Made by a program: the position numbers and the translations under genes. The notes beneath the pieces were generated by a model that worked only from the letters and a program-made list of their open reading frames with translations, ran no database searches and had not been told where the DNA came from. A stretch of DNA of 64,000 bases from the NCBI GenBank assembly GCA_043788365.1, contig JAYVTZ010000011.1, forward strand, positions 31,272 through 95,271. Direction: 5' to 3'. This stretch comes from Burkholderiaceae bacterium. Its GTDB lineage: Bacteria > Patescibacteriota > Saccharimonadia > Saccharimonadales > AQU-01. Positions 1-64,000 of the stretch are shown here, one piece after another. How positions within the stretch are numbered: the stretch's first letter is position 1; each line of letters starts with the position of its first letter.

Positions 1-356
1 AACTCGTGTGATGCGTCGGCTGTGAAGCGGTTTTGAGCTTCCATAGCCGTTTCGATTGGCAGTAAGGTTCTTAGAGCCAGGTAGTAACTTATTACCGCGC
101 CTAGGCCGAGTGCAATGATATTAAATGCTATCAGACTAGTTCGAAGTCTAGAGCTGCCCTCTTCAAGTCGTTCTTGACGGAATTGCTCAAATTCAACTTG
201 GCGCAGGTTAATCTGAATATTTGGTGGTGGTAGTCTTAGGCTGTGGTTTAGCTCACGGCCAGAGATTCTGAATAATACAAAACTAAAACTGAGGCTCATC
301 ACCATAATGATTGATAGATAGGATAAAGCCAGCTTTAGTCGGGCTGATTTTAACAT
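1..356 (-). CDS. Sensor histidine kinase, N-terminal part (gene runs off the left edge)
   Basis: Absent from ORF track because truncated. Minus-strand ATG at 356 overlaps the regulator stop (TAATG). My translation: MLKSARLKLALSYLSIIMVMSLSFSFVLF...LIAFNIIALGLGAVISYYLAL...NRFTADASHE, i.e. two TM helices then the HisKA H-box. Confidence 0.8.
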   Translation of the reverse strand, partial: MLKSARLKLALSYLSIIMVMSLSFSFVLFRISGRELNHSLRLPPPNIQINLRQVEFEQFRQERLEEGSSRLRTSLIAFNIIALGLGAVISYYLALRTLLPIETAMEAQNRFTADASHE

Positions 357-1036
357 TAGTTTTTGCCACCCAACTTATAACCAAAGCCACGAATCGTGTT
401 TATTATCTCGGGACCTTTGAACGGCTTATCGACTTTATTTCTTAGATAGCCGACGTAAACTTCCACAGTGTTAGGTAGAACATCGGCGTCAAAGTCCCAG
501 ACGTGATCGATAATCGTTTCTTTTGACACGATACGGCCGGGGTTACGCATTAGATATTCTAAGAGCGCAAACTCTCTTCTGGTCAGTGCTATTACCTTAC
601 CGGCACGCGTAACGACGTAGTTATTAACATCAAGAGTTAAGTCTCCAAACTCCAAGATGTTTGTGATGGTGTCGTGGGGTCGTCTTAGTAGTGCTCGTAG
701 TCGCGCCAATAGCTCTTCAAAAGCGAAGGGCTTAACAAGGTAGTCATCGGCCCCAGCATTTAAGCCGTCAACTCGGTCTTGAACTTTATCTTTGGCGGTA
801 AGTAGCAGTATTGGGGTGTGGTCTTGATTCTGTCTGAGCTGTTTGCATATCTCCAGACCATCAAGTGAGCCCGGTAACATCCGATCAAGAATTATTAAAT
901 CATAAGTGTCATTGAGAGCGCTTGATAGACCGCTATCAGCGTCATAGACTAGGTCGACTGCAAATCCTTCTTGCTCTAATCCTTGCCGCAAGGCGTTGGC
1001 AACCTTGTGTTCATCTTCGACTAGTAATACCTTCAT
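356..1036 (-). CDS. OmpR/PhoB-family response regulator
   Basis: Receiver domain (MKVLLVEDE...DLIILDRMLPG...VKPF) plus winged-helix output (TRREFALLEYL...RGFGYKL). Confidence 0.92.
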   Translation of the reverse strand: MKVLLVEDEHKVANALRQGLEQEGFAVDLVYDADSGLSSALNDTYDLIILDRMLPGSLDGLEICKQLRQNQDHTPILLLTAKDKVQDRVDGLNAGADDYLVKPFAFEELLARLRALLRRPHDTITNILEFGDLTLDVNNYVVTRAGKVIALTRREFALLEYLMRNPGRIVSKETIIDHVWDFDADVLPNTVEVYVGYLRNKVDKPFKGPEIINTIRGFGYKLGGKN

Positions 1037-1103
1037 GACTATAATTGTAGGCTATTTTTTGAGGATTAGCTGAGGAAAATGGGATTTTGTTGACTAAGAA
1101 ATA

Positions 1104-1132
1104 TTGACAAATACAACCATTAGTAATATAAT
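1104..1132 (+). promoter_or_regulatory. Consensus sigma70-type promoter (TTGACA-17 nt-TATAAT)
   Basis: TTGACA at 1104-1109, exactly 17 nt spacer, TATAAT at 1127-1132, about 30 nt upstream of the ORF at 1165. Confidence 0.55.
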
Positions 1133-1164
1133 ATTATGAATTAATCGAAAGTGAACTAGATAAT

Positions 1165-1419
1165 ATGTCAGTAGAATTTTCATACGGTGAAGAACACGCA
1201 GAAGTTATAGGAAGTTTAATTGAAGCTAATAATAAAAAAACAACAGTTGAACGCGAACTTTTAGTAGCAACTATTGCGCTTCAAGTAGCCCCTCTTGACG
1301 AGATAGATGAACAACGTCGCCACTTACTTAACACATCTGGTAGGTATCGGGTAGCACTAAGTGAGTTTTATCTTGCCGACAACCAAATGCCTAATTTTCG
1401 TGAAACCGAACAATCATAA
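1165..1419 (+). CDS. Small hypothetical protein (PNFR-motif paralog 1)
   Basis: 84 aa ORF behind the consensus promoter; C-terminal ADNQMPNFRE motif shared with the next ORF. Confidence 0.5.
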   Translation: MSVEFSYGEEHAEVIGSLIEANNKKTTVERELLVATIALQVAPLDEIDEQRRHLLNTSGRYRVALSEFYLADNQMPNFRETEQS

Positions 1420-1462
1420 GCGACAATAACTATTTAAATTAAGGTATGATGAGAAAAATAAT

Positions 1463-1750
1463 ATGTCAAAAAACTTTAAATTAGACGAAATGCAAGCGAG
1501 GGCTGTTTGGGAAGCAAACGAAGCTTTTGATGTCAAACAATATGCACATCAGGCCTTTAGAGCAGTTACTGACGATCTTTCTAGGCTAACCCCAAAAGAC
1601 CGAGCTAAAAAAGATAACGTACTTTATACTTTTGAAGAGGCCTATGTTGAGGCCCGAAAAGACTTTGCCGAGGCTATTGATAACACTCCAAATTTTCGTA
1701 AACTAGCAATGAGTGTTGTAGCTAGCCAAGCCGAACTCCAGGGTGAGTAG
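1463..1750 (+). CDS. Small hypothetical protein (PNFR-motif paralog 2)
   Basis: 95 aa ORF; AIDNTPNFRK motif parallels the preceding ORF. Confidence 0.5.
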   Translation: MSKNFKLDEMQARAVWEANEAFDVKQYAHQAFRAVTDDLSRLTPKDRAKKDNVLYTFEEAYVEARKDFAEAIDNTPNFRKLAMSVVASQAELQGE

Positions 1751-1767
1751 CTTAAAATCTTTTTGCC

Positions 1768-2538
1768 TCACTTCTTGTTGGGCAGTAAGAATAATACACT
1801 AGTGCGTGCTTTATAGGCTTTGTAGCCTTTATCACTTCCCCACTTTTTGTCGGCATTTTTTTCTAGTATCGGTATGCCGCTAACAAACAATAAAAGCACG
1901 ATAATAAATAACGGGCTGACTAGTCCAACCAACTGTGCTCTAGGTGTTAACGAGCTAAAAGCTACTAAGTAGACACCGCTCCAAACCTTCATTTCTCCTA
2001 AGTAGTTGGGGTGACGCGAATACTTCCAAAGACCTGACTCAATCCACTTACCTTTATTTTTAGGGCTGGTGGAGAACTTGTATTTTTGCCAATCGGCAAT
2101 AGCTTCAATCACCAGGCCGATTAACCAAACCACTACTCCAAAAATGCTTAAATTTGTTAGATGTGCAAAATGATAATGAAGAGCTAAAAGTGCCGGTATT
2201 AAAATTACCCAGACGGCTAGCCCCTGTAAAACCCAAAATCGCCCAAACTGCCAGAAACTAGTGCGCATATCATCAAAACGAGCATCCTTACCCTTCTTCC
2301 AGACCCTATAAAGTAAAAAGCTGCCAAGCCGTAACGCCCAAATTGTTACTAGACTTACGATTAACAGATGAAAACCAGTTGCATGGCAGGTCGAAAGGCC
2401 ATAAATCACCAAAATTATAAAGCTAAGCGAGTAAGATATGTCGGTAAACTTGTCGGTCTGGAGCTTAAACGCGACTAAAAACATCAAGATGTTAATGAGT
2501 AGCGAGAAGCCCAGAGCACCAATTAAGTAACTAGCCAT
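1768..2538 (-). CDS. DUF1295 / steroid 5-alpha-reductase-like polytopic membrane protein
   Basis: Multi-TM protein with C-terminal WKYSRHPNYLGE motif typical of DUF1295/ICMT-like enzymes. Confidence 0.6.
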   Translation of the reverse strand: MASYLIGALGFSLLINILMFLVAFKLQTDKFTDISYSLSFIILVIYGLSTCHATGFHLLIVSLVTIWALRLGSFLLYRVWKKGKDARFDDMRTSFWQFGRFWVLQGLAVWVILIPALLALHYHFAHLTNLSIFGVVVWLIGLVIEAIADWQKYKFSTSPKNKGKWIESGLWKYSRHPNYLGEMKVWSGVYLVAFSSLTPRAQLVGLVSPLFIIVLLLFVSGIPILEKNADKKWGSDKGYKAYKARTSVLFLLPNKK

Positions 2539-2799
2539 ATTACATATAAGTTTATCATGAACAAGCTAGCTTTTATTATGCGTTTTGGACTGACATAGCC
2601 CAAACTTAACTGGTTGCCTAAAACTTAATCTGGATTCTGAGCGAAACCATCAGCACCAAGGCTGAGATTGCTAGTAGGCGTTTTTTGTTGATTGTGCTGT
2701 TTGTTTTTGTCATTTTTATTTTTTTAAGTAACCTTAGGAACCATTTTAGTCCAGCTTTGAATATTTTTCAAACTGGTTAAGTTAAAACTATTCGGACTA

Positions 2800-3849
2800 A
2801 TGACCGTGTCCCCTGTAATAGTGGTGGATAATATGAGATACTGTCATGAAATGAATAAACAATATATTGCCAAATCATTAAAAATTACGAATTTCAATAT
2901 TCATTTGCGCGCTATCGAGAATCGCTTGGTTGAGATTCTGAATACTGCACCTGATAATATAAAAATTCCTCTACAGAATATCGTACGAGCTGGTTCTAAA
3001 CGACTTCGACCGGCATTTATAATCTCGATGATAGAGAGCTACGGGTTGCAAATTGATGATATGGTCATCGAGCTGTGTGTTTCAGTTGAGCTATTACACC
3101 TGTCAAGCCTTGTGCACGATGATATTATCGATAAATCTGAGACTAGGTGGTCAGTACCTACAATTAATAGTCAGTATGGCGATGGTGTGGCTGTTCTGGC
3201 TGGCGATTATCTGATTAGCTTGTCGTTAGAAGTTGCAGCTAAATACGACCCGCAGGCATTTCTTTTTCTCAACGATGCCTTTAAGAAAATGGTTATTGGG
3301 CAGGCACTTGAGCTGCAAGATACACATAATAAACAGCGTACTATCAACGCTTATTTACGTACTATTGATGGTAAAACGGTAGCCTTATTTAGCGCCAGTT
3401 GTCAGATAGCTGCTATCGTGTGCAAACTTAGTCCCGAAGAACTGGTGGCGGTAGAGGAGTTTAGTAAATATTTTGGCAGAGCGTTTCAGATACTCGATGA
3501 TATTTTAGATTTCATAGGCGATAAAACTGGTAAACAGACTGGTGTCGATATTGTCGCCGGTGTTTACACCCTGCCCATAATACTTGCCCTTAAACAAGAC
3601 ACTAAAGCCGTAGTTAAGAGTCGGTTAGATAGTAAGAGTGGTACTAAACACAAACAACTAATAAGTGGTCTAGTTGGTAACGGCCAGATCGCTGACGCCC
3701 TAAAGGCCGTTGACTATAACGTTGATGCTGCAGCTAAAGCTCTGAGTGTATTTGCTGGTTCAAGGCTTGTCGGATTAAAATCATTTCCCGCGGCATATCT
3801 AAAATGGACTATCGCAAATCAAATGACTATAAGTGTGAAAACGGACTAA
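2800..3849 (+). CDS. trans-Polyprenyl diphosphate synthase (predicted long-chain product)
   Basis: Both Asp-rich motifs present (LVHDDIID and FQILDDILDF). True start may be an internal Met (MRY.. or MNK..). Confidence 0.85.
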   Translation: MTVSPVIVVDNMRYCHEMNKQYIAKSLKITNFNIHLRAIENRLVEILNTAPDNIKIPLQNIVRAGSKRLRPAFIISMIESYGLQIDDMVIELCVSVELLHLSSLVHDDIIDKSETRWSVPTINSQYGDGVAVLAGDYLISLSLEVAAKYDPQAFLFLNDAFKKMVIGQALELQDTHNKQRTINAYLRTIDGKTVALFSASCQIAAIVCKLSPEELVAVEEFSKYFGRAFQILDDILDFIGDKTGKQTGVDIVAGVYTLPIILALKQDTKAVVKSRLDSKSGTKHKQLISGLVGNGQIADALKAVDYNVDAAAKALSVFAGSRLVGLKSFPAAYLKWTIANQMTISVKTD

Positions 3850-4106
3850 ATCTGGGCTTTGATGGTTTGTAGTCTTTTGCGGGCAATGGCGGTTTCGGCT
3901 AATGACACGGTTATAAAAACCAGGCCACTTATGCAGCTCTGTTTAAGATGCGCTGGATGCAGGTAGACTAGATATGTCCCAGTAGCCAAAGTACTTGTTA
4001 TTAGTACGTTGGCGATCCGTTGGCGTTTGGCTGACGGCAAGACAACGTTAAGTGTTGTTAGTAGTAGGCTTGTTAAGGCGCTGATGATGTGGGTTATTAA
4101 TAACAT
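3846..4106 (-). CDS. Small membrane protein, last gene of the cyo operon
   Basis: 86 aa, three hydrophobic segments, 12 nt downstream of cyoE on the same strand. Confidence 0.45.
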   Translation of the reverse strand: MLLITHIISALTSLLLTTLNVVLPSAKRQRIANVLITSTLATGTYLVYLHPAHLKQSCISGLVFITVSLAETAIARKRLQTIKAQI

Positions 4107-4118
4107 TTTTTCTTCTGT

Positions 4119-5003
4119 TTAAATTTTAACTAAAAACGAATTAACTGATATTAGTAGGCTAAATATCAGAAGCGATAAGAGTGAGTAGCCAAACATTTGA
4201 TGCGCCCATTTATCGCTATCTTTTGTGTGATAGCCGCTAATCCCCTTCCATAACCAAAAAAGTCCACTGGCTGACATTACGACTAGATATGTCTTAGAAG
4301 TAAAGCCATAAGCGTATAGTAGAACAGTTGCTACAATAAATGCAATGATATAGCCGATAATCGATCGTTTAGTGGCATTAATACCGCTAGTAATCGAACG
4401 AACAGGTAGTTTGGCGGCTTTGTAGTCTTTTAGCGAATATATGGCAATGGAGTAGAAGTGAGGCATTTGCCAAAAAGTCATAATTAGCAATAGGAGCCAC
4501 GCGCCTCGGTCAAAGCGGCCAGCTACAGCACAGTAACCGGCTACTAGTGCCATTGACCCGGAAACGCTACCGATTATGGTTGAGAAGCTAGTGTGGCGCT
4601 TAGAGACTGCATAAAGCCCAACATAGACAATGTAGCCAATCAGCCCAATCAATAATACCAGGCTATTTAAACCACTAACCAGAACCCCAAAACCAAGTAG
4701 CCCCAAAATGGTTCCGAAAACAAGCGCACACTTACTGGATATTTCACCCGTTATCAGCGCTCGTTTTTTGGTTCGCTTCATCTGGCTGTCGATGTGGCGA
4801 TCAGTATAGTTATTGATCACGCAGCCTGAAGCAATTATTAAACTAATACTAACTAGTGTATAAGCGAGTAAGTTGAAGTTTACATGGCCTTTTGAGGCGA
4901 ATAAAAACCCGGCTATCGCAGTCATTAAGTTACCGCGAATAATACCCGTCTTAGTAAGCGATAGATAGGCCTTGAATTTAGTGACGGCTAAGGCATTATT
5001 CAT
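4119..5003 (-). CDS. cyoE: Protoheme IX farnesyltransferase (heme O synthase)
   Basis: UbiA-fold protein with YLSLTKTGI and NNYTDRHIDSQMKRTKKR motifs; 4-nt overlap with cyoD. Confidence 0.85.
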   Translation of the reverse strand: MNNALAVTKFKAYLSLTKTGIIRGNLMTAIAGFLFASKGHVNFNLLAYTLVSISLIIASGCVINNYTDRHIDSQMKRTKKRALITGEISSKCALVFGTILGLLGFGVLVSGLNSLVLLIGLIGYIVYVGLYAVSKRHTSFSTIIGSVSGSMALVAGYCAVAGRFDRGAWLLLLIMTFWQMPHFYSIAIYSLKDYKAAKLPVRSITSGINATKRSIIGYIIAFIVATVLLYAYGFTSKTYLVVMSASGLFWLWKGISGYHTKDSDKWAHQMFGYSLLSLLIFSLLISVNSFLVKI

Positions 5004-5695
5004 TTTGCAGTTACAGTAAAATCGCCTGTCACTAAGGGATCAAGATGGTCGTGAAACTGATATGTGCCAGTAAGACTAAGAGTGATAGTTTTATTTACGC
5101 CTTTACGTACAGATAGCTCAGACTCGCCAGCGTAAGTCTGGTGCTCTGGGTGTGGTCCGAAGGCAATATCTCGTGGAACGCTATCAAGGTCGATGAATGT
5201 CAAGGTGTCACATTGAGCCGCATTAGTATGAGATGGCGTAGCTTTCCCGGCACTAATTGTAACTGTATGATTTGCTAGGAGCTGCTGGCAAGCACCAGTC
5301 TTCTTGCCGCCGACCTGGTAGATACTTTCTGTCTCGGCTAGTTTTAGTGAGACTTCTGAGGGAGTCATGTTGTAGTGCAAATGACTCATAATAAATATCG
5401 ACCCCCCCACAACTACCAGAATTATTGCAATTGTTGAAACAAAGAAGACAACGTTGTAAAGCGGCTTTGGTCCTCGGCCCAAGTGCAAAAAGAAAAATAT
5501 CTGTACCACCATCTGTATTATGCCAATTCCAACTATCGTAACTAATAGTATCGTACCCGACACTGTATGATTAACTACCAGGTAATAAGGTATGAATGTG
5601 AACAGTAGCGACAATATAAAACCAATGACATAAGATTGCATCGTCCCGTGTTCTTGATTACTGCGCGGTAAGTTACTCATCTCATCAGACTCCAC
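5000..5695 (-). CDS. cyoD: Quinol oxidase subunit IV (CyoD) fused to a C-terminal ~120 aa extracytoplasmic beta-rich domain
   Basis: The first ~108 aa align by eye with CyoD (three TM, ...SHLHYNM). The rest has no TM, two Cys and His-rich strands (HPEH, FHDH). Confidence 0.8.
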   Translation of the reverse strand: MESDEMSNLPRSNQEHGTMQSYVIGFILSLLFTFIPYYLVVNHTVSGTILLVTIVGIGIIQMVVQIFFFLHLGRGPKPLYNVVFFVSTIAIILVVVGGSIFIMSHLHYNMTPSEVSLKLAETESIYQVGGKKTGACQQLLANHTVTISAGKATPSHTNAAQCDTLTFIDLDSVPRDIAFGPHPEHQTYAGESELSVRKGVNKTITLSLTGTYQFHDHLDPLVTGDFTVTAK

Positions 5696-5764
5696 TCAAT
5701 CTTAAAGATTTCGTTTTTTTTATTGCAATCCAGCAGTTATTAACTGCCCTAGAGCCAGCTAAAA

Positions 5765-6376
5765 TCATACAAATGACCTCAAATATACAATAGTGAAAAT
5801 AAATATCCAGACAATATCAAGGAAATGCCAAAACAGGCTGAGCATGGCAAGCTTTCGTATCAGGTGTGAATTTAGACCACGCTTGACGACATAGGCCAGC
5901 GTAATGGCCATCCATAGTAGTCCAGAAGTAATGTGCAGTCCGTGGGTGCCGACTAAGACAAAGAAAGATGACAAGAAAGCGTTACTTTGGATAGTTAGGC
6001 CGTCGTGAATCAGTTTAGAAAATTCATTTAGCTCAAGCCCCAAAAATGATAAACCGAGTACAAACGTAATTGCAAACCACATAAGAGTTTGGCGCTTGTT
6101 CCCACTTCTGGCCGCGATCATTGCGATGCCACAAGTGAAACTACTGGTAAGTAATATTAGGGTTTCAGTTAGTGCTAGGTGTAGGCTGAAGAGCTCCTTC
6201 GCCGACTTACCGCCAAATGTGTTATCGTGTAAAACTGCATAAACAGCGAATAAGACAGAAAACATCAAAAGGTCAGTCATCAAGTAGACCCAGAAGCCAA
6301 ACATTGCCCTATCATTGGCCTCGGCTTCGTGGTGGCTGACCGCTTGTTCTTCTACTTCTTCTACCATTTGCGCCAC
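5765..6376 (-). CDS. cyoC: Quinol oxidase subunit III
   Basis: Five-TM COX3-like protein (...GTHGLHITSGL...FWHFLDIVWIF). Confidence 0.88.
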   Translation of the reverse strand: MAQMVEEVEEQAVSHHEAEANDRAMFGFWVYLMTDLLMFSVLFAVYAVLHDNTFGGKSAKELFSLHLALTETLILLTSSFTCGIAMIAARSGNKRQTLMWFAITFVLGLSFLGLELNEFSKLIHDGLTIQSNAFLSSFFVLVGTHGLHITSGLLWMAITLAYVVKRGLNSHLIRKLAMLSLFWHFLDIVWIFIFTIVYLRSFV

Positions 6377-8451
6377 CTTTTGTTACGAATTACGTCGATG
6401 ACGAATGCGTAAACAACTTTTATAAGATCTCTTAAACCCATTTCTTCGAAATCATCATCACTGGCTTTATGATTGAATGTCTCAGTCTTTTTAATTCTAT
6501 CCTCTTCAAGTTTCTGTACCTCAGCTGCTGTCAGTGTATATTCTGTTTCATCGTTGAATGTGCGCATAACGAAGACAACGATAATACCAACTATCCCAAC
6601 AATGGCTAGCCAAACAATTTCCCAAACAAAAGCAAAACCGACAAGGAATGCAAAGCCGGCGATATAGATGCCTTCAGGAATATTTTTAGGGATGTGGATA
6701 TCTTCGTAGGAGGGTTTAGCAAGGCCTTGATGTTTCATTTCCCAAAATGTATCTTGGGTTGTTACTTCTGGAATAACGGTAAAATTATAGAATGGTGGCG
6801 CTGAGGCAGTTGCCCACTCCAGTGTGCGTCCGTCCCAAGGGTCGCCAGTCGTATCACGATGATGGTTTTTTTGAATAAAGGTGGCTAAGATTTGAGCGAG
6901 CTGCAGTGCCACGCCAAGCATGATGATAATGCCACCAAGAAGCATCATTATAAATAGCGGTTGCCAGCCAGTCGAGGCGTCGTAATGGTCTAGTCTCCTA
7001 GTGGCACCCATAATCCCGAGTACATACATTGGTATAAAAGACATACAGAAACCAATCATCCAGCACCAAAAGGCGTAACGACCAATCCGTTCGTTTAGCT
7101 TGTAGCCGGTAATTTTAGGAAACCAATAGTTAATACCGCAGAAAACACCGAACAGTACTCCACCAACCACCATCGAATGGAAGTGTGCGACTAAAAACAG
7201 GCTGTTATGTAGTTGGAAGTCGGCCGGAGGTACGGCAAGTAGTACGCCAGCTATTCCGCCGATTGCGAAAATAATTACAAATCCAAGGAACCAAAGCATG
7301 GGCGTGTCATAACGTATCCGGCCTTTATACATAGTCGCAATCCAGGTAAAGAATAAAACTGAAGTAGGTATAGCAATTATCATCGTCATGAGACCAAAGA
7401 AAGCGTTCACGTCGGCACCTGCCCCCATCGTAAAGAAGTGATGGAGCCAAACCGATAAAGCAAAGGCCGAAACACCAATCATGCCTACGACGTTAGACTT
7501 ATAGCTGGCGATTGGTTTACGGCTAAACGTTGAGACTACTTCAGAAAAAACGCCAAATGAAGGTAACATCAAAATATAGACTTCGGGGTGACCCCACATC
7601 CAAATAAGGTTGGTATACATCATTGGGTCACCTCCTCCAGTAATTGTAAAGAAGTGAGCCCCAAAATATCGATCAAAAAACATTAAAAATAATGTCATGG
7701 TCAGGAGTGGAAAAACAGTTACGGCCATAATCATGCTGCATAGTGAGCCCCATGTGAACAATGGCATTTTGCCGAGTGTCATGCCAGGCGCACGCATTTT
7801 TAGAATTGTCATAATAAAGTTAATGGCACCGAGTGTCGTACCAATACCAGATATCTGTAAGCTCCATATCCAGTAATCTACTCCTACTCCTGGGCTAAAC
7901 AGCTTACCTGACAGTGGTGCAACAGCTAGCCACCCGGTTGCAGCGTATTGTCCGCCGAACAAGAAGAACATGTTAACCATAATGACTCCGGCAACAAATA
8001 GCCAAAATCCGAGCGTGTTTAAGAATGGTGAGGCTAGGTCACGAGCGCCAATTTGCAGAGGCACAATATAGTTAATTAGGCCAAACACAAAACCCATAGC
8101 GACGAAGAAGACCATGATGTTGCCATGGGCTGTAAAAATTTGCTGGAAGTGGTCAGCCGACAAGTAGCCATGTGAGGCACCAGATGACAGGGCTTGTTGG
8201 AGCCAAATCATTATTGCGTCTAGGCCGCCGCGCAGCAACATGAATCCCGAAACGAGGAAGTACATAATGCCGATTTTCTTCGGGTCAACTGACGTCAGCC
8301 ATTCACGCCACAGCCACTTCCAACGTTTCATCCGAGTTATGACAATTATGATAAGAAGGGCTAGTCCTCCAAAAGCCAAAGTTCCGCCGATAGTAAACCA
8401 TTCGTGCGGTAAGGCCTCTAGGTTCAATTTACCAATTAGTAACTCTTTCAT
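6361..8451 (-). CDS. cyoB: Heme-copper oxidase subunit I (quinol oxidase type)
   Basis: Canonical HCO subunit I motifs (WMWGHPEVYIL, FLVAHFH, HHFFTMG), 696 aa. Confidence 0.95.
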   Translation of the reverse strand: MKELLIGKLNLEALPHEWFTIGGTLAFGGLALLIIIVITRMKRWKWLWREWLTSVDPKKIGIMYFLVSGFMLLRGGLDAIMIWLQQALSSGASHGYLSADHFQQIFTAHGNIMVFFVAMGFVFGLINYIVPLQIGARDLASPFLNTLGFWLFVAGVIMVNMFFLFGGQYAATGWLAVAPLSGKLFSPGVGVDYWIWSLQISGIGTTLGAINFIMTILKMRAPGMTLGKMPLFTWGSLCSMIMAVTVFPLLTMTLFLMFFDRYFGAHFFTITGGGDPMMYTNLIWMWGHPEVYILMLPSFGVFSEVVSTFSRKPIASYKSNVVGMIGVSAFALSVWLHHFFTMGAGADVNAFFGLMTMIIAIPTSVLFFTWIATMYKGRIRYDTPMLWFLGFVIIFAIGGIAGVLLAVPPADFQLHNSLFLVAHFHSMVVGGVLFGVFCGINYWFPKITGYKLNERIGRYAFWCWMIGFCMSFIPMYVLGIMGATRRLDHYDASTGWQPLFIMMLLGGIIIMLGVALQLAQILATFIQKNHHRDTTGDPWDGRTLEWATASAPPFYNFTVIPEVTTQDTFWEMKHQGLAKPSYEDIHIPKNIPEGIYIAGFAFLVGFAFVWEIVWLAIVGIVGIIVVFVMRTFNDETEYTLTAAEVQKLEEDRIKKTETFNHKASDDDFEEMGLRDLIKVVYAFVIDVIRNKRWRKW

Positions 8452-9353
8452 TGTTTTGCCGTCCCGTGATTGTGCGATCCTGAGTATTTGTTTAGTACTT
8501 TATCATAAAGGCCGTTATCGGCATTTGAGAAGATTGCTATTGGATTATTTTCACTTGGCACCAATAACTTGGTGTATTCACTAGTGTCTAATGGGGTCGA
8601 AGACGTCTGAACCTCGCTTACCCATTGGTCAAATTCTAGTCTTGTACTAGCATGGGTAATAAATTTCATGTCGGCAAAGCCAGCGCCATTTATTTCGGCC
8701 GTTCGACCAGTATAATCTCCTGGCGTACTTGCCATGAGATTAAGCTGGTTTATGTGCCCGGTCATGGCGTATAGTTGCCCGCCGAGCTGAGGAATCCAGA
8801 ATGAACTCATTGGCGTCTCGTCAGCTGTTAGTTCAAATTGTATTGGTGTATCAACAGGTACTTGAACATAGTTTATGGTCGAAATGCTCTGTTCCGGATA
8901 AATAAATAACCATTTCCAGCGTAGAGCGACTACTTGAATCTTGAGCGGCTTGTTATCGCTAACAATTAGCTTATGTTGATCAAGCTTATGTGCTGCCGGC
9001 CACATGACTGTAGCCAATATAAGTGCGAAAACACTAGGAATTGCCCAGAGACTAAACACGAAGAACTTTCCGTGATGTGTTGAGGCGTCGTAAGTAGCTT
9101 TTTCGTTAGACTCTCTGTATTTCCAGGCAGTAAAGTAAAGCAAAATAAGTGTAGGGATACCGATTAGTAGCATTAGTGCTACCGAAAACTTAATCAGACC
9201 AAACTGCTGTTCTGCAATTACCCCTTTTGGGTTAAATAATGCAACATTTGTGCCCTGTAGTATCGATGTAATTAGCAGCCCTAACCCCGCTAAACCCAAA
9301 AGAACTCGAGGTACAAACCTGCCGTGATGTAACTTTTTTTGTGGCTTTGCCAT
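8448..9353 (-). CDS. cyoA: Quinol oxidase subunit II (no CuA site)
   Basis: Two N-terminal TM plus a cupredoxin domain resembling E. coli CyoA (SSFWIPQLGGQLYAMTGHINQL...GAGFADMKF). CuA Cys/His ligands absent. Confidence 0.9.
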   Translation of the reverse strand: MAKPQKKLHHGRFVPRVLLGLAGLGLLITSILQGTNVALFNPKGVIAEQQFGLIKFSVALMLLIGIPTLILLYFTAWKYRESNEKATYDASTHHGKFFVFSLWAIPSVFALILATVMWPAAHKLDQHKLIVSDNKPLKIQVVALRWKWLFIYPEQSISTINYVQVPVDTPIQFELTADETPMSSFWIPQLGGQLYAMTGHINQLNLMASTPGDYTGRTAEINGAGFADMKFITHASTRLEFDQWVSEVQTSSTPLDTSEYTKLLVPSENNPIAIFSNADNGLYDKVLNKYSGSHNHGTAKQ

Positions 9354-9606
9354 GATACTCCGTTACCACTATATTAACTCAAGCATTATACAATAGCTAC
9401 ACCACCAGAACTTCATATTTTGTGTATCAAAATAATTATGTTTTGGTATCACTTAACTTTCTTTGCATTAACTTTATATAAACGGACATCTATATAGAGT
9501 AGCAGTGCTAATAACTGCCGTATGGGATTATTTCTCAGTTAAAACTCAATCTAAGGCTCTAATATGTGTCGGTCTAGATGTTATAATAAAATTCAAAAAG
9601 GATAAG

Positions 9607-10683
9607 ATGTATAAAGTAGTCACAAACAATCAGATTACTGCGACGACAAATCTCTTAACCATAAAGCCTGATGATAGTGGTCAGTCAATCAGCTTCACGT
9701 CTGGACAGTATGCAGCTATCAGTTTCTATTCTGAGTCAGGGCGTCCAACGGTTGCGCGTTGCTTTTCAATAGTCAGCTCACCTCTTGATACTGAGAAACT
9801 GCAGTTTAGTATGCGCACATCAGGCCGCTACACTAAGGCCATTAAAAATTTACGGCCAGGAGATAATGTTAAGGTCATGGGGCCGTTTGGTGGTTTTGTT
9901 TTTGATAGCGCGGAGGACCAGGACGCCCTGTTTTTAGCTGGCGGCATTGGCATTACGCCATTTATAAGTATTATCCGATATTTAACGCAGATAAAGTCGC
10001 CTAACAAGATTACTCTAGTTTATAGTTGTCGTCAGCAGGATGATATACCATTTCTAAATGAGTTAATCGAGTTAGAGAAACAAAATCCTAATTTTAAGGT
10101 GGCGTTTGTAATAAGTGAAGGTTCGACCGATACTCTTACCGGCCAACGAGTTGCTAAGGGTCGAATTACGCCTGAGCTGATTGATAACGTTGTGCGCGAT
10201 GGTTACGACACGAAAACCTTTTATATCTGTGGCCCTTCGGCTTTTATGGGTGGCATGACTAAGATATTGCACAGTCGTGGCGTTAAGTCTTTTCAGATTG
10301 TGACTGAAGCATTTAGCCAGGGGTCATTAAAACAAACCGGTAAAATTAAAAGTTGGCCATTTAATATTTACGTCCTCGGTGCAGTTGGTATTGCTCTGGG
10401 TAGTTTTATTGTCACGATTTTTGATGTGCTTAAAACCCTGCCACCGAGTAATTCGACAAGTTCATCAAGTGTTACGGTCGTGCCATCACCAATAAGTACT
10501 CGTCAGTCTGATCTTGACCAACTCGTAAATCAGTTATCTGCTAATGCTAGCACTGGGGTGCCAACTGACCAAGCAAAGAGTGCTCAAAACACACCTCTGC
10601 CAACCACCCAACAACCACCAGCTACACCAGTCCCGAAAGTTATCTGTCGAACTAGCGCAAGTGGTGTCAGGACCTGTTTCTAA
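9607..10683 (+). CDS. FNR-family FAD/NAD(P)H oxidoreductase with C-terminal TM anchor and S/T/P-rich tail
   Basis: RCFSIVSSP (RxYS-type FAD motif), GGIGITPF (NAD(P) motif), YICGPSAFM; then a TM helix from 10354 and a low-complexity tail. Start placed at ATG 9607 (AAGGA upstream) rather than the track GTG at 9505. Confidence 0.75.
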   Translation: MYKVVTNNQITATTNLLTIKPDDSGQSISFTSGQYAAISFYSESGRPTVARCFSIVSSPLDTEKLQFSMRTSGRYTKAIKNLRPGDNVKVMGPFGGFVFDSAEDQDALFLAGGIGITPFISIIRYLTQIKSPNKITLVYSCRQQDDIPFLNELIELEKQNPNFKVAFVISEGSTDTLTGQRVAKGRITPELIDNVVRDGYDTKTFYICGPSAFMGGMTKILHSRGVKSFQIVTEAFSQGSLKQTGKIKSWPFNIYVLGAVGIALGSFIVTIFDVLKTLPPSNSTSSSSVTVVPSPISTRQSDLDQLVNQLSANASTGVPTDQAKSAQNTPLPTTQQPPATPVPKVICRTSASGVRTCF

Positions 10684-11654
10684 TGAAACTGCAGAGCTTC
10701 ACTCAAGCTAAATTAGCTTTAGGCAGCGATGTCTTGCTGACGCTTGTAACTGACAGACCCGTCGGCGACGTTAATCAATTGTTCGATACTCTGTGGATTA
10801 AAATATTTCAATTCGAGCAGCAGTTTAGTCGTTTTCTGCCGAGTAGTGAGCTGTCGGCTTTTAACCGTGCCGCCGGTCTGAAAGCCGCAGTTTCAGATGA
10901 CTTTAGGACTGTATTAAGCGTTGCTAAAAGTTTGGCAGAACAAACAAATGGTCTTTATAACCCCTTCATCTTGCCTGCACTACAGCGATCTGGCTATCAC
11001 CAGTCACAAGTCAAAAAGTATCAAAATGACAAAGTTGATAATTATAGTGACAAAAATGTCGTCACCCATGACCGATTAGTAATTGGTGATGAATGGGCCC
11101 AGATTCCATATGGTACGGCGATTGACTTAGGCGGTATGGGGAAAGGCTACTTAGCTGATAAATTAGCCGAGATAATACCTGACTGGGTTAGCGGTTATTG
11201 GCTATCAATTGGTGGTGACGTCGTCGGAAATGGCAGTGATGAACACAGTAAGCCTTGGCTGGTTGAAATTGACAGTGGTTATGACGAGGTAACTGATTGG
11301 GTTTACCAGAACAACAGCAGCAAGTTTTCAATAGCGACATCCGGAACGACTGTTCATAAATGGACAAAGGATGGCGAGAATAGACATCACATTATTGATC
11401 CTCGTACACTAAAGCCAGCAAGCAGTGACGTTTGGCTTTCGACAGTTGTTGCCCACGATACGGTGACAGCGGATGTCCTGGCCTCGTGCGCTGTTATTTT
11501 GGGCGAAGAACAATCTAAGCAGTTTTTGAAGAGCCACGGCATCGATACATTCATACTTCAAACCGAAGACGTTAACGGCCAAAAGCGTGAATCAGTAGTT
11601 GGGCAGATAACGAGGTCGCTGACACGAGGCACAAGGAAATTAATAAATGCGTAA
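10683..11654 (+). CDS. apbE: FAD:protein FMN transferase (ApbE family), no signal peptide or lipobox visible
   Basis: ApbE signatures (DLGGMGKGYLADK, IATSGTTVHKW, HHIIDPRT). Start overlaps the upstream stop (TAATG). Confidence 0.85.
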   Translation: MKLQSFTQAKLALGSDVLLTLVTDRPVGDVNQLFDTLWIKIFQFEQQFSRFLPSSELSAFNRAAGLKAAVSDDFRTVLSVAKSLAEQTNGLYNPFILPALQRSGYHQSQVKKYQNDKVDNYSDKNVVTHDRLVIGDEWAQIPYGTAIDLGGMGKGYLADKLAEIIPDWVSGYWLSIGGDVVGNGSDEHSKPWLVEIDSGYDEVTDWVYQNNSSKFSIATSGTTVHKWTKDGENRHHIIDPRTLKPASSDVWLSTVVAHDTVTADVLASCAVILGEEQSKQFLKSHGIDTFILQTEDVNGQKRESVVGQITRSLTRGTRKLINA

Positions 11655-12372
11655 GCTGATTCTAATTGTACTCGCAGGTCTATCTCTAAGTGCTGCAATG
11701 CTTAGCCAACCTAGTCCAGCGCCTGTTTTTGCCGAAGCAAGCACGACGTCAACCCAAGTTCAAATTCAAACAATTCCTGGACCAACGGTTGCAGCTAAAT
11801 TATCCGAAAGAATCCACAAGTCGTGGTCATGGTATTTGACCCGAGCGTCTGGTATGGTTGCCGCAATTACATTGGTATTGTTACTGATTTCAGGTATTGG
11901 TCAAGTTACTGGCTATATGTTTCATATACTTGACCCGATAACATCATGGGCGTCGCACCGTGCCCTAGGAGTCACATTCGGCGTGTCTTTATTCGTCCAT
12001 ATAACTAGTATTTTGTTTGACCACTTTGTGCCATTTTCTTTAAAACAAGTTTTGGTTCCATTTGCCTCCACCTATCGCCCGGTTAGACTTTTTGGTCATA
12101 ACTTCGGCTCGTTGTATGTTGCCCTTGGCGTATTTGCGTTTTATCTAACAGCATTAATAATCGTAACTTCATATATTTGGATAAATAAGCAACCAAAGTT
12201 ATGGAAACTGACGCATTTGTTGTCTTACGTTGTGATGATTTTAGTATTTTTCCACGCGCTGAACATCGGCACTGATCTTGCAACTGGCTATTGGCGTTAT
12301 GCTTGGTTTGCGGCAGCGGGCATTGTTGGTTTTAGCTTCATCCATCGCCTGTGGAGGGCATACACAACATGA
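11647..12372 (+). CDS. Ferric-reductase-like / MsrQ(YedZ)-like transmembrane heme-binding domain protein
   Basis: Signal/anchor plus about five TM helices with paired His (HRALG...FVHITS; THLL...FFHALN). 8-nt overlap with apbE. Confidence 0.65.
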   Translation: MRKLILIVLAGLSLSAAMLSQPSPAPVFAEASTTSTQVQIQTIPGPTVAAKLSERIHKSWSWYLTRASGMVAAITLVLLLISGIGQVTGYMFHILDPITSWASHRALGVTFGVSLFVHITSILFDHFVPFSLKQVLVPFASTYRPVRLFGHNFGSLYVALGVFAFYLTALIIVTSYIWINKQPKLWKLTHLLSYVVMILVFFHALNIGTDLATGYWRYAWFAAAGIVGFSFIHRLWRAYTT

Positions 12373-12947
12373 ACCGTAAACTGAGCTACGAGCAGAACAA
12401 GCATCGCCGATTATTTGCCTGGCTTGCCGTCTACGTTTTAATTATTTTCTCAATTTTCTCAATTATTTATTATGTCACCACTAGGTTGCGTACTCACACG
12501 CTTCCAGTGGGAAGTATTTCACTAGTCATTCCCTACTCGCAATATGCAGCCGGAGAGCCAATAACATTCCAGATGGTCAACAACCTAAATAGCTCGATAT
12601 ATGTAATTAATGAGTGTCCGGCCGAGCCGCTCAACGTTTATATTTGGCAAGATAGTGCTTGGGTGCGGATACATGATCAGGCTAATCCAAATGACTGTCC
12701 AGCTGAAAATCGTAAAGTCGCAGTTGCACCAAATTCAAGCCTGTCGGGAGACTTTAACGCTTGGCCGAATTTATTTGCCCAAGCTGGTAAATATCGCGTT
12801 GTTGCAGTAATTGAACACTACAATGCATTACCGTATCAAGACTTTGAAGTTGTATCTCCACCGACCTCCGTTGCTCCAGCCGTCAATCAACAAACAAATG
12901 TGAATATACCTACTGTTACACGCAGGCGACCTAACAACGATGATTAA
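12369..12947 (+). CDS. Membrane-anchored extracytoplasmic protein with two (E/D)CPAE motifs
   Basis: ATG at 12369 overlaps the previous stop (ATGA). One N-terminal TM, then a beta-rich domain with NECPAEP and NDCPAEN. Confidence 0.5.
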   Translation: MNRKLSYEQNKHRRLFAWLAVYVLIIFSIFSIIYYVTTRLRTHTLPVGSISLVIPYSQYAAGEPITFQMVNNLNSSIYVINECPAEPLNVYIWQDSAWVRIHDQANPNDCPAENRKVAVAPNSSLSGDFNAWPNLFAQAGKYRVVAVIEHYNALPYQDFEVVSPPTSVAPAVNQQTNVNIPTVTRRRPNNDD

Positions 12948-12994
12948 TTTTACATAAATAGTAAACAAAAATAAAAAAGGTGTAATATATATTC

Positions 12995-13414
12995 ATGGAT
13001 CAAACAATTAGTTCACAAAAAGTAGTAATCGTAGAAGATAATGTTGCCTTAGCAGAAATATACAAAACGCGTCTTGGGCTACTGGGTTATACCTGTTTCA
13101 CAGCTTATGATGGAGTTGAAGCGCTAGAAGTAATTGAGCGAGAGCTCCCCGGACTGGTCTTGCTGGATTTAATGGTTCCTAAAATTGCTGGTGACCAAAT
13201 TCTAGCTAGAATGCGTTCGACACCATGGGGTAAAGACATTAAAGCCTTGATAATCTCGAACTTAAATGAAGCCGACGCACCTCCAGGACTTAGAGAAATG
13301 GGGATCGAGGGCTATGCAGTTAAGATGAACCTCTCGAATGACCAGCTCGACCAACTGGTTGACAGTATTCTAAAGCCCACGGGTCAGACTGAGTCGACTA
13401 GCCTTGAAGGCTAG
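12995..13414 (+). CDS. Stand-alone CheY-like receiver domain protein
   Basis: VVIVEDN...LVLLDLMVP...AVKMN receiver pattern, no output domain. Confidence 0.85.
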   Translation: MDQTISSQKVVIVEDNVALAEIYKTRLGLLGYTCFTAYDGVEALEVIERELPGLVLLDLMVPKIAGDQILARMRSTPWGKDIKALIISNLNEADAPPGLREMGIEGYAVKMNLSNDQLDQLVDSILKPTGQTESTSLEG

Positions 13415-13440
13415 CGCGAATATTTTTGTTACGAATTAAA

Positions 13441-14010
13441 CTATTCAGTCACGAAATCAGTGCCGTTCCAATGGTAGACGTTAGTTATGCTGTCGGTACC
13501 GCCGGGTGTTTCGATATCGCCCTTCTCTGTCAGTTTTACGCCGCTAATTGACCATGTCGAGTGGTTGAGTCGCTGGGCCGTTGGCACGAACCAGAGTTCC
13601 TGGGGCTGATTTTTAGTGTCGAGTGTCCAAACGGCGGCAAAACTCGACCCAAGTGTTCCGGGGATTTTAGCCCATACGAAGGCATCGGTTATACCATCGC
13701 CGTTAAAGTCAGTGTAGGTCGGCGTAACTCCGGAATCCGTCCAAGCTGTAAAATCGGCCAAGCGACGACGGAAACTAGCGTTTAGTAATCCTGCCGGGTC
13801 TAGCGATTGGATTTGGGCCTGCTTAACTGTTGTCGGTTGCGGTGTTGGTGCGCTTTGTACTGCTGTATTTGTCGGACTTGGTTTTGTTGACTGTGTCTGA
13901 TTATTACTGCTGGCTGGGTTGTTGTGTTTAGAGCCAATAATATATGCACCTCCACCAACTCCACCCAAAACAATCACACTAATTACTATTTGCACGAGTT
14001 TACGATTCAT
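13441..14010 (-). CDS. Membrane-anchored exoprotein with FG-GAP/VCBS-like motif
   Basis: Start moved to ATG 14010 (AGGAG RBS). TM anchor, Pro/Thr/Gln linker, DFNGDGITD Ca-binding-like motif. Confidence 0.5.
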   Translation of the reverse strand: MNRKLVQIVISVIVLGGVGGGAYIIGSKHNNPASSNNQTQSTKPSPTNTAVQSAPTPQPTTVKQAQIQSLDPAGLLNASFRRRLADFTAWTDSGVTPTYTDFNGDGITDAFVWAKIPGTLGSSFAAVWTLDTKNQPQELWFVPTAQRLNHSTWSISGVKLTEKGDIETPGGTDSITNVYHWNGTDFVTE

Positions 14011-14121
14011 ATTTCTCCTATACATCAAGATTGTAGTCTGATTATGGTCACTTATCAAGCATAAGTTAATACTATATCCCAACAGTCTGCAACTCGCAAA
14101 AATTCACAGAATTTTTCACTG

Positions 14122-14364
14122 CTATTCAAGAGTAAGAGCAGTATTTTGTGGATTGTTGACTATCTCAAAAAATCCTGTGTCAGGATCTGCATTAGCTAAA
14201 ACAATCTGTCCTATACTGAGACCAGCGTCTTCCAACTTGCCCGCATCAGCCAATTTTATCTCGGCTATTTCCCATGTTGACCCAGTTGTAGTCCCCCTTG
14301 AGACGTCCTCTCCTGAAGGATGACTCTGCGTTGCTTCGTCATGAGCTGAATGTAATAAAGTCAT
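14122..14364 (-). CDS. Hypothetical protein (80 aa)
   Basis: ORF only; co-oriented with neighbours. Confidence 0.35.
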   Translation of the reverse strand: MTLLHSAHDEATQSHPSGEDVSRGTTTGSTWEIAEIKLADAGKLEDAGLSIGQIVLANADPDTGFFEIVNNPQNTALTLE

Positions 14365-14407
14365 GTGTTAAATTATACACCCGTTGTGCAAAACACGAAC
14401 ACACTAC

Positions 14408-15325
14408 TTATAGTAGTTCTTTGTACTTTTGCTGGGCTTCTTGAAGAGTACAAAAATAACCAACGGTTTTGTCGCTAGAGCTCCACTGAAAGAGAACAAA
14501 CTCGTAGACGTCGTTGTTATCGGGTGAGTAGGCGTGATATACGAGTGTACTAGCGATGCCAGGAGTTTGTTGGACTACTATAGGCTTGTGGCCACACGCC
14601 ACGACTGCTGATGCATAGTCCCGCTTGAGTTGTGTTATGTGTGAGTTGTTATTCGCTTCACTCACCATTCCTGAAATTATTATAGCCACAATTAAGAATA
14701 CTATGGCCGCCACAACCACCCACAACCAATGATGTGATTGATGAGTTGTTTGTTCGGTCAAATCACTAGGCTTAATATTGCTATTTGTAATGCCAGTGCG
14801 TTCGGCTTGTGGTTGAGGATGATCAATATTTACTGATGTTGATTGTTGCACTGTTGAGGCTATTGATAGTTTCGGGATAGCGGATTCTGGCTCTAGCGGT
14901 ACAAATACTTCTCTAGTTTGCTTTTCGGATAGCCTGTGAGAATATTTTTTTGAAGAAAGTTTAGATATGTAGCCTAGCATCGTTTCAAGACTAAGTGTCA
15001 CAACGAATGGATACCAAAATAAATAGCCTACTTGATGACGGTTGTCTAAATAGGCAACAATACCTGAAACTACGCCTACAACAGGCGCTAAATATATGCC
15101 TGTCTTAATAAAAGTAGAGCTACGTTTGTCTGGCGATTGAGCAAGTCCCTGATAACCCCTAAAAACAAGTCCACCAATAAGAATTAGGAATGGTATTGCT
15201 AAGAGATAGGCTATGGTTGACCCGAGCTGGCTGATAAAAAGTATGCCAATAGGAAAAACTATAGCGCAGGCTACTGTCAGTAAAACAATAACAGAACTAG
15301 TTTTAAATAGACTAAATTTCGACAT
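14408..15325 (-). CDS. Polytopic membrane protein with C-terminal extracytoplasmic domain
   Basis: ATG 15325 preceded by AAGGAG, which overlaps the end of the Nudix-HD gene. Four TM, linker, a fifth TM, then a ~85 aa domain. Confidence 0.55.
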   Translation of the reverse strand: MSKFSLFKTSSVIVLLTVACAIVFPIGILFISQLGSTIAYLLAIPFLILIGGLVFRGYQGLAQSPDKRSSTFIKTGIYLAPVVGVVSGIVAYLDNRHQVGYLFWYPFVVTLSLETMLGYISKLSSKKYSHRLSEKQTREVFVPLEPESAIPKLSIASTVQQSTSVNIDHPQPQAERTGITNSNIKPSDLTEQTTHQSHHWLWVVVAAIVFLIVAIIISGMVSEANNNSHITQLKRDYASAVVACGHKPIVVQQTPGIASTLVYHAYSPDNNDVYEFVLFQWSSSDKTVGYFCTLQEAQQKYKELL

Positions 15326-15333
15326 ATTCTCCT

Positions 15334-16428
15334 TCAACTCATATTAGCACTATCGATATGATGCCGTAAGTACTTATTGGCAAGCTCTAGACCGATTTCC
15401 CTGCGTAGCTCGACTATTTTGTCAAACTCACCATATTTATAGAGATCACGTTTGATTAAATCTCGTTCACTCTTCAAAAATGAGTCATAGCTGTAGTTTG
15501 CTTTCAAAATGGCTGCCTGATTTGGCATATGAATCAGCAGCACCATCAGCTTATCTACGGCTCTTATGAATCTCGCCTCTGGCACAGATTGATCTTCATA
15601 CTCAGTCATAAACTTCGCATAGCCGGGCATGTGGGCATACTCTTTCAGAAGTTGTTTTAGCCCCTTGGTTTCAAGACGCCGTTTGGCGTCTTGGTCGAGG
15701 TTAGACAAGGCGTCGGTTGGTGTGTCACCGACGTAGGCTTCGATATCGTCGTGTAGGGTAGCGAACCTCGCTACCAGATTTTCATCTAGCTCCGGGTAAA
15801 GTAGGCGCGACAGTTCGGGCGCGACTTTTGCCAGCATCAAGCTATGCTCAGCGACATTTTCGTCCCGGCCATCTGGATGATTACAGCGGGTACGTAAAAT
15901 AGTTGTTTGTCGACTGGCAAGTGCGCCCATTTGGATAGCTATAGACGCGCCAATTGTTAGTCCACTATCGGTGACCGGGATTGAATACAAAAATTTGGTT
16001 TGCTGCCGCTCGTTGGCATACTTACTAACTGTTTTCATTGACTGCTTATTACCGTCAAATTTTAGTAATTTTGCGGCATCGTCGAGGGCGAGCCACCTGA
16101 ATTCGGAGTGTTCCTCACTGTTTATGACAATATCGGTGCTATCGCCCACTTCTACAGCAAAGACATGGTCTTTGCCCATTAATTCATATTCCGTAGATTC
16201 CCAGTTATATATCTCAAGACAGTCGCTGACGTGGAGCGTTGTTGTGATGCCAGCCTCCTCGGCTAGCTCACGAATTAATGTCTGCGTGGCGTCCTCACCG
16301 TCTTCAATTGTACCTGTTATAGCCTGCCAAAAACCGCCGTCACTTGGTACGCGCTTAATTATTAGGAACTCTAAGCCCGCATCTTTGTATCTATAAACTA
16401 CTCCTTGAGCAATATTTGTTGTTCTCAT
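15334..16428 (-). CDS. Nudix hydrolase fused to YfbR-like HD-domain 5'-deoxynucleotidase
   Basis: Nudix box GTIEDGEDATQTLIRELAEEAGI in the N-terminal half. The C-terminal half matches E. coli YfbR landmarks (ENVAEHSLMLA, LHDDIEAYVGDTPTD, IRAVDKL). Confidence 0.8.
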   Translation of the reverse strand: MRTTNIAQGVVYRYKDAGLEFLIIKRVPSDGGFWQAITGTIEDGEDATQTLIRELAEEAGITTTLHVSDCLEIYNWESTEYELMGKDHVFAVEVGDSTDIVINSEEHSEFRWLALDDAAKLLKFDGNKQSMKTVSKYANERQQTKFLYSIPVTDSGLTIGASIAIQMGALASRQTTILRTRCNHPDGRDENVAEHSLMLAKVAPELSRLLYPELDENLVARFATLHDDIEAYVGDTPTDALSNLDQDAKRRLETKGLKQLLKEYAHMPGYAKFMTEYEDQSVPEARFIRAVDKLMVLLIHMPNQAAILKANYSYDSFLKSERDLIKRDLYKYGEFDKIVELRREIGLELANKYLRHHIDSANMS

Positions 16429-16550
16429 AGTCGTCTTTAGATTTATTATACGTCAAATCTCATATTTAGAACCCCAATGCCAAAGAATTGTCGCTTGCCC
16501 TAGTGGACGCACTTCGCAACTTTTAGTTATTAGACTAGTCAATTTACGAA

Positions 16551-16817
16551 TTAATCTTTATGACTTTGGATCCATTCCCCTACAGTAATTTCTTTCATCT
16601 TATCTCTAATAGTTTCCATCTCTTCTGGACTTCTTCGTAATTCAAACATTCTCTCAGCAACAGCACGAGCAAATTCAACACCATTTGCCTGAGCGAATAT
16701 TGTTGGTACAAAAAAACTTTCTGGCCCAAACCCGTTTTCTTCATATACAGCCTGTATCGTTACTGCCTGGTATGCAGCGTGATCAATGTCGCTAATCGGT
16801 AGTTGATTACTTCCCAT
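16551..16817 (-). CDS. Hypothetical protein (88 aa)
   Basis: ORF only. Confidence 0.4.
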   Translation of the reverse strand: MGSNQLPISDIDHAAYQAVTIQAVYEENGFGPESFFVPTIFAQANGVEFARAVAERMFELRRSPEEMETIRDKMKEITVGEWIQSHKD

Positions 16818-16905
16818 CTTATATATTATACACTAATTTAAATCATTTGCAATATATAAATGCTTATGGCTGAGCACACTGGTCTGGAAGTATCGAGTAT
16901 TATTA

Positions 16906-17178
16906 CTAGATAATTCTTTTTAGCTCAGATTGTTGTTTACGTATTGTCTTGCCTGAGAATGGCCCGCCTAATACCGCACTAATATAACAAACATCAAATA
17001 TACCGGCAGTTAGTGGAAAGAAACTCCATAATATAGCTGCGATCCCAAATGGAATGTGACGAAATATAATTCCTATAAATAAAAAACACAAGCCAGCGAT
17101 GAACCTAAAACTCATACCATAGCCACCATTAATCCATCGCGAGAAACCAGACTTATTAAACTTTTCAGAAATATTCAT
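16906..17178 (-). CDS. Small two-TM membrane protein (DUF2892/YgaP-like)
   Basis: 90 aa; two hydrophobic hairpins and a Gly-rich pattern resembling DUF2892. Confidence 0.4.
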   Translation of the reverse strand: MNISEKFNKSGFSRWINGGYGMSFRFIAGLCFLFIGIIFRHIPFGIAAILWSFFPLTAGIFDVCYISAVLGGPFSGKTIRKQQSELKRII

Positions 17179-17292
17179 CTATTTTCAATTTTATGCTTGC
17201 GTAAATAATAATTCAAATGGCTGGGCGTCATGAATGAGTATCGACCTTAATAGTGGTGGACGAAGACGTATGTGGTGCACATATACAATTAG

Positions 17293-17321
17293 TTGACAGC
17301 ATGCTGTCATGACGCTAAAAT
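17293..17321 (+). promoter_or_regulatory. Promoter (TTGACA-17-TAAAAT) with 16-bp perfect palindromic operator
   Basis: TTGACA 17293-17298, TAAAAT 17316-17321. Palindrome TGACAGCATGCTGTCA at 17294-17309. Antitoxin ATG at 17328, so the transcript is probably leaderless. Confidence 0.5.
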
Positions 17322-17327
17322 GTATTC

Positions 17328-17558
17328 ATGACTACAAAAGCAACACTATACCTAGACTCAACAATGTATAAAACAATAAAGATGCGTGCCGTTGAAACTG
17401 GGCAGACTATCTCTGGACTAATGAATGAGGCCCTACAAGCTCAACTTTCAGAAGACCTTGAGGATATCAACTCTATTCGTTCAAGGCAATCTAAGAAAGA
17501 AAAGCCTTTAACCTATGAAGATGCATTAAAAGAGCTTAAGGCCAGTGGTAAAATATAG
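17328..17558 (+). CDS. Type II antitoxin (ribbon-helix-helix-like)
   Basis: 76 aa acidic protein upstream of, and overlapping, a RelE-like toxin gene. Confidence 0.7.
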   Translation: MTTKATLYLDSTMYKTIKMRAVETGQTISGLMNEALQAQLSEDLEDINSIRSRQSKKEKPLTYEDALKELKASGKI

Positions 17559-17802
17559 CGTTCAGATTTTGCCGAGCGTAGTTCGTCACGATCTTATAAA
17601 GTTGCCCAAAAACGAAGTAACTAGAATAATGGTGCGAATTAAATCTTTGGAAAGTGACCCCCGACCAATTTGGTCAAAAAAGCTTTCTGCTAGAGAGGAA
17701 TACCGTGCGCGTCAAGGCAACTATCGAATCTTATATGTAATTGAAGACACTGTAAAAATCGTTCAAATCACCAAGGTCGGGCATAGACGTAACGTGTATT
17801 AA
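17545..17802 (+). CDS. relE: RelE/ParE-superfamily toxin
   Basis: 85 aa; YRARQGNYRILYVIEDTVKIVQITKVGHRRNVY is the typical RelE/StbE C-terminus. GTG start overlaps the antitoxin by 14 nt. Confidence 0.8.
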   Translation: MVKYSVQILPSVVRHDLIKLPKNEVTRIMVRIKSLESDPRPIWSKKLSAREEYRARQGNYRILYVIEDTVKIVQITKVGHRRNVY

Positions 17803-17849
17803 TAAATGGTCAGCTATCGTTGGTTCTGATGGCACCAAACGATAACGAC

Positions 17850-18254
17850 TTAGGTCGGTATTATGGCATACATTGCCTGGCCAGGTAGTTTTGTCCTATA
17901 GCCAGATTTAGCGCCCTGTATCATATTATTTTCGTGCATATTGATCCAGGGGTCCATCCACTGATTTTCATATAACACTAAGTAATGACCAACTGGATAT
18001 AGCCCTGATCTTTCAATGAGTACTATAGTGTAATTAGGAAAGCCTAAGTCGTGTTTTTTTCGAACGTACGTATTTTTATAGCTAAAGCCGTAGCGGTTTA
18101 ATGCATTCGCTAAGTCGCTAGGTCGCCATCCATGTTTCACGCTGTATTCTTTGCCTAAAAACTTCACTGCCTGTTCAAATGTCATACCACACACATAAGC
18201 GAGGCATGCAATTCCGCAACCATAATCTAATTTTTGAGTTACACTTTGTTTCAT
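17850..18254 (-). CDS. Stand-alone peptidase C39-like cysteine protease domain
   Basis: Q-x5-GCGIACLAYV catalytic Cys context, then GHYLVLY...DPW His/Asp context. Confidence 0.6.
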   Translation of the reverse strand: MKQSVTQKLDYGCGIACLAYVCGMTFEQAVKFLGKEYSVKHGWRPSDLANALNRYGFSYKNTYVRKKHDLGFPNYTIVLIERSGLYPVGHYLVLYENQWMDPWINMHENNMIQGAKSGYRTKLPGQAMYAIIPT

Positions 18255-18421
18255 GTTTCCATTCTAGAATTTATAAATATATAAACAACTTTAAATAAAG
18301 TAAGTTTCTGAAAGAGGTCCTTCATAATACTTATGCTCGAGTGGGAATGAGGGGGCTAGAACCTATGCCACCACCTAATCAAACTTGTGATACTTCATTA
18401 CAATATAACAGCGCAGGATAG

Positions 18422-18449
18422 TTGACATCTATTATAATATGTTTATAAT
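18422..18449 (+). promoter_or_regulatory. Promoter-like element (TTGACA-16-TATAAT) for the AbrB/Doc pair
   Basis: TTGACA 18422-18427, TATAAT 18444-18449, ATG at 18459. Confidence 0.45.
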
Positions 18450-18458
18450 TGCCTATAT

Positions 18459-18677
18459 ATGATTGAGACAATCCAAAAACTTATTCAGATCGGATCAAGT
18501 GAAGGCGTCACTTTATCAAAGAAGGACTTGGCAACTCTTGGTGCAAAACGCGGAGATTCTTTAAAAGTGCGAGTTGAATTGGCGGATGGTCATGAAAAGC
18601 ACGACAAACTACTACGTGAATATAGCGCTTTTGTTAACAAATATGGACAAACTTTAAAAAATCTCGCAGACAAATGA
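18459..18677 (+). CDS. AbrB/MazE-fold antitoxin (Phd functional analog)
   Basis: 72 aa; IQIGSSEGVTLSKKDL...GDSLKVRV SpoVT/AbrB-like motif; ATGA overlap with doc. Confidence 0.7.
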   Translation: MIETIQKLIQIGSSEGVTLSKKDLATLGAKRGDSLKVRVELADGHEKHDKLLREYSAFVNKYGQTLKNLADK

Positions 18678-19057
18678 CAGTAAAGTACCTCAGTCTTGAA
18701 GAGTTACTCAGGATACATCACCAACTCATAGAAGATTTTGGAGGCAGTCATGGGGTTCGAGATGAGGGGCGATTAAAATCAGTGATTGTCGCTCCCTCAC
18801 AAGAAGTCTTTGGCCGAGAACAATACGAATCACTATTTGAAACAGCAGCAGTCTATTTAAGAAATATCGTCGGAGATCACCCATTCATAGATGGCAATAA
18901 GCGTACCGGCATCACTGCCTGTGGCATCTTTCTTGCCCGTAATCGACACGGCTTGAGGGCTAATCCTATAGAATTAGAAAATTTTACAGTTAGTATTGCC
19001 ACTGAACATTTAGAAATACCTGAGATTGCAGATTGGTTGCAGGCTCATTCACAATAA
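18674..19057 (+). CDS. doc: Doc (death-on-curing) Fic-family toxin
   Basis: Doc variant of the Fic motif: HPFIDGNKRTG. Confidence 0.9.
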   Translation: MTVKYLSLEELLRIHHQLIEDFGGSHGVRDEGRLKSVIVAPSQEVFGREQYESLFETAAVYLRNIVGDHPFIDGNKRTGITACGIFLARNRHGLRANPIELENFTVSIATEHLEIPEIADWLQAHSQ

Positions 19058-19113
19058 TTCGATAAATAACCACCGATAGTTCTGAGGGTGTTAAACGACT
19101 TTCTATCTCAAAT

Positions 19114-19452
19114 TTGAATCGTCTTAGTGAACTCGTTAGTGATGTACGTGAAATTCCGGAAGCAATAGCCAGTGCAATCGGTAGCGCAGCATATGCACTA
19201 ACCCATTTACGACGCACTTTGGGCGAGAAACGTGCTATTCAGCAAGCAGATACCTGGGTAGAGACTGATAAACTTGAAAATACAGATATTGATGTAACAG
19301 TCTTACACGCTCTAGATGATAAACTTATTTCTTTTAATGACTCAGCAAATGCAGCCGAGCAGAGACAATGGGTGGATTTTGTACCAACCATAGGAGGACA
19401 TAGTAATGTATACGAAGCTGCAGTTCACGACCAAATACTTCGTGCTTTATAA
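19114..19452 (+). CDS. Hypothetical protein (TTG start, uncertain)
   Basis: ORF only. Confidence 0.3.
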   Translation: MNRLSELVSDVREIPEAIASAIGSAAYALTHLRRTLGEKRAIQQADTWVETDKLENTDIDVTVLHALDDKLISFNDSANAAEQRQWVDFVPTIGGHSNVYEAAVHDQILRAL

Positions 19453-19540
19453 CAGAGGTGACTTTATAGGCGTAAAGAATCCGAACTTTATTGTAGCTAA
19501 AAAGTCTACATATACTCCAGTAATTATAAGACAAAATTCG

Positions 19541-19615
19541 TGGCTGGGACGGTAGGATTCGAACCTACGAATGCTGGTACCAAAAACCAGTGCCTTACCA
19601 CTTGGCGACGTCCCA
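19541..19615 (-). tRNA. tRNA-Gln (anticodon UUG), CCA encoded
   Basis: Reverse complement TGGGACGTCGCCAAGTGGTAAGGCACTGGTTTTTGGTACCAGCATTCGTAGGTTCGAATCCTACCGTCCCAGCCA folds as a cloverleaf. Anticodon loop TTTTGGT; closely parallels E. coli tRNA-Gln. Confidence 0.9.
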
Positions 19616-19923
19616 TCGTCGGAATGTAATTGTGTGGTTACTATTTCGCCGACAAAATAAATTTGCTCGGCAAAATTAGTAACCCCACAAAGCTTCCTCC
19701 TCTCAAATTCGAGAATCCTCTCTCGAATTTGGATAGACCTGAGACAGGCCCAAAAAAACAACTTATGTTTTTGAATTAAGCCAGACCAGTCGAAGCTGTG
19801 AACAGATTGATTTTAGCTTAAAACGACAAATTTCTCAACTGATTAAGACGCTACGTATCAAATAGTGACTAATTGGTTATACTTATAGCTATGCATGTGG
19901 TTGATACTAATAAGATATACGCT

Positions 19924-21141
19924 ATGCGTAAACGACAGGTTAGGCGCAAGCGTCGGGCGAGAGTTGGCGTCGTGCTACTAGCAGCTATGGTGCTCGTTAG
20001 TGGCGGTGGCTACGTCGCATATCAGCGACCACTACCCGATACGACGGCAATACAACAGTTCAGTTTTAATTCTAACTCCTCCAAGCCCGATTTAGTCTGG
20101 CCGGGCTATGGTCAGGCTGCAATTGGAACAATTGATTATGGGCTACTTGATACTCATGGTGAGCAAAAGCCAGCATCAACTGCCAGTGTCGCCAAGGTTA
20201 TGACCGCACTCGCTGTTTTGCAACAAAAACCACTCACAACAGGCCAACAGGGCCCGCTAATTACCATCAATGATGATGACATTGCCTCGTATAATTACTA
20301 CGCAACACACGATGGGTCGCTAGTATATGTAATAAAAGACGAACAAATTAGCGAATATCAAGCTTTACAGGCATTGTTAATACCTTCCGCCAACAATATG
20401 GCCGAGACATTGGCGCGCTGGGCTTTTGGATCAATTGCCGCCTACAACACTTATGCCAACAACTTGGCAACGACAATCGGCATGACAAATACCAAAATCA
20501 CCGACCCTAGTGGCTTTGCACCAGAAACAGTTAGCACGGCTAGTGACCTTGTAAGGCTTGGGATTTTAGCGATGAAACAGCCAGTGATTGCTGATATCGT
20601 TCGTCAGTCTGAGGCTACCATACCAGTATCTGGCAAGATTACTACGACCAATCCAATAGTTGGCAGTAATGAAATAATAGGTATTAAAACCGGCCTTACT
20701 GATCAAGCCGGTGGCTGCTACATGTTTGCGGCTCATCATGACTTTGGTAATGGCCATAGTCAGGTGGTAGTTGGAGTGATTATGTCGGCACCAACATTTG
20801 GCCGTGTAATAAGTGATTCACAGCCATTGCTTGCAAGCACATATAAAGGTTTTAGAGACGTAACAGTAGTTAAAAAAGGTCAATCTTTAGGGAGTTATCG
20901 ATTAAATTGGGGGGCTGAAGTTGGAGCTGTTGCAAGTACGGAAGTCAAAGTTTTTGGTTGGAAAGACGAAGTACTAAGTCCGAAGCTGGTTTTAAATAAA
21001 TTACCGGCAAATGCCATCGGCGGCCAAGACGTCGGCAGTATTATGCTATCAAGTAAGATTGACAAAAGTAGTAGTGTAATAATAGCCGACAGGCCTGTCA
21101 CGTCGCCAGGTGTAAAGTGGCGGCTAACTCACGTATACTGA
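19924..21141 (+). CDS. Serine-type D-Ala-D-Ala carboxypeptidase (peptidase S11, PBP5-like)
   Basis: SxxK (ASVAK), SxN (PSANN) and KTG (IKTGLT) motifs. Start set at MRKRQVRRKRR plus TM anchor. Confidence 0.85.
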   Translation: MRKRQVRRKRRARVGVVLLAAMVLVSGGGYVAYQRPLPDTTAIQQFSFNSNSSKPDLVWPGYGQAAIGTIDYGLLDTHGEQKPASTASVAKVMTALAVLQQKPLTTGQQGPLITINDDDIASYNYYATHDGSLVYVIKDEQISEYQALQALLIPSANNMAETLARWAFGSIAAYNTYANNLATTIGMTNTKITDPSGFAPETVSTASDLVRLGILAMKQPVIADIVRQSEATIPVSGKITTTNPIVGSNEIIGIKTGLTDQAGGCYMFAAHHDFGNGHSQVVVGVIMSAPTFGRVISDSQPLLASTYKGFRDVTVVKKGQSLGSYRLNWGAEVGAVASTEVKVFGWKDEVLSPKLVLNKLPANAIGGQDVGSIMLSSKIDKSSSVIIADRPVTSPGVKWRLTHVY

Positions 21142-21147
21142 ATATGG

Positions 21148-22353
21148 ATGAAATCTAAACTTGCTGTAGTTATTCTGGCCACCGTAACCTTAATAGCGGC
21201 TTTTGGCGCATATAAAGTGGTCAGCTCAAGGCATCCTAGATACAAGGTCACGATTTCATCACGAGCGGCATCAACAACAACTGCCGGTAAAACATCAAAT
21301 GACAACAAAACACTCAAGATTGTCGCTAGCGGTGATTTTATTCCGCACGATTCGATTAATCAAGAGGCCAAACAAGCAGATGGTAGTTACGATTACTCGG
21401 GCATGATGGCAAATATGAAGACAGTCTTTGATAAAGCCGACATCAGGTTCTGTAATCAAGCAACGCCTGTTGGTGGGTCACAATTCGGCATTACTGGCTA
21501 CCCAGTTTTTAACGCACCACTGGAATTTACCCGCGACATGACAAAACTTGGCTGTAATTTGATTAATATTGGCTCTAACCACAGTAACGACAAGGGCCAA
21601 GCCGTGATTGATGCTCAGCGGGCGGAATGGGATAAGCAGTCTGGAATTTTGGCAGTTGCTGGCGCTAACCGCTCTGTCGCCGAACAGCAGATCATTAATT
21701 ACTTCAGCGTCAAAGGTGTTAAATTTGCCTTTTTGTCATACGTTACCTACAGCAACACTCATAATATGACTAGTTACGGCGTAAATATGTTTAGTCGTGC
21801 CACAGCCGGTCCACAACTGGCCGAAGCTCGTAAAAATGCTAACATTGTAATTATTAGCATGCGCTGGGGCACAGAGTACTCTAACGGTATTAATGCCGAA
21901 CAGTCGTCTGATAGTCAGTATTTGGCCGACAACGGGGCTGATATCATTTTTGGCCACGGTTCGCACTCACTGGAACCTGTCAAAAAGTTAACTGGCCAAA
22001 ACGGGCACTCTACTTATGCTTGGTATTCGCTTGGCAATTTTTTGAACGCCCAGCTAGAGATTGAGTCGCTGTTTAGTGGCCTAGCAGTTATTAATATCGA
22101 CACCGCGTCTAAACAAATCACAAGTGTTAGTTACTTACCAATTTATATGCATTACGAGTGGACAGTGGGGGAAGCCGCTGCCCAAACCCTACTTGCTCGT
22201 CACAATCACAAGCTTTATTTATTAGAAAACGCAACTGATGTAATGCTCACTGGTCAGCAACTTAAAACCACTGTCGCCCAGCAGAAAACCAGAATTACTA
22301 ATCTTATAAACCAATATACCAGCGTGCCACTAATTACAAGTCCAGCGCTTTAG
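21148..22353 (+). CDS. CapA/PgsA-family metallophosphatase-fold protein
   Basis: N-terminal anchor; CapA-like blocks (ASGDFIPHD, NIGSNHSNDKG, ISMRWGTEY, FGHGSH). Confidence 0.7.
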   Translation: MKSKLAVVILATVTLIAAFGAYKVVSSRHPRYKVTISSRAASTTTAGKTSNDNKTLKIVASGDFIPHDSINQEAKQADGSYDYSGMMANMKTVFDKADIRFCNQATPVGGSQFGITGYPVFNAPLEFTRDMTKLGCNLINIGSNHSNDKGQAVIDAQRAEWDKQSGILAVAGANRSVAEQQIINYFSVKGVKFAFLSYVTYSNTHNMTSYGVNMFSRATAGPQLAEARKNANIVIISMRWGTEYSNGINAEQSSDSQYLADNGADIIFGHGSHSLEPVKKLTGQNGHSTYAWYSLGNFLNAQLEIESLFSGLAVINIDTASKQITSVSYLPIYMHYEWTVGEAAAQTLLARHNHKLYLLENATDVMLTGQQLKTTVAQQKTRITNLINQYTSVPLITSPAL

Positions 22354-23108
22354 TAATTTAATGCTGGTTGCAAGCCGAAGAATTGTTCCATTGTTTGGTC
22401 CTGCTTGACTAGTTCGACCGCCAAGGCTTTGCCAACGTAGCGCATGTGCCAAGGCTCGTACTCATAACCCGTCAATTGCTCTTTGTCTTTGCCGTAACGG
22501 ATAATAAAGCCAAATTCTGCGGCATGAGTAGCTAACCACTTGCCTTCTGGCGTATCACCAAAACATTGTTGTAGTTCGCAACGCTTGTCGGCGGGTTCGA
22601 CGTCAAACGTTAGTCCAGTTTGGTGTTCGCTATGAGATGGGCGGGCGCTCGAGCGGTCGGCTGCGACTTGACCCTGAGTTGCGACATAGGCGACGTACAA
22701 GGTTTTTTGATAAGCCTCAGACCGATAGCCACTACTGAGCATTAAGCTAAAGCCGGCATCACTGGCAGCTTTAAACATTGTCTCCATATCAGGCACAATC
22801 GTGGCTCTAACTTGCATCTGTTCGCTGCTGGCATCAAGTCGCAGTTTAACTTTCGGCACGACTAAATTAGGCGGTTTGAAACCGTCAACCAACTTGCGCT
22901 GCTTATTAACAATTACCCAGATACTGTCGGCTTCTTTAATCGAATAGGTGGTTTTGTCGAATCCGATTGGCGACGGTACCGGCGTTGATTGAGTAATTGT
23001 TTTTGAACCATCCGACTTGCCGGGGGCTTTAAAATGAGCAACTGCCAAACTTACTAGCATAACTATTACGAGCAAGCCAATGGCGATTAAATTATGTCTT
23101 TTTGTCAT
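22350..23108 (-). CDS. VanY-type D,D-carboxypeptidase (peptidase M15B)
   Basis: SGYRSEAYQ, SEHQTGLTFD and EPWHMRY zinc/active-site motifs; N-terminal anchor. Confidence 0.85.
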   Translation of the reverse strand: MTKRHNLIAIGLLVIVMLVSLAVAHFKAPGKSDGSKTITQSTPVPSPIGFDKTTYSIKEADSIWVIVNKQRKLVDGFKPPNLVVPKVKLRLDASSEQMQVRATIVPDMETMFKAASDAGFSLMLSSGYRSEAYQKTLYVAYVATQGQVAADRSSARPSHSEHQTGLTFDVEPADKRCELQQCFGDTPEGKWLATHAAEFGFIIRYGKDKEQLTGYEYEPWHMRYVGKALAVELVKQDQTMEQFFGLQPALNY

Positions 23109-23206
23109 TGCCTAAATATTATAGCCTAAGCCTAGGATTAAAGCCGCGGTTTAAGAAGTTAATGATTGCCAATGTCGCCAAAATAGAGTAGTTTAATAGT
23201 TAATCT

Positions 23207-24166
23207 ATGTCTAAAAAAAGTCCAAAACAACCTGCTGACTATATAGTGCCTTTGAACATGAATGGTTTAAAAGGCCGGATGCTTTATATGCCGGCCCCAA
23301 AAAACGCAAAGCGGGAAATTCTAATGATATACGGGCATCATGCTTTGCTTGAGCGTTGGTGGGGCTTGGTGCAGTGTTTTAACACTTATGGTGCCGTTAC
23401 TATGCCTGACTTGCCTGGCTTTGGCGGCATGGATAGTTTCTATAAAATTGGCAGTAAAGCAACGATTGACAACTATGCCGATTACTTGGCTTCGTTCGTA
23501 AAGCTTCGCTACAAGCGAAAAAAAGTGACAATCATAGGCATTTCTTACGGTTTCGTAATCGCTACTAGAATGTTGCAACTCTATCCGGAACTGGTCTCGA
23601 AAGTTGATTTATTAGTTAGTGCTGTTGGCTTTGTCCACGAAGATGACTTTACCTTTAGTCGACCGCGCATGGCTATGTATAGGACACTGACTAAATCACT
23701 AACAAATAGAGTCACGCCGACGATATTTAGGTATCTAGCACTGAACTCACTAGTTTTAAGAACGGCCTACAAGCACACGCACAACGCCAAGCACAAATTC
23801 GCCGAGACTAAGGGAAACCCGGAAATGGCTAAGGCCTTAATGGATTTGGAGATTCGCCTTTGGCACGAAAACGACGTCCGGACTCACATGGCAACAAGTA
23901 ACAGCTTTTTGCACCTCGATAATTGTCGTAAACCAATTGACTTACCAGTTGTCCACATTTATTCAAAGAACGATAATTACTTTGATTATCAGATTATTGA
24001 ACAACATATGCGAGTCATTTTTAAGGACTTTGTAGGTTTGCCGATAAATACCAAAACTCATGCTCCAAGCATTTTGGCTGATAAAAAGGCGTCAAGTGTG
24101 CTGATGCCAATGCGTCTGCGCCGGATGCTGGCTAGTACCAGTGGTGCCGCTGGCATGGTAAAATAA
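23207..24166 (+). CDS. Alpha/beta-fold hydrolase
   Basis: HG oxyanion region (IYGHHA), nucleophile elbow GISYG, late His. Confidence 0.6.
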   Translation: MSKKSPKQPADYIVPLNMNGLKGRMLYMPAPKNAKREILMIYGHHALLERWWGLVQCFNTYGAVTMPDLPGFGGMDSFYKIGSKATIDNYADYLASFVKLRYKRKKVTIIGISYGFVIATRMLQLYPELVSKVDLLVSAVGFVHEDDFTFSRPRMAMYRTLTKSLTNRVTPTIFRYLALNSLVLRTAYKHTHNAKHKFAETKGNPEMAKALMDLEIRLWHENDVRTHMATSNSFLHLDNCRKPIDLPVVHIYSKNDNYFDYQIIEQHMRVIFKDFVGLPINTKTHAPSILADKKASSVLMPMRLRRMLASTSGAAGMVK

Positions 24167-24173
24167 GTCTAAG

Positions 24174-25298
24174 ATGAAGATAGGACTCGTTTGCCCATAT
24201 GATATTTTTCGCGGTGGCGGCGTCCAGGAGCATGTCTTGGCACAGGCGGAAGAGTTGAGAAAACGCGGTCATGAAGTAAAGATTTTAACGCCAAGACCAC
24301 GAACCATCAAGACGCGCGCGCCAAAAGATGTTCTATTTGCCGGCAACTCAGCCAAAGTCAAAACACCAATCAAGACGACGCTTGAACTCGGTGCTAGTTT
24401 TCGCCGTGATACGATCGATGACATTCTAATCGAAGAAAACTTTGATTTGTTGCACGTCCATGAACCGGAAGTGCCTTTTATGGGCGCACAGGTGATATCA
24501 AAGGCACGTTGTCCAGTTGTAGCCACTTTTCATGCCATTCACCCGGATACACCGATGTCGTGGACGATTGAAGCCTTTAGAATTCCTTACTCGCGTTCGA
24601 TATTTAGCAAGTTGACCGAAATTACCGCCGTATCTGATGTTGCCGCTCAGTTTGTGAGCGAACGTACTGGCCGACACGTTAGTATTATCCCAAATGGTAT
24701 TAATCTAGATAAGTACTCTAAGGCTAAGTATGCGAAAACCAAATCAAGTAAAAACAAGACTATTTTATATGTTGGTCGTCTTGAAAAGCGTAAAGGTGTT
24801 AAATACCTAATTAAGGCATTCGCAAAACTAGCGGCCAAAGATCCGAACGTACAACTTATCATTGCTGGTGACGGTTCAGACCGTGAAAAGTTGGTCGACT
24901 GGGTTGCCTACAACAAAGTTCCCAGAATCAAGTTCCTAGGCTTCGTGACCGATAAGCAAAAGCTCAAACTGTTTAGCGAAGCAGATTTATTTTGCTCACC
25001 TGCTCTATATGGTGAAAGTTTTGGCATCGTACTACTTGAAGCCATGGCTATGGGCGTAGTCACAGTAGCTGGTGATAATGATGGTTATAAGGGAGTGATG
25101 CGTGAAACTGGGCAAATCTCTATTGTTCACCCGCAGCGCATCAACGAATTTGCCGACAGATTGGGGTATTTGTTAAATGACCAAGCTATTCGTCAGCTAT
25201 GGGTTGAGTGGAGTGCAAATTATGTGAAACAGTTTGACTATCGTCTAGTTGTTGATAAATACGAGGCTCTGTACAACAAAATTGTGAGTAAATCGTGA
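24174..25298 (+). CDS. GT4-family glycosyltransferase (PimA-like)
   Basis: GGVQEHV N-terminus, LYVGRLEKRKG, C-terminal ESFGIVLLEAMA (EX7E). Confidence 0.85.
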   Translation: MKIGLVCPYDIFRGGGVQEHVLAQAEELRKRGHEVKILTPRPRTIKTRAPKDVLFAGNSAKVKTPIKTTLELGASFRRDTIDDILIEENFDLLHVHEPEVPFMGAQVISKARCPVVATFHAIHPDTPMSWTIEAFRIPYSRSIFSKLTEITAVSDVAAQFVSERTGRHVSIIPNGINLDKYSKAKYAKTKSSKNKTILYVGRLEKRKGVKYLIKAFAKLAAKDPNVQLIIAGDGSDREKLVDWVAYNKVPRIKFLGFVTDKQKLKLFSEADLFCSPALYGESFGIVLLEAMAMGVVTVAGDNDGYKGVMRETGQISIVHPQRINEFADRLGYLLNDQAIRQLWVEWSANYVKQFDYRLVVDKYEALYNKIVSKS

Positions 25299-26425
25299 AG
25301 ATTGGATTCGTCCTCGACGATTCGCTCGATAAATCTGACGGTGTTCAACAATACATAATTACTCTCGGTCGCTTTTATACTTCGCTAGGGCACGATGTGC
25401 ATTATCTTGTTGGTCAAACCAAACGTGAAGATATTGCCAATATTCATAGCCTCAGTAAGAATATTCAGGTCAAGTTTAATAAAAATCGAATGTCGATACC
25501 TATTTATGCTAATCGCTATCGTATTAAGACGTTATTAGACGAGGAACAATTTGACGTTTTACACGTCCAGATGCCCTATAGTCCGTTTATGGCCGCCCTG
25601 GTAGTCAAATACGCACCCAAAAATACCGTTATAGTCGGTACCTTTCATATTGTGCCGTACTCGTTGCTGCATAATTTGGCCGGACGGTTACTCGGCTTAT
25701 ATCTACAATCAAGCTTACGCCATTTTGACCAAGTCATCGGTGCATCAAAGCCGGCAAGTCATTTCGCTAAACAGTCGTTTCGCGTGAAGTCTGTGGTCAT
25801 CCCTAACACGGTCGATATCGGCCTATATAAGCACGCCAAGGCACTGGACAAATACCAAGACGGCAAAATAAATATTGTTTATTTGGGTCGTTTGGTCGAT
25901 CGTAAGGGTTGTGGTTACCTTCTAGCGGCAATTAAGGATCTGCACGACAGACGACAGTTAATAAATGTCCGGGTCATTATCTGCGGCAAAGGCCCTCTTG
26001 AAGCCGAACTCAAGGCTTATGTGCATGATAATCATCTCGGTTCACTAGTACATTTTACCGGTTTTGTTAGCGAGTCAGACAAGCCAGATTACTTAGCCAG
26101 CGCCAATATTGCCGTCTTCCCCTCAACAGGTGGTGAATGTTTTGGAATTGTTTTAATTGAAGCCATGGCCGCTGGTAGCGAGATTGTACTCGGGGGCAAT
26201 AACATTGGCTACACATCAGTACTTGGCGATCGCCCCGATCAGCTGTTTAACCCAAGAAATACCAAACAGTTTGCCAATATTCTCAAACACTACATACTGA
26301 ACGGCAAGGCTCGAAAGCAAGCAAGTACATGGCAGTCTCGTGAGGTAAAACAATACGATATTACAGTGGTTGGCCATAATTTGCTTAAGCTTTATGAGAG
26401 TTTGATTGCAACAAAAACTAAATAG
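25295..26425 (+). CDS. GT4-family glycosyltransferase
   Basis: Paralogous layout; ECFGIVLIEAMAAG EX7E motif; 4-nt overlap with the previous GT4. Confidence 0.85.
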   Translation: MKIGFVLDDSLDKSDGVQQYIITLGRFYTSLGHDVHYLVGQTKREDIANIHSLSKNIQVKFNKNRMSIPIYANRYRIKTLLDEEQFDVLHVQMPYSPFMAALVVKYAPKNTVIVGTFHIVPYSLLHNLAGRLLGLYLQSSLRHFDQVIGASKPASHFAKQSFRVKSVVIPNTVDIGLYKHAKALDKYQDGKINIVYLGRLVDRKGCGYLLAAIKDLHDRRQLINVRVIICGKGPLEAELKAYVHDNHLGSLVHFTGFVSESDKPDYLASANIAVFPSTGGECFGIVLIEAMAAGSEIVLGGNNIGYTSVLGDRPDQLFNPRNTKQFANILKHYILNGKARKQASTWQSREVKQYDITVVGHNLLKLYESLIATKTK

Positions 26426-26443
26426 GGTAATAATAGAGGTAAT

Positions 26444-27565
26444 ATGAAACTTTTTTCGTCACGCAAATCAACGACAAATATCAGTATCACTAACGACACA
26501 ATTATTCGCACGATTGTAATTGTCGTCATAACTATCATGGGTCTAAAGGTACTCGCTAGCATAAGTGGCCAGTTATCTTTGATTGGCGTAGCGATTTTCT
26601 TAGCAATTGCATTAAACCCAACTGTTGGCTGGATAAGTAGACAATTAAAGATTAAAAGCCGGGCTTTAGCGGTTGGAATAGCTTATATAACAGTATTGAT
26701 TGTTTTATCAACGTTTTTGGCGTTAGTTGTGCCACCCCTTGTTAAGCAAACTGGTGATTTCGTCAAAGGACTACCTCAAACAATTGATAATTATAGAACT
26801 CAAGATTCGGCACTAGCTAGAGCGATTCACCGCTATAAAATCGATCAGCAAATCAGTAGCCTAAGCCACGATTATAGCGCTAAGTTATCGAACGTCTCTG
26901 GTCCACTTATCAGTACGGCGGGTAAAATTGGCGGAACTTTAGTTGCTATCATCACCGTTCTAGTCTTGACCTTCATGCTGTTAGTCGAAGCCCCTGAATG
27001 GCTGGAACGTCTGTTTATGATGCAACCTCACGATGAAAGAGTGCGCCGCAAAAAGGTTGCTTTGCGCATGTATCGCATTGTCACTGGATATGTTAATGGC
27101 CAAGTGCTAATTGCGGCTATAGCTTCTATTTTCGCGGTCGTAGCCTTAGTAATTGGCAGTACATTAGCAAATGTCAGCATAAATCCCGTCGCACTCGCCG
27201 GTATTGTTTTTGTGTTTGGTCTAATTCCGCTGATCGGCAATACGCTAGCGGCAGTTCTTGTCATCATCTTTTGTCTGTTCGCATCGTCAGGTCTAGCTGT
27301 CGGTATGGCAGTTTACTTCCTGCTTTATCAGCAGATAGAGAACGCCACTCTGCAACCCTATATTCAAGCTAGAAGTAACAACCTTACACCACTAATCGTC
27401 TTTATTTCCGCCTTAGTTGGTGCTCAACTTGGTGGTTTACTCGGAGCCTTGGCCGCCATCCCTCTTGCGGGGTGTATCAGAGTTCTGCTAGACGAATACT
27501 CGGACGTTTCGATACCATTAGCCGAAGAGCTTGAAAAAGACGACGAAAAAAATAAGAAGAAATAG
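26444..27565 (+). CDS. AI-2E family transporter (PerM/UPF0118)
   Basis: Eight-TM pattern with typical GQVLIAAI and IPLIGNTL blocks. Confidence 0.8.
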   Translation: MKLFSSRKSTTNISITNDTIIRTIVIVVITIMGLKVLASISGQLSLIGVAIFLAIALNPTVGWISRQLKIKSRALAVGIAYITVLIVLSTFLALVVPPLVKQTGDFVKGLPQTIDNYRTQDSALARAIHRYKIDQQISSLSHDYSAKLSNVSGPLISTAGKIGGTLVAIITVLVLTFMLLVEAPEWLERLFMMQPHDERVRRKKVALRMYRIVTGYVNGQVLIAAIASIFAVVALVIGSTLANVSINPVALAGIVFVFGLIPLIGNTLAAVLVIIFCLFASSGLAVGMAVYFLLYQQIENATLQPYIQARSNNLTPLIVFISALVGAQLGGLLGALAAIPLAGCIRVLLDEYSDVSIPLAEELEKDDEKNKKK

Positions 27566-27566
27566 T

Positions 27567-28964
27567 TTATAGTCTTGACCAAATTTGGCCGTGCTCTGTG
27601 TCACGAATCTCAAGGCCTTGTTGATATAAGCCATTGCGTAGTTCATCCGACTTTATCCAATCACGACTACGCCTAGCGTTATCGCGCAGCATCAGTAATG
27701 ACTTTTGGTCTTCTGTAATGTCCTTGGACGTTAATAAGTTAAGGCCCAGTAAGTCGTCGAGTCGTTGAAGGCTGTCCGTAAAAACCATGACATCATCACG
27801 GCTCAATAACTCATCTGCAACAATATTTTGGTAGTTACTTAGCAGCTCAAGTGCTTTTGGTGTGTCTAAATCATTTTGGAGCGCTAGGGCTATATTATCA
27901 ATTACTGAAGTAATGTCTGTAGGTGTCTTGTCATTGTCTATAGCCTGGAAACGTAAATCTGCCATGGCTTGGTAGCCCCTTAAGCGGTTTTGAGCTGACT
28001 GCAGGTTATCTAGACTGAATTTAGACTGATTAACATAGTGTGACTCAAGAACGTTAAGCCGGATAGCAGAGGGTGAGATGTGCTGTTCGAGCAGTTCTTG
28101 GAGCCGGATACCGTTGCCGAGACTCTTTGAAATTTTGTCACCATCAACCATAACGTGATTGCTGTGCATCCAATGGTTAGTAAAGCGCTTCCCTGTGGCT
28201 GCCTCACTTTGGGCAATTTCGTTGGTGTGGTGAATGGGTATGTGGTCGATTCCACCAGTGTGAATATCAATAGTATCTCCCAGATATTTCATGCTCATAG
28301 CTGAACACTCGATGTGCCAACCTGGAAACCCCTTGCCCCATGGACTTGACCACTCCATATCGCGCGTGCTACTTGGCGGCGAAAACTTCCAGAGCGCAAA
28401 GTCCGATTGGTTTCGTTTTTCGGGATTGATCGTTACTCGTGCTCCAGCTTGTTGCTCGTCCAAATCGAGTCTGGCGAATGCCGTATAACCCTCAAATAAA
28501 CTAGTATCATAGTAAACACCGTCAGAGGTTATGTAAGTAAAACCTTTGTCTTCAAGTCGCCGTATCAAATCAATTTGGTCGTCAATATGATCGGTTGCTT
28601 TAACAATTTCGTCTGGCTTGGTTATATTTAGAATTCGCATGCCTTCAATAAAATCTTTGGTATAGAATTCGGCTACTTCCCAAGCAGACTTACCCTCACG
28701 CTTTGCTCCCTTTTCAAGTTTGTCCTCACCGTCGTCGGCATCGCTTACCAAATGCCCAACATCTGTAATGTTCATTACCCACTTAGGCTTTAGTCCAGAG
28801 ACTTTTAGCGCACGGATTAAAGTGTCCATACGGACGTAGTTAAACCAATGCCCAATATGAGCGTAGTCATAAACTGTCGGGCCACAGGTGTAGATAGTGA
28901 CTTGTTCGGGGCTTAAGGGTTTAATCTCGTCGACTCGCCTAGTTAAGGTGTTATATAGCTTCAT
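27567..28964 (-). CDS. cysS: Cysteine--tRNA ligase
   Basis: HIGH (AHIGH), KMSKS variant (KISKS), WHIECS zinc-site motif. Confidence 0.95.
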   Translation of the reverse strand: MKLYNTLTRRVDEIKPLSPEQVTIYTCGPTVYDYAHIGHWFNYVRMDTLIRALKVSGLKPKWVMNITDVGHLVSDADDGEDKLEKGAKREGKSAWEVAEFYTKDFIEGMRILNITKPDEIVKATDHIDDQIDLIRRLEDKGFTYITSDGVYYDTSLFEGYTAFARLDLDEQQAGARVTINPEKRNQSDFALWKFSPPSSTRDMEWSSPWGKGFPGWHIECSAMSMKYLGDTIDIHTGGIDHIPIHHTNEIAQSEAATGKRFTNHWMHSNHVMVDGDKISKSLGNGIRLQELLEQHISPSAIRLNVLESHYVNQSKFSLDNLQSAQNRLRGYQAMADLRFQAIDNDKTPTDITSVIDNIALALQNDLDTPKALELLSNYQNIVADELLSRDDVMVFTDSLQRLDDLLGLNLLTSKDITEDQKSLLMLRDNARRSRDWIKSDELRNGLYQQGLEIRDTEHGQIWSRL

Positions 28965-28986
28965 TTTATGTCTTTACTTTAACATA

Positions 28987-29721
28987 TTATCTCGCCCTAA
29001 GGACATCGTATGTCTCGGCAATCCATAGATCGCTATACTTACTCAAATCTTTTTCGTCGTCTTTGGGTAGAACAAATGAACCGATCTGTGCCATACCCTC
29101 AGAATTGCCATTAATGGCATGAGCTGGGTAAATTCTAAATTGACTGGTGTGCAGCGCGAGACCACCGATTTTTTTATCAACATCTGTACTTGGCACATAA
29201 ATTTCACCCTCACCTACTGGGTTGAGCGTGAAAGCCTCAAGGTGAGGGTGATTCGACATCGCTTCTTTAACGGCGCTGTGGGTGGCAATATGATCGCCAT
29301 GGCCGTCGTAACCTAACTTATCAAAGGTAATTGCCTTAGTAATACCATTTACGCCAATGAACTCGTCAACGTCGTCAGTGAGTTTTGCCAGGTTATCGTG
29401 ATCAAGTAACCGACCATCAGGATGGCTCGGTAAATGCAGCTTTTGAGCCGGAACGCCTAAGTAACTAGCCTCAGCCCTAGCTTCTAATCGTCTGCCGCCC
29501 GTAGTCACGAACTCTCGATTACCCTTTTCGCTGGCTTCACCGTCACTGGCCACATAGCCGTGTAGTGGTTCGCCACCTTGGCTCTGCAGCGCTCGACTTG
29601 AACTATCAAGCGCATAAGCGAAGAACATAGTAGCGTCGTCGGGATGGGCCGTAAAATAGGCTACTCTATCCGTATTAGTGATTTGAAATGGATTTGGCTG
29701 GGAAATTTGTTTTTCTGTCAT
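28987..29721 (-). CDS. PIG-L/LmbE-family N-acetylglucosaminyl deacetylase
   Basis: AHPDDA motif near the N-terminus and HGDH metal motif. Confidence 0.72.
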   Translation of the reverse strand: MTEKQISQPNPFQITNTDRVAYFTAHPDDATMFFAYALDSSSRALQSQGGEPLHGYVASDGEASEKGNREFVTTGGRRLEARAEASYLGVPAQKLHLPSHPDGRLLDHDNLAKLTDDVDEFIGVNGITKAITFDKLGYDGHGDHIATHSAVKEAMSNHPHLEAFTLNPVGEGEIYVPSTDVDKKIGGLALHTSQFRIYPAHAINGNSEGMAQIGSFVLPKDDEKDLSKYSDLWIAETYDVLRAR

Positions 29722-29743
29722 TTGTTATTCCTATTTATTGCTA

Positions 29744-29778
29744 AAATTTAAAAAGACCTCTTCGTTTGGACGAGGTCT
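29744..29778 (-). terminator. Intrinsic terminator downstream of nrnA
   Basis: Minus strand: AGACCTC-loop-GAGGTCT followed by TTTTTAAATTT. Confidence 0.6.
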
Positions 29779-29873
29779 CATTATTTAACTAAATTAGAAG
29801 TAGCGACCTCGTCTATATACAACAGGCCTGACAACAATTAGATTTACTAATATTCAGAGTCATAAAAATTATT

Positions 29874-30896
29874 CTACTGGTTATACTTTTTGGAATCAAG
29901 CTCTTTTAATAATTCAGTTGCCTTTTGAACACACTGTGTTTTAAGTTTAAGAAATGACTCAGCCTTGTCTACCTTAAAGCCACTTGCATAGACATGTCCA
30001 CCACCACCAAAATTTTTGGCAAGGTCGGCAGCAATAGTAATGCCGTAGCCACAACGAATCGACCCAGTTACTTTACCGCTACTATAGTTTTTTAGTACTA
30101 TAGCGACTTCAACACCTTCAGTTTGTAACATGTCGTTTTGAATCAATGGTGCTGGGTTATAGAGCGGGCTATAGGTCATGATTTCATCATTCGGGACGGT
30201 TACTAGTGCAATCTTACCCTCGGCATGAAGCTCTGTGCGCTCAATCAGTTTGGCTTTGTAACGATAGATAGTCTCGGGCATTTTATTTAGTGCCCGACGA
30301 GCTTCTTCAAGAGCAGGCCTATCAACCCCGTTGTCGATAAGGTCGGCCATAATTCGGTAGGTTTCAGCTGTCGTTCCTTCGCTCGACAAGCCAAGTGAGT
30401 CAGAAAGAATTGAGCTGGCTAGTTGAGTGTTGGCCATTAAATTGAGCTCCCATCCCAGCTGTTTTGCTAAATGATAGATTAGCTCACCAGTTGCAACGGC
30501 TGAGTTGTCATTAATTACGACTGTAGCGTAAGGAATATCACAAGCTACATCTGAGTGGTGGTCAAGAACAATGACAGGATGGCTGGATACCCAATGGATA
30601 TAGTGGCTGTTATTTAACTTTTCAAGTAAGACATTAGCACTGGTATCAACAATAATACTTAAATCAAATTTTGGCGGAATCTCGTTACTTACCCGGTCCC
30701 AGCCCGCTAAATGTTTAAGATAGTCTGGCATGTCTACGGCACAGTAAAGATAACTCTCCTTGCCAAGCTCAACACATATTTGTTCAAATGCCAGTGCGCT
30801 AGCTAAGCTATCGCCATCAGGATTATCGGCTTGAATAATGACAATCGTACTAGCATCTTTAACGAGTCTATCAATCGTACTTATATTATCGTCCAT
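29874..30896 (-). CDS. nrnA: DHH/DHHA1 phosphoesterase (NrnA-like oligoribonuclease/pAp phosphatase)
   Basis: DGDSLAS, LDHH and GGGH motifs. Confidence 0.8.
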   Translation of the reverse strand: MDDNISTIDRLVKDASTIVIIQADNPDGDSLASALAFEQICVELGKESYLYCAVDMPDYLKHLAGWDRVSNEIPPKFDLSIIVDTSANVLLEKLNNSHYIHWVSSHPVIVLDHHSDVACDIPYATVVINDNSAVATGELIYHLAKQLGWELNLMANTQLASSILSDSLGLSSEGTTAETYRIMADLIDNGVDRPALEEARRALNKMPETIYRYKAKLIERTELHAEGKIALVTVPNDEIMTYSPLYNPAPLIQNDMLQTEGVEVAIVLKNYSSGKVTGSIRCGYGITIAADLAKNFGGGGHVYASGFKVDKAESFLKLKTQCVQKATELLKELDSKKYNQ

Positions 30897-30947
30897 AGTT
30901 CTACAGTATATAGACTTCTAGGGCTATCTGATAGCAGTAAATATAAA

Positions 30948-31553
30948 CTACAGTTCGGTACGGCCCTCAAGAGCGCGACCAAGCGTAATCTGGTCAGCAT
31001 ATTCCAAATCTACTCCCATAGGGATGCCGCGAGCGAGTCGACTTATTTTAACTTTTCGATCGCCGAGCTGTTGCTGGATGTATAGTGCCGTTGACTCACC
31101 TTCTACGCTAGCGTTAGTGGCTAGAATGATTTCCTTCACATTGTCACTGTCAACACGGCTAATCAGCTCGACAATATGAAGCTGGTCTGGAGTGATGTTA
31201 TCAATCGGTGACACGAGGCCGCCTAGAACGTGATAAGTGCCATTAAATAAATTCGTTTTTTCGATTGAAACAATATCAAAAGGTTCTGCGACTACTACTA
31301 CCGTGCTTTTATCACGCCTGGGGTCGGTGTAGAGGTCTGACAATTCTTGATCCTTCTCGACGATAGCAAAGGTGACGCGGCACTGTGAGATGCCTTTATG
31401 TAGGCGTTCCAGCGAAAGACCAAGTTTAGTGGCTATCTCCGGGTCCTTTTTTAGTAAATAGTAAGCATAGCGTTCAGCTGTGCGCGGGCCAACTCCAGGT
31501 AATGAGCCGAGTGCTTCAACTAAATCTAATAATGCAGTCGGTAGTATTTGCAC
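30948..31553 (-). CDS. recR: Recombination protein RecR (zinc-finger cysteines degenerate)
   Basis: HhH (LPGVGPRTAERYAYY), Toprim (ILATNASVEGESTALY) and C-terminal ARGIPMG motifs. Confidence 0.9.
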   Translation of the reverse strand: MQILPTALLDLVEALGSLPGVGPRTAERYAYYLLKKDPEIATKLGLSLERLHKGISQCRVTFAIVEKDQELSDLYTDPRRDKSTVVVVAEPFDIVSIEKTNLFNGTYHVLGGLVSPIDNITPDQLHIVELISRVDSDNVKEIILATNASVEGESTALYIQQQLGDRKVKISRLARGIPMGVDLEYADQITLGRALEGRTEL

Positions 31554-31558
31554 TTTAT

Positions 31559-31852
31559 TTATAGTCCAAGGTCACCAAGCGCACTCATAAATGGTCTCAT
31601 TTTCTCGGCGGCTAGTTTTTGGCTTTCTTGTATGCCTTCACGTATGGCATCTTCAATCCAGCGTTCGAGCTGACCGATATCATCAAGGTCGACCATGTCT
31701 TTGTCGATGTGGACTTTCTTAATTTTTTGCTCACCAGTAATTTCTAGTTTGACCGCCCCGTCACCCTTCTCGACTGTCAGGATTTCTTTTTGTAATTCTT
31801 TTTGAACTTTTTTCACTTGAATTAACATCTTAGCTTGATCGAATCGGCTCAT
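31559..31852 (-). CDS. ybaB: YbaB/EbfC nucleoid-associated protein
   Basis: 97 aa; family pattern and the conserved position next to recR. Confidence 0.85.
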   Translation of the reverse strand: MSRFDQAKMLIQVKKVQKELQKEILTVEKGDGAVKLEITGEQKIKKVHIDKDMVDLDDIGQLERWIEDAIREGIQESQKLAAEKMRPFMSALGDLGL

Positions 31853-31900
31853 ATCTTCAAATCTCCTTAATTAACTAATCCTAGGTTATATTGTAACAAA

Positions 31901-32278
31901 CTATTTGAGACGAGCCACATGAAGAGCGTGTATGGTCTCGGGTGTATTTGGCCAGGCCACGAAATAGCGATTTAAGTGATAAAAGCTCGTGAATGCTACA
32001 ACCGTACAAATAATACCGACACCCACGTTTCTTGCTAGTGGATTTCGTGGGAATACGTCTAGCCAGCTATTAATCATGTGAGCAATACCTAGGCTGGCTA
32101 GTATGTAGATAGTAGGAATCAGTATCACGAGTTTGTCTAAGCCGCCAAATGCGATAAGTCCCACGCTTACTAATGTGGTGGCAAGCATCATCCTAGAACG
32201 GTCTAGTTTATGGTCTTTAACTAAGCTTATTGTTCCGAGCAACGCCATGGCCCCAGTGAATAAATCAACAACCGGCAA
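31901..32278 (-). CDS. Membrane protein; possibly the C-terminal piece of the upstream gene
   Basis: Begins 6 nt after the upstream stop in a different frame; only a TTG or an internal ATG start is available. Confidence 0.35.
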   Translation of the reverse strand: MPVVDLFTGAMALLGTISLVKDHKLDRSRMMLATTLVSVGLIAFGGLDKLVILIPTIYILASLGIAHMINSWLDVFPRNPLARNVGVGIICTVVAFTSFYHLNRYFVAWPNTPETIHALHVARLK

Positions 32279-32283
32279 TCCAA

Positions 32284-33096
32284 CTAGGCCAGGCTTGCAT
32301 CAGTTTGGCCGTTGATTGCTAGTACTTTGAAGCCATCAATAATGTTACCGACTGAGTTGCCAGCTAGATGGATTAAGCTCGACCGTAGGCCGAGAAAATC
32401 ATTCACAAGGTCAGGTTGGCGAAATATAGCATAAGCAAGTGGTAGTAAAAATCCGATAGCGACAGCCATCGAGACGACTGCGGCAGTAGGTGCTTCAAAA
32501 ATCTGTCTAGATAATAACTTATGCTGCCATATTGCAGCTAATAAGACTAGCCAGACTAAGCCTGGGGTGTATATACATGTCAAGCTTAGTATTGTCCCGA
32601 GGAACAATATGCGGCCGGTGTGTTTGGTACGACGCGCCCGTGTGCCATAAGCAAGAGTTAATGATATCAAAAAGGGATAGACTATATCGGCAGTAGCCAT
32701 GCGTGCATAGACTAAAAACCAACTTGATGATGCCAGTAACAGACAGCCCAAGATGGCAGTACGTAAACCTTGCCAACGACGCAAAACATAGTAAACAAAC
32801 AGAACCGTAAGTAATGCAAGAGCTGTACTAATTAGCCGGGTGTGGTAAATTGTAAGATTGTGCAGTAGGCTAAGCGCCGTTAGGGGCAGTTTGTAGATTA
32901 AAAAGAATGGATTCTGGAGTAAGGCACCAAAGTGAAAATCAGCATTGATAGTCGACAATTCTTTAAGACTCGAACCGGGAAGTAGTGACGATAATCGATA
33001 AGCCAAAATCTGATCGAGTACAACAAAACTAATCGTGGCATATATAATGGTCAGCCAATAGTTCGCTACCCAGGTTTTCACAGCTTTAATAAACAT
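32284..33096 (-). CDS. Polytopic membrane protein, GT-C (PMT_2/ArnT-like) resemblance
   Basis: About eight TM; the loop/TM pattern (YYVLRRWQG..., LLLASSSWFLVYARMATADI) resembles GT-C N-terminal halves. Weak call. Confidence 0.4.
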   Translation of the reverse strand: MFIKAVKTWVANYWLTIIYATISFVVLDQILAYRLSSLLPGSSLKELSTINADFHFGALLQNPFFLIYKLPLTALSLLHNLTIYHTRLISTALALLTVLFVYYVLRRWQGLRTAILGCLLLASSSWFLVYARMATADIVYPFLISLTLAYGTRARRTKHTGRILFLGTILSLTCIYTPGLVWLVLLAAIWQHKLLSRQIFEAPTAAVVSMAVAIGFLLPLAYAIFRQPDLVNDFLGLRSSLIHLAGNSVGNIIDGFKVLAINGQTDASLA

Positions 33097-33151
33097 AATT
33101 AGACTCTAAATTATACTCTGTGCGGACACCATTTACCAAAGGATATCATGG

Positions 33152-34507
33152 TTATGCAAAAGGTTGACTATGCTTGGTGTCGAGACTTCTGAAACGTTGC
33201 TTGTCCTTGTCAAAGTAAAGTTCGACGCCGCCAGTCGGTCCGTTTCGGTGTTTTTTGATTAAAATGTCAGTTATATTTTTTCGCTCGGTTTGGGGATTGT
33301 AATAATCTTCACGATAAATGAAGGCAACAACGTCAGCGTCTTGCTCTATCGAGCCAGATTCGCGTAGGTCAGCAAGCTGGGGAATTTGTGGGCTGCGATT
33401 CTCGACTGAGCGACTCAGCTGGCTGAGAGCAATTATAGGCACGTTTAGCTCGCGGGCAATCCCCTTTAGTCCGCGCGATATTTCTGATATTTCTTGCACA
33501 CGATTACCTTCACCACCAAAACGACCGCCACCACTCATTAGCTGAAGGTAGTCAACGATGATAAGTCCAAGTTTGTGTTGATGAGCTTCACGTCTGGCCT
33601 TGGTCCGTAGCTCACTAACGGTAATGCTTGGCGTATCATCGATATATATTGGGGCTTCTGATAATGAGCCCATGGCTTGGCCAATTTTTTCAAAGTCAGC
33701 ATCGTTTAAGTTGCCTGTTCTTAGTGCCCAAGCATCAACGCCCGACTCCATTGCTAGCATCCTATCAACTAACTGTTCTTTACTCATTTCCAGACTAAAT
33801 AACAGAACCATTTCTTTAGACTGCAGTGCGATATTATGAGCAAAGTTTAGTGCAAGTGCAGTTTTACCCATAGATGGGCGAGCCGCCAATATGAATAAAT
33901 CAGATTTTTGAAGTCCAGCCAATATATTATCGAGGTCTTTATAGCCGGTCGGAATACCTCTAATCTTGCCTTTGTCTTTATGAAGCTCATCAAGCCTATC
34001 AAAACTTTCGGCTAGGATTGTTTCGAGACTGGTGACGTCTTGCTTGACGTGTTGTTGACTGACTTCGAAAAGGCTAGTTTCAGCACCCTCGATTAGTTGT
34101 TGCAAATCACGGCTTTCGTCATACCCAAGACTAATAATCTCTTGCGAGGCTTTTATTAATCGACGTCGTAAGGCTTTCTGGGCCACTATTTCAGCATACT
34201 TTTCAACGTGTGATGCGGTTGGTACGTAGTTTGTTAGTTCCGTTAAATAGGCTGCACCACCAGCAAAATCTAGTAAATCAGAATTCTTCAGTTGGTCGGC
34301 CAGCGTCAAGACATCTATTGGGCTATGTTTTTCGTAGAGCTGTACGATTGCTTCGTAGATGCGCTGGTGCTTAGGGTCGTAAAAATCAGTTACGCCTACC
34401 AAGTCTGCTATTTTAACGATTGCATCACTATCAATCAGAATTGCCCCGAGCAAGCTCGCTTCAGCGTCTAGATTTTGAGGTGGGATACTGGTTGTTTTTG
34501 GATCCAT
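33152..34507 (-). CDS. dnaB: Replicative DNA helicase
   Basis: PPQNLDAEASLLGAIL N-terminus, Walker A ARPSMGKT, Walker B IIVDYLQL. Confidence 0.95.
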   Translation of the reverse strand: MDPKTTSIPPQNLDAEASLLGAILIDSDAIVKIADLVGVTDFYDPKHQRIYEAIVQLYEKHSPIDVLTLADQLKNSDLLDFAGGAAYLTELTNYVPTASHVEKYAEIVAQKALRRRLIKASQEIISLGYDESRDLQQLIEGAETSLFEVSQQHVKQDVTSLETILAESFDRLDELHKDKGKIRGIPTGYKDLDNILAGLQKSDLFILAARPSMGKTALALNFAHNIALQSKEMVLLFSLEMSKEQLVDRMLAMESGVDAWALRTGNLNDADFEKIGQAMGSLSEAPIYIDDTPSITVSELRTKARREAHQHKLGLIIVDYLQLMSGGGRFGGEGNRVQEISEISRGLKGIARELNVPIIALSQLSRSVENRSPQIPQLADLRESGSIEQDADVVAFIYREDYYNPQTERKNITDILIKKHRNGPTGGVELYFDKDKQRFRSLDTKHSQPFA

Positions 34508-34525
34508 AGGAAAAGCTCTTATAAC

Positions 34526-36022
34526 TTAAGATTCTAACACCTCAGCACCACCAAAAATATTGCTAATGTTATTAATACTCTGCTCAGTTTCTTTTGGACT
34601 GACCATATGGTTCGCTACGATTGCTTGCTTTTCTTCTGTCTTTTCTGCTAATACGTAGTTAATTAAAACATCATCGCCAAGTTTTGGCGCTACGATGTCA
34701 CGAAATTTATTGTGGTTTTTTGGCTCTTTCATCTGTTTTTGATGAAATCCAAATTTAAACGACAGATAGAGTGTTCTATCATTAAGAGTTGGCGACGACA
34801 TTCTAATCACGCCGTATAAAGTGCTGTGTTGTTTTTTTAGTTCGCTTAAGATGTCGGCCCAGGTTTCTTCAGATAAGCCAGAGTACTCGGTTTGCACCGC
34901 TTCGTCTTTCTTGCCTAGAGCTACTTCAGTGGTTGTTTCTACCAGCACCTGACTAATCTTTTCGTGCTTAGTTGCTACGGTCTGTTCCGGTGTCTTGGTT
35001 TGCCCCATCATGGTCGCAGACGGACTGACGACATCATCGGGTCGACTATCTAGTGCCCTAGCTGGTTTGTTATAGATGATGTCGAGAAGTGCCAGCTCTA
35101 AGAGCTGTTCTGGACTTTGACTAGTAGGGACTTTTAAGAGGCCACTCAGGAGTTTTAGTGCCGCACTTGGGTCGAGCCTAGGGTTCTTGCTTAAAAGTTC
35201 GTTTCTAACTACATTAGAGAGCTGTTTGGCGACAATACTTGACTGATAGCCTTCGCTTTTTAATAAGTTTAGTTGTTCCAACAGTTGTCCAGCCGAACCA
35301 TTAATAACTTGATTGAATAGCTCGTTAATTACAGTCTCTGGTGCGATGCCAAGAACTCTTCGAACATCATCGATAGTTAGCTTGCCACTATGTCTCGATT
35401 GATCAAGTAGACTAATGCTATCACGAAAACTACCTTCACCATGCTCGGCAATAAGTTCCAAAGCGTCATCGTCTACGCTGAACTTTTCGTCTTTGGCAAT
35501 TTGACGTAGCTGCTTGACGGCGCTACCCAGTTCGATTGGCTTGAATGAGTGTCGTTGGGTACGGCTAATGATGGTCTCAGGTAGTTTGTGGACCTCCGTG
35601 GTGGCCAGGATAAAGATAACATGCTCCGGTGGTTCCTCGAGTGTCTTTAGTAGAGCGTTAAAGGCCTCACGCGTCAACATGTGGACTTCATCGATGATAT
35701 ATACTTTGTATTTAGCTGAAGTCGGACTTATGTGGACCTTATCACGAAGATCCCTGATTTCGTCAATTCGACGGTTGCTCGCGGCGTCAATCTCAATGAT
35801 ATCGAGGTGATTTGAGTCGTCATCATACTTAAGACCATTTACTTCATGGGCCAAAATTCGAGCAACTGATGTCTTACCTACCCCATGTGGACCAGTAAAC
35901 AGATAGGCGTGGCTAATTTTGCCAGATTTTAAGGCATTTTCGAGAGTCTTAGTGATATGTTCTTGACCAACAACTTCACTAAGTTTTTTGGGACGATACT
36001 TACGATATAGTGCCTGTGCCAT
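34526..36022 (-). CDS. dnaX: DNA polymerase III subunit gamma/tau
   Basis: YRPKKLSEVVGQEH, GPHGVGKTS, IIDEVHML, SRTQ motifs. Confidence 0.95.
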   Translation of the reverse strand: MAQALYRKYRPKKLSEVVGQEHITKTLENALKSGKISHAYLFTGPHGVGKTSVARILAHEVNGLKYDDDSNHLDIIEIDAASNRRIDEIRDLRDKVHISPTSAKYKVYIIDEVHMLTREAFNALLKTLEEPPEHVIFILATTEVHKLPETIISRTQRHSFKPIELGSAVKQLRQIAKDEKFSVDDDALELIAEHGEGSFRDSISLLDQSRHSGKLTIDDVRRVLGIAPETVINELFNQVINGSAGQLLEQLNLLKSEGYQSSIVAKQLSNVVRNELLSKNPRLDPSAALKLLSGLLKVPTSQSPEQLLELALLDIIYNKPARALDSRPDDVVSPSATMMGQTKTPEQTVATKHEKISQVLVETTTEVALGKKDEAVQTEYSGLSEETWADILSELKKQHSTLYGVIRMSSPTLNDRTLYLSFKFGFHQKQMKEPKNHNKFRDIVAPKLGDDVLINYVLAEKTEEKQAIVANHMVSPKETEQSINNISNIFGGAEVLES

Positions 36023-36261
36023 TTACTAGTATCTAGCGGCTAGTTTTTAGTAGCTAGTATTCTCCCTCACATGTTTTTGTAGTAATAATAAGTATAGCGC
36101 TATTTGCCAAGTGATACTAAGAATAGTCTGTAGTATTTTTCACTGATGAGTTGAGACATCAGGGTATCGACAGCTTAGACTGTCCTCCACTTAAGCTAAC
36201 GAATGTATCTACGATAAATTAAGTCTATTGTGCTCCTCAAAGTCACCAAACACGTATTAAT

Positions 36262-36942
36262 TTAGACTTCAGATTTATATTTTCCGAAGCCAGCACTAGC
36301 ATATTCACTGGCAGCAGGCACCGATAGGCCGGCACCGGCTAGTGATGCTCCCCAGCCTAGCGTCTCGAGTCCGGCATCAACAAATCCTGGGGCGTGCTTT
36401 TCTAGCGCGCCTTTGAGCATAAACGAACCAACGCCTAACCAGAGCGCTGCTGCACCGAGCTTACCTTCTGCGGTGGGGTTGAGTTCGACATTACGAGCCC
36501 GGGCGGCGAGTGAGCCAACGACACCAACGGCTTTTGGCGTAGCAATAGCCAAGGTTGCGGCCAGAGGTATTACCCTGCCTTCCATGAGATATAAAGCAGC
36601 GGCTAATTGGACGGTGTCGGCAGTCGGGTCAAGGTCACGACCAACACGACCTTTGGTGTGTGTCTTATCAGCAACAGCGCCATCAATAACATCAGCAGCA
36701 CGACCGACTAACACCTTAGCCGTACCTTCTATTTTATTGCCATTCACAAAGTCCATAATGCCATTAATTACTGAAACCGAACCGGCGATTGTTATCATGT
36801 TTGCGGCCGTAACTACACCCTTGGACCATTTGGCAACCCTTTGTAGGCGCGTTAAGTCGGTATCTGGAATATTATCCCAGTCGTTTCCATTATCTTTTAA
36901 TCTATGCATGCTGTCGTCAGAGCGTTGAATCATGAAAAACAA
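36262..36942 (-). CDS. CDP-alcohol phosphatidyltransferase-family protein (variant signature)
   Basis: DGAVADKTHTKGRVGRDLDPTAD fits D-G-x2-A-[R]-x8-G-x3-D-x3-D except that R is replaced by D. Start may be the internal Met at 36909. Confidence 0.55.
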   Translation of the reverse strand: MFFMIQRSDDSMHRLKDNGNDWDNIPDTDLTRLQRVAKWSKGVVTAANMITIAGSVSVINGIMDFVNGNKIEGTAKVLVGRAADVIDGAVADKTHTKGRVGRDLDPTADTVQLAAALYLMEGRVIPLAATLAIATPKAVGVVGSLAARARNVELNPTAEGKLGAAALWLGVGSFMLKGALEKHAPGFVDAGLETLGWGASLAGAGLSVPAASEYASAGFGKYKSEV

Positions 36943-36980
36943 TATAACACATTTGACTGTTTAAACAAATAAGGTTTTGG

Positions 36981-37490
36981 CTATAACGCGGCTTCGAGGG
37001 CGGCCCACTCCGAGTGTTCGTCCTCTTCAGGGACGTTAACACTGACTTGATCACCTGGTTTGGCCTTGAAGTAAGTAACGCTAGCCAATAGTACGCGGTA
37101 TGAGCGAACGCCGACATTCACGAAGTAGTGACCGTCCTTAAGTTCAAGAACGCCAACAACCTGCTTACGAGGGATTGGCCCAATTTGCTTGTACATGAAA
37201 GCACCGTCATCGGCAATTGTTAGTTTTAAGATGTCGCCCTGGACTAATTTTGACTTAGAAGCGTAGTTTGCTGGTACAGGATAAGTCTTGCCGTCAGAAC
37301 CAACCATTGTTTGGCCATCGAAGACGCCTTCAATAATTTTGCCGAGGTTTTCTTCAGTCACACTAGAGGTAACAGTCGGGTCTTCGCCGACAATACTAAC
37401 CAGCAGCTCTTTGGCGGCCGCTAAACTAGTCTCGGCCTCTTGAATCAGAGTACGAAGTCTTTTTACTTGTTTTTCGGGAAAGTCCGCCAT
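36981..37490 (-). CDS. Hypothetical protein with an internal beta-repeat
   Basis: Start moved to MADFPEK. Two similar segments (YPVPANYASKSKLVQGDILKL / YRVLLASVTYFKAKPGDQVSV). Confidence 0.5.
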   Translation of the reverse strand: MADFPEKQVKRLRTLIQEAETSLAAAKELLVSIVGEDPTVTSSVTEENLGKIIEGVFDGQTMVGSDGKTYPVPANYASKSKLVQGDILKLTIADDGAFMYKQIGPIPRKQVVGVLELKDGHYFVNVGVRSYRVLLASVTYFKAKPGDQVSVNVPEEDEHSEWAALEAAL

Positions 37491-37647
37491 ATTACTACCT
37501 TGACGCGTCCTGTCTTTGTTTGACACCTATATTAGCCTTAACGTATCATGGTTCGCACTTCAAGTCAAAGATTTAAGTGTTTTCTGTGGATAACCCCACT
37601 ACGCCTAATAGTTGATAATAATTGTAAATAGTTGTATAATATACGAT

Positions 37648-38469
37648 ATGGCTGAAGGTGCAACTGCTCTAGATAGAATGCTTTTAGTCACGCCACGTGA
37701 TGCTTTGGCGTTTGCAATGGGCTCGTCTGTCGTAAGAGGCAGCATGCACAGATATGCCGATAGTCTGCTAATTACTCCCGAACGGGGCGCTTTACCGATA
37801 TTTTGGTGCGCTGAGGGCGATACTGACATTGAGGGTCCTATGCCTAGAGTTAGTCATACCAGTCCTTTGATAGGAAGTTTTCAATATACAAGAAGTGATG
37901 GCGCAGCAGCGATGGGTACGTTGAATCCTGAACAAAAACGCCAATCAGTTAATGATACACTCGATAAGTATTCAGGAAGCTCATCTTTTGTGATTCTTGA
38001 TGAGGTGCAAAAGGGTGGTACTATGGCGGAACTAACTCCGATAGTACGAAAAAGAGGTGCTGGTTTAGCGATAATAGCGGCCCAAGATTCGCGTACTAGA
38101 GTTTCAAGAGAACATAAAAACAAGTATTACACGCAACTAGCTTCAAATAGCATAGGTGGAGTTAGCGTTTCGGTCGTACCTATGCCACTAATAGCGACAG
38201 ATAGATCCCTACTACTCAATCAACTCTATCTAAATGGAAATGAGACTAATTTAAGAGATGCCAAGCCAGATATTATCTTGAATGAAAATACAGATGCCCA
38301 GACCATATTCAGGCAATTGGGCACACTAGTTAGGCACGCTGGCTATTCACATAGTGACGAATTCTTGCATCAACTTGGGGCCTTACCGCGTCAGCAATCA
38401 ACGGATGGCGCTTTAGAACAATGGGCCGAACGAGTCGTTGCCCACACCCATAGCAGGATTAATAATTAA
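37648..38469 (+). CDS. Hypothetical protein with phosphoribosyltransferase-like PRPP motif
   Basis: ATG 37648 follows TATAAT (37635-37640). SFVILDEVQKGGTMAEL resembles the type I PRTase PRPP loop. Weak call. Confidence 0.4.
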   Translation: MAEGATALDRMLLVTPRDALAFAMGSSVVRGSMHRYADSLLITPERGALPIFWCAEGDTDIEGPMPRVSHTSPLIGSFQYTRSDGAAAMGTLNPEQKRQSVNDTLDKYSGSSSFVILDEVQKGGTMAELTPIVRKRGAGLAIIAAQDSRTRVSREHKNKYYTQLASNSIGGVSVSVVPMPLIATDRSLLLNQLYLNGNETNLRDAKPDIILNENTDAQTIFRQLGTLVRHAGYSHSDEFLHQLGALPRQQSTDGALEQWAERVVAHTHSRINN

Positions 38470-38503
38470 AATAGCCCGACCGTTAATAAGTCGGGCTATT
38501 TGA
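38468..38503. terminator. Bidirectional intrinsic terminator between convergent genes
   Basis: ATAGCCCGAC-9 nt-GTCGGGCTAT perfect 10-bp stem flanked by A-run and T-run. Confidence 0.6.
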
Positions 38504-38522
38504 TTGAAATAACAGTAGTTAT

Positions 38523-38903
38523 TTAGACTAGTTCAACTGTTGCGCCAGCATCTTCTAGCGTCTTCTTAGCGGCTTCTGCGTCTTCCTTCTTAGCCTTTTC
38601 TAAGATAGTCTTTGGAGCACCATCAACTAGAGCTTTAGCTTCACCAAGACCTAAGCCAGTGATGTCCTTAACAGCTTTGATGATAGCGACCTTCTGAGCA
38701 CCAGCGTCCTTTAGAACAACGTCGTACTCACTCTTAGCTTCTTCAGCAGGAGCAGCGTCACCACCAGCGGCTGGACCGGCTACAGCAACTGCGGCTGCAG
38801 CTGGTTCAATACCATATTCATCCTTTAGGATGGTCTTTAGTTCGTTAACTTCTAGGACGGTTAGTCCTGTAAGCTGTTCTGCTAATTTCTTTAAATCTGC
38901 CAT
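38523..38903 (-). CDS. rplL: 50S ribosomal protein L7/L12
   Basis: Canonical sequence (Ala-rich hinge, [27 protein letters not shown]). Confidence 0.96.
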
Positions 38904-38928
38904 TGTATAAAACCTTTCTTAAATTAAC

Positions 38929-39450
38929 TTATTTAGCCTTGGCTTCGATGCCATCAAGCAGCGCGTGAAGATTGCCAGATAGGCCACCCATAACACCGTC
39001 GAGCGGTGATGAAAGTGTCGCCAGTACCTGTGCGATCAATTGGTTCTTGCCTGGTAGTAGCGCCAATGCTTTAACATCGTCAGCACTTATAAAGACGCCC
39101 TCGCTAGTAATGCCACCGACGAATTGTATGGTAGGCGCAGTTTTAGCAAATTTTGCTAGTACTTGAGCCGATGCCACTTCGTCGTTTGCATTAAAAGCAT
39201 ATAAAATCTGTCCTTTTAGCGCGCTTGTGTCAACATTCTTAAATCTATCACTAGATGAAAGAGCCTTGATGACTAGGCGGTTTTTGACGACTTTTACGTA
39301 TGTTGAGTTTTCACGAGCTGCTTTACGTAGCTCTTGCAACTCTTTAACGCTGGTACCAGTGTAAGCCGCTAGTACGGTGAGTTTTGAAGTATCTAGAAGT
39401 CCAGTGACTTCATCGAGTACTTCGTTTTTCTTTATTCTACTCAGTGCCAT
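38929..39450 (-). CDS. rplJ: 50S ribosomal protein L10
   Basis: MALSRIKKNEV... start at ATG 39450; adjacent to rplL. Confidence 0.9.
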   Translation of the reverse strand: MALSRIKKNEVLDEVTGLLDTSKLTVLAAYTGTSVKELQELRKAARENSTYVKVVKNRLVIKALSSSDRFKNVDTSALKGQILYAFNANDEVASAQVLAKFAKTAPTIQFVGGITSEGVFISADDVKALALLPGKNQLIAQVLATLSSPLDGVMGGLSGNLHALLDGIEAKAK

Positions 39451-39513
39451 ATTTGTTTGGTTCCTTTTGTAGTTAATTTCAGTCATCGACCACAACTGAT
39501 AGTTACCGAAATA

Positions 39514-39544
39514 AAAAGTCTTTGACTATTCATCAAAGACTTTT
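39514..39544 (-). terminator. Terminator/attenuator hairpin in the rplJ leader
   Basis: Perfect 12-bp stem AAAAGTCTTTGA / TCAAAGACTTTT, followed on the minus strand by TATTTCGG; about 65 nt upstream of the rplJ start. Confidence 0.5.
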
Positions 39545-39685
39545 GTAATTCGAAGAGATATAAATCTGACCTCGGTAGCATTTTTACATGTTGTTTCACA
39601 ACTTCATCGCTACTGTCTTTGGTAACAGACGTATTGTAGGTGATTTAACAGATTAAGTCAAGTTAATGCAACACTAGGTATTAGG

Positions 39686-39964
39686 CTATGAGGCTGCACC
39701 TCGCCTAGCTATTGCCACAGCTGTCATTTCTTCGATCGTTATTGATTCTGATTGACCATCAACAAGGCGAATACTGCCGTCGTAGCCAACCACTGGTGTT
39801 TGTGGTGCGTCAGAGGGTAGTAGTACTCGTCTTCTCTCGAGATAATTACGATATTGTTGCATTACTTGCTCAGTTGGCATTACTTCAGACGGGTCAATAG
39901 TATCATCACCGACATATTCCCCTCCATAAAACTCTCTCATGCCCCTTTGATTAGTGTCTGTCAT
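39686..39964 (-). CDS. Hypothetical protein (92 aa)
   Basis: ORF only. Confidence 0.4.
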   Translation of the reverse strand: MTDTNQRGMREFYGGEYVGDDTIDPSEVMPTEQVMQQYRNYLERRRVLLPSDAPQTPVVGYDGSIRLVDGQSESITIEEMTAVAIARRGAAS

Positions 39965-39982
39965 ATTTAGCTTTCTTTAAAA

Positions 39983-40399
39983 TTATGGTTGCTGAATTTG
40001 TATTTCAATAGTGTCGCCCGGGTCTTCGGGATGTGTTTCGGCATAGTTATCAGGCAATACCCCAAAATAGTTACTTGGTGGCGGGGCAGGAAATTTCCTA
40101 CCCTCTTGTTGCAGTTTCAAAATTCTATCATTGTTCGATTCGTAAGGTGGCATGTCGTCGGGGTAATCAGTGGCACTCATGACAGATTCCGAATTATCAG
40201 ACACAGGAGTAATGCTAATATTTGGTAGTGGCAACCCTCTATGCGACCTTAGCGCGCGCAGCCCAGCTCTCTCAAATGCTCCGTTTCTGCCGTTATTTTT
40301 GCCAGCATCTGGTACGTATGCTCTGCCCATCATTATGGCGTCGCCGCTCGATATACCAATAGCCATGTCATTAATTGCTTGTCTTCTAATACCAGTCAT
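39983..40399 (-). CDS. Hypothetical protein (138 aa, Pro/Asp-rich C-terminus)
   Basis: ORF only. Confidence 0.4.
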   Translation of the reverse strand: MTGIRRQAINDMAIGISSGDAIMMGRAYVPDAGKNNGRNGAFERAGLRALRSHRGLPLPNISITPVSDNSESVMSATDYPDDMPPYESNNDRILKLQQEGRKFPAPPPSNYFGVLPDNYAETHPEDPGDTIEIQIQQP

Positions 40400-40660
40400 T
40401 TCTACTCCTATACTTAAAATTAAAAAGCTCTAACATTTGTTAGGGCTCTGTTGTTCTTGGCTGTACCCGGCGTTTGTCTTTGTTTGACTTACGCGGCCCC
40501 AACTAAATCAGGGCACAGCCTTGGAAGGTTGAGCACGAGAAGCAATTGGTTAGAAACAGTTTTCATTGCGTGGAAGTATATAGCAACACAAAACTATGGT
40601 CAATAGCCAAGATTAATATAGTCAAAATAGTGTTTAAATAATAACTAGTACATAACACAA

Positions 40661-40689
40661 TTGAGTGTATTGACAAAATGGTGTATAAT
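40661..40689 (+). promoter_or_regulatory. Promoter-like element TTGAGT-17-TATAAT
   Basis: TTGAGT 40661-40666, TATAAT 40684-40689, upstream of the ORF at 40751. Confidence 0.4.
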
Positions 40690-40750
40690 ATAACCTGTTT
40701 TTGAGAATATATAAAAACATAATTCAAAATAATTTGATCACAAGGGCGAT

Positions 40751-41272
40751 ATGAGTGCGACTGAAAAACGGGGGATTCAACGGATAATGTCACTAGACGA
40801 TGCCGAAGCGCAACGCTTGGCTTTTGTTAAATTTGGTGCTGAGCTCGATGCATTGGGTCGGAAACGGATAAAGGGTAATGATATGGCTATTCGTGCCGTT
40901 CAGATCATAAAGAATGAGGTCGAGCCCCAGTATGTCAATCCAGAGGACCCAAGCAATAAAGTAATCCGTCCAATGACGTTCAAATATGGCGATGAGCTAA
41001 CGGCCCCAAAACTGGATTCTTTTTTAAAGGGTCTAAGATTTGTTGGCGCCGAAAACGGCTTAATCTTGCCCGATGTTAGTATTCATGAGGTCGATGAAAC
41101 GCCAATTACTTGGGCGACCTACGAGCCAAGCGGTGCCCACATTACTGCTAGTGTAGTTTCGACGGAACATGAAGAGCATCAACGAATACGTAGACTATAT
41201 CCCGAGATCAGAAAAAACATTGGTGATATGGCTATTTTTCAGCTCGTCAGGCCTGGTGACGGAATTTTTTAG
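40751..41272 (+). CDS. Hypothetical protein (173 aa)
   Basis: ORF only; converges on and overlaps the tmk-thyX stop by 4 nt. Confidence 0.5.
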   Translation: MSATEKRGIQRIMSLDDAEAQRLAFVKFGAELDALGRKRIKGNDMAIRAVQIIKNEVEPQYVNPEDPSNKVIRPMTFKYGDELTAPKLDSFLKGLRFVGAENGLILPDVSIHEVDETPITWATYEPSGAHITASVVSTEHEEHQRIRRLYPEIRKNIGDMAIFQLVRPGDGIF

Positions 41273-43545
41273 TCGATTTGCGATAATTTGAACTGTGTAT
41301 AGCGTTCGGCTGCTAGTCTTGTCAGTTCTGGGTCTTCGTCTTGATTAACAAACTTCATGGCTTCACCAAGCAGAGGGTGGACTTCACTAAGCCTGGAGTG
41401 CATTTCTCTGACTAACTTACGGTAGCCTGGATGACCTTGTGGCGTCGTACGCAGTTCATGAAAATGAAATGCTTGACGAGCGTTATAAGTGATCTTCCAG
41501 CGCATTTTGTGCCCTAGGAGTGTGGCGTACTGAGCTTCGAGCTCATAGCCAGCCGATCGAAGCTCACTATTAAGCCGAAGACTAATGTCAAAGCACTCGT
41601 CAAACTTATCACTAAGTCCTGCTTCTTCTACTAATGCTGGCACTTCGTATCCATAACGTGGAGTAAGGAGCTGCCATTCTAAATCATCAACCATGCGATG
41701 ACGCTGCAAGTCACGGAATATCCCATAGTCACAGATAAGGTCCCAGCTGTAATGGGCCTTCTCTATTGCTCGTCCTGGTTTATGACGACGATTAAGCCTC
41801 TCACCTATATACGCTTTAAACACTTCTTCCCTTTTTTCGTATGGCCACTTCTCGACTTCTTTAGTGATTTCATCCAACGATAGGTTGCTATGTTCGTATA
41901 GCATATCTGGCACAAGATCTAGCTCATTACGGGGCCAGATAGCCTCAAGCCTTACTTCATCTAGGTGTTGTCCGTATTTGTCGGGTAAATTGTTCTTTGC
42001 CATCGCCTTGACGGCGTTATATGTATTGGCTCGATAAGCAATTGCAGCACCGCCACGCTCTGGTTTATCTGCTCGCTCGAGTAGTGACGGCAAAACCTTT
42101 CTGGCTTCGTTCAGAATCTTCTGACCAACCTGCTGGGCTTCAGGTAATTCGTCGGCCAGTAGGTGCATAATTAAGCTTTCTAAAGCTTGGCCCGATGCAA
42201 AGATACCAACAGTTGACTTAGTCGATACCGGTAGGACAGGGCGTATGGCGTCACAGGCTTGTGCCCGAGTTGCTCCAAGCCAGGCCGCATCTTGTTCTGC
42301 CTTCGGTATTTTGCTATTTCGCCTGACATAGTCGCTCAGTTCACGGACCATAAGGGAGTAAACATCAAAAATTTCATCCATGGCGGTCTTGTACTTTAAT
42401 TTGGTTTCTAGGTCAAAATTGTCAGGCGTGAAATAACGATACTTACCACGCGCATCTTTCTGATCAAAGTATATATACCTGGTTGACTGCTCCAGATAAG
42501 CGGCAAGCCTACCCCACTCCAGTTTCTTAGTTAATAGGTTGGAGGCGTTTTCGACCACAATATGCTGTCCAACAAGTTGTTGAACGGAATCGTCTCCATA
42601 GGCAGTAATTACTCGTTGTAAAAGCTTTTCATCCTTGCCTGCCTGACCGGCAAATTCATCAAGAAGGGTTATTCGCATATCATCACCGCGACGACTAAGT
42701 CGCGCCATTGCGGCAGCAATCGTAACTGGACTTAATTCTTGGCTAAAGGCATAAACGTCGTCTTCGGTCTCGCTGACATATTTTGCTAACTCAGCGTAGC
42801 CAGCGTCGGTAATAGTAAAACGACCTTCGTCGTCCTTAGTCAGCAGTGGTTCATTAGACGTTTTTGAGACTACTTTGCTAGTAACTGACGGCTGGTTGAC
42901 TATGGACTTTGCCTCTTGTCTGGAAGCTAGTAATTGTGCGACGTGTGCCCAAACGCTCTTAAAGACCTCTAGTGGTTCGCCTATTGCCGAAACTACGGGT
43001 AGATTACGATTCTTTGCTTCAATTAAGTAACCGTCACGGACTTTAGTCAGGAAATCTTCCGGAAGGTTATCAAAACGCTCGCCTTGATAGCGTCCCTTGA
43101 CTCGTTCGCGCAAATGTTCAATCGGTGCATCTAGAACGATAGTAAGGTCGGGTTCCATATCGCCAACTGCAAAACCAATAATGTTATTAATGGTGTCATA
43201 CTCGGGCACGTCACCACGGCCATAGTATTGGATGGCTAGTGTTGTTAGATAATTGCGGTCAACTATGCAAGTTACGCCCTGTTCAACACTTTCCCGTATG
43301 ACCTGAAGCGACTGAGACCTAGCTGCGTTATAAAGTAGCACTTCAGTCCTAGTATTCATCGGGTACTGTGGACTTTGGGTAAGGTGTCGTATTGTACGAG
43401 CCGTTAAGTCGCTCTGACTGTCTGGTTCACGCAACAGCCTAACTGCCAGACCCGATGCCTGAAGATATTTTGCCAGTATTTTAATCTGAGTAGTTTTGCC
43501 TACTCCCTCAGCTCCTTCAATAACGATGTATTTACCTTTTATCAT
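41269..43545 (-). CDS. tmk-thyX: Fusion protein: thymidylate kinase (N-terminal ~205 aa) plus long-form ThyX-like flavin-dependent thymidylate synthase (C-terminal ~520 aa)
   Basis: Tmk: IEGAEGVGKTTQ P-loop, LREPDSQS, DRNYLTTLAIQ, lid RVKGRYQGERFD. ThyX-like: AAAMARLSRRG block and FRDLQRHRM...TPRYGY (RHR...RY). Confidence 0.78.
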   Translation of the reverse strand: MIKGKYIVIEGAEGVGKTTQIKILAKYLQASGLAVRLLREPDSQSDLTARTIRHLTQSPQYPMNTRTEVLLYNAARSQSLQVIRESVEQGVTCIVDRNYLTTLAIQYYGRGDVPEYDTINNIIGFAVGDMEPDLTIVLDAPIEHLRERVKGRYQGERFDNLPEDFLTKVRDGYLIEAKNRNLPVVSAIGEPLEVFKSVWAHVAQLLASRQEAKSIVNQPSVTSKVVSKTSNEPLLTKDDEGRFTITDAGYAELAKYVSETEDDVYAFSQELSPVTIAAAMARLSRRGDDMRITLLDEFAGQAGKDEKLLQRVITAYGDDSVQQLVGQHIVVENASNLLTKKLEWGRLAAYLEQSTRYIYFDQKDARGKYRYFTPDNFDLETKLKYKTAMDEIFDVYSLMVRELSDYVRRNSKIPKAEQDAAWLGATRAQACDAIRPVLPVSTKSTVGIFASGQALESLIMHLLADELPEAQQVGQKILNEARKVLPSLLERADKPERGGAAIAYRANTYNAVKAMAKNNLPDKYGQHLDEVRLEAIWPRNELDLVPDMLYEHSNLSLDEITKEVEKWPYEKREEVFKAYIGERLNRRHKPGRAIEKAHYSWDLICDYGIFRDLQRHRMVDDLEWQLLTPRYGYEVPALVEEAGLSDKFDECFDISLRLNSELRSAGYELEAQYATLLGHKMRWKITYNARQAFHFHELRTTPQGHPGYRKLVREMHSRLSEVHPLLGEAMKFVNQDEDPELTRLAAERYTQFKLSQID

Positions 43546-43553
43546 AGCTTCTA

Positions 43554-44267
43554 TCAGTCATAGACTGACCCCTCAACTTTATCTGGAGTAGAGCGTTTAT
43601 CGAGATAGGCTTTAGGCAGCATCATATCTGGTGACCAGGTTTTGATAATTGTATCAAGGTCAGTACCTTTTTGATATTTACCGCTGAAGCTGTTATCTCT
43701 ACCTAGCCCATAGTCACCGTCAACTTCGCCAGTTTCATGAAAAACAATCTGGGCAATACGCTCACCTACTGGTAAAACAACTGTTTCTCGCTCATTCAGG
43801 TTATAAATCTCTAGTGTCAGACGGTTTATGTAGCCCGGATCAATCCAGCCAGCATCAAAACAGACAGCCACACCGTTGCGGCCCCAACTCGAGCGACTTT
43901 TGACCTCACTAGCACCTGGAGCTTTTATGCCAAAAAACTCGTGAGTATGAGCAAGGATGCGCTCACCTGGTTTTAATGCAATCACTGGGTGTTCTGGTGG
44001 GATGCCGACGAGCGGCTTAAAGCCATTGAGCTTACACCATTGTTCGTGCGGCAAAGCCTTAAAAGGACCTTCGAAATATCGTTCAACATCCTCGGCGTCA
44101 AAGGGGTTATAGATTGTGCGTTCGTTCATCTTCTCAATACGATAATAGTAATAGCCAAGTGTGACATCAAGGCTAGCGTGACTGACATGCTTAGGATTAA
44201 AAGGCACGCAAACGATGTGACCCTCATCCATGGCACGACGTATTTCAATATTGCTATAAACTCCCAA
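43554..44267 (-). CDS. dcd: dCTP deaminase family protein (Dcd or Dcd-Dut)
   Basis: TTG start 4 nt after GGAGGG. IEIRRAMDEGHIV N-terminus and SSWGRNGVAV...DAGWIDPGY...LEIYN...GERIAQIVF core. Confidence 0.85.
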   Translation of the reverse strand: MGVYSNIEIRRAMDEGHIVCVPFNPKHVSHASLDVTLGYYYYRIEKMNERTIYNPFDAEDVERYFEGPFKALPHEQWCKLNGFKPLVGIPPEHPVIALKPGERILAHTHEFFGIKAPGASEVKSRSSWGRNGVAVCFDAGWIDPGYINRLTLEIYNLNERETVVLPVGERIAQIVFHETGEVDGDYGLGRDNSFSGKYQKGTDLDTIIKTWSPDMMLPKAYLDKRSTPDKVEGSVYD

Positions 44268-44494
44268 GTACCCTCCAAATCTCTGCTAGTATCTATTGTA
44301 CGTGACAATTTGACATGAGCGCAATATCTATAGTGAAATATTACAACCTTTTGTGAAGGTGTGAGATTGCGTTAAGGGCCGTGGGCTTAAATAAGCAATA
44401 ATGAATCAGAAAGAGAAAGGAAAAATAGTATTAGTATATGGGAAGTCTGAAGATTCGTTCCTGGTTGCATTCTGTTGCTTTACACCCTCTTGCA

Positions 44495-45034
44495 CTAGAT
44501 TAGCTCAATCGCCTTGCTATCATAGTCTTTACGCATCAGCACCAAGAAAGTTAGACCATAGTTGTTGCCCGGACCCTTTGGAACGACTTTTTTGGAGATT
44601 TCGATCCAGTCACCCTTGTCATAGACTGGGAAAAAACGGTCGCCTACTATGTCGGCATCAATTTCTGTCAGATACATATGATCAACAATTCCTCTATCAA
44701 GACAATATTTATAAAGTCCGCTACCGCCAACAATGAAAACTTCTTCGGTCGGTGACAGGGCACTAGTGGCGGCTAAGGCTTGCTTAAGACTAGTGGCTAA
44801 TTCGAACCCATCATGTACAGAATTGAGGCTGCTCGAAACCACAATATTGCGGCGATTTATCAATGGTTTCTGACGATGACTATAGATTGATTCATACGTA
44901 TGGCGGCCCATGATAACCGTAGCGCCATCAGTTATCTTATTGAAATGAGCCTTATCCAGTGGCAAATTCCAGGGTAATTGGTTGTTATTGCCAATAACAC
45001 GATTGTTTGTGTAGGCGGCGATAATTGAAATCAT
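44495..45034 (-). CDS. folA: Dihydrofolate reductase
   Basis: IGNNNQLPWNLPLDKAHFNKIT, VIMGRHTYESI, FIVGGSGLY, GDRFFP motifs. Confidence 0.9.
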   Translation of the reverse strand: MISIIAAYTNNRVIGNNNQLPWNLPLDKAHFNKITDGATVIMGRHTYESIYSHRQKPLINRRNIVVSSSLNSVHDGFELATSLKQALAATSALSPTEEVFIVGGSGLYKYCLDRGIVDHMYLTEIDADIVGDRFFPVYDKGDWIEISKKVVPKGPGNNYGLTFLVLMRKDYDSKAIELI

Positions 45035-45045
45035 AGAAATTAATT

Positions 45046-45804
45046 TTAATTAAATCTTTTGGTTTGGTAAAGCTTTTGTAGACTATTATCGGCGATATCT
45101 TTGACGACTTGCTTGGCGCACTTCAACATGTCTTCTACGGTGCCATTACTAACAATCGTACTATCGGTTGGTATATTGTCACGTTCTCGTTCGGTCGGGT
45201 CGAGCATGTCGTATTGCAAATGATCGGGCCTATAGACTTTTACAATAGCCCCACCAGCCCTGTGTACATTGTTGGCGTCGCGAGGGAATCTGAGACCGCC
45301 AATGATGCAAATCTTATAGCCGGCGTCTTCTGACGCTTTGACCCTACGAATAATCTCATCGTACCAAATGTCTCCACTGACGCGCTGAACCAAATAGCCT
45401 CCAAGCCATTGCAATATTGGTCGGTACGCCTCCTTATTATCGACGGTAATTTCTTGATGAAGCATGGCTGGGTTACGCTGCAGGCTTTCAAGGTGGAGCA
45501 TAAGTTTGTCGTATTCGATAGGATGGCGTTCGGCATCACTTTGATCAATTTCTATTTGCGAAAAGGTGCATTTCTGATGAACAATTTCTTCTAAGATCGC
45601 TGGTAGCGGCTTTAGCCAGTCGTTGATACTTTCTACACTATAGCGGTCTGGTAGCTTAGCTGTTGCTTTGTGCAGGGCGTTAGCAACTTCAGCAATTATA
45701 AGGCTAGATTCAAATCGTATCGTTGAATCTTCAAAGCTTTTTACAGCCTTTGCAAACGTACTCTTGCCATGACCAATAGGCCCAGTCATACCGATAATAA
45801 TCAT
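45046..45804 (-). CDS. P-loop nucleotide kinase, phage-type dNMP-kinase-like
   Basis: GMTGPIGHGKST Walker A. RPILQWLGGYLVQRVSGDIWY, ICIIGGLRFPRDANNV and VSNGTVEDM blocks parallel the dNMP kinase family layout. Moderate call. Confidence 0.5.
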   Translation of the reverse strand: MIIIGMTGPIGHGKSTFAKAVKSFEDSTIRFESSLIIAEVANALHKATAKLPDRYSVESINDWLKPLPAILEEIVHQKCTFSQIEIDQSDAERHPIEYDKLMLHLESLQRNPAMLHQEITVDNKEAYRPILQWLGGYLVQRVSGDIWYDEIIRRVKASEDAGYKICIIGGLRFPRDANNVHRAGGAIVKVYRPDHLQYDMLDPTERERDNIPTDSTIVSNGTVEDMLKCAKQVVKDIADNSLQKLYQTKRFN

Positions 45805-45858
45805 AAGCTTTATCTTACCAGTTTGATACGACTATGGGAACTGCATTTTGAGCGAAAT

Positions 45859-46812
45859 TTAGGACAAAGTAACTTTGATGCTCGGACCCATTGATGTCGT
45901 CATGTGGATAGATTTAACAAACACGGCACCTTTAAGTGAAGCTGGTTTAGCTGACTTAATAGCCGAGATAACTGCATCGGCGTTCTTTTCAAGCTTGTCG
46001 ACACCAAAGCTAACCTTACCAACGGCCAGGTGTACGATACCAGTACTATCAACGCGGAATTCAACCTTACCGGCCTTTGCCTCTGTAACGGCCTTAACAA
46101 CATCGGCAGTGACCGTACCGCTTTTGGGATTGGGCATTAGCCCCTTTGGACCTAGGACACGAGCATATTTACCTAATTTTGGCATCATAGCCGGTGTACA
46201 AATCAGAATATCAAAATCGATAACATTCTTATCTAGTTCAGCAAAAATATCATCACTACCAGCTTTGTCAGCACCAGCCTTAAGAGCGGCTTCGACATCC
46301 TTAGTATCGGCTAGAACGGCAATTTTAATCTTTTTACCAGTACCCGATGGCAGGGCTATGCTACCACGAATGTTCTGGTCGGCTTGACGAGGATCGACTG
46401 CTAAGTTAATGTGCAACTCAACGCTAGCGTCAAACTTAACTGGGCTTGTCTTGATTACTGTAGCAAGAGCATCCTTGAGTTCATAAACCTTATACTTATC
46501 AACAAGTTCGTGGGCTTTTCGGTAGGCCTTACTGCGACGTTCTAGAACACTTCTAGCTGGCTTTTGATGGTGCTTTGGTGCTTCAGCCTGTTCTTCAGTC
46601 TTATGCTTGCGTTCTTCCTTAGCAACTTCTGCCTCGGCTTCTTTGATGGCCTTAGGGCTACGCTTACCAGCCTTTGCGAGCTTAATTTCAGCAACTGGAG
46701 TCTCTACAACCGCAGTTGTCTCAACAATTTCTGTTTCTTTAGCGACAACTTTGGGTGCTACTTTTTTTGATTTTGGACTAGTCGCCTTAGCGACTTTCTT
46801 GGCTTCCGCCAT
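45859..46812 (-). CDS. rplA: 50S ribosomal protein L1 with ~90 aa Lys/Ala/Glu-rich N-terminal extension
   Basis: The canonical L1 core starts near RSKAYRKAHELVDKYKVYEL. ATG 46812 has a GAAGGAG RBS, and no alternative start codon lies near the core. Confidence 0.9.
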   Translation of the reverse strand: MAEAKKVAKATSPKSKKVAPKVVAKETEIVETTAVVETPVAEIKLAKAGKRSPKAIKEAEAEVAKEERKHKTEEQAEAPKHHQKPARSVLERRSKAYRKAHELVDKYKVYELKDALATVIKTSPVKFDASVELHINLAVDPRQADQNIRGSIALPSGTGKKIKIAVLADTKDVEAALKAGADKAGSDDIFAELDKNVIDFDILICTPAMMPKLGKYARVLGPKGLMPNPKSGTVTADVVKAVTEAKAGKVEFRVDSTGIVHLAVGKVSFGVDKLEKNADAVISAIKSAKPASLKGAVFVKSIHMTTSMGPSIKVTLS

Positions 46813-46907
46813 AATGACTCCTTCGTGGTATTAACGGCTGTTCAAGGCCTCCCACAAATTAAATTTTATTACTTTAACTATAGCATTTAACAGAGTTATT
46901 GACAAGT

Positions 46908-47189
46908 TTAGTAAAAGAATACTCGGTCGATTGCAGTCACCGGGTCTCGACTCTCGCCTAATTTTGTCGAAGTCCGTACAAATGCTCGTCTATTAGCCTC
47001 AGAACCGAACTGATTAACGAAGTCAACTACAACTCGACTGTCATTCACTACCAGGCGACCCACTTTTCCTTCGTGGATCAGCTCGTATAGCCTTCCTAAA
47101 TTCTCTGGAGGTCGGTGACCAGGAATATGCTCCTGAACGGCGTGGCTCATAAAGCCGATTGCACCCTTATTAAAGGTTGATAAATCCAT
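46908..47189 (-). CDS. Hypothetical protein (93 aa) between rplK and rplA
   Basis: ATG lies 6 nt after the rplK stop. Confidence 0.4.
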   Translation of the reverse strand: MDLSTFNKGAIGFMSHAVQEHIPGHRPPENLGRLYELIHEGKVGRLVVNDSRVVVDFVNQFGSEANRRAFVRTSTKLGESRDPVTAIDRVFFY

Positions 47190-47195
47190 AGACGG

Positions 47196-47624
47196 CTAGC
47201 CTTCGACAACAACACCCATACTACGAGCTGTACCAGCTACCATCTTGGCAACGGCTTCAACGTCGTCAGTATTCATATCTCGAGCCTTAGCTTCGGCAAT
47301 TTCGTGTAATTGAGTCTGTGTCAGTTTCTTAGCAATTTTCTCACTGTTTGGCTTGCCAGAACCCTTTTCGATACCTAATTTGGCACGAATCATATCGTCA
47401 GTTGGTTGTGTAACGACACGGAACGACATGGTTCTATCTTCGTAGATTGCAATATGTGCGGTGACTGTAACATTACCAAGATCACGAGTTTGGTCGTTAA
47501 ATGGTTGGATGAAATCCATCATGTTAACGCCATACTGACCGAGCGTACTACCTACTGGTGGCGCAGCAGTTGCTTTACCGGCAGGGATCTTAAGTTTCAA
47601 ATTTGCTGTAATTTTCTTAGCCAT
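47196..47624 (-). CDS. rplK: 50S ribosomal protein L11
   Basis: Canonical (KLKIPAGKATAAPPVGSTLGQYGVN...). Confidence 0.96.
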   Translation of the reverse strand: MAKKITANLKLKIPAGKATAAPPVGSTLGQYGVNMMDFIQPFNDQTRDLGNVTVTAHIAIYEDRTMSFRVVTQPTDDMIRAKLGIEKGSGKPNSEKIAKKLTQTQLHEIAEAKARDMNTDDVEAVAKMVAGTARSMGVVVEG

Positions 47625-47699
47625 AATAATTTAACTTCTTTCTTGTACCGAGGTTTGAAGCTCCTGCGGTAAAACGTGCGTAACTTAACTACAATTATA

Positions 47700-47933
47700 C
47701 TACAGATTACCTCTGTTGTCTAGAACTTCCATGGCTTCTTGTGTGCTGACACTTGAAAGCATCGATAAGCTACCAAGAATTACATGTACCCCACCGAACA
47801 ATGGATTTGATAGTTCTGTTTCAGCAGCTCCGATAGCAATCGACACAATTCCAACGTAAAATGCTGTGCGCTCAATCACAGGCAACTGTTCTGCAAAGTT
47901 TGCCATCCGAGCGGAGATTTCAAAAAGACCCAT
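47700..47933 (-). CDS. Possible small membrane protein between nusG and rplK
   Basis: The track ORF overlaps nusG by 47 nt; trimmed to the internal ATG 47933. No clear RBS. Confidence 0.3.
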   Translation of the reverse strand: MGLFEISARMANFAEQLPVIERTAFYVGIVSIAIGAAETELSNPLFGGVHVILGSLSMLSSVSTQEAMEVLDNRGNL

Positions 47934-47955
47934 CGCGCTAAATATCCAAACTGGA

Positions 47956-48498
47956 CTAGGTCTTTTTAACTTGAAGGCTGTCGAGTTCGACTGGCGTTTC
48001 ACGGCCGAACATATTAACTAGAACTTTTAGCTTACCCTTAGCGTGATCAATTTCGTTAATCGCGCCGTCAAAGCCCTTAAATGGTCCATCAGTAATACTA
48101 ACGACGTCGCCAATATTGTAGTCCATCTTGAATTTAGGCTGATCGATACCCATACGCTTTTGAATCTTATCCATTTCGTCATTATCGATTGGTGTTGGCT
48201 CGGTGCCGCTACCGACGAAACCAGTGACACTTGGCGTGTTACGGACGATGTACCAAGCGTCTTCTGATAACTTCATTTGAACCAGTACATAGCCTTGGAA
48301 AATCCGTTTTTCGACGACTTTGCGTTTGCCGTTCTTAATTTCGATCATTTTCTCTTTTGGTACTAGAACCTGAAAAATTTTATCTTTCATGTCTAGACTT
48401 TCGGCGCGCTGACGAATACTTTCTGCCACTTTTTCTTCATAGCCACTATAGGTATGAATGGCGTACCATTGTTTGCTAGTGTCGTATCTTTTACTCAT
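47956..48498 (-). CDS. nusG: Transcription termination/antitermination factor NusG
   Basis: WYAIHTYSGYEEKV NGN start and KOW (GDVVSITDGPFKGFDGAINEID). Confidence 0.96.
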   Translation of the reverse strand: MSKRYDTSKQWYAIHTYSGYEEKVAESIRQRAESLDMKDKIFQVLVPKEKMIEIKNGKRKVVEKRIFQGYVLVQMKLSEDAWYIVRNTPSVTGFVGSGTEPTPIDNDEMDKIQKRMGIDQPKFKMDYNIGDVVSITDGPFKGFDGAINEIDHAKGKLKVLVNMFGRETPVELDSLQVKKT

Positions 48499-48518
48499 GG
48501 TCTATCTCCTTAGAATGA

Positions 48519-48923
48519 TTACTTAAGAACTACTTTTCTGAATATGATGTCTAACCCGTAGTCGACAACGGCTACAAGAATTCCAAAAATGATAGCAAAG
48601 GCAAAAACCGCAAGTGTCAACTTAGTGGTTTCCTTGCGATCAGGCCAGGTTACTTGTTTAAGCTCTGCCCATGATTCACGAAAATAGCGTGGTATGACAT
48701 AGCGTCGCTTGTTCATGAACCGACCAACTCTGTTGTCAGGTAACGGCAAGTAGTACTCTTGCTTACCAATCTTGCGGGCAACTTTAATTGGTCTCACGAC
48801 TTTACTGGCGGTTGAGCGAATCCTTCGTTTCTTGATAGGCGCATCTGTAACGGCCTGAGCCTTTTGTCGAACAGTCTCCGTACTTGTGCGTAGCTTTCGT
48901 TTTGTCTTCGGTTTATCGGCCAT
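48519..48923 (-). CDS. secE: Preprotein translocase subunit SecE (long basic N-terminal extension)
   Basis: C-terminal ELKQVTWPDRKET plus a single TM; immediately upstream of nusG. Confidence 0.8.
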   Translation of the reverse strand: MADKPKTKRKLRTSTETVRQKAQAVTDAPIKKRRIRSTASKVVRPIKVARKIGKQEYYLPLPDNRVGRFMNKRRYVIPRYFRESWAELKQVTWPDRKETTKLTLAVFAFAIIFGILVAVVDYGLDIIFRKVVLK

Positions 48924-48944
48924 ATCTCTCCCTTACCCTAACCA

Positions 48945-48998
48945 ATTTAAAAAGTCTACCGTGAAATAGTAGACTTTGGTTCAAAGTCAAGTCTACCC
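48945..48998 (-). promoter_or_regulatory. Putative attenuator (alternative hairpins) in the secE-nusG leader
   Basis: Minus strand: GTAGACTT (48996-48989) ... AAGTCTAC (48976-48969) ... GTAGACTTT (48959-48951) then TTAAATT. The middle element can pair with either flank. Confidence 0.35.
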
Positions 48999-49116
48999 CA
49001 TATGGTGATATTGGTCAAGGCCAGAACTTAATCTAATAATAAACTTTCGAAATTGGAGGACAGCCCATATAACCTAATGAGTATCGTACACTGCGACAAT
49101 CCTATATAGTAAGGTT

Positions 49117-50607
49117 ATGCTTATTGTGTATTTCATAGGATTCTTGACCGAAATACTGATAGTCACTAGCTGGTTCTGGCCTTATCGATTTTGGGTAATT
49201 GGCATAACCGTATCTCTGACTTCTATAGCTACTGGGGTTCTCGTTGGTACTAACCTTAACTTGATTACCTTGCTAATATTGGTTGTTTCTCTTTTCAGAA
49301 TCATAAACGTACTTAGGGTTGCCGAGCAGCGAATGAACGAACACTACCTAAGACGTGTGGTTTTAAGGTGTAGTTTGTATTTAATCTCAGGACAGATCTT
49401 AATTTATATATTTTGGCAATTAGTAACTAAATCTATGCTTAACCAGATTCCAACAAGCAGTGTTTTTATGGCTATAGCTTCGGCTCAAGTTGTTGTCTGT
49501 ATAGGACTGCTAACAATTACTAAACGAACGCTCGCTAAGACCAAATTTAGGCCACTGAGTCGTCATTATTCTGACCATGAGTTGCCAACCGTTACTGTAG
49601 CAATACCGGCACGTAACGAAAGTGACGAACTCAACCATTGCCTAGACGCCGTTACGGCTAGCGACTACCCTAAACTTGAAGTGATCGTACTTGATGACAG
49701 TTCGCAAGACAGAACACCCGACGTAATAAAAGACTTTGCGCGCGCCGGAGTTAGATTTATTCACGGCGAGGTACTACGAACAAACTGGGTTGCAAAAAAC
49801 CAAGCCTATGAACAGTTAACTAGGGCCGCAACTGGTGAGTTCATATTGTTTATAAGTGTTGATACTCTAATTAGTCCAACAACAGTTCGGGCCCTTGTAA
49901 CAAGTGCGCTGGACAAGCATAAAGCAATGCTTTGTGTCATGCCAAAACAGCAAGTTGTTAGTGACCAGTCGCTCGTATTACAGCCTATGCGCTATTGGTG
50001 GGAACTAACATTACCACGACGAATTGCTAATCGACCGGCTGTAACGACTAGCTGTTGGATGATTAAGCGTCAATCGATTGATAAATTCGGTGGTTTTGAG
50101 GCAATAAGTCGTGCGGTTCTGCCAGAAGCTTACTTTGCTAGACGACTTATAACAACAGATGAATATAGCTTTGTTAGAAGTAACGGTAATATAGAGCTGA
50201 TGTCGAGCAAAGACAAGCACGACCAATTTGAACGCACAATTCGGGTGCGTTACCCTGAGGCTCATCGCCGACTAGAACTTGCGCTTCTGATTACGCTTAG
50301 TGAAATCTTTTTATTTCTGTCACCATTCGCGATACTTTTCTACGGTCTTGTTGCCGGTTCAAGTATTCTGACGGTTATTAGCCTGATGGGTGTCGGCTGT
50401 CTGCTATATATTCAGTACTTAATCTCAATGGCCTCAGTTATGAACTTCAAAATATGGCAAGTGGTTAAGTTGCCGGTGATGGCTATGACTGAAATAGCGC
50501 TTGGGCTTTACTCGATGTATAAGTATGAGTTTTCTACTGTTGACTGGAAAGGCAGAAATATCGCCCTGCCAGTTATGCATGTTATCCCCTTACCCGAAAG
50601 GCAATAG
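49117..50607 (+). CDS. Membrane-embedded GT2 glycosyltransferase (synthase-like)
   Basis: Four N-terminal TM; GT2 core (TVAIPARNE, VIVLDDSSQD, SVDT); QPMRYW resembling Q(Q/R)xRW; three to four C-terminal TM. Confidence 0.8.
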   Translation: MLIVYFIGFLTEILIVTSWFWPYRFWVIGITVSLTSIATGVLVGTNLNLITLLILVVSLFRIINVLRVAEQRMNEHYLRRVVLRCSLYLISGQILIYIFWQLVTKSMLNQIPTSSVFMAIASAQVVVCIGLLTITKRTLAKTKFRPLSRHYSDHELPTVTVAIPARNESDELNHCLDAVTASDYPKLEVIVLDDSSQDRTPDVIKDFARAGVRFIHGEVLRTNWVAKNQAYEQLTRAATGEFILFISVDTLISPTTVRALVTSALDKHKAMLCVMPKQQVVSDQSLVLQPMRYWWELTLPRRIANRPAVTTSCWMIKRQSIDKFGGFEAISRAVLPEAYFARRLITTDEYSFVRSNGNIELMSSKDKHDQFERTIRVRYPEAHRRLELALLITLSEIFLFLSPFAILFYGLVAGSSILTVISLMGVGCLLYIQYLISMASVMNFKIWQVVKLPVMAMTEIALGLYSMYKYEFSTVDWKGRNIALPVMHVIPLPERQ

Positions 50608-50614
50608 CTAGTCA

Positions 50615-51310
50615 CTAGAAATAGGGGTTATGTTTCCTGATTTCGCGTCTAAGTTGCCTAGCGTTTGGCATGCACCGCTCAAAGTCGGTCCAGAACACGG
50701 CACCGTGGTTATGGACTTTGGTGTGAACTAATTCGTGTACGAGTACGTAATCAATCAAGTTCCATGGTAGCAACATCAAGAATATATTAAGAGTTATGTG
50801 GTTTTGATGACTACAACTCCCCCAGCGCGCTTTAAGTTGCTTAAAATCAACTGATTTGTAAGTAAACTGGTGCAGGTTAGCAAGACCGACTAAGCGTGCC
50901 GGCAATAGTTGTTCTGCTTCTTGCTTCAGTGCTCTTAACCCAGCCCTCTTTATAGCCATCTGTACCTCGCTGGAGTCAACTCTCAGTTGATTTGAGTGTG
51001 TTACGCGAAGCTCAGTCGCAGTTACTCTCGTCTTTATCCTTACAGCTGTCTCTGACTCAATTATTACTAAACGATGAAACTTACCTATTAAGTCACCATT
51101 CTTATAACTCTGACTTGGGCGTTTGTGGTCGGCTATCCAGGCCTTGCGTGTATTAACAAAAGCAACCGCCGACTGATACGGCACCCAAGACGGTAGACTT
51201 ACACGTACTTTATTGTCAGCAGTTAAACTAATCTTAATAGCTCTTGCAGTGCGCCGTTTAACAAATGTGACATCGCCAATGCCGTTAATTTCGATTATTT
51301 TTTGTGACAT
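50615..51310 (-). CDS. YgjP/DUF45-family metal-dependent hydrolase
   Basis: RWGSCS...DYVLVHELVHTKVHNHGAVFW motif. Confidence 0.75.
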   Translation of the reverse strand: MSQKIIEINGIGDVTFVKRRTARAIKISLTADNKVRVSLPSWVPYQSAVAFVNTRKAWIADHKRPSQSYKNGDLIGKFHRLVIIESETAVRIKTRVTATELRVTHSNQLRVDSSEVQMAIKRAGLRALKQEAEQLLPARLVGLANLHQFTYKSVDFKQLKARWGSCSHQNHITLNIFLMLLPWNLIDYVLVHELVHTKVHNHGAVFWTDFERCMPNARQLRREIRKHNPYF

Positions 51311-51313
51311 TAT

Positions 51314-51976
51314 TTAACGAATTGTGATGTTGCGACGAGTCATATCAACCCGTCCAGCGCTCATATTAGGCACTAAATTGACCATACCCGGCTTAACAAC
51401 ACCCGTATTTACACTGTCGGCACGAAGTAAGCCGAGTTCGTACATTCTCTTAGTGACTGCACTTTTCTGTGTGTTGAAGGTGTGTTTACCACTAATGACA
51501 ATGTACTGCTCAGATTCAACTGGATTTTGCATGTGCATAATATAGTTTTGGAAAGATTGACGATCGTAGGAAACTGCATATTTATCGTCACTCTTGCGCC
51601 GATCTCTTAACGATAGTCGTGCAAGGGCACTTTCAGGATCGATCTGTAGCCAGACCAATACGACCTGAGCCTTGGCCTTGGCTGCAATCTCACGTAGCTG
51701 ACGTCGCTCGCTAGCGCGCATGGCATTTGTATCAAAAACGACACTAACTCCAGCCTGCAGGAACTCTGATGTCATATATTTCATCAGGTGACTTACGATA
51801 TCGTTTTCTTGTTTATCATAACGGGGCTGGTCAAAAAGTTCACTACGAATACGGTCGCCCTGTACGTGAGCAGCTACAATATCTTCTGTAAGTTGTCTAG
51901 CAAAGTGGGTTTTACCAGCTCCTGGGAAGCCATATAAAAGTACTAATAAGGGATGGGTTGGTATTAGTTTACTCAT
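51314..51976 (-). CDS. P-loop kinase (AAA_33 / zeta-toxin-like fold)
   Basis: YGFPGAGKTHFARQL Walker A; ~220 aa. Confidence 0.55.
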   Translation of the reverse strand: MSKLIPTHPLLVLLYGFPGAGKTHFARQLTEDIVAAHVQGDRIRSELFDQPRYDKQENDIVSHLMKYMTSEFLQAGVSVVFDTNAMRASERRQLREIAAKAKAQVVLVWLQIDPESALARLSLRDRRKSDDKYAVSYDRQSFQNYIMHMQNPVESEQYIVISGKHTFNTQKSAVTKRMYELGLLRADSVNTGVVKPGMVNLVPNMSAGRVDMTRRNITIR

Positions 51977-52209
51977 GTCACTATATTGTATATCAGATTA
52001 AGCCAATTGTGCAAAGTTCAAAATTATGCCGTTTTAAGGTAAAATGTACCTGTCTCAAGCCCTCATGAATGCCAGACTTGAGATATTTCTGGGATTTGAT
52101 AGCGTACCGCAAGCCAGTTGTAGCTCGCCGTTACTGGTGCGGAACGTAAAATCAAAGCACAGAAATAGCCGAGAAGCCAGTTTACTGGCTGGTCTGGAAT
52201 TCATGATAT

Positions 52210-52284
52210 AGGGGTATAGTACAGCGGTTAGTACAAAGGTCTCCAAAACCTTAGACCGTGGTTCGATTCCACGTACCCCTGCCA
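52210..52284 (+). tRNA. tRNA-Trp (anticodon CCA), CCA encoded
   Basis: AGGGGTATAGTACAGCGGTTAGTACAAAGGTCTCCAAAACCTTAGACCGTGGTTCGATTCCACGTACCCCTGCCA; loop CTCCAAA; parallels E. coli tRNA-Trp. Confidence 0.92.
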
Positions 52285-52536
52285 AAGTAAAAAGACCTGT
52301 CGAAAGATAGGTCCTTTTACTTAGCATGTGTTTGGTCTCGAGCCACGGTCTGCGACAGGCTTGCCTGGCGCGAAGATCGTATTTCGCTATTTAGTCTGTT
52401 GCCTGAGGCCTCTCGGCGCACAGATTAAATATACCTTGGTATTCCACGTACCCCTGCCAACGCAAAAAGGTCAGCTCGCAGAATTGGCCTTTTTACTTTG
52501 CAGAGCTACTTTGTATCGAGCCACGGTCTGCGACAG
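52266..52536 (+). repeat. Diverged tandem duplication: tRNA-Trp 3' end (20 nt) + hairpin + conserved 21-mer, two copies
   Basis: ATTCCACGTACCCCTGCCAA at 52266-52285 and 52441-52460. TCGAGCCACGGTCTGCGACAG at 52338-52358 and 52516-52536. A terminator-like hairpin sits between the two blocks in each copy. Confidence 0.75.
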
Positions 52537-52658
52537 CTCCAGCCGACGACTAGACCACGGAAGGCCAGTCCTTGTTGTCTTTATACACAAAATAAATTAT
52601 TGCTTAGGTTATAATTAAACTAAAGTATAAATTGATAAATCATTTAGGAGGAGTGTCG

Positions 52659-53897
52659 ATGAAAAGTTTTAATTATAAACCCAAGAAAGCCTTTGCAATA
52701 ACTAGCCTGTTGTTGCTAGTCATTGTTGCCGGCCTTGGATTCAGAACGGCTGCTGCCGTTTGCGTGCCAAAAGATGATCAAGGTCACGTATTTACAGTCA
52801 AAAACGGCCCGACTGACGGCTATACCCTACTCTCCTCATATATAGCCGATAACCTTTACACCAACCCTGGTGAAGTTAGGATGATTGATAGGACTGGACG
52901 CGTCGCACACAGTTGGCACACAAAGTACCAACCGCTGTATGCAAAGTTAGAAAAATCTGGAAATATTTTTGTAACGATGACACCTCCTATAGTGCAGGCC
53001 AACTACCCAAGTGCCGGCACCACAGGTGTAATCCAAGAACTCGACTGGAACTCGAATGTACTCTGGGAGTACAAAGACGATCAAATGACACACTCTTTTG
53101 ATGTGTTACCAAACGGAAATATTGTCTATGACAGATGGGAAAAAGCACCTGATAGCTTCTCAGAAAAAGTTGTCGGTGGGTTTCCGAGTACAGTCATACC
53201 TGTTTGGACAAATAGCGTAATTGAAGTAAATCGCGACAAAAAAATTGTTTGGGAATGGCATATGCCCGATCATTTGAATCCTGAAGATTTCAAGCTTGCT
53301 TCAGCAACACCAAAGCGTGACTGGGCACACGTTAACTCTGTAAAATATGTCGAAAGTAACCCCTTAACCCACAAGCCCGCCTTCTTAGTTAGTTCTAGGC
53401 ACACCAGTACTGTCTTCTTCATTGACGCCACTAATGGTGATGTAATCTGGCATTCCCCTAAAGGATTGTTTTCATACCAGCACGACGCCACTTACCTAGC
53501 AAATGGACACATAATGGTATTTGATAATGGTTTTAACCGCGAGGACAGCAAGCCTGCACTGTTTAGTCGTGTCGCTGAAGTCGACCCAACTACTAGTAAA
53601 GTCACCTGGGAGTACAAGGGCGGCGATAGTGCAATTGAACAGCTAGCCATGGAGTCGAGTATCATGGGCGGTGCTGACAGGTTGCCAAATGGTAATACCC
53701 TAATCACTATCAGTACTCAAGGTAAGGTCTTCGAGGTCACACCAGACAAGAAAGTCGTATGGGAATATGACGAAAGATTCTCTAACTCGGCTGGCGATAA
53801 CCCAATCAACTTCAAGAGTGTTGAATACTATCCTGACGACACCAGCTGGGCTAACAAAGTTACCAACAAATCGCTTGCTCGTTTTGTTTGTAAGTAA
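52659..53897 (+). CDS. Arylsulfotransferase (ASST)-family beta-propeller exoprotein
   Basis: ATG 52659 sits 8 nt after AGGAGG. N-terminal anchor; ASST-like blocks (HSFDVLPNGNIVY, YQHDATYLANGHIMVFDNG, LPNGNTLI). Confidence 0.62.
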   Translation: MKSFNYKPKKAFAITSLLLLVIVAGLGFRTAAAVCVPKDDQGHVFTVKNGPTDGYTLLSSYIADNLYTNPGEVRMIDRTGRVAHSWHTKYQPLYAKLEKSGNIFVTMTPPIVQANYPSAGTTGVIQELDWNSNVLWEYKDDQMTHSFDVLPNGNIVYDRWEKAPDSFSEKVVGGFPSTVIPVWTNSVIEVNRDKKIVWEWHMPDHLNPEDFKLASATPKRDWAHVNSVKYVESNPLTHKPAFLVSSRHTSTVFFIDATNGDVIWHSPKGLFSYQHDATYLANGHIMVFDNGFNREDSKPALFSRVAEVDPTTSKVTWEYKGGDSAIEQLAMESSIMGGADRLPNGNTLITISTQGKVFEVTPDKKVVWEYDERFSNSAGDNPINFKSVEYYPDDTSWANKVTNKSLARFVCK

Positions 53898-53950
53898 ACT
53901 TCTTCAAACAAAGGTATATAGTGTTTTGAAATATATGTTATAATATACTT

Positions 53951-54094
53951 ATGTCTGAAAATTGTGTTGGTTGTACACCCGAAAAAATCAAAGCATGTGA
54001 TCGAAGATTCATGGTTACTGCTAATTTGTATGACCAAGGAGTACGCATGCGCGATGGCTTAAGGGCGCTAGGGTCCGCCTCCGACAGGAATTGA
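53951..54094 (+). CDS. Possible leaderless small Cys-containing protein (47 aa)
   Basis: Below the ORF-track size cutoff. TGTTATAAT at 53936-53944 lies 6 nt before the ATG. MSENCVGCTPEKIKACDRRF... Confidence 0.22.
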   Translation: MSENCVGCTPEKIKACDRRFMVTANLYDQGVRMRDGLRALGSASDRN

Positions 54095-54403
54095 ACAGAG
54101 CACGGCATAAACCTCAGCCTGTCTTCTTTACTTGACGCCCAAACTGAGGTCGATTGTCAATTATCCGCTATGCAGATAGTCGAAAGAGTCGTTGAGGAGA
54201 GTTATCGACGAACCTGGGAGTCCGCTTAGTTCTCTAATTAAGTTTGTCTTCCGTAATAAAGCATAAAAACTAAAAAATTGCTGTGATTTTGTCATTGATT
54301 CTAATGAATATGTTTATGTTATAAAACAAGGGTAATTTAGATTGCGCACAGCGAGATAAATCACTATAATCATAAGCAGAAATAAATAGGTACAAAAGGG
54401 TCA

Positions 54404-55609
54404 ATGAAAATACTGATGCTTGGGTGGGAATTACCCCCACATAACAGTGGTGGACTTGGAGTGGCGTGCTTCCAGCTCTGTAAAGCCCTAGCTCAGAAGG
54501 GCGCTGACATTGAATTCATCCTCCCCTACACTGCCGAACATGACATTGATTTTATGAATATTCACTCGGTCAGTCCACAGGGCGTAAAGGATATTATTAA
54601 GTCAGGCATCGCTTACGACAGCTATAAGTACGTCTATGTAGATGGCACTGAAGAGATTATTGACATCTACGGTCAACAACTTTCTTACGAATTATCGGTC
54701 GAAAAACTAGCAGAGATACTTGAGTTTGACGTAATTCACGCTCACGACTGGTTAACATTTAAAGCCGCCATGCGGGCTAAAGTTCTAAGTGGTAAACCGA
54801 TGATAGCCCATGTCCACTCGCTAGAGAGTGACCGTGCAGGTGGTAAATCAGGTAATCCTTATGTCCACGAAATCGAATATATGGGTCTGATGATGGCCGA
54901 CAAAATCGTGGCAGTTAGTGAATTCACCAAACAGACCATTATCAACGACTACGGCATTCCTGCCGACAAAATTGATGTCGTACACAACAGCATCGACATC
55001 GATATGGTCCAGCCACTGAGTGGCGAAAACGCCTATCAGTATTTAACGAAAATGAAGGCAAACGGTTATAAAGTCGTAACTAATGTTGGTCGACTAACAA
55101 TTCAAAAAGGCCTGACCAATCTACTACGTGCTGCCAAGGAAGTCGTCTACCGAATGCCTAAAACAGTTTTTCTATTAGTTGGTAGCGGCGATCAGTACTA
55201 TGAGCTCATAACTCTCGCTGCCGAGCTAGGCATTACCCGAAATGTAATCCTAACTGGCTTTCAACGCGGCAAACAGTGGCGTGATGCATTTGCAGTCGCC
55301 GATTTGTTCGTCATGCCATCTGTCTCTGAACCCTTTGGAATCGTACCACTCGAAGCCATAAGTTATGGCGCACCGACATTGATCACAAAGCAATCTGGAG
55401 TGGCAGAAGTGTTGATTAATAGTTTAAAGGTCGACTTTTGGGACATTAACGAAATGGCTAACCAAATCGTCGGTGCTCTAGAGAGCGACTCACTTCGCCA
55501 AGTTTTACTTGCCAACGCCCTGAACGAATACCGAGGCATGTCCTGGAATAATTCGGCCGATAAAATGATGGGTCTATATCAGGCGCACTCGACAGGGGTT
55601 TTGGCATGA
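54404..55609 (+). CDS. Glycogen-synthase-like GT4/GT5 glycosyltransferase
   Basis: MKILMLGWELPPHNSGGLGVAC N-terminus, GRLTIQKG, EPFGIVPLEAISYG. Confidence 0.8.
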   Translation: MKILMLGWELPPHNSGGLGVACFQLCKALAQKGADIEFILPYTAEHDIDFMNIHSVSPQGVKDIIKSGIAYDSYKYVYVDGTEEIIDIYGQQLSYELSVEKLAEILEFDVIHAHDWLTFKAAMRAKVLSGKPMIAHVHSLESDRAGGKSGNPYVHEIEYMGLMMADKIVAVSEFTKQTIINDYGIPADKIDVVHNSIDIDMVQPLSGENAYQYLTKMKANGYKVVTNVGRLTIQKGLTNLLRAAKEVVYRMPKTVFLLVGSGDQYYELITLAAELGITRNVILTGFQRGKQWRDAFAVADLFVMPSVSEPFGIVPLEAISYGAPTLITKQSGVAEVLINSLKVDFWDINEMANQIVGALESDSLRQVLLANALNEYRGMSWNNSADKMMGLYQAHSTGVLA

Positions 55610-56811
55610 AAAAAGCAATTGTTTTATACATGCACGTTCACCAGCCCTATCGAATTCGTAATTACACAATCTTCGATGCTGGCGTTAATCACGACTATTT
55701 CGATGCCGATTATAGCCACAATACTTCTAACGCCCGTATTATTCGCAAAGTTTCCGACAAGTCCTACTTGCCAACAAATGCTAAGTTAATGGAGCTATTA
55801 AGTAGCCACTCTGAATTTAAGCTCAGTCTGTCAATAAGTGGCACTCTAATAGATCAATTAACTGAGTGGGCTCCGGAAACGCTAAAATCTTTCCAGGAAC
55901 TGGTTGCTACTGGCCGTGTTGAGATTGTAGCTGAAACTTATCACCATAGCTTGGCTTTCTTCTACTCACGACCTGAGTTTGAGGCACAAGTTAAAATGCA
56001 CCGTGAAAAAATCGAAGAATTATTTCACCAAACTCCTAAAGTATTTCGTAACACCGAGCTGGCTTACAACAACGAACTTGCCAATTGGGCAGAATCAGCT
56101 GGCTATAAGGGTATCTTGGCCGAGGGCTGGGATCCAATCTTACAATGGCGCAGCCCTAACTTCGTCTACAAAACGCCCGGCAACGAGAACTTAAAGCTAC
56201 TCGTCAAAAACTATAAACTTAGCGATGACATTGCCTTTCGCTTTGGCGACAGTAACTGGTCCGAGTGGCCGCTGACAGCCGATAAGTTTTCTCACTGGTT
56301 AAACGATTCTGGTGACGCCACTAACTTCAACCTATTTATGGACTACGAAACTTTCGGTGAGCATCAGTGGGGTGAGTCCGGTATTTTTGACTTCTTGGAG
56401 CACTTGCCAAACGAGTGGCTGAAAAACCCAAATAACACCTTCATGACAGTCAGCGAAGCAATGGATGAACATGAAACAGTCGGTGAGCTCGATATGCCCT
56501 ACACCGTCACATGGGCTGATACTGAACGTGATTTGAGCGCCTGGCTGGGTAATGCTATGCAGCAGCAGTCAATTCTTGCGCTTTACGGTTTAGAAGATAA
56601 AATCAAAAATAGTGGTGATTTATCGCTAATCAACGACTGGCGTCGACTACAAACATCAGACCACTTCTACTACATGTGTACCAAATGGTTTAACGACGGC
56701 GACATCCACGCCTACTTTAGTCCTTATGACACACCATACGAAGCTCACATTGCCTTTATGAACGCTTGGCACGACTTGCAGTTCCGCTTAGGTGAAAAAG
56801 GACTGCTCTAA
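55606..56811 (+). CDS. Glycoside hydrolase family 57 protein
   Basis: LYMHVHQPYR start, FMDYETFGEHQW catalytic-region pattern. Confidence 0.82.
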   Translation: MKKAIVLYMHVHQPYRIRNYTIFDAGVNHDYFDADYSHNTSNARIIRKVSDKSYLPTNAKLMELLSSHSEFKLSLSISGTLIDQLTEWAPETLKSFQELVATGRVEIVAETYHHSLAFFYSRPEFEAQVKMHREKIEELFHQTPKVFRNTELAYNNELANWAESAGYKGILAEGWDPILQWRSPNFVYKTPGNENLKLLVKNYKLSDDIAFRFGDSNWSEWPLTADKFSHWLNDSGDATNFNLFMDYETFGEHQWGESGIFDFLEHLPNEWLKNPNNTFMTVSEAMDEHETVGELDMPYTVTWADTERDLSAWLGNAMQQQSILALYGLEDKIKNSGDLSLINDWRRLQTSDHFYYMCTKWFNDGDIHAYFSPYDTPYEAHIAFMNAWHDLQFRLGEKGLL

Positions 56812-58745
56812 TGGCGCGGCCAGTCATCCTAGGTAATAGTAGCCTTACCGTAGGCCTAAACGAACAAGGGCTAGTCCACGACTTCTATTACCCTTATGTA
56901 GGCGAAGACAACCTAACTACTGCCCGAAATGCCCATCATAAGATAGGTATCTGGGTAGATAACACATTTTCGTGGGTTGATGATGGCACTTGGCTAATTA
57001 GCGTCGACTTTCGTGACGATGCTCTGATTAGTCATATTACGATGAAAAACACGGTTCTTAGGGTAGAAATAGCTATGCAAGACTTTGTCGACAGCGAGTT
57101 TAATGCCTTTTGTCGTCAAATGACTTTGACAAATATCGCCGACCACAAGCGTGAAATTCGGGTTTTCTTCCACCAAGTTTTTCAGATTTCTAGCGCCGGT
57201 CGAGCCGATACTGCCTTATTTGTGCCCGATGCGAACTATATTCTTGATTATAAAGGTCGCTGTAGCCTGCTTATCTATGCCAAAGATCAGGATGGACACC
57301 ACTTTGACCAGTATGCCGTCGGTGGCTATGGCGTCGAGGGTAAAGAAGGCACCTATCGTGACGCAGAAGATGGCGAGCTATCAGGCAGTGCCGTTGAGCA
57401 CGGTGGTGTTGACTCGGTTGTTAGAGTTACTAGTAATGTCGAAGGCAATAAGTCCACACTTATAGACTATTGGGTTGTCGCCTCCGATTCTCAATATAGC
57501 GCCGAAAAAATCCACGATGAAATCTTAGCAGAGACAATTGAAGTCCGTCGCGATAAAACTGTTGAGCATTGGCATAATTGGTTGTCAACTGCCGACAAAT
57601 CCTTTGAAAAAGTCGAGCATAAGTACCTCAGTCTATTTAAAAAATCGCTAATGATGATAAAGGCCCATACTGATAAACATGGTGGCGTGATTGCTTCCTG
57701 CGACTCCTCTATTTATAACTACGGACGAGATTACTACAGCTACGTTTGGCCTAGAGATGGTGCTTATGTCATGTGGCCATTGATTCGTCTAGGATTCAAG
57801 GCCGAGCCTAAAGCATTTTTCCGTTTTTGCCGTGACATTATCTCGCAAGAGGGCTTTATGATGCACAAATATCAGCCCGACAAAGCTGTTGGTAGTACCT
57901 GGCATCCTTTAATTCATAACAAGCGCAAGGAATTAGCGATTCAAGAAGACGAAACCGCAATTATTATTTATATGCTGGGTGAGTATCTGAATTACTCTGA
58001 AGATAAAGAGTTTGTGCTCAGCTTATATGATAAGCTGATACGTCCGGCGGCTAATTTTATGGCTGGGTTTATTGATCCATCAACCCATCTGCCCCACGCT
58101 AGTTACGATCTTTGGGAAGAAAAGTTCTCGACTTCTACCTACACGACGGCAGTGACTTATCAAGCACTTTTAGTAGCGGCTGATTTTGCTGACGACTTTG
58201 GGCATGGTGAAGATGGTATTAGGTGGCGACAAGTTGCTGAACTTATATTAGAAAACTCCGACAAGCTATTTGATACTGACAGCAATGCCTTCCGCAAAGG
58301 CTTCCTGCTACAAGCCGACAGCTTGGAAGTACAGAATGATAACACCCTAGATGTTTCCAGTCTTTATGGGCCGATGATGTTTGGACTGCATGATGAACCT
58401 GCAACCAAACTGCATCAGACTGCAGAGCAGATTGAAAAGCTACTACTTGGTAGCACACCGACAGGCGGCACACCACGTTATGAGCACGACAACTACTTCT
58501 TAACCAAACACGAATTTATGGGTAATCCTTGGCTCGTTACTACACTCTGGATGGCACAGTACTACATAAGATCTGGCAAGTCTGATAAGGCCAAGGAGTT
58601 AATTGAATGGACAATGGCCCATAGTCTATATAGTGGCGCCCTAACCGAACAAGTTGACCCAGTTAACGGTACCCCGTTATCCGTCAATCCTTTGGCCTGG
58701 AGCCACGCCGAATTTATCAATACAGTTCTAGACCTTTATCAATAA
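56811..58745 (+). CDS. Glycoside hydrolase family 15 (glucoamylase/glucodextranase-like)
   Basis: YSYVWPRDGAYV, YDLWEEKF, PLAWSHAEF motifs. Confidence 0.88.
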   Translation: MARPVILGNSSLTVGLNEQGLVHDFYYPYVGEDNLTTARNAHHKIGIWVDNTFSWVDDGTWLISVDFRDDALISHITMKNTVLRVEIAMQDFVDSEFNAFCRQMTLTNIADHKREIRVFFHQVFQISSAGRADTALFVPDANYILDYKGRCSLLIYAKDQDGHHFDQYAVGGYGVEGKEGTYRDAEDGELSGSAVEHGGVDSVVRVTSNVEGNKSTLIDYWVVASDSQYSAEKIHDEILAETIEVRRDKTVEHWHNWLSTADKSFEKVEHKYLSLFKKSLMMIKAHTDKHGGVIASCDSSIYNYGRDYYSYVWPRDGAYVMWPLIRLGFKAEPKAFFRFCRDIISQEGFMMHKYQPDKAVGSTWHPLIHNKRKELAIQEDETAIIIYMLGEYLNYSEDKEFVLSLYDKLIRPAANFMAGFIDPSTHLPHASYDLWEEKFSTSTYTTAVTYQALLVAADFADDFGHGEDGIRWRQVAELILENSDKLFDTDSNAFRKGFLLQADSLEVQNDNTLDVSSLYGPMMFGLHDEPATKLHQTAEQIEKLLLGSTPTGGTPRYEHDNYFLTKHEFMGNPWLVTTLWMAQYYIRSGKSDKAKELIEWTMAHSLYSGALTEQVDPVNGTPLSVNPLAWSHAEFINTVLDLYQ

Positions 58746-58747
58746 AA

Positions 58748-58766
58748 AAGGCCCTGTTGGGGCCTT
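58748..58766. terminator. Bidirectional terminator hairpin between GH15 and rpmG
   Basis: AAGGCCC-TGTT-GGGGCCTT flanked by A-run and T-rich sequence. Confidence 0.55.
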
Positions 58767-58785
58767 AAATTTCATAACAAGTATT

Positions 58786-58992
58786 TTAGTGCTTACGTGG
58801 CTTGACTTCGTTACGGCCTAGGCTCTTCTTGGTCTCAGCGTACCAAACGTGTTTGCGAGCGATTGGATCGTATTTCTTGAGTCGAAGCTTATCAGGTGTA
58901 TTTTGGGTATTTTTAGACGTGTAATAGTGCCTGTGTCCTGTTTCTTCAGACACCAGACCAACCAGTTTTCGTTTGTCGCCTTTTTTAGCCAT
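58786..58992 (-). CDS. rpmG: 50S ribosomal protein L33 (Cys-less type, C-terminal extension)
   Basis: [43 protein letters not shown]... parallels L33. Confidence 0.9.
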
Positions 58993-59038
58993 AAAATATA
59001 AACCTTTCCAGTGATTCTATCAAATTTTCATCATCTGG

Positions 59039-59410
59039 TCAAACAGATACGGTAGATTGTTCTATTAGATATGCTTCAACCTCTGCAACAATCCCGCCCG
59101 GACCTTTCGGTTCGATTGGTGATAATGGTTCAAACGGCCTAACACCAGCCTTTCCTCGTCCACGTCTAGCGCGCCATCTATCTTGTATTTCTCTGGATGC
59201 AGTCAGTGCCACTGCCGCTACTCCAACTATTTCTGGCATCGTCAGCCAGTCTTTAGCTACACTGTTTTCGTCTAGCATATTGGCGTTCACATCGGCGGCC
59301 AGAGCTATCAATGCACCACTAGCTGAGGCAATAATTCTGGTGACTCTTTGGGCGTGTCTTTCAACTAGTACTGGTGACATTGACCGATTTACTGACTCTA
59401 AATTATTCAT
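59039..59410 (-). CDS. Hypothetical protein
   Basis: The track ORF start overlaps tRNA-Thr; trimmed to MNNLES at 59410. Confidence 0.4.
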   Translation of the reverse strand: MNNLESVNRSMSPVLVERHAQRVTRIIASASGALIALAADVNANMLDENSVAKDWLTMPEIVGVAAVALTASREIQDRWRARRGRGKAGVRPFEPLSPIEPKGPGGIVAEVEAYLIEQSTVSV

Positions 59411-59419
59411 AAATTCACT

Positions 59420-59494
59420 TGGAGCCACGTCCGAGACTTGAACTCGGGACCCCCTCCTTACCATGGAGGTGCTCTACCACTGAGCTAACGCGGC
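59420..59494 (-). tRNA. tRNA-Thr (anticodon GGU), CCA encoded
   Basis: Reverse complement GCCGCGTTAGCTCAGTGGTAGAGCACCTCCATGGTAAGGAGGGGGTCCCGAGTTCAAGTCTCGGACGTGGCTCCA; loop ATGGTAA. Confidence 0.9.
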
Positions 59495-59568
59495 TTAATA
59501 TCTAATTTCTGCTTAAGTTATAGTAGCAAATTCAATCTGTTTTTGCTACACTATTGACTGTTAATTAG

Positions 59569-59643
59569 GCCGCCTTAGCTCAGTGGTAGAGCAACACTTT
59601 TGTAAAGTGAAGGTCGTCGGTTCAAATCCGACAGGCGGCTCCA
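59569..59643 (+). tRNA. tRNA-Thr (anticodon UGU), CCA encoded
   Basis: GCCGCCTTAGCTCAGTGGTAGAGCAACACTTTTGTAAAGTGAAGGTCGTCGGTTCAAATCCGACAGGCGGCTCCA; loop TTTGTAA. Confidence 0.9.
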
Positions 59644-59793
59644 AATGTCTTAACGGTCTTTTCCAAATTAGCAAACCAAGCAACTCGTTGCTGTTTGCTA
59701 ATTTGAGAGGAGACGGCTTGGTAGAGTTACTAGTGATACCGGTCAAACTTGTTTTGCCGGCGATTTAGTCGCCCAAGCCTTACACATTGACGT

Positions 59794-59879
59794 GCAGGGT
59801 TAGTGAAGCGGTCAAACACGGCAGACTGTAAATCTGTTGGCTTACGCCTTCGTAGGTTCGAATCCTACACCCTGCACCA
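59794..59879 (+). tRNA. tRNA-Tyr (anticodon GUA), long variable arm, CCA encoded
   Basis: GCAGGGTTAGTGAAGCGGTCAAACACGGCAGACTGTAAATCTGTTGGCTTACGCCTTCGTAGGTTCGAATCCTACACCCTGCACCA; loop CTGTAAA. Confidence 0.9.
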
Positions 59880-59888
59880 AAAGTGAGG

Positions 59889-59916
59889 CCCCTCTTTAGA
59901 GGGGTTTTGCTTTTGG
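59889..59916 (+). terminator. Intrinsic terminator after tRNA-Tyr
   Basis: CCCCTC-TTTA-GAGGGG followed by TTTTGCTTTT. Confidence 0.65.
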
Positions 59917-60109
59917 TGGAGATATGATTCCTACTTACGAAGTTGCGCGCTTGCTCGCAGTACTTCGTTGGTTCGGTCATCTGTCTAATACCCGAGTGAA
60001 CTCGGCGCATATATTAATGTGCGCCAGTCTTCACTTTGCACCAAATCGCTAGTGCTTGCATATAAGCAAGCGTCTGATAGTCTTATGAGTAACTAAAGGA
60101 AAAGGTATT

Positions 60110-60466
60110 ATGAAACATTTAGGCGATCCAGAACATCCATGTGCGGGTATCGAACGATCTAAGAATATGATTAGCGCTATCGATCGCGAAGCTAGACTTA
60201 ACGCTCAGCAAGGAAAAACGACTATCACCAATGTTGAAAGAGGCATTACTGAACTCAAACATGATACTGTTATGGTGCTGGGTTTAGCCTGTGGTGAACT
60301 ATGTCCGAAGTTAGGCCGTTGCATGTTGGATTCTTTTGGGCCTGGTGATCCGCTTCTTCGTAAACCTCCGGAGACTCTCACGGAAGATGAAGGTCAGGAA
60401 GTGAGCGCTAAAAGACATTTCGATATGCTTACTATGATGACCAAAATGGGGATGGGGATAATGTAG
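60110..60466 (+). CDS. Hypothetical protein (118 aa, Cys- and Met-rich)
   Basis: ORF with AAAGGAAAAGG upstream. Confidence 0.45.
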   Translation: MKHLGDPEHPCAGIERSKNMISAIDREARLNAQQGKTTITNVERGITELKHDTVMVLGLACGELCPKLGRCMLDSFGPGDPLLRKPPETLTEDEGQEVSAKRHFDMLTMMTKMGMGIM

Positions 60467-60634
60467 TCACCCTAAGGCTGCTTGCTTAGGTTAATAATTA
60501 AGCAGCTCTGCCTCTATAACACGCAGATAAATGCTTCCGAATAACTTACTGCTAATAGCATAAACACTAGCCAGCAACAGAAATAAGAATAAGATTAAGG
60601 CATGTGAATGAAGGTAAGCGCTAAGTTTTAGATA

Positions 60635-60991
60635 ATGATAGCTGGCCTTGATGACTTAGAAGGGCTACCAGGCCCTTTCTACAAGTTCTTTAGAGAAAAA
60701 CTAGGAGACGTTATCCTTGTACGACTGTCAGAAATTGCCAAAAGTAACAATGTAACTGTGCAATGCTTGGCTGCATATTATGATGGCGAGAATTTACTTT
60801 TCGGTCTTGGGGTGATCAAAGGCACGGCGGTTGAGCCACGTGGCCAAAATGGCTTTGGCATTGACCCGGTTATAGTACCAAACGGACAAAACCGTACAAT
60901 GGCTGAAATGACGGCCGAAGAAAAGAATCAAATTAGTCATCGTGGACAAGCATTTAAGAATTTATTAAAACAGCTCGAGACTTTAGGATAG
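60635..60991 (+). pseudogene. rdgB: N-terminally truncated RdgB/HAM1-family NTP pyrophosphatase
   Basis: C-terminal two thirds only (PRGQNGFGIDPVIVP...EEKNQISHRGQAF). In-frame TAG at 60629; no frame upstream encodes the missing N-terminal region. Confidence 0.6.
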
Positions 60992-61028
60992 CCCTGCCGA
61001 GAACCTAGAATAGGAGTATACTTTTCCC

Positions 61029-61543
61029 ATGAGTAAATCACACCGCCACAGCATCATAATAGCGTCGGTATTGGTGCCTGTAGCAGTATTTATAACTGTT
61101 AACTTAAGCATAAGTACGCCCAATAACGTACAGAAACAAAATATGGCATGGCTTCAATCTCAAGCCAATAAGATATTCGGTAATTTTGATAAACTCGCAC
61201 CCCAACCTCCAACTTACAACTGTTCAGTTGCGCAGAAATTAATAGGTGACGGCTGCTATGTTAATGTCAAATCCAATCTAATCAGCAACAATTCTGATAT
61301 CTCTAACTACATCAACTTAGGCAAGCAATTACCTGTTACGTTAGTTAATGACGGTTGGACGAATTTGCTAGCAAATATCCTACCCCGGAATTTGTAGAAA
61401 ATACTCAAGGAAATGCAAAGATTAATTTAGCCTATACTAAAACTGCAAATAATCTTTATTGTGAGCTAACATACAATGTCTCGATGGGCTATAAAGATTC
61501 ATATCTGGGCGATTATGCCAACTGGAACGTGCTCTGTAAATAG
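61029..61543 (+). pseudogene. Exoprotein gene split by a frameshift near 61355
   Basis: ORFs 61029-61397 and 61355-61543 overlap in different frames. The second has only a TTG start and continues the first sensibly (...TLVNDG / DEFASKYPTPEF...). Confidence 0.5.
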
Positions 61544-61676
61544 GCTTAAATACAATTTTTAACTCCTGTTATTTCTCAATAACAATCGCGCAAACTGTCA
61601 AAATTATATCGAAAATATGACTATTTACGTATTTGACATGTTATGGTATATAATGCTTTTTATTAAGGAGAACAAA

Positions 61677-61916
61677 ATGACAGGACAAAACCCAAACCAA
61701 CACATAATCAGCGCGAGCTCTGCAGACCAACAGCGGTGTCAGATTGACGCCCTAGCCGATGTCTGGGGAGTTGCTACCCGCGCGCAGGTTGAAGCAGCGC
61801 TTGAAGGCGCACATGGTGTTTTAGAAGCGGTTATCAAAGGTGTGCGTGATACGGCTGGAGTTCTTGGGCTGACTGCATTCAAGGGTATTGACACATTCGA
61901 CACCGAGCCTAAATAA
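61677..61916 (+). CDS. Hypothetical protein (79 aa)
   Basis: ATG 61677 preceded by AAGGAG. Confidence 0.45.
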   Translation: MTGQNPNQHIISASSADQQRCQIDALADVWGVATRAQVEAALEGAHGVLEAVIKGVRDTAGVLGLTAFKGIDTFDTEPK

Positions 61917-62565
61917 CTACCCGTTTAGGGCGTAAAACACGTTTTGGGCGAGCCGCAACAGCTGCAGTTGGGCGACGCAGTTTGTGTCGAATAATATCGG
62001 CGTCGGCGGTCATCTCTTGGCTTTCATAGGCCTTCAATAGCAGACCGTAGGTCTCCTGGTTTGGCTCAAGTTCAGCGGCACGTTCAAGCTCCTGAATCAT
62101 CAATTTATAGTTGGCCATCTTCTCTTGAACTTTAGCATAGGCGATATGACGAGCAGCTAGGCCCTCTTCTAGTTTTAGCGCTTGTTCAAACGCTACAGCG
62201 GCTTTGTTATAATTCTCGGTTTCATAATATATGAGGCCTAAGTTGTGCAGACTTGAGGCCGTGGCTTCAATACTCGAGGCAATTTCAAAACAATCAATTG
62301 CGTCTTTATATTCTTTTTGTTTAGCATAGAGTATGCCAAGACGGTTATAGGCGGCTGCGTTGCGCTCGTCAATCTTCAATATTGTCAGAAGTGCCTTCTC
62401 TGCTCGTAAGAAACGATTTTCACGCATACCCTGATGGGCAATGTCCCAGAGTTTACCCAGTTTGTCGCTCAGCTTACGAGGAATTGCGCTTAAATCCTCT
62501 TCGCGAATTATTGAACTGCGATAAGCGAAGAACCCAACCAATAAAACAATTAGAAGTGCATACAT
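61909..62565 (-). CDS. Membrane-anchored TPR-repeat protein
   Basis: N-terminal TM, then about four TPR units (AAYNRLGILYAKQKEYKDAIDCFE...). Confidence 0.75.
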   Translation of the reverse strand: MYALLIVLLVGFFAYRSSIIREEDLSAIPRKLSDKLGKLWDIAHQGMRENRFLRAEKALLTILKIDERNAAAYNRLGILYAKQKEYKDAIDCFEIASSIEATASSLHNLGLIYYETENYNKAAVAFEQALKLEEGLAARHIAYAKVQEKMANYKLMIQELERAAELEPNQETYGLLLKAYESQEMTADADIIRHKLRRPTAAVAARPKRVLRPKRVVI

Positions 62566-62581
62566 CTTGAAAGCTATTATA

Positions 62582-63448
62582 TCAGATATTAACTAGCAAA
62601 TCCGTCAGGAGTAGTTTTGGGTTTGGGTTATTGCTGAGTTTTGACTCGGCTTGGTTGATGAGACTAAGCGCATGGTGGGCTCGTTTCTGCTGATCGTATT
62701 GGTTACTTTCGACTGCTTGTACTAAAACTGCTTTGAAAACACGCTGAAGAGCGTACAGAAATTCGCTTAATGGATACTCACTCTTCGTAATCTTTTCAAG
62801 CGATGATAGACGTTCAAAAACACTACTAGATATTGTCGTCTTGGCTTGTTTTATAGCTTTACTAAGTACATGCTCCTCGTCATTGGTTAGCAATGCAGCC
62901 ATTAGTCCCAGAGCACCATCACTAATATAAAAAGCTCTTTCTACAGCTGCTAGATCATGACCTAATTTATTGAAGTGTTCGAGAGCGTCCTGTTTCAGCA
63001 CTGTTTTAATTGTCAGGCTCTGCGCGCGAGAACGAATAGTCGGCAGTAGTGATAGCTTACTAAACGCAGTCAAGATGAGTACAGTATCTGTTGGCGGCTC
63101 CTCTAAGACCTTAAGTAATGCATTTTGTGCTTGAACTGGCATTTTATCAGCCTGCTCAATAATAACGACACGACGAATACTGCTGTCGCCGAAGGTTTTA
63201 AGCTGGAGAAACTTGTTAATTTGCCTAATGGTCTCTATTGTCACCACATTATTGATAGGTTCGATGCGTAACACGAACTGATTATTTGACAACTTACTTT
63301 CGCTAATGTTCAAGAGATGGCAGGCAATATAATTACTTATCATACCCTTTCCGCTACCTTGTGCTGCCTCAATTAATAAGGCATGGCTAGGATTGTTAAG
63401 AAAGGAGTTGATTTGCAGGCTGGTACTCGGGTGCAACAAGATTTTCAT
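62582..63448 (-). CDS. holB: DNA polymerase III subunit delta'
   Basis: GSGKG P-loop-like, VVIIEQADKM, QNALLKVLEEPP, PTIRSRAQ. Confidence 0.85.
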   Translation of the reverse strand: MKILLHPSTSLQINSFLNNPSHALLIEAAQGSGKGMISNYIACHLLNISESKLSNNQFVLRIEPINNVVTIETIRQINKFLQLKTFGDSSIRRVVIIEQADKMPVQAQNALLKVLEEPPTDTVLILTAFSKLSLLPTIRSRAQSLTIKTVLKQDALEHFNKLGHDLAAVERAFYISDGALGLMAALLTNDEEHVLSKAIKQAKTTISSSVFERLSSLEKITKSEYPLSEFLYALQRVFKAVLVQAVESNQYDQQKRAHHALSLINQAESKLSNNPNPKLLLTDLLVNI

Positions 63449-64000
63449 TACTTACTCATCAGTACTTTAAACTCTTTTGGTGTGTCAGCAGTAAAGACTT
63501 TGCGCTCACGACTCGGAAGAGTTATCTCCAGACTTTGGGCGTGAAGATATAATCTATCGGCTTTCTCACCGTCGTACATTGTGTCGCCGACTATTGGCTT
63601 TTTAAGATACAGAAGGTGTACTCTGAGTTGATGAGTCCGCCCGGTTGTGGGTGTAAGCTTGAGTAGACTATGCAATTTACTTATTTGTAAGGTTTCATAC
63701 GCTGTAATCGATGATTTGCCGTTAGCGCCAACTCTAAATGTCTGAGGCTTCTTAGGGTTCCGCTCAATCGGCATGTCGATAATCGCTTCCGTAGGCTCCA
63801 TTAACCCAGGTACGATTGCTAAGTATGTTTTCTTAGTTTTACGTGTCGAGAACTGATTTTGCAACCATTTGAGAGCTTCTGGTGTCTTGGCGCATATCAT
63901 AACGCCGCTAGTTGCTCTATCTAAACGATGAACTATTCCAGTTCTCGAGTGATGCTCTTCTTGCTCACTGACAGGTAGATCAGTTTTAAGCCTAGGCTCT
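63448..64000 (-). CDS. RluA/RluD-family pseudouridine synthase (partial, continues past the right edge)
   Basis: The frame stays open upstream of the track Met. My translation gives ...TGIVHRLDRATSGVMICAK (HRLD-x2-TSG catalytic motif) and RTHQLRVH. Confidence 0.85.
   Translation of the reverse strand, partial: EPRLKTDLPVSEQEEHHSRTGIVHRLDRATSGVMICAKTPEALKWLQNQFSTRKTKKTYLAIVPGLMEPTEAIIDMPIERNPKKPQTFRVGANGKSSITAYETLQISKLHSLLKLTPTTGRTHQLRVHLLYLKKPIVGDTMYDGEKADRLYLHAQSLEITLPSRERKVFTADTPKEFKVLMSK

Follow-up and report, generated by a model that had tools for sequence, protein, structure and literature searches.

A Nudix–HD fusion gene in a Saccharibacteria strain encoding a candidate bifunctional nucleotide hydrolase

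The fusion gene and its flanking genes

We analysed a 64,000-nucleotide stretch of DNA (hereafter the window), in which a gene encoding 364 aa combines a Nudix domain with an HD_3/YfbR-like domain (15334..16428, (-) strand; TGA stop codon at 15334-15336). Pfam domains of both kinds on this single open reading frame bear out the original prediction, made from the sequence, of a Nudix hydrolase fused to a YfbR-type HD domain. The start of the gene is backed by the alignment of its N-terminus to stand-alone Nudix homologues, and an in-frame stop codon lies 9 codons 5' of it. A perfect TATAAT hexamer, a putative -10 element, was found 16 nt upstream of the ATG (16445..16450, (-) strand) with no properly spaced -35 element, and a consensus scan called no promoter at this hexamer. 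The 122-nt leader of the fusion gene contained no Rfam element, riboswitch or stable structure, and no paralogue of the gene was found within the window.

The fusion gene is followed by a gene for a polytopic membrane protein of 305 aa (14408..15325, (-) strand), as identified by gene callers, hydropathy and sequence. It probably starts at the ATG at 15325, which the gene callers also chose, and not at a TTG at 15337. The ribosome-binding site had been placed within the last codons of the fusion gene; the Shine-Dalgarno sequence AAGGAG (15329..15334, (-) strand; 3 nt before the ATG) instead comes directly after the TGA and overlaps it by no more than one base, its first base being the last of the stop codon. 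The co-expression claimed on that ground nevertheless holds, since only an 8-nt gap separates the fusion stop from the ATG of the membrane gene, which is therefore almost certainly co-transcribed with the fusion. Kyte-Doolittle hydropathy gave 4-5 transmembrane (TM) segments where five had been counted, with three to four N-terminal TM segments, a polar linker of ~75 aa, a TM segment at about residues 200-222 and a C-terminal domain of ~80 aa. This protein had no homologues among 5.8 billion protein clusters and no Pfam, PADLOC or PHROG matches above cutoffs, and its gene was not found beside any of the related HD or Nudix genes examined. We conclude that it is a strain-specific ORFan that is co-expressed with the fusion; because it lacks detectable homologues, a conserved system of fusion and membrane protein, and with it the functional coupling first proposed, is unsupported.

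Upstream of the fusion gene are the two toxin-antitoxin (TA) modules noted in the original prediction, RHH+ParE at 17328-17802 and antitoxin+Fic/Doc at 18459-19057. Directly upstream of the fusion is a low-GC, TA-rich patch adjoining tRNA-Gln, and no att-like repeats or integrase were found near this tRNA gene. The description of the locus as an accessory stretch suits this patch, but not the placement of the HD gene relative to the cytochrome oxidase operon, which is common to other Saccharimonadia.

Such surroundings, together with a weak match between PADLOC candidate PDC-S07 and the Nudix half (33.9 bits) and a net reaction that would resemble dNTP removal of the SAMHD1 type, are what could be expected of an anti-phage gene that depletes dNTPs from within a defence/TA island, possibly along with the membrane protein. 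However, the PDC-S07 match is at the generic Nudix level, the HD half and the membrane protein match no PADLOC-DB model, and a sensor or regulatory domain is absent. The close stand-alone orthologues of both halves lie amid housekeeping genes, HD has an ancestral position with respect to the cox operon and the membrane protein has no relatives. We found no positive support for dNTP-depletion defence and consider the suggested role very improbable.

Domains and active sites of the two halves

The Nudix domain spans residues 1-143 (16000..16428, (-) strand) and was assigned to an Ap4A-hydrolase/NudB-like clade by Pfam, NCBIfam, AF2 and Foldseek. It matched the Pfam family NUDIX (PF00293) over residues 9-124 with E=8.4e-15 and 55.4 bits against a gathering cutoff of 21.1. 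The Nudix box GTIEDGEDATQTLIRELAEEAGI (residues 39-61; 16246..16314, (-) strand) agrees at every defined position with GX5EX7REUXEEXGU, as had been read from the sequence, and contains R53, E54, E57 and E58, where E54 and E58 were invariant and R53 and E57 nearly so among 29 Nudix homologues. The two halves of the fusion were modelled separately by AF2, each as its own domain. The Nudix half formed a complete domain with a pLDDT of 97, and its fold neighbours in Foldseek included the Ap4A hydrolase 1ktg (TM 0.83) and NudB (TM 0.78), the TM values to solved Nudix enzymes reaching 0.83-0.88.

The best NCBIfam model for the Nudix half was the NudB equivalog NF006961, the score of which (73.8 bits) was under the cutoff of 103; this model also scored best, each time under its cutoff, for all 29 members of the Nudix clade, and by this equivalog test the half would not be classed as NudB. 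Because the half resembles Ap4A hydrolases as well as NudB, its substrate need not be specifically a dNTP. The NudB affinity, seen in the models and in the structural closeness alike, could fit a role in the folate pathway, in which the Nudix domain would make dihydroneopterin monophosphate from the triphosphate and the HD domain would be the long-unassigned monophosphate phosphatase. This reading is opposed by the sub-cutoff score, by the lack of folate-biosynthesis genes beside the fusion gene or in any homologue neighbourhood examined and by the presence in the HD half of the R and D with which YfbR contacts deoxyribose. To our knowledge, Saccharibacteria are also without cofactor biosynthesis, and we give a folate function very little credence.

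The HD_3/YfbR-like phosphohydrolase domain occupies residues 146-364 (15337..15993, (-) strand), as delimited by Pfam, alignment, AF2 and Foldseek. It matched HD_3 (PF13023) over residues 176-321 with E=2.8e-18 and 66.8 bits (cutoff 22.5) and the YfbR-like family PF12917 with 29.7 bits (cutoff 25.9). The YfbR landmarks recognized in the original prediction were recovered, with ENVAEHS at residues 190-196 and LHDDIEAYVGDTPTD at residues 225-239. In an alignment with the genuine E. coli YfbR, residues R18, H33, H68, D69, E72, D77 and D137 corresponded to R179, H195, H226, D227, E230, D235 and D292 of the HD half, showing that the catalytic residues, which the prediction had allowed might be missing on proper alignment, are present. 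From roles described in reviews, including PMC8177086, H195, H226, D227 and D292 are predicted to be metal ligands, E230 to be catalytic and R179 and D235 to contact the sugar and phosphate; the four ligands and E230 were invariant in 19 HD homologues.

The only YfbR site residue missing is W19, in the position of which the HD half has T180, as in HDDC2. Of the determinants for a strict 5'-deoxynucleotidase, the equivalents of R18 and D77 are thus kept and that of W19 is not, which leaves the half outside the YfbR type, and the NCBIfam YfbR equivalog scored 19.2 bits against the fusion with a cutoff of 122. The AF2 model of the HD half was a complete domain (pLDDT 92.7) with 3kh1, HDDC2, 1xx7 and YfbR as its best Foldseek matches. 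Both active sites of the fusion are intact, as are the two folds.

Origin of the fusion and association of Nudix and HD genes

Alignment with stand-alone homologues located the junction at residues 141-148 (ERQQTK followed by FL; 15985..16008, (-) strand), where the natural C-terminal tail of a Nudix protein meets the first conserved HD motif, FLYSIP, with no linker. Stand-alone HD proteins begin with 7-14 residues that the fusion lacks, and no ATG, GTG or TTG was found within it 5' of the conserved HD N-terminus, the closest Met being M169, which is within the domain. The fusion is known from a single Saccharibacteria strain, as might be expected if a sequencing or assembly error had merged two adjacent genes, but the junction is in frame, the HD half has no separate start codon, and two sequencing runs with different accessions, assembled separately, gave DNA for the fusion gene 100% identical to that of the window. 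The fusion is therefore no assembly artefact, an explanation to which we attach next to no probability, and is genuine in this strain.

We then asked how common the architecture is, as the original prediction had proposed. Among 142 matches from a full-length search of 5.8 billion clusters, the query alone had both domains in one protein, and none of the best 150 of 3524 HMMER matches from 1.84 billion representatives was a Nudix+HD fusion. Representatives matched in two stretches were HD-HD or Nudix-Nudix tandems, with DUF6011-HD and similar multi-domain types also found. No Nudix+HD fusions were found in phage and plasmid records, and HD matches on Ti plasmids had no Nudix gene close by. The other homologues were separate HD (~220 aa) or Nudix (~141-145 aa) proteins from Saccharimonadia. 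The combination of Nudix with a YfbR-like HD domain is rare, with no second example found, and essentially unique; what is new is the domain arrangement, both families being already known. On balance, we lean towards the view that two separate Saccharimonadia genes were recently fused end to end, in this lineage only, to yield a bifunctional nucleotide hydrolase.

The neighbourhood conservation suggested as a check was not seen. The Nudix and HD genes lie apart in the relatives closest to either half, and across 8 neighbourhoods and 28 genome loci no partner gene was conserved near the relatives, and neither the membrane protein nor the small flanking ORFs had a homologue beside them. Stand-alone HD relatives are surrounded by housekeeping genes, and HD gene neighbourhoods vary strongly among relatives. 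At several loci, a different Nudix gene, encoding a wHTH+Nudix protein with an intact box, adjoins the HD gene: in three of them (L015, L016 and L021) the overlap with the start of HD is 11-26 nt, and in three others (L047, L051 and L052) HD comes directly after the wHTH+Nudix gene. This adjacency is a minority arrangement (3 of ~27 HD loci; 3-4 of 22 wHTH-Nudix loci) and involves another Nudix subfamily (~30% identity). The overlap with the HD gene lends independent, modest support to a functional link from Nudix to HD. A recurrent, so far unrecognized two-step module in Saccharimonadia that takes nucleotide to nucleoside, realized as a fusion here and as overlapping wHTH-Nudix and HD genes elsewhere, is a tentative proposal that we consider possible.

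Because the fusion is present in one strain only, it may be selectively neutral. A deletion or rearrangement could have joined two unrelated working enzymes that go on acting independently on different substrates, in which case the fusion would carry no pathway information, and its confinement to one strain, the unlinked genes in the closest relatives and the highly variable HD neighbourhoods all point this way. Against such an accident, genes of a second, unrelated Nudix subfamily overlap this HD gene independently in a number of diverged lineages, and the NMP product of one reaction belongs to the substrate class of the other. We judge a neutral joining to be rather unlikely.

Proposed function and comparison with known systems

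For the favoured bifunctional hydrolase, we infer the substrates, a sequential order of action and a role in the cell as follows. The Nudix domain would cut a nucleoside polyphosphate, (d)NTP or Np4N, to release a nucleoside 5'-monophosphate, from which the HD domain, of the HDDC2/YfbR 5'-nucleotidase family, would strip the last phosphate to give the nucleoside. For a (d)NTP, the net reaction would be (d)NTP + 2 H2O -> (deoxy)nucleoside + PPi + Pi, and dephosphorylation of the NMP would make removal of the nucleotide irreversible. The two-step route from NTP through NMP to nucleoside proposed in the original prediction is plausible. YfbR and YGK1 are dNMP phosphatases that work through an H...HD...D site (PMC8177086), and an HDDC2-like enzyme of T. 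brucei acts as a phosphatase on both dNMPs and NMPs but leaves diphosphates untouched (PMC5098729), so that an upstream NMP-producing enzyme is needed. Nudix enzymes are a major class of nucleotide-pool sanitizers, above all where salvage feeds the pool (PMC12887539), and the fusion may serve to remove or turn over unwanted nucleotides, whether damaged, excess or non-canonical, in an organism dependent on nucleoside salvage.

A special case of this model would be pyrimidine interconversion of the kind known from T. brucei and from the deoxycytidine pathway of E. coli, in which dCTP would be converted through dCMP to deoxycytidine for cytidine deaminase, thymidine kinase and dTMP synthesis. YfbR is currently annotated as a dCMP phosphohydrolase and functions in this E. 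coli pathway (PMC8475336), deoxypyrimidine NMPs are favoured by the HD enzyme of T. brucei (PMC5098729) and 22 of the 29 Nudix-clade members weakly matched the model of NudG, a pyrimidine (d)NTP diphosphatase. However, the NudG scores were far under the cutoff (~31 vs 156 bits), and no cdd, tdk or thyA was found among the annotated genes of the window, which makes this special case improbable.

Nucleotidases of the HDDC2/YfbR family are found in all three domains of life, and little is known of their physiological inputs. The fusion and the independent Nudix operon overlaps offer a concrete hypothesis, that NMP made by a Nudix enzyme is removed by the HD enzyme. If the recurrent module were real, the fusion would be a Rosetta-stone link naming the upstream partner of HDDC2/YfbR-family 5'-nucleotidases, and it would point to a dedicated route of sanitation or turnover in obligate nucleoside-salvaging symbionts. 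Saccharibacteria have to salvage nucleosides from their host, and a Nudix–HD route could help to keep their dNTP pool clean. The significance of the fusion itself is limited by its confinement to one strain.

Among known systems, E. coli YfbR (PDB 2PAQ), HDDC2, yeast YGK1 and the T. brucei HD 5'-nucleotidases have the HD_3/YfbR-like Pfam families in common with the HD half. The YfbR/HDDC2 group shows the same mononuclear H...HD...D metal site, catalytic Glu and deoxyribose-contacting Arg and Asp. The HD half has ~25% identity to YfbR and is nearer to 3kh1 and HDDC2, and where Trp19 of YfbR excludes ribonucleotides it has Thr. Unlike this group, it has a clade-specific N-terminal FLFxxP segment, a longer C-terminal helix and a Nudix domain in front.

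On the Nudix side, the Ap4A hydrolases (C. elegans 1KTG and human NUDT2) and E. coli NudB have the same fold (TM 0.78-0.88) and an intact Nudix box but only 22-27% identity, and the C-terminal HD domain is found only in the fusion. NudB, a pyrophosphatase of dATP and dihydroneopterin triphosphate under the equivalog cutoff of which the Nudix half falls, also has the FWQxxTG motif in common with it. Mycobacterial MutT1, which also came up as a structural neighbour of the Nudix half, likewise combines a Nudix sanitizer with a C-terminal phosphatase-type domain in one polypeptide. Its second domain, a SixA-like histidine phosphatase of the RHG type, acts on phosphoproteins, whereas the fusion has a metal-dependent nucleotidase of the HD type, with a Pfam match to HD_3 and none to His_Phos in its C-terminal domain; because of this difference, the likeness is analogous and not homologous. 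Finally, the small HD triphosphohydrolases OxsA and DatZ (the latter of phage S-2L) and the SAMHD1-type dNTPases are HD enzymes by which (d)NTPs or their analogues are broken down to the nucleoside, and all are distant and weak structural neighbours of the HD half (E ~1e-2). These enzymes use the HD domain alone and release PPPi or sequential phosphates, whereas the fusion has a separate Nudix domain for the predicted pyrophosphate step.

Structure and integrity of the fusion gene

Two tightly packed genes lie on the minus strand of the window at positions 14408–16428, of which the upstream one (15334–16428) encodes a 364-aa protein. The original prediction of a Nudix domain fused to a YfbR-like HD domain was borne out for this protein. 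Pfam placed a NUDIX domain at residues 9–124 (E=8.4e-15) and an HD_3 domain at residues 176–321 (E=2.8e-18), the Pfam YfbR-like model passed its cutoff (29.7 bits against 25.9), and the Nudix box at residues 39–61 fits GX5EX7REUXEEXGU exactly. Residues of the HD half were equated by alignment with Escherichia coli YfbR (yfbR gene), for which the roles of the metal, catalytic and sugar-contact residues have been assigned (PMC8177086). The metal ligands H33, H68, D69 and D137 correspond to H195, H226, D227 and D292, the catalytic E72 to E230, and the sugar contacts R18 and D77 to R179 and D235. The exception was W19, which sterically excludes ribonucleotides in YfbR and is replaced by Thr180, with Thr also present in human HDDC2. 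The presence of both domains is far beyond chance.

Two sequencing runs (SRR22198267 and SRR23617268), each assembled separately, gave contigs with the same fusion gene and 100% identity to the window over 9–11 kb, which argues against an assembler artefact and also means that all evidence for the fusion comes from one strain. Two features set the start of the fusion: alignment with the N-termini of stand-alone Nudix proteins, and a stop in the same frame nine codons before it. No start codon for a separate HD product was available in the gene. At the junction, the Nudix portion keeps the C-terminal tail that such a protein naturally has (...KYANERQ), which is followed directly by FLYSIP, the earliest motif conserved across the HD family; the 7–14 N-terminal residues preceding this motif in stand-alone HD proteins are missing. 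Judged from the sequence, the fusion is seamless and end-to-end, without a linker.

Rarity of the architecture and recurrence of Nudix-HD adjacency

A whole-fusion query of 5.8 billion clusters matched 142 proteins, and among the matches listed the query alone contained both domains, the other 119 being stand-alone HD proteins of about 204–299 aa (37–76% identical), all from Saccharimonadales where a source was named. The Nudix-half query returned 16 stand-alone proteins of 118–145 aa (51–63% identical) and did not return the 364-aa fusion, although it was present in the searched database; a search that works by word index may overlook targets far longer than its query, so negatives from half-protein queries are weakened. 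An exhaustive scan of 1.84 billion representatives, run in HMMER with the fusion as query, gave 3524 matches, the best 150 of which included no Nudix-HD combination. Seven of these 150 had two matched stretches with lengths fitting HD-HD or Nudix-Nudix tandems, as Pfam confirmed for the four checked, and six other long single-stretch matches contained one of the domains without the other. Among phage and plasmid records, none matched across both halves. Within the matches listed and the best 150 of 3524, and very distant or oddly clustered fusions aside, the architecture is apparently unique.

The closest stand-alone HD genes were found in varied, mostly housekeeping settings (prmC/prfA, pth/topA, RNase Y/YmdB and HAD/Exo_endo_phos), and the closest stand-alone Nudix genes were located elsewhere, never adjoining an HD gene, so the fusion did not simply arise by stop-codon loss between conserved neighbours. 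In three loci of other Saccharimonadia, the gene immediately upstream of HD encodes a separate winged-helix Nudix protein (wHTH-Nudix) of 210–234 aa with an intact Nudix box (L015:5292–5996, L016:5298–6002 and L021:27–659), which shares only about 30% identity with the Nudix half of the fusion; the family also occurs in loci L047, L051 and L052. It has an N-terminal winged helix (DUF7347/HTH) and a C-terminal Nudix domain, the reverse of the domain order in NrtR-type regulators, and may be a ligand-sensing regulator-enzyme. In all three loci the 3' end of wHTH-Nudix overlaps the HD start by 11–26 nt, and such an overlapping pair would offer an easy path to fusion, one small frame-restoring deletion being enough. 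Among 22 metagenome loci matched by the wHTH-Nudix query and with room downstream, HD was directly downstream in 3, and in a fourth it lay no further than about 0.85 kb away; the HD sequences at these loci were quite diverged. The Nudix-HD association thus recurs, yet as a minority pattern, and the adjacency lends a functional link independent support of moderate strength.

Genomic setting

The window is ordinary chromosome of a Saccharimonadia (Saccharibacteria) bacterium, with genes for CysRS, DnaB, DnaX, RecR, L10 and cell-wall enzymes and with a cluster for a haem-copper oxidase. HD, COX2, COX1 and COX3 follow in the same order on one strand in L015, L016 and the window (COX2, 8448–9353; COX1, 6361–8451; COX3, 5765–6376; all minus), with an HD-COX2 gap of 2.5–5.5 kb in L015 and L016 and 6 kb in the window. 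Given this shared order, the HD half appears to occupy a position common to other Saccharimonadia, not freshly acquired DNA. The oxidase cluster (4119–11654), with a UbiA/haem-O-synthase-like gene (4119–5003) and flanking genes for a ferric-reductase-like FAD/NAD protein (9505–10683) and ApbE (10683–11654), points to aerobic respiratory or O2-detoxifying capacity in this Saccharibacteria genome. The only other nucleotide-phosphohydrolase-type gene among the ~40 window genes with a Pfam scan or precomputed Pfam matches encodes a DHH/DHHA1 protein of the NrnA-like nanoRNase/pAp phosphatase type (29874–30896).

The predicted accessory stretch with toxin-antitoxin modules was borne out in part, upstream of the fusion, as a low-GC patch (0.35–0.41; 16400–19615) beside tRNA-Gln (19541–19615, minus); for the fusion gene, GC content is typical and the HD position apparently shared. 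The patch contains RHH and ParE (17328–17802), an antitoxin with Fic/Doc (18459–19057), a 134-aa C39-peptidase-like protein (17850–18254), a 90-aa YgaP-like membrane protein (16906–17178) and small ORFans, and neither an integrase nor att repeats were found there. The suggested dNTP-depletion defence gained no positive support: the one PADLOC match of the fusion (34 bits) was at the generic Nudix level, to a candidate not validated as defence, and since both halves have housekeeping-type orthologues and a sensor domain is absent, the prior for this role is low.

The downstream gene encodes a 305-aa membrane protein (14408–15325, minus) with 4–5 hydrophobic segments. Its start is most likely the ATG at 15325, also picked by gene callers, which lies 8 nt past the fusion TGA. 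From this spacing and an AGGAG directly after the stop codon, the two genes are almost certainly co-transcribed; the proposed co-expression therefore stands, while the ribosome-binding site follows the stop codon and is not inside the last codons of the fusion. For the membrane protein, no homologue was found in 5.8 billion clusters, no family match was above cutoff and no counterpart was present beside any related HD or Nudix gene examined. Its coupling to the fusion as a functional system is accordingly not supported, and we found no basis for a conserved partner. Two further minus-strand ORFans downstream, one of 80 aa (14122–14364) and one of 189–213 aa with a TM segment at its N-terminus and a linker rich in Thr, Pro and Gln (13441–14082), had no family match and no homologue in any compared locus.

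Proposed function and relation to known enzymes

The model of the Nudix half (pLDDT 97) was nearest to the solved Ap4A hydrolases 1ktg and NUDT2 (TM 0.83–0.88), followed by NudB (TM 0.78), with Listeria 3son and mycobacterial MutT1 as further neighbours; profile comparison placed 3son, NUDT2 and NudB on top. The NCBIfam NudB model was the best match for all 29 Nudix clade members but stayed below its cutoff for the Nudix half (73.8 bits against 103), so several candidate substrates remain, namely (d)NTPs such as dATP, Ap4A and, less probably, dihydroneopterin triphosphate. Cleavage of any of these leaves a 5'-monophosphate. The HD half (pLDDT 93) was closest to 3kh1, HDDC2 and archaeal 1xx7/2cqz, with YfbR next and yeast YGK1, OxsA and phage DatZ more distant. 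Those members of the group that have been characterised are phosphatases acting on (d)NMPs. An HDDC2-like Trypanosoma brucei enzyme accepts dNMPs and NMPs, and not diphosphates (PMC5098729).

From the observed domain identities, intact catalytic residues and genomic associations, we infer that the fusion is best understood as an enzyme of two activities, nucleotide pyrophosphatase and 5'-nucleotidase, in which the Nudix domain would release NMP and the HD domain would dephosphorylate it, for a net conversion of (d)NTP to nucleoside, PPi and Pi. Saccharibacteria are salvage-dependent. Salvage lets damaged nucleosides into the pool, making sanitation critical (PMC12887539). On both grounds, the most economical role would be to turn over unwanted nucleotides or to remove them irreversibly. 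A narrower variant, a 'deoxycytidine pathway' from dCTP to dC, is possible, its one basis being the weak NudG-like similarity of the Nudix clade; YfbR has a known role in that pathway (PMC8475336). Under the broader bifunctional reading, the fusion provides a testable Rosetta-stone hypothesis. It is a genuine joining of two known enzyme families in one Saccharibacteria strain, and thus a new arrangement of known families, not a new type of system.

Follow-up and report, generated by a model that had tools for sequence, protein, structure and literature searches.

A deoxynucleotide gene island between rplA and rplJ in Saccharibacteria

Gene content of the rplA-rplJ interval

We analyzed a window of 64 kb (the whole stretch of DNA under study) in which about 6.4 kb of other genes lie between rplA and rplJ (Table 1). 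Along the minus strand lie, in this order, rplK, orf93, rplA, a dNMP kinase gene, folA, dcd, a tmk-thyX fusion, orf173 (opposite strand), orf138, orf92, an L10 leader, rplJ and rplL. The original prediction that the adjacency of rplA and rplJ is broken was borne out by the ORF listing, with the same ORFs and coordinates, and profile searches agreed with the gene identities that it named.

The canonical secE-nusG-rplKAJL-rpoBC cluster carries L1- and L10(L12)4-binding autoregulatory leaders (Fu et al. 2013, PMC3616713). As in that cluster, secE, nusG, rplK, rplA and, further on, rplJ and rplL lie on one strand, an L10 leader stands directly upstream of rplJ, and rplKA is regulated separately from rplJL, as it is in E. 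coli and Firmicutes. Unlike the canonical cluster, all sampled Saccharibacteria have 1.8-9.7 kb of non-ribosomal genes between rplA and rplJ. Small orphan ORFs are also present at the nusG-rplK and rplK-rplA junctions, and no rpoBC comes after rplL; the original prediction was silent on rpoBC and on the 93-aa ORF between rplK and rplA. Searches with this orf93 against Pfam, PHROG and NCBIfam returned no match, and tblastn against 137 related loci found nothing except the identical contig L052, on whose gene identical to rplK the Pfam domain Ribosomal_L11 was found.

The L1 protein has an N-terminal extension of ~100 aa rich in Lys, Ala and Glu, and PF00687 spans only residues 120-310. Promoter-like sites were found for rplK (TAGACA-17-TATAAT at 47722-47694) and rplA (TTGTCA-17-TATAGT at 46905-46877). 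Position 39450 is likely the true start of rplJ. A terminator at 38501-38469 follows rplL, as it also does in 27 of 32 relatives.

Table 1. Features of the rplK-rplL region, in window coordinates
Feature	Position	Strand	Evidence or remark
rplK (L11), upstream unit	47196-47624	-	ORF; same-place matches in relatives, 54-93% identity
orf93, orphan small ORF	46908-47189	-	ORF
rplA (L1), 317 aa	45859-46812	-	PF00687, E 3.5e-58
rplA to dNMP kinase spacer, 54 nt	45805-45858	-	terminator-like site absent
T4 gp1-like deoxynucleoside monophosphate (dNMP) kinase	45046-45804	-	PHROG 139, E 1.3e-20
folA (dihydrofolate reductase)	44495-45034	-	PF00186, E 4.7e-45
promoter-like block upstream of dcd	44295-44352	-	TTGCGC 44324-44319, 18-nt spacer, TACAAT 44300-44295
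dcd (dCTP deaminase)	43554-44267	-	TIGR02274, 95.2 bits (cutoff 92.8); PF22769
tmk fused to tandem (two-domain) thyX	41269-43545	-	TIGR00041, 108 bits; PF02223; PF02511
orf173, convergent fast-evolving orphan	40751-41272	+	ORF; native codon usage
promoter-like site of attenuator unit	40575-40603	-	TTGACC-17-TATACT; position conserved in relatives
candidate leaderless leader-peptide ORF, 25 aa, MKTVSNQLLLVLNLPRLCPDLVGAA	40489-40566	-	frame conservation
candidate attenuator RNA	40415-40532	-	conserved DNA block; per-sequence folds; RNAalifold; pair counts
attenuator P1	40520-40513 with 40466-40459	-	
attenuator P2	40512-40507 with 40503-40498	-	
attenuator P3	40496-40467	-	
antiterminator	segment B 40505-40495 with segment C 40448-40439	-	
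attenuator terminator hairpin	40447-40426	-	followed by U-run
orf138, orphan, first gene after attenuator	39983-40399	-	ORF
orf92, orphan	39686-39964	-	ORF
promoter-like site of rplJ	39633-39661	-	TTGACT-17-TACAAT; within 80%-conserved block of L002, L017, L137
L10(L12)4 autoregulatory leader with terminator hairpin	39503-39640	-	RF00557, 52.8 bits (cutoff 44)
rplJ	38929-39450	-	PF00466; ORF
rplL	38523-38903	-	ORF

Predicted proteins

The dNMP kinase gives a weak match to PF21448, a family also carried by its homologues. Its AF2 model (pLDDT 91) has T4 gp1 as best PDB match (1DEK, TM 0.61-0.66, E 6.7e-7), and the two proteins share profile, fold and the P-loop GPIGHGKST. The island kinase differs from T4 gp1 in being only ~15% identical to it and in being chromosomal, at a fixed site adjoining rplA, with Saccharibacteria the sole group in which the gene was found here.

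The closest solved chain to Dcd is 4xjc. Dcd matches 1ogh and 3gf0, both deposited as bifunctional dUMP-forming enzymes, far better than E. coli 1xs1, and its residues Ser126, Arg130 and Glu153 are invariant. It is possibly of the bifunctional, dUMP-forming type.

A 750-aa fusion in L002 shares 80% identity with the tmk-thyX product, which has over 7000 homologues, annotated by their sources as 'dTMP kinase'. As expected of ThyX (PF02511) and Tmk (TIGR00041), both domains are recognized in the fusion, each ThyX half matching PF02511 separately, and the two known activities are consecutive steps, dUMP to dTMP to dTDP. Unlike the known enzymes, ThyX is tandem-duplicated in one chain and joined to Tmk. 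The RHR(X)7S signature is split, the first ThyX half having WGR(X)7S and the second RHR(X)7Q. Because of this split, a score against TIGR02170 below the cutoff and a poor full-length AF2 model, ThyX activity is uncertain; no solved ThyX structure was detectable from the tmk-thyX sequence.

No family was found for orf173, orf138 or orf92 in Pfam, PHROG and NCBIfam searches. The first has a terminator-like hairpin of its own (41244-41262), and L002 and L017 have a counterpart, 29-30% identical, in the corresponding position. The product of orf138 is partly similar to those of two shorter ORFs in L002, L017 and L137, and the gene deviates mildly in codon usage (z 2.6). A homologue of orf92 was absent from every related locus examined.

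Conservation of the split among Saccharibacteria

We compared the interval with 33 related genome loci spanning rplA to rplJ (L1 identity 49-80%) and with metagenome loci retrieved by a dcd-anchored search, 38 of which span both genes. All sampled lineages are Saccharibacteria. The synteny comparison proposed with the original prediction found the split at all 71 spanning loci: rplA and rplJ are 2.8-9.7 kb apart in 33/33 genome loci and 1.8-8.7 kb apart in 38/38 metagenome loci. In the dcd-anchored search, rplA lay upstream in 43/43 cases and rplJ downstream in 26/27.

The slot almost always holds deoxypyrimidine genes, either dcd with tmk/thyX or thyA, folA and dCMP deaminase. Among the 33 genome loci, dcd is the most persistent slot gene (29), followed by thyX (27), tmk (20) and folA (6). 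Functionally equivalent genes occupy the slot elsewhere (thyA, folA, dCMP deaminase, tdk and an HD nucleotidase). Only this sub-lineage has folA together with thyX, and the closest folA homologues sit in the same slot of other Saccharibacteria, adjoining thyA; of the slot genes, folA alone seems to have been added later in this sub-lineage. We consider it likely that the deoxynucleotide island between rplA and rplJ is an old, inherited feature, and we propose vertical inheritance.

Transcription units and proposed explanation

A terminator search of the spacer between rplA and the dNMP kinase gene found nothing terminator-like, and most relatives of the dNMPK/dcd type have the same short, terminator-free spacer. 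At loci of this type, rplA is usually followed, after 5-75 nt that lack a terminator, by a gene in the same direction. It is therefore plausible that transcripts from rplA extend into the dNMP kinase gene and folA. Relatives of the thyA type do have a terminator after rplA, so coupling to rplKA transcription is not general to the slot. The promoter-like block that precedes dcd is almost unchanged among the window, L002, L017 and L137, whereas the remainder of the spacer cannot be aligned. The terminator-bearing leader predicted upstream of rplJ is the RF00557 match with its terminator hairpin, and this family also lies directly upstream of rplJ in L002, L004, L034 and L047.

The original prediction placed the module under or beside ribosomal-protein transcription. 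This remains plausible for the dNMP kinase gene and folA, but less so for dcd and tmk-thyX, which have their own promoter-like block. Given this block, the separate promoter and leader of rplJL and the terminators of thyA-type loci, coupling of the dTTP module to growth-rate control is something that we can only infer. The split falls at a natural boundary between two separately regulated units, rplK-rplA and L10 leader-rplJ-rplL.

As previously proposed, the block encodes a coherent dTTP-oriented pathway, judging from known family functions. We think it probable that the 6.4 kb represent an old, vertically inherited island at this boundary in Saccharibacteria, organized in several transcription units and including an attenuator. 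Its core would be a short route to dTTP precursors: Dcd would make dUTP or dUMP from dCTP, and the fusion protein would methylate dUMP to dTMP with its ThyX part and phosphorylate dTMP to dTDP with its Tmk part, while the T4-gp1-like kinase would phosphorylate salvaged dNMPs and dihydrofolate reductase would keep folate reduced. The dNMP kinase gene and folA would form a first unit, probably read through from rplKA; dcd and tmk-thyX a second, from their own conserved promoter; and the convergent orf173 a third, on the other strand. In a fourth unit, a leaderless Leu/Ile-rich peptide and a terminator/antiterminator switch would gate orf138-orf92, and rplJL would form a fifth, with its own promoter and L10 autoregulation.

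Non-ribosomal genes are also embedded in a ribosomal-protein operon in the secY-adk-map arrangement of the Bacillus subtilis spc region. In both cases a nucleotide kinase gene lies behind ribosomal-protein genes, co-directional and terminator-free, which possibly ties nucleotide supply to growth. The island differs in comprising a whole deoxypyrimidine pathway, not one housekeeping kinase, in having at least one internal promoter and in adjoining the L11/L1 unit.

Alternatively, the rplA/rplJ boundary might simply be a permissive gap between two operons in which genes collect and are swapped, with the deoxynucleotide genes kept there by history and without a regulatory link to the expression of ribosomal proteins. 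The slot varies in content and size (1.8-9.7 kb), and its tail in relatives carries unrelated genes (LPG synthase, GGDEF, glycosyltransferase, APH), as fits a merely permissive site. Insertions are also found at the nusG/rplK and rplK/rplA junctions, and the thyA-type terminators and the promoter-like block of dcd point in the same direction. However, the same functional class has been retained over deep divergence, even where thyA, folA and dCMP deaminase replace thyX, and the close, terminator-free arrangement after rplA in dNMPK/dcd-type loci also argues against a mere gap. We regard this alternative as possible but rather improbable.

A candidate attenuator upstream of orf138

The leader upstream of orf138 is conserved, and its covariance model (62.6 bits) has a single match in the window; no Rfam family matched. 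All 26 distinct homologues keep the mini-ORF frame open, whereas the other two frames are open in 2 and 14 of them, and in the peptide positions -7, -6, -5, -3 and 0 are dominated by Leu, Ile and Val. In relatives, the -10 element sits 7-9 nt before the leader ATG. RNAalifold and pair counts show covariation in support of both alternative, mutually exclusive helices, the terminator and the antiterminator. The predicted terminator of the window is weak (-5.7 kcal/mol). We read this element as a leader-peptide attenuator, an apparently undescribed RNA switch that would sense amino acids.

Leader-peptide attenuators of leu and ilv operons are a class known from Proteobacteria and Actinobacteria. 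As in that class (e.g., Leu_leader RF00512 of Gammaproteobacteria), there are four segments able to pair as either a terminator or an antiterminator, a short ORF with a run of Leu/Ile codons overlaps the first, and genes for branched-chain amino acid biosynthesis lie downstream in some relatives. Unlike those attenuators, the window element resembles no Rfam family in sequence or structure, its ORF appears leaderless, an additional invariant helix (P1) encloses P2 and P3, and in most genomes the genes under its putative control are small orphan ORFs by rplJ, the only kind that it precedes in the window.

The element could instead encode a small hydrophobic peptide on a structured mRNA, or it could be an sRNA or protein-binding leader in which the ORF is incidental. 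The conserved, hydrophobic peptide core (L-x-G-L-C-F-x-M-V-E-A) would fit this, as would the invariant sequence of P1, which a plain attenuator would not need, and the lack of a Leu or Ile link for most downstream genes. Yet the non-conservative peptide changes F-to-P and E-to-G coincide with compensatory bases that keep P2 and the antiterminator, and the covariation of both exclusive helices likewise argues for a switch. The mini-ORF stop codon is located 0-18 nt past segment B in all cases but one: L038 carries an additional base at this point, and its stop lies 7 nt before the end of B. Finally, in L066, L013 and L050 the element stands ahead of ilvB-ridA-ilvA or leuA-like genes. We therefore find a non-attenuator role unlikely.

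Origin of the island

The original prediction also described the block as inserted, with a phage-like flavour suggestive of horizontal origin. A recently acquired, phage-derived genomic island would agree with the dNMP kinase belonging to a phage-typical family (PHROG 139; T4 gp1 fold) and with a gene set that recalls the nucleotide-precursor genes of large phages such as T4. The kinase is the only member of such a family, and a distant one: it shares only 23-31% identity with its closest phage counterparts, no relative was found in the viral contigs searched, and those of its 453 homologues whose source names an organism are all Saccharibacteria. Occupation of the same site in every spanning locus also contradicts a recent event, as do the GC content and codon usage of the module, which match the rest of the window (z -1.2 to -0.3). 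No integrase, repeats or tRNA flanking the island were found in the window. A recent phage-derived event is thus very unlikely.

No evidence was found that assembly had joined unrelated contigs at 45805-45858 or 39451-39685, and such a chimera is practically excluded, if indirectly, by independent assemblies and junction conservation: a Logan contig from run SRR23617268 is 100% identical over the rplA junction (45805-45858) and keeps the gene order between secE and orf173, the arrangement recurs in dozens of MAGs that come from different studies, and the rplJ-side junction, with promoter and L10 leader, is 80% identical at the DNA level to L002, L017 and L137 in the same layout.

Gene order at the rplA/rplJ junction

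The order secE-nusG-rplKAJL is among the most conserved in bacteria and serves as an anchor for synteny and for binning. In the window, the minus strand carries secE, nusG, rplK, orf93, rplA, a T4-gp1-like dNMP kinase gene, folA, dcd, a tmk-thyX fusion, orf138, orf92, the L10 leader, rplJ and rplL, with orf173 on the plus strand between the fusion and orf138; orf93, orf138, orf92 and orf173 are orphan ORFs that match no family. All genes named in the original prediction were recovered at the positions and on the strands that it had assigned to them. Its central claim also holds: the adjacency of rplA and rplJ is broken in the window, where 6.4 kb with seven ORFs lie in between. The two genes are likewise apart in related loci.

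Coordinates of the features discussed, in positions of the window
Feature	Positions	Strand	Remarks
Orphan ORF, 77 aa	47700-47933	-	nusG/rplK junction
rplK	47196-47624	-	
Orphan ORF, 93 aa (orf93)	46908-47189	-	rplK/rplA junction
rplA	45859-46812	-	
dNMP kinase	45046-45804	-	
folA	44495-45034	-	
Conserved block upstream of dcd	44295-44352	-	TTGCGC, 18-nt spacer, TACAAT at 44324-44295; upstream AAAAGGTTGTAATATT
dcd	43554-44267	-	Pfam, NCBIfam
tmk-thyX fusion, 758 aa	41269-43545	-	Pfam, NCBIfam
orf173	40751-41272	+	
Leader element with mini-ORF and helices	40415-40603	-	
L10 leader	39503-39640	-	Rfam

We scanned a genome set for L1, keeping one genome per species, and obtained 51 Saccharibacteria loci, of which 33 span both rplA and rplJ. 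As in the window, rplA is not directly followed by the L10 leader and rplJ in any of these (33/33), and the gap between the two genes ranges from 2.8 to 9.7 kb (median 6.0 kb). A second sample of 80 metagenome contigs was anchored on dcd rather than on ribosomal proteins. Where these contigs had enough flanking sequence, rplA was found upstream of dcd in 43/43 cases and rplJ downstream in 26/27, and all 38 spanning metagenome loci were split, by 1.8–8.7 kb. The smallest slot, 1.8 kb in the related locus L115, holds dcd only. Both scans returned Saccharibacteria-like loci only and these counts apply within Saccharibacteria. These results indicate that a whole CPR lineage systematically interrupts rplKAJL with deoxypyrimidine genes. 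Our literature search found no description of this block, of thyX in Saccharibacteria or of this CPR gene order.

The other half of the cluster is intact: rplJ and rplL are 25 nt apart, with an L10(L12)4 leader upstream (RF00557, 52.8 bits against a cutoff of 44) that includes a complete terminator hairpin. No rpoB-rpoC follows rplL in the window, where a terminator (38501-38469) is succeeded by unrelated ORFs and dnaX. Directly past this terminator, the opposite strand carries a 285-aa ORF (37612-38469, +) that is without counterpart in the related loci, where an orf181 homologue and dnaX come directly after rplL. The nusG/rplK and rplK/rplA junctions, each holding a small orphan ORF in the window, carry other small ORFs or kilobase insertions in relatives, including two sigma-70 genes in locus L133. 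It appears from these differing insertions that every junction of the cluster has been loosened in this lineage. The L1 protein itself is long (317 aa): roughly the first 100 aa form an N-terminal extension rich in Lys, Ala and Glu (46513-46812, -), and the Pfam match spans residues 120-310 only; L1 proteins of relatives are long as well (312-342 aa).

Origin and variability of the slot

It is very unlikely that the arrangement is an assembly chimera, since an independent Logan assembly matches the window exactly from secE to orf173. A second explanation is that the block is a recent insertion of foreign, possibly phage, origin; the original prediction had proposed a horizontal origin from the phage-like flavour of some components. 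The split is present in all spanning loci, and the kinase gene, folA, dcd, tmk-thyX and orf173 are indistinguishable in GC, GC3 and codon usage from the remaining 50 long ORFs in the window (z from -1.2 to -0.3), so that a recent insertion is not borne out. The phage-like flavour survives as the family affiliation of a single gene, the kinase; the idea of a horizontally acquired island does not, given the native codon usage and the lack of any relative when viral contigs were scanned with the kinase alignment. Rather than a foreign island, the block represents a variant form of the conserved ribosomal cluster that is found throughout the lineage. The closest parallel is the spc operon with its embedded adk, secY and map genes.

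ORFs located between rplA and rplJ were clustered over all loci and cluster representatives were annotated with Pfam. Among the 33 spanning genome loci, the slot contains dcd in 29, thyX in 27, tmk in 20, the kinase gene in 14 and folA in 6. In relatives it can also contain thyA, dCMP deaminase, a cytidylyltransferase-like protein, a HIT protein, a second kind of Thy1 protein, an HD 5'-deoxynucleotidase-like protein or thymidine kinase and, now and then, unrelated genes such as those of LPG synthase and GGDEF proteins. Pfam-labelled gene calls on contigs encoding homologues agree with this clustered content. The slot is a variable deoxypyrimidine island.

We placed the slot types on a rough tree of NusG, L11 and L1, a quick neighbour-joining sketch. 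The type with dcd and tmk-thyX predominates; modules with thyA, folA and dCMP deaminase form a deep group, yet they also occur inside the thyX clade (loci L006 and L031). This distribution suggests that thyX modules have been replaced in situ by thyA-type modules. Mixed modules were also observed, in loci such as L135 (5405-11482) and L133 (4478-12820): either the thyA-folA-dCMP deaminase set stands beside a 648-aa fusion with a Tmk domain, or the kinase gene occurs together with a thyA module.

The presence of folA beside thyX is peculiar to a small clade formed by the window and three related loci (L002, L017 and L137). The nearest homologues of this folA, 50-55% identical, come from other Saccharibacteria, where they occupy the same slot and adjoin thyA. 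Judging from these homologues, folA looks like the only later addition among the components, with a source within the lineage. A proteobacterial origin (named matches from Methylophilaceae and Shewanella, 45-47% identical) was rejected because the same-slot Saccharibacteria homologues are closer.

Transcription layout

In other bacteria, L1 autoregulates rplKA and L10(L12)4 autoregulates rplJL through its own leader (PMC3616713). The split falls at this operon boundary, which already exists elsewhere. It concerns the order of the genes and does not amount to a new mechanism. In the window, a promoter-like sequence (TTGACT-17-TACAAT, 39661-39633) precedes rplJ and the L10 leader lies directly upstream of the gene, as it does in loci L002, L004, L034 and L047. 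The rplJL unit appears to be autonomous.

No terminator was predicted in the 54 nt after rplA in the window, nor in the corresponding spacers (5-75 nt) of most relatives with the kinase/dcd type of slot. The same test was positive after rplL in 27 of 32 loci and after rplA in thyA-type loci. Transcription may therefore plausibly continue from rplKA into the kinase gene and folA. Further downstream, folA and dcd are separated by a 227-nt spacer that is unalignable apart from one block, nearly invariant in the window, L002, L017 and L137, which contains the candidate -35 and -10 hexamers listed in the table. Based on this block, dcd and tmk-thyX are very likely transcribed from a promoter of their own; the block may also hold an operator. 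Reading it by eye as NrdR-box-like was dropped, as the candidate box is not conserved in L002. Overall, the layout suggests, although it does not prove, that DNA-precursor synthesis is coupled to ribosomal-protein transcription, and the proposed link of this synthesis to growth rate can be put forward as a hypothesis.

Products of the inserted genes

The kinase matches PHROG 139 (dNMP kinase) over residues 1-248 with E 1.3e-20. Its Pfam match (PF21448, 20.7 bits) is under the cutoff of 27.1, and most of its homologues carry PF21448. A phmmer search against PDB sequences gave no useful match. The AF2 model (pLDDT 91) was compared with Foldseek, and the top matches were both chains of T4 gp1 (1dek_B and 1dek_A; E 7e-7, TM 0.61-0.66), the next match having E 7e-3; for this predicted structure, T4 gp1 (1DEK) is the only strong fold match in PDB. 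The nearest phage kinases are 23-31% identical and come from actinophages, which dominate that phage collection. These matches belong to phages of Arthrobacter, Microbacterium and Streptomyces only, which may reflect the make-up of the collection; Actinobacteria are the phylum that hosts cultured Saccharibacteria. We found 453 homologues of the kinase, which are from Saccharibacteria wherever an organism is named and are mostly called 'hypothetical'.

Dcd scores above the equivalog cutoff of TIGR02274 (95.2 vs 92.8 bits), and S126, R130 and E153, which we take from E. coli Dcd to be the catalytic Ser, Arg and Glu, do not vary among 20 sequences. With Dcd as query, 1ogh/3gf0, deposited as dUMP-forming bifunctional enzymes, were matched with E 9e-8 vs 2.4e-4 for E. 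coli 1xs1. The best PDB matches are 4xjc and 2qxx, which are presumably bifunctional as well, although their deposited names do not say so. These scores give a first hint that Dcd may form dUMP directly. The protein is 237 aa long vs 150-204 aa in solved relatives, with an insertion at about residues 40-93, and it ends in a conserved tail (SGKYQ...W.P..MLPKAY) for which the solved chains are too short.

The Tmk part of the fusion (residues 1-185) reaches 108.3 bits with TIGR00041 (cutoff 83.25) and matches Tmk structures in PDB down to E 4e-26. The ThyX part (41269-42795, -) consists of two Thy1 domains arranged in tandem within a single chain: PF02511 scores 108 bits on the whole protein and 61 and 53 bits on the halves taken separately, while TIGR02170 stays at 37.7 bits, below its cutoff of 87.9. 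The ThyX signature, RHR(X)7S, is split between the halves, with W344-G-R346(X)7S354 in the first and R615-H-R617(X)7Q625 in the second, both invariant in 30 homologues. BLASTP found no match between the two halves, and no solved ThyX structure was detectable by sequence. Because the AF2 model of the full fusion is too poor for a fold search (pLDDT 61.8), the idea that the tandem forms a ThyX pseudo-dimer draws on Pfam matches and motifs. The fusion is 80% identical throughout in the closest relatives. More than 7000 homologues exist and are labelled only 'dTMP kinase' by their sources; like the 'hypothetical' kinases, they could be named more fully in annotation.

Based on family functions, Dcd would convert dCTP to dUTP or dUMP, the ThyX part would make dTMP and the fused Tmk would phosphorylate it to dTDP. 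Salvage would supply dNMPs for the gp1-like kinase to phosphorylate, and DHFR would maintain folate in its reduced form. This layout is relevant to dTTP synthesis in these host-dependent bacteria.

A putative attenuator between tmk-thyX and rplJ

DNA conservation with the closest relatives from tmk-thyX to rplJ is confined to two blocks, the L10 leader region and a non-coding block of about 120 nt (40414-40533, -) that is 82-83% identical, compared with a protein identity of only about 30% for the ORFs next to it. From 5' to 3', this element consists of a promoter-like site, an ATG, a mini-ORF, a helix P1 enclosing helices P2 and P3, an A-rich linker, a terminator hairpin with U-run and the ribosome-binding site of the next gene. 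In most homologues the ATG is located 7-9 nt past the -10 element, which suggests a leaderless transcript. The mini-ORF (23-35 aa) is open in 26/26 distinct sequences vs 2/26 and 14/26 for the other frames. It has Leu/Ile/Val at positions -7, -6, -5, -3 and 0, just before P1, and the core L-x-G-L-C-F-x-M-V-E-A.

P1 is invariant and the P3 hairpin is highly variable; covariation counts for P3 are depressed by MAFFT misalignment, and each sequence folded alone forms P3. Segment B (GGUUGAAGCC), the 3' strand of P2, and segment C (GGCUUCAACC), the 5' half of the terminator, are complementary, and RNAalifold picked this antiterminator pairing independently from 23 distinct sequences. In the antiterminator, 94.8% of cells are paired and 8 of 10 pairs have changed on both sides; in the terminator state, 85.3% of cells are paired and 13 pairs have changed on both sides. 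In neither state did any of 500 shuffles match the real alignment in percentage paired or in covariation score. The mean for cognate B:C duplexes is -11.4 kcal/mol vs -3.9 ± 2.1 for shuffled partners, and the preferred partner in each of four sequence classes is the cognate one. The data support a terminator and an antiterminator helix that exclude each other.

The stop codon of the mini-ORF lies 0-18 nt after segment B in 25/26 sequences, the exception (locus L038) having an extra base there. As in classical attenuation, a ribosome completing the peptide would therefore mask B, so that termination follows, while one that stalls on the Leu/Ile run would leave B available for antitermination. 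The putative attenuator belongs to a known class of which no member has so far been reported in this phylum: our literature searches found no paper combining leader-peptide attenuation with Patescibacteria and no description of such an attenuator there. Besides the L10 leader, Rfam gave no match with E≤1 over 38400-49000, Leu_leader and other curated leaders included, and only terminator-like chance matches (E≥1) for the element of locus L079. To our knowledge, almost nothing is known about gene regulation in this phylum, and the attenuator would offer an experimentally tractable regulatory RNA.

In the window, the terminator of the element is comparatively weak (-5.7 kcal/mol), and read-through into rplJL would be possible as there is no terminator between orf92 and the rplJ promoter. 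In a broader and rather unlikely reading, the rplA/rplJ junction would be a positionally locked regulatory hub that ties to ribosomal-protein expression both the supply of DNA precursors, by read-through from rplKA, and a leaderless Leu/Ile attenuator that senses charging and can read into rplJL. Saccharibacteria epibionts have reduced genomes and cannot make nucleotides or most amino acids; such a hub, if real, could allow them to match replication and ribosome output to host supply.

Distribution of the element and downstream genes

The element was located by motif search and then with a covariance model. At E<1e-5, the model has one match in the 64-kb window (62.6 bits at 40422-40532) and identifies the element in 19/56 loci of the genome set and its relatives and in 21/80 metagenome loci, always on the strand of rplA and rplJ. 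In the loci for which its flanking genes were mapped, the thymidylate gene is on one side of the element and rplJ on the other.

The genes 3' of the element are mostly small orphans. By BLASTP these small proteins do not group into a family; a C-terminal 'LPA' and a 'PY.GTE' motif are the only recurrent features. The element precedes the genes of an ilvB-like TPP enzyme, RidA and threonine dehydratase (ilvA) in locus L066 and an HMGL/LeuA-like synthase gene in L013 and L050, and M20 peptidases are found further downstream in L081 and L128. In the window it is followed by orf138 and orf92 alone, which would be the genes under its control, and the branched-chain amino acid genes are not there. 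Finally, two related loci carry two tandem copies of the element: L054, at 13404-13506 and 13825-13926, and L057.
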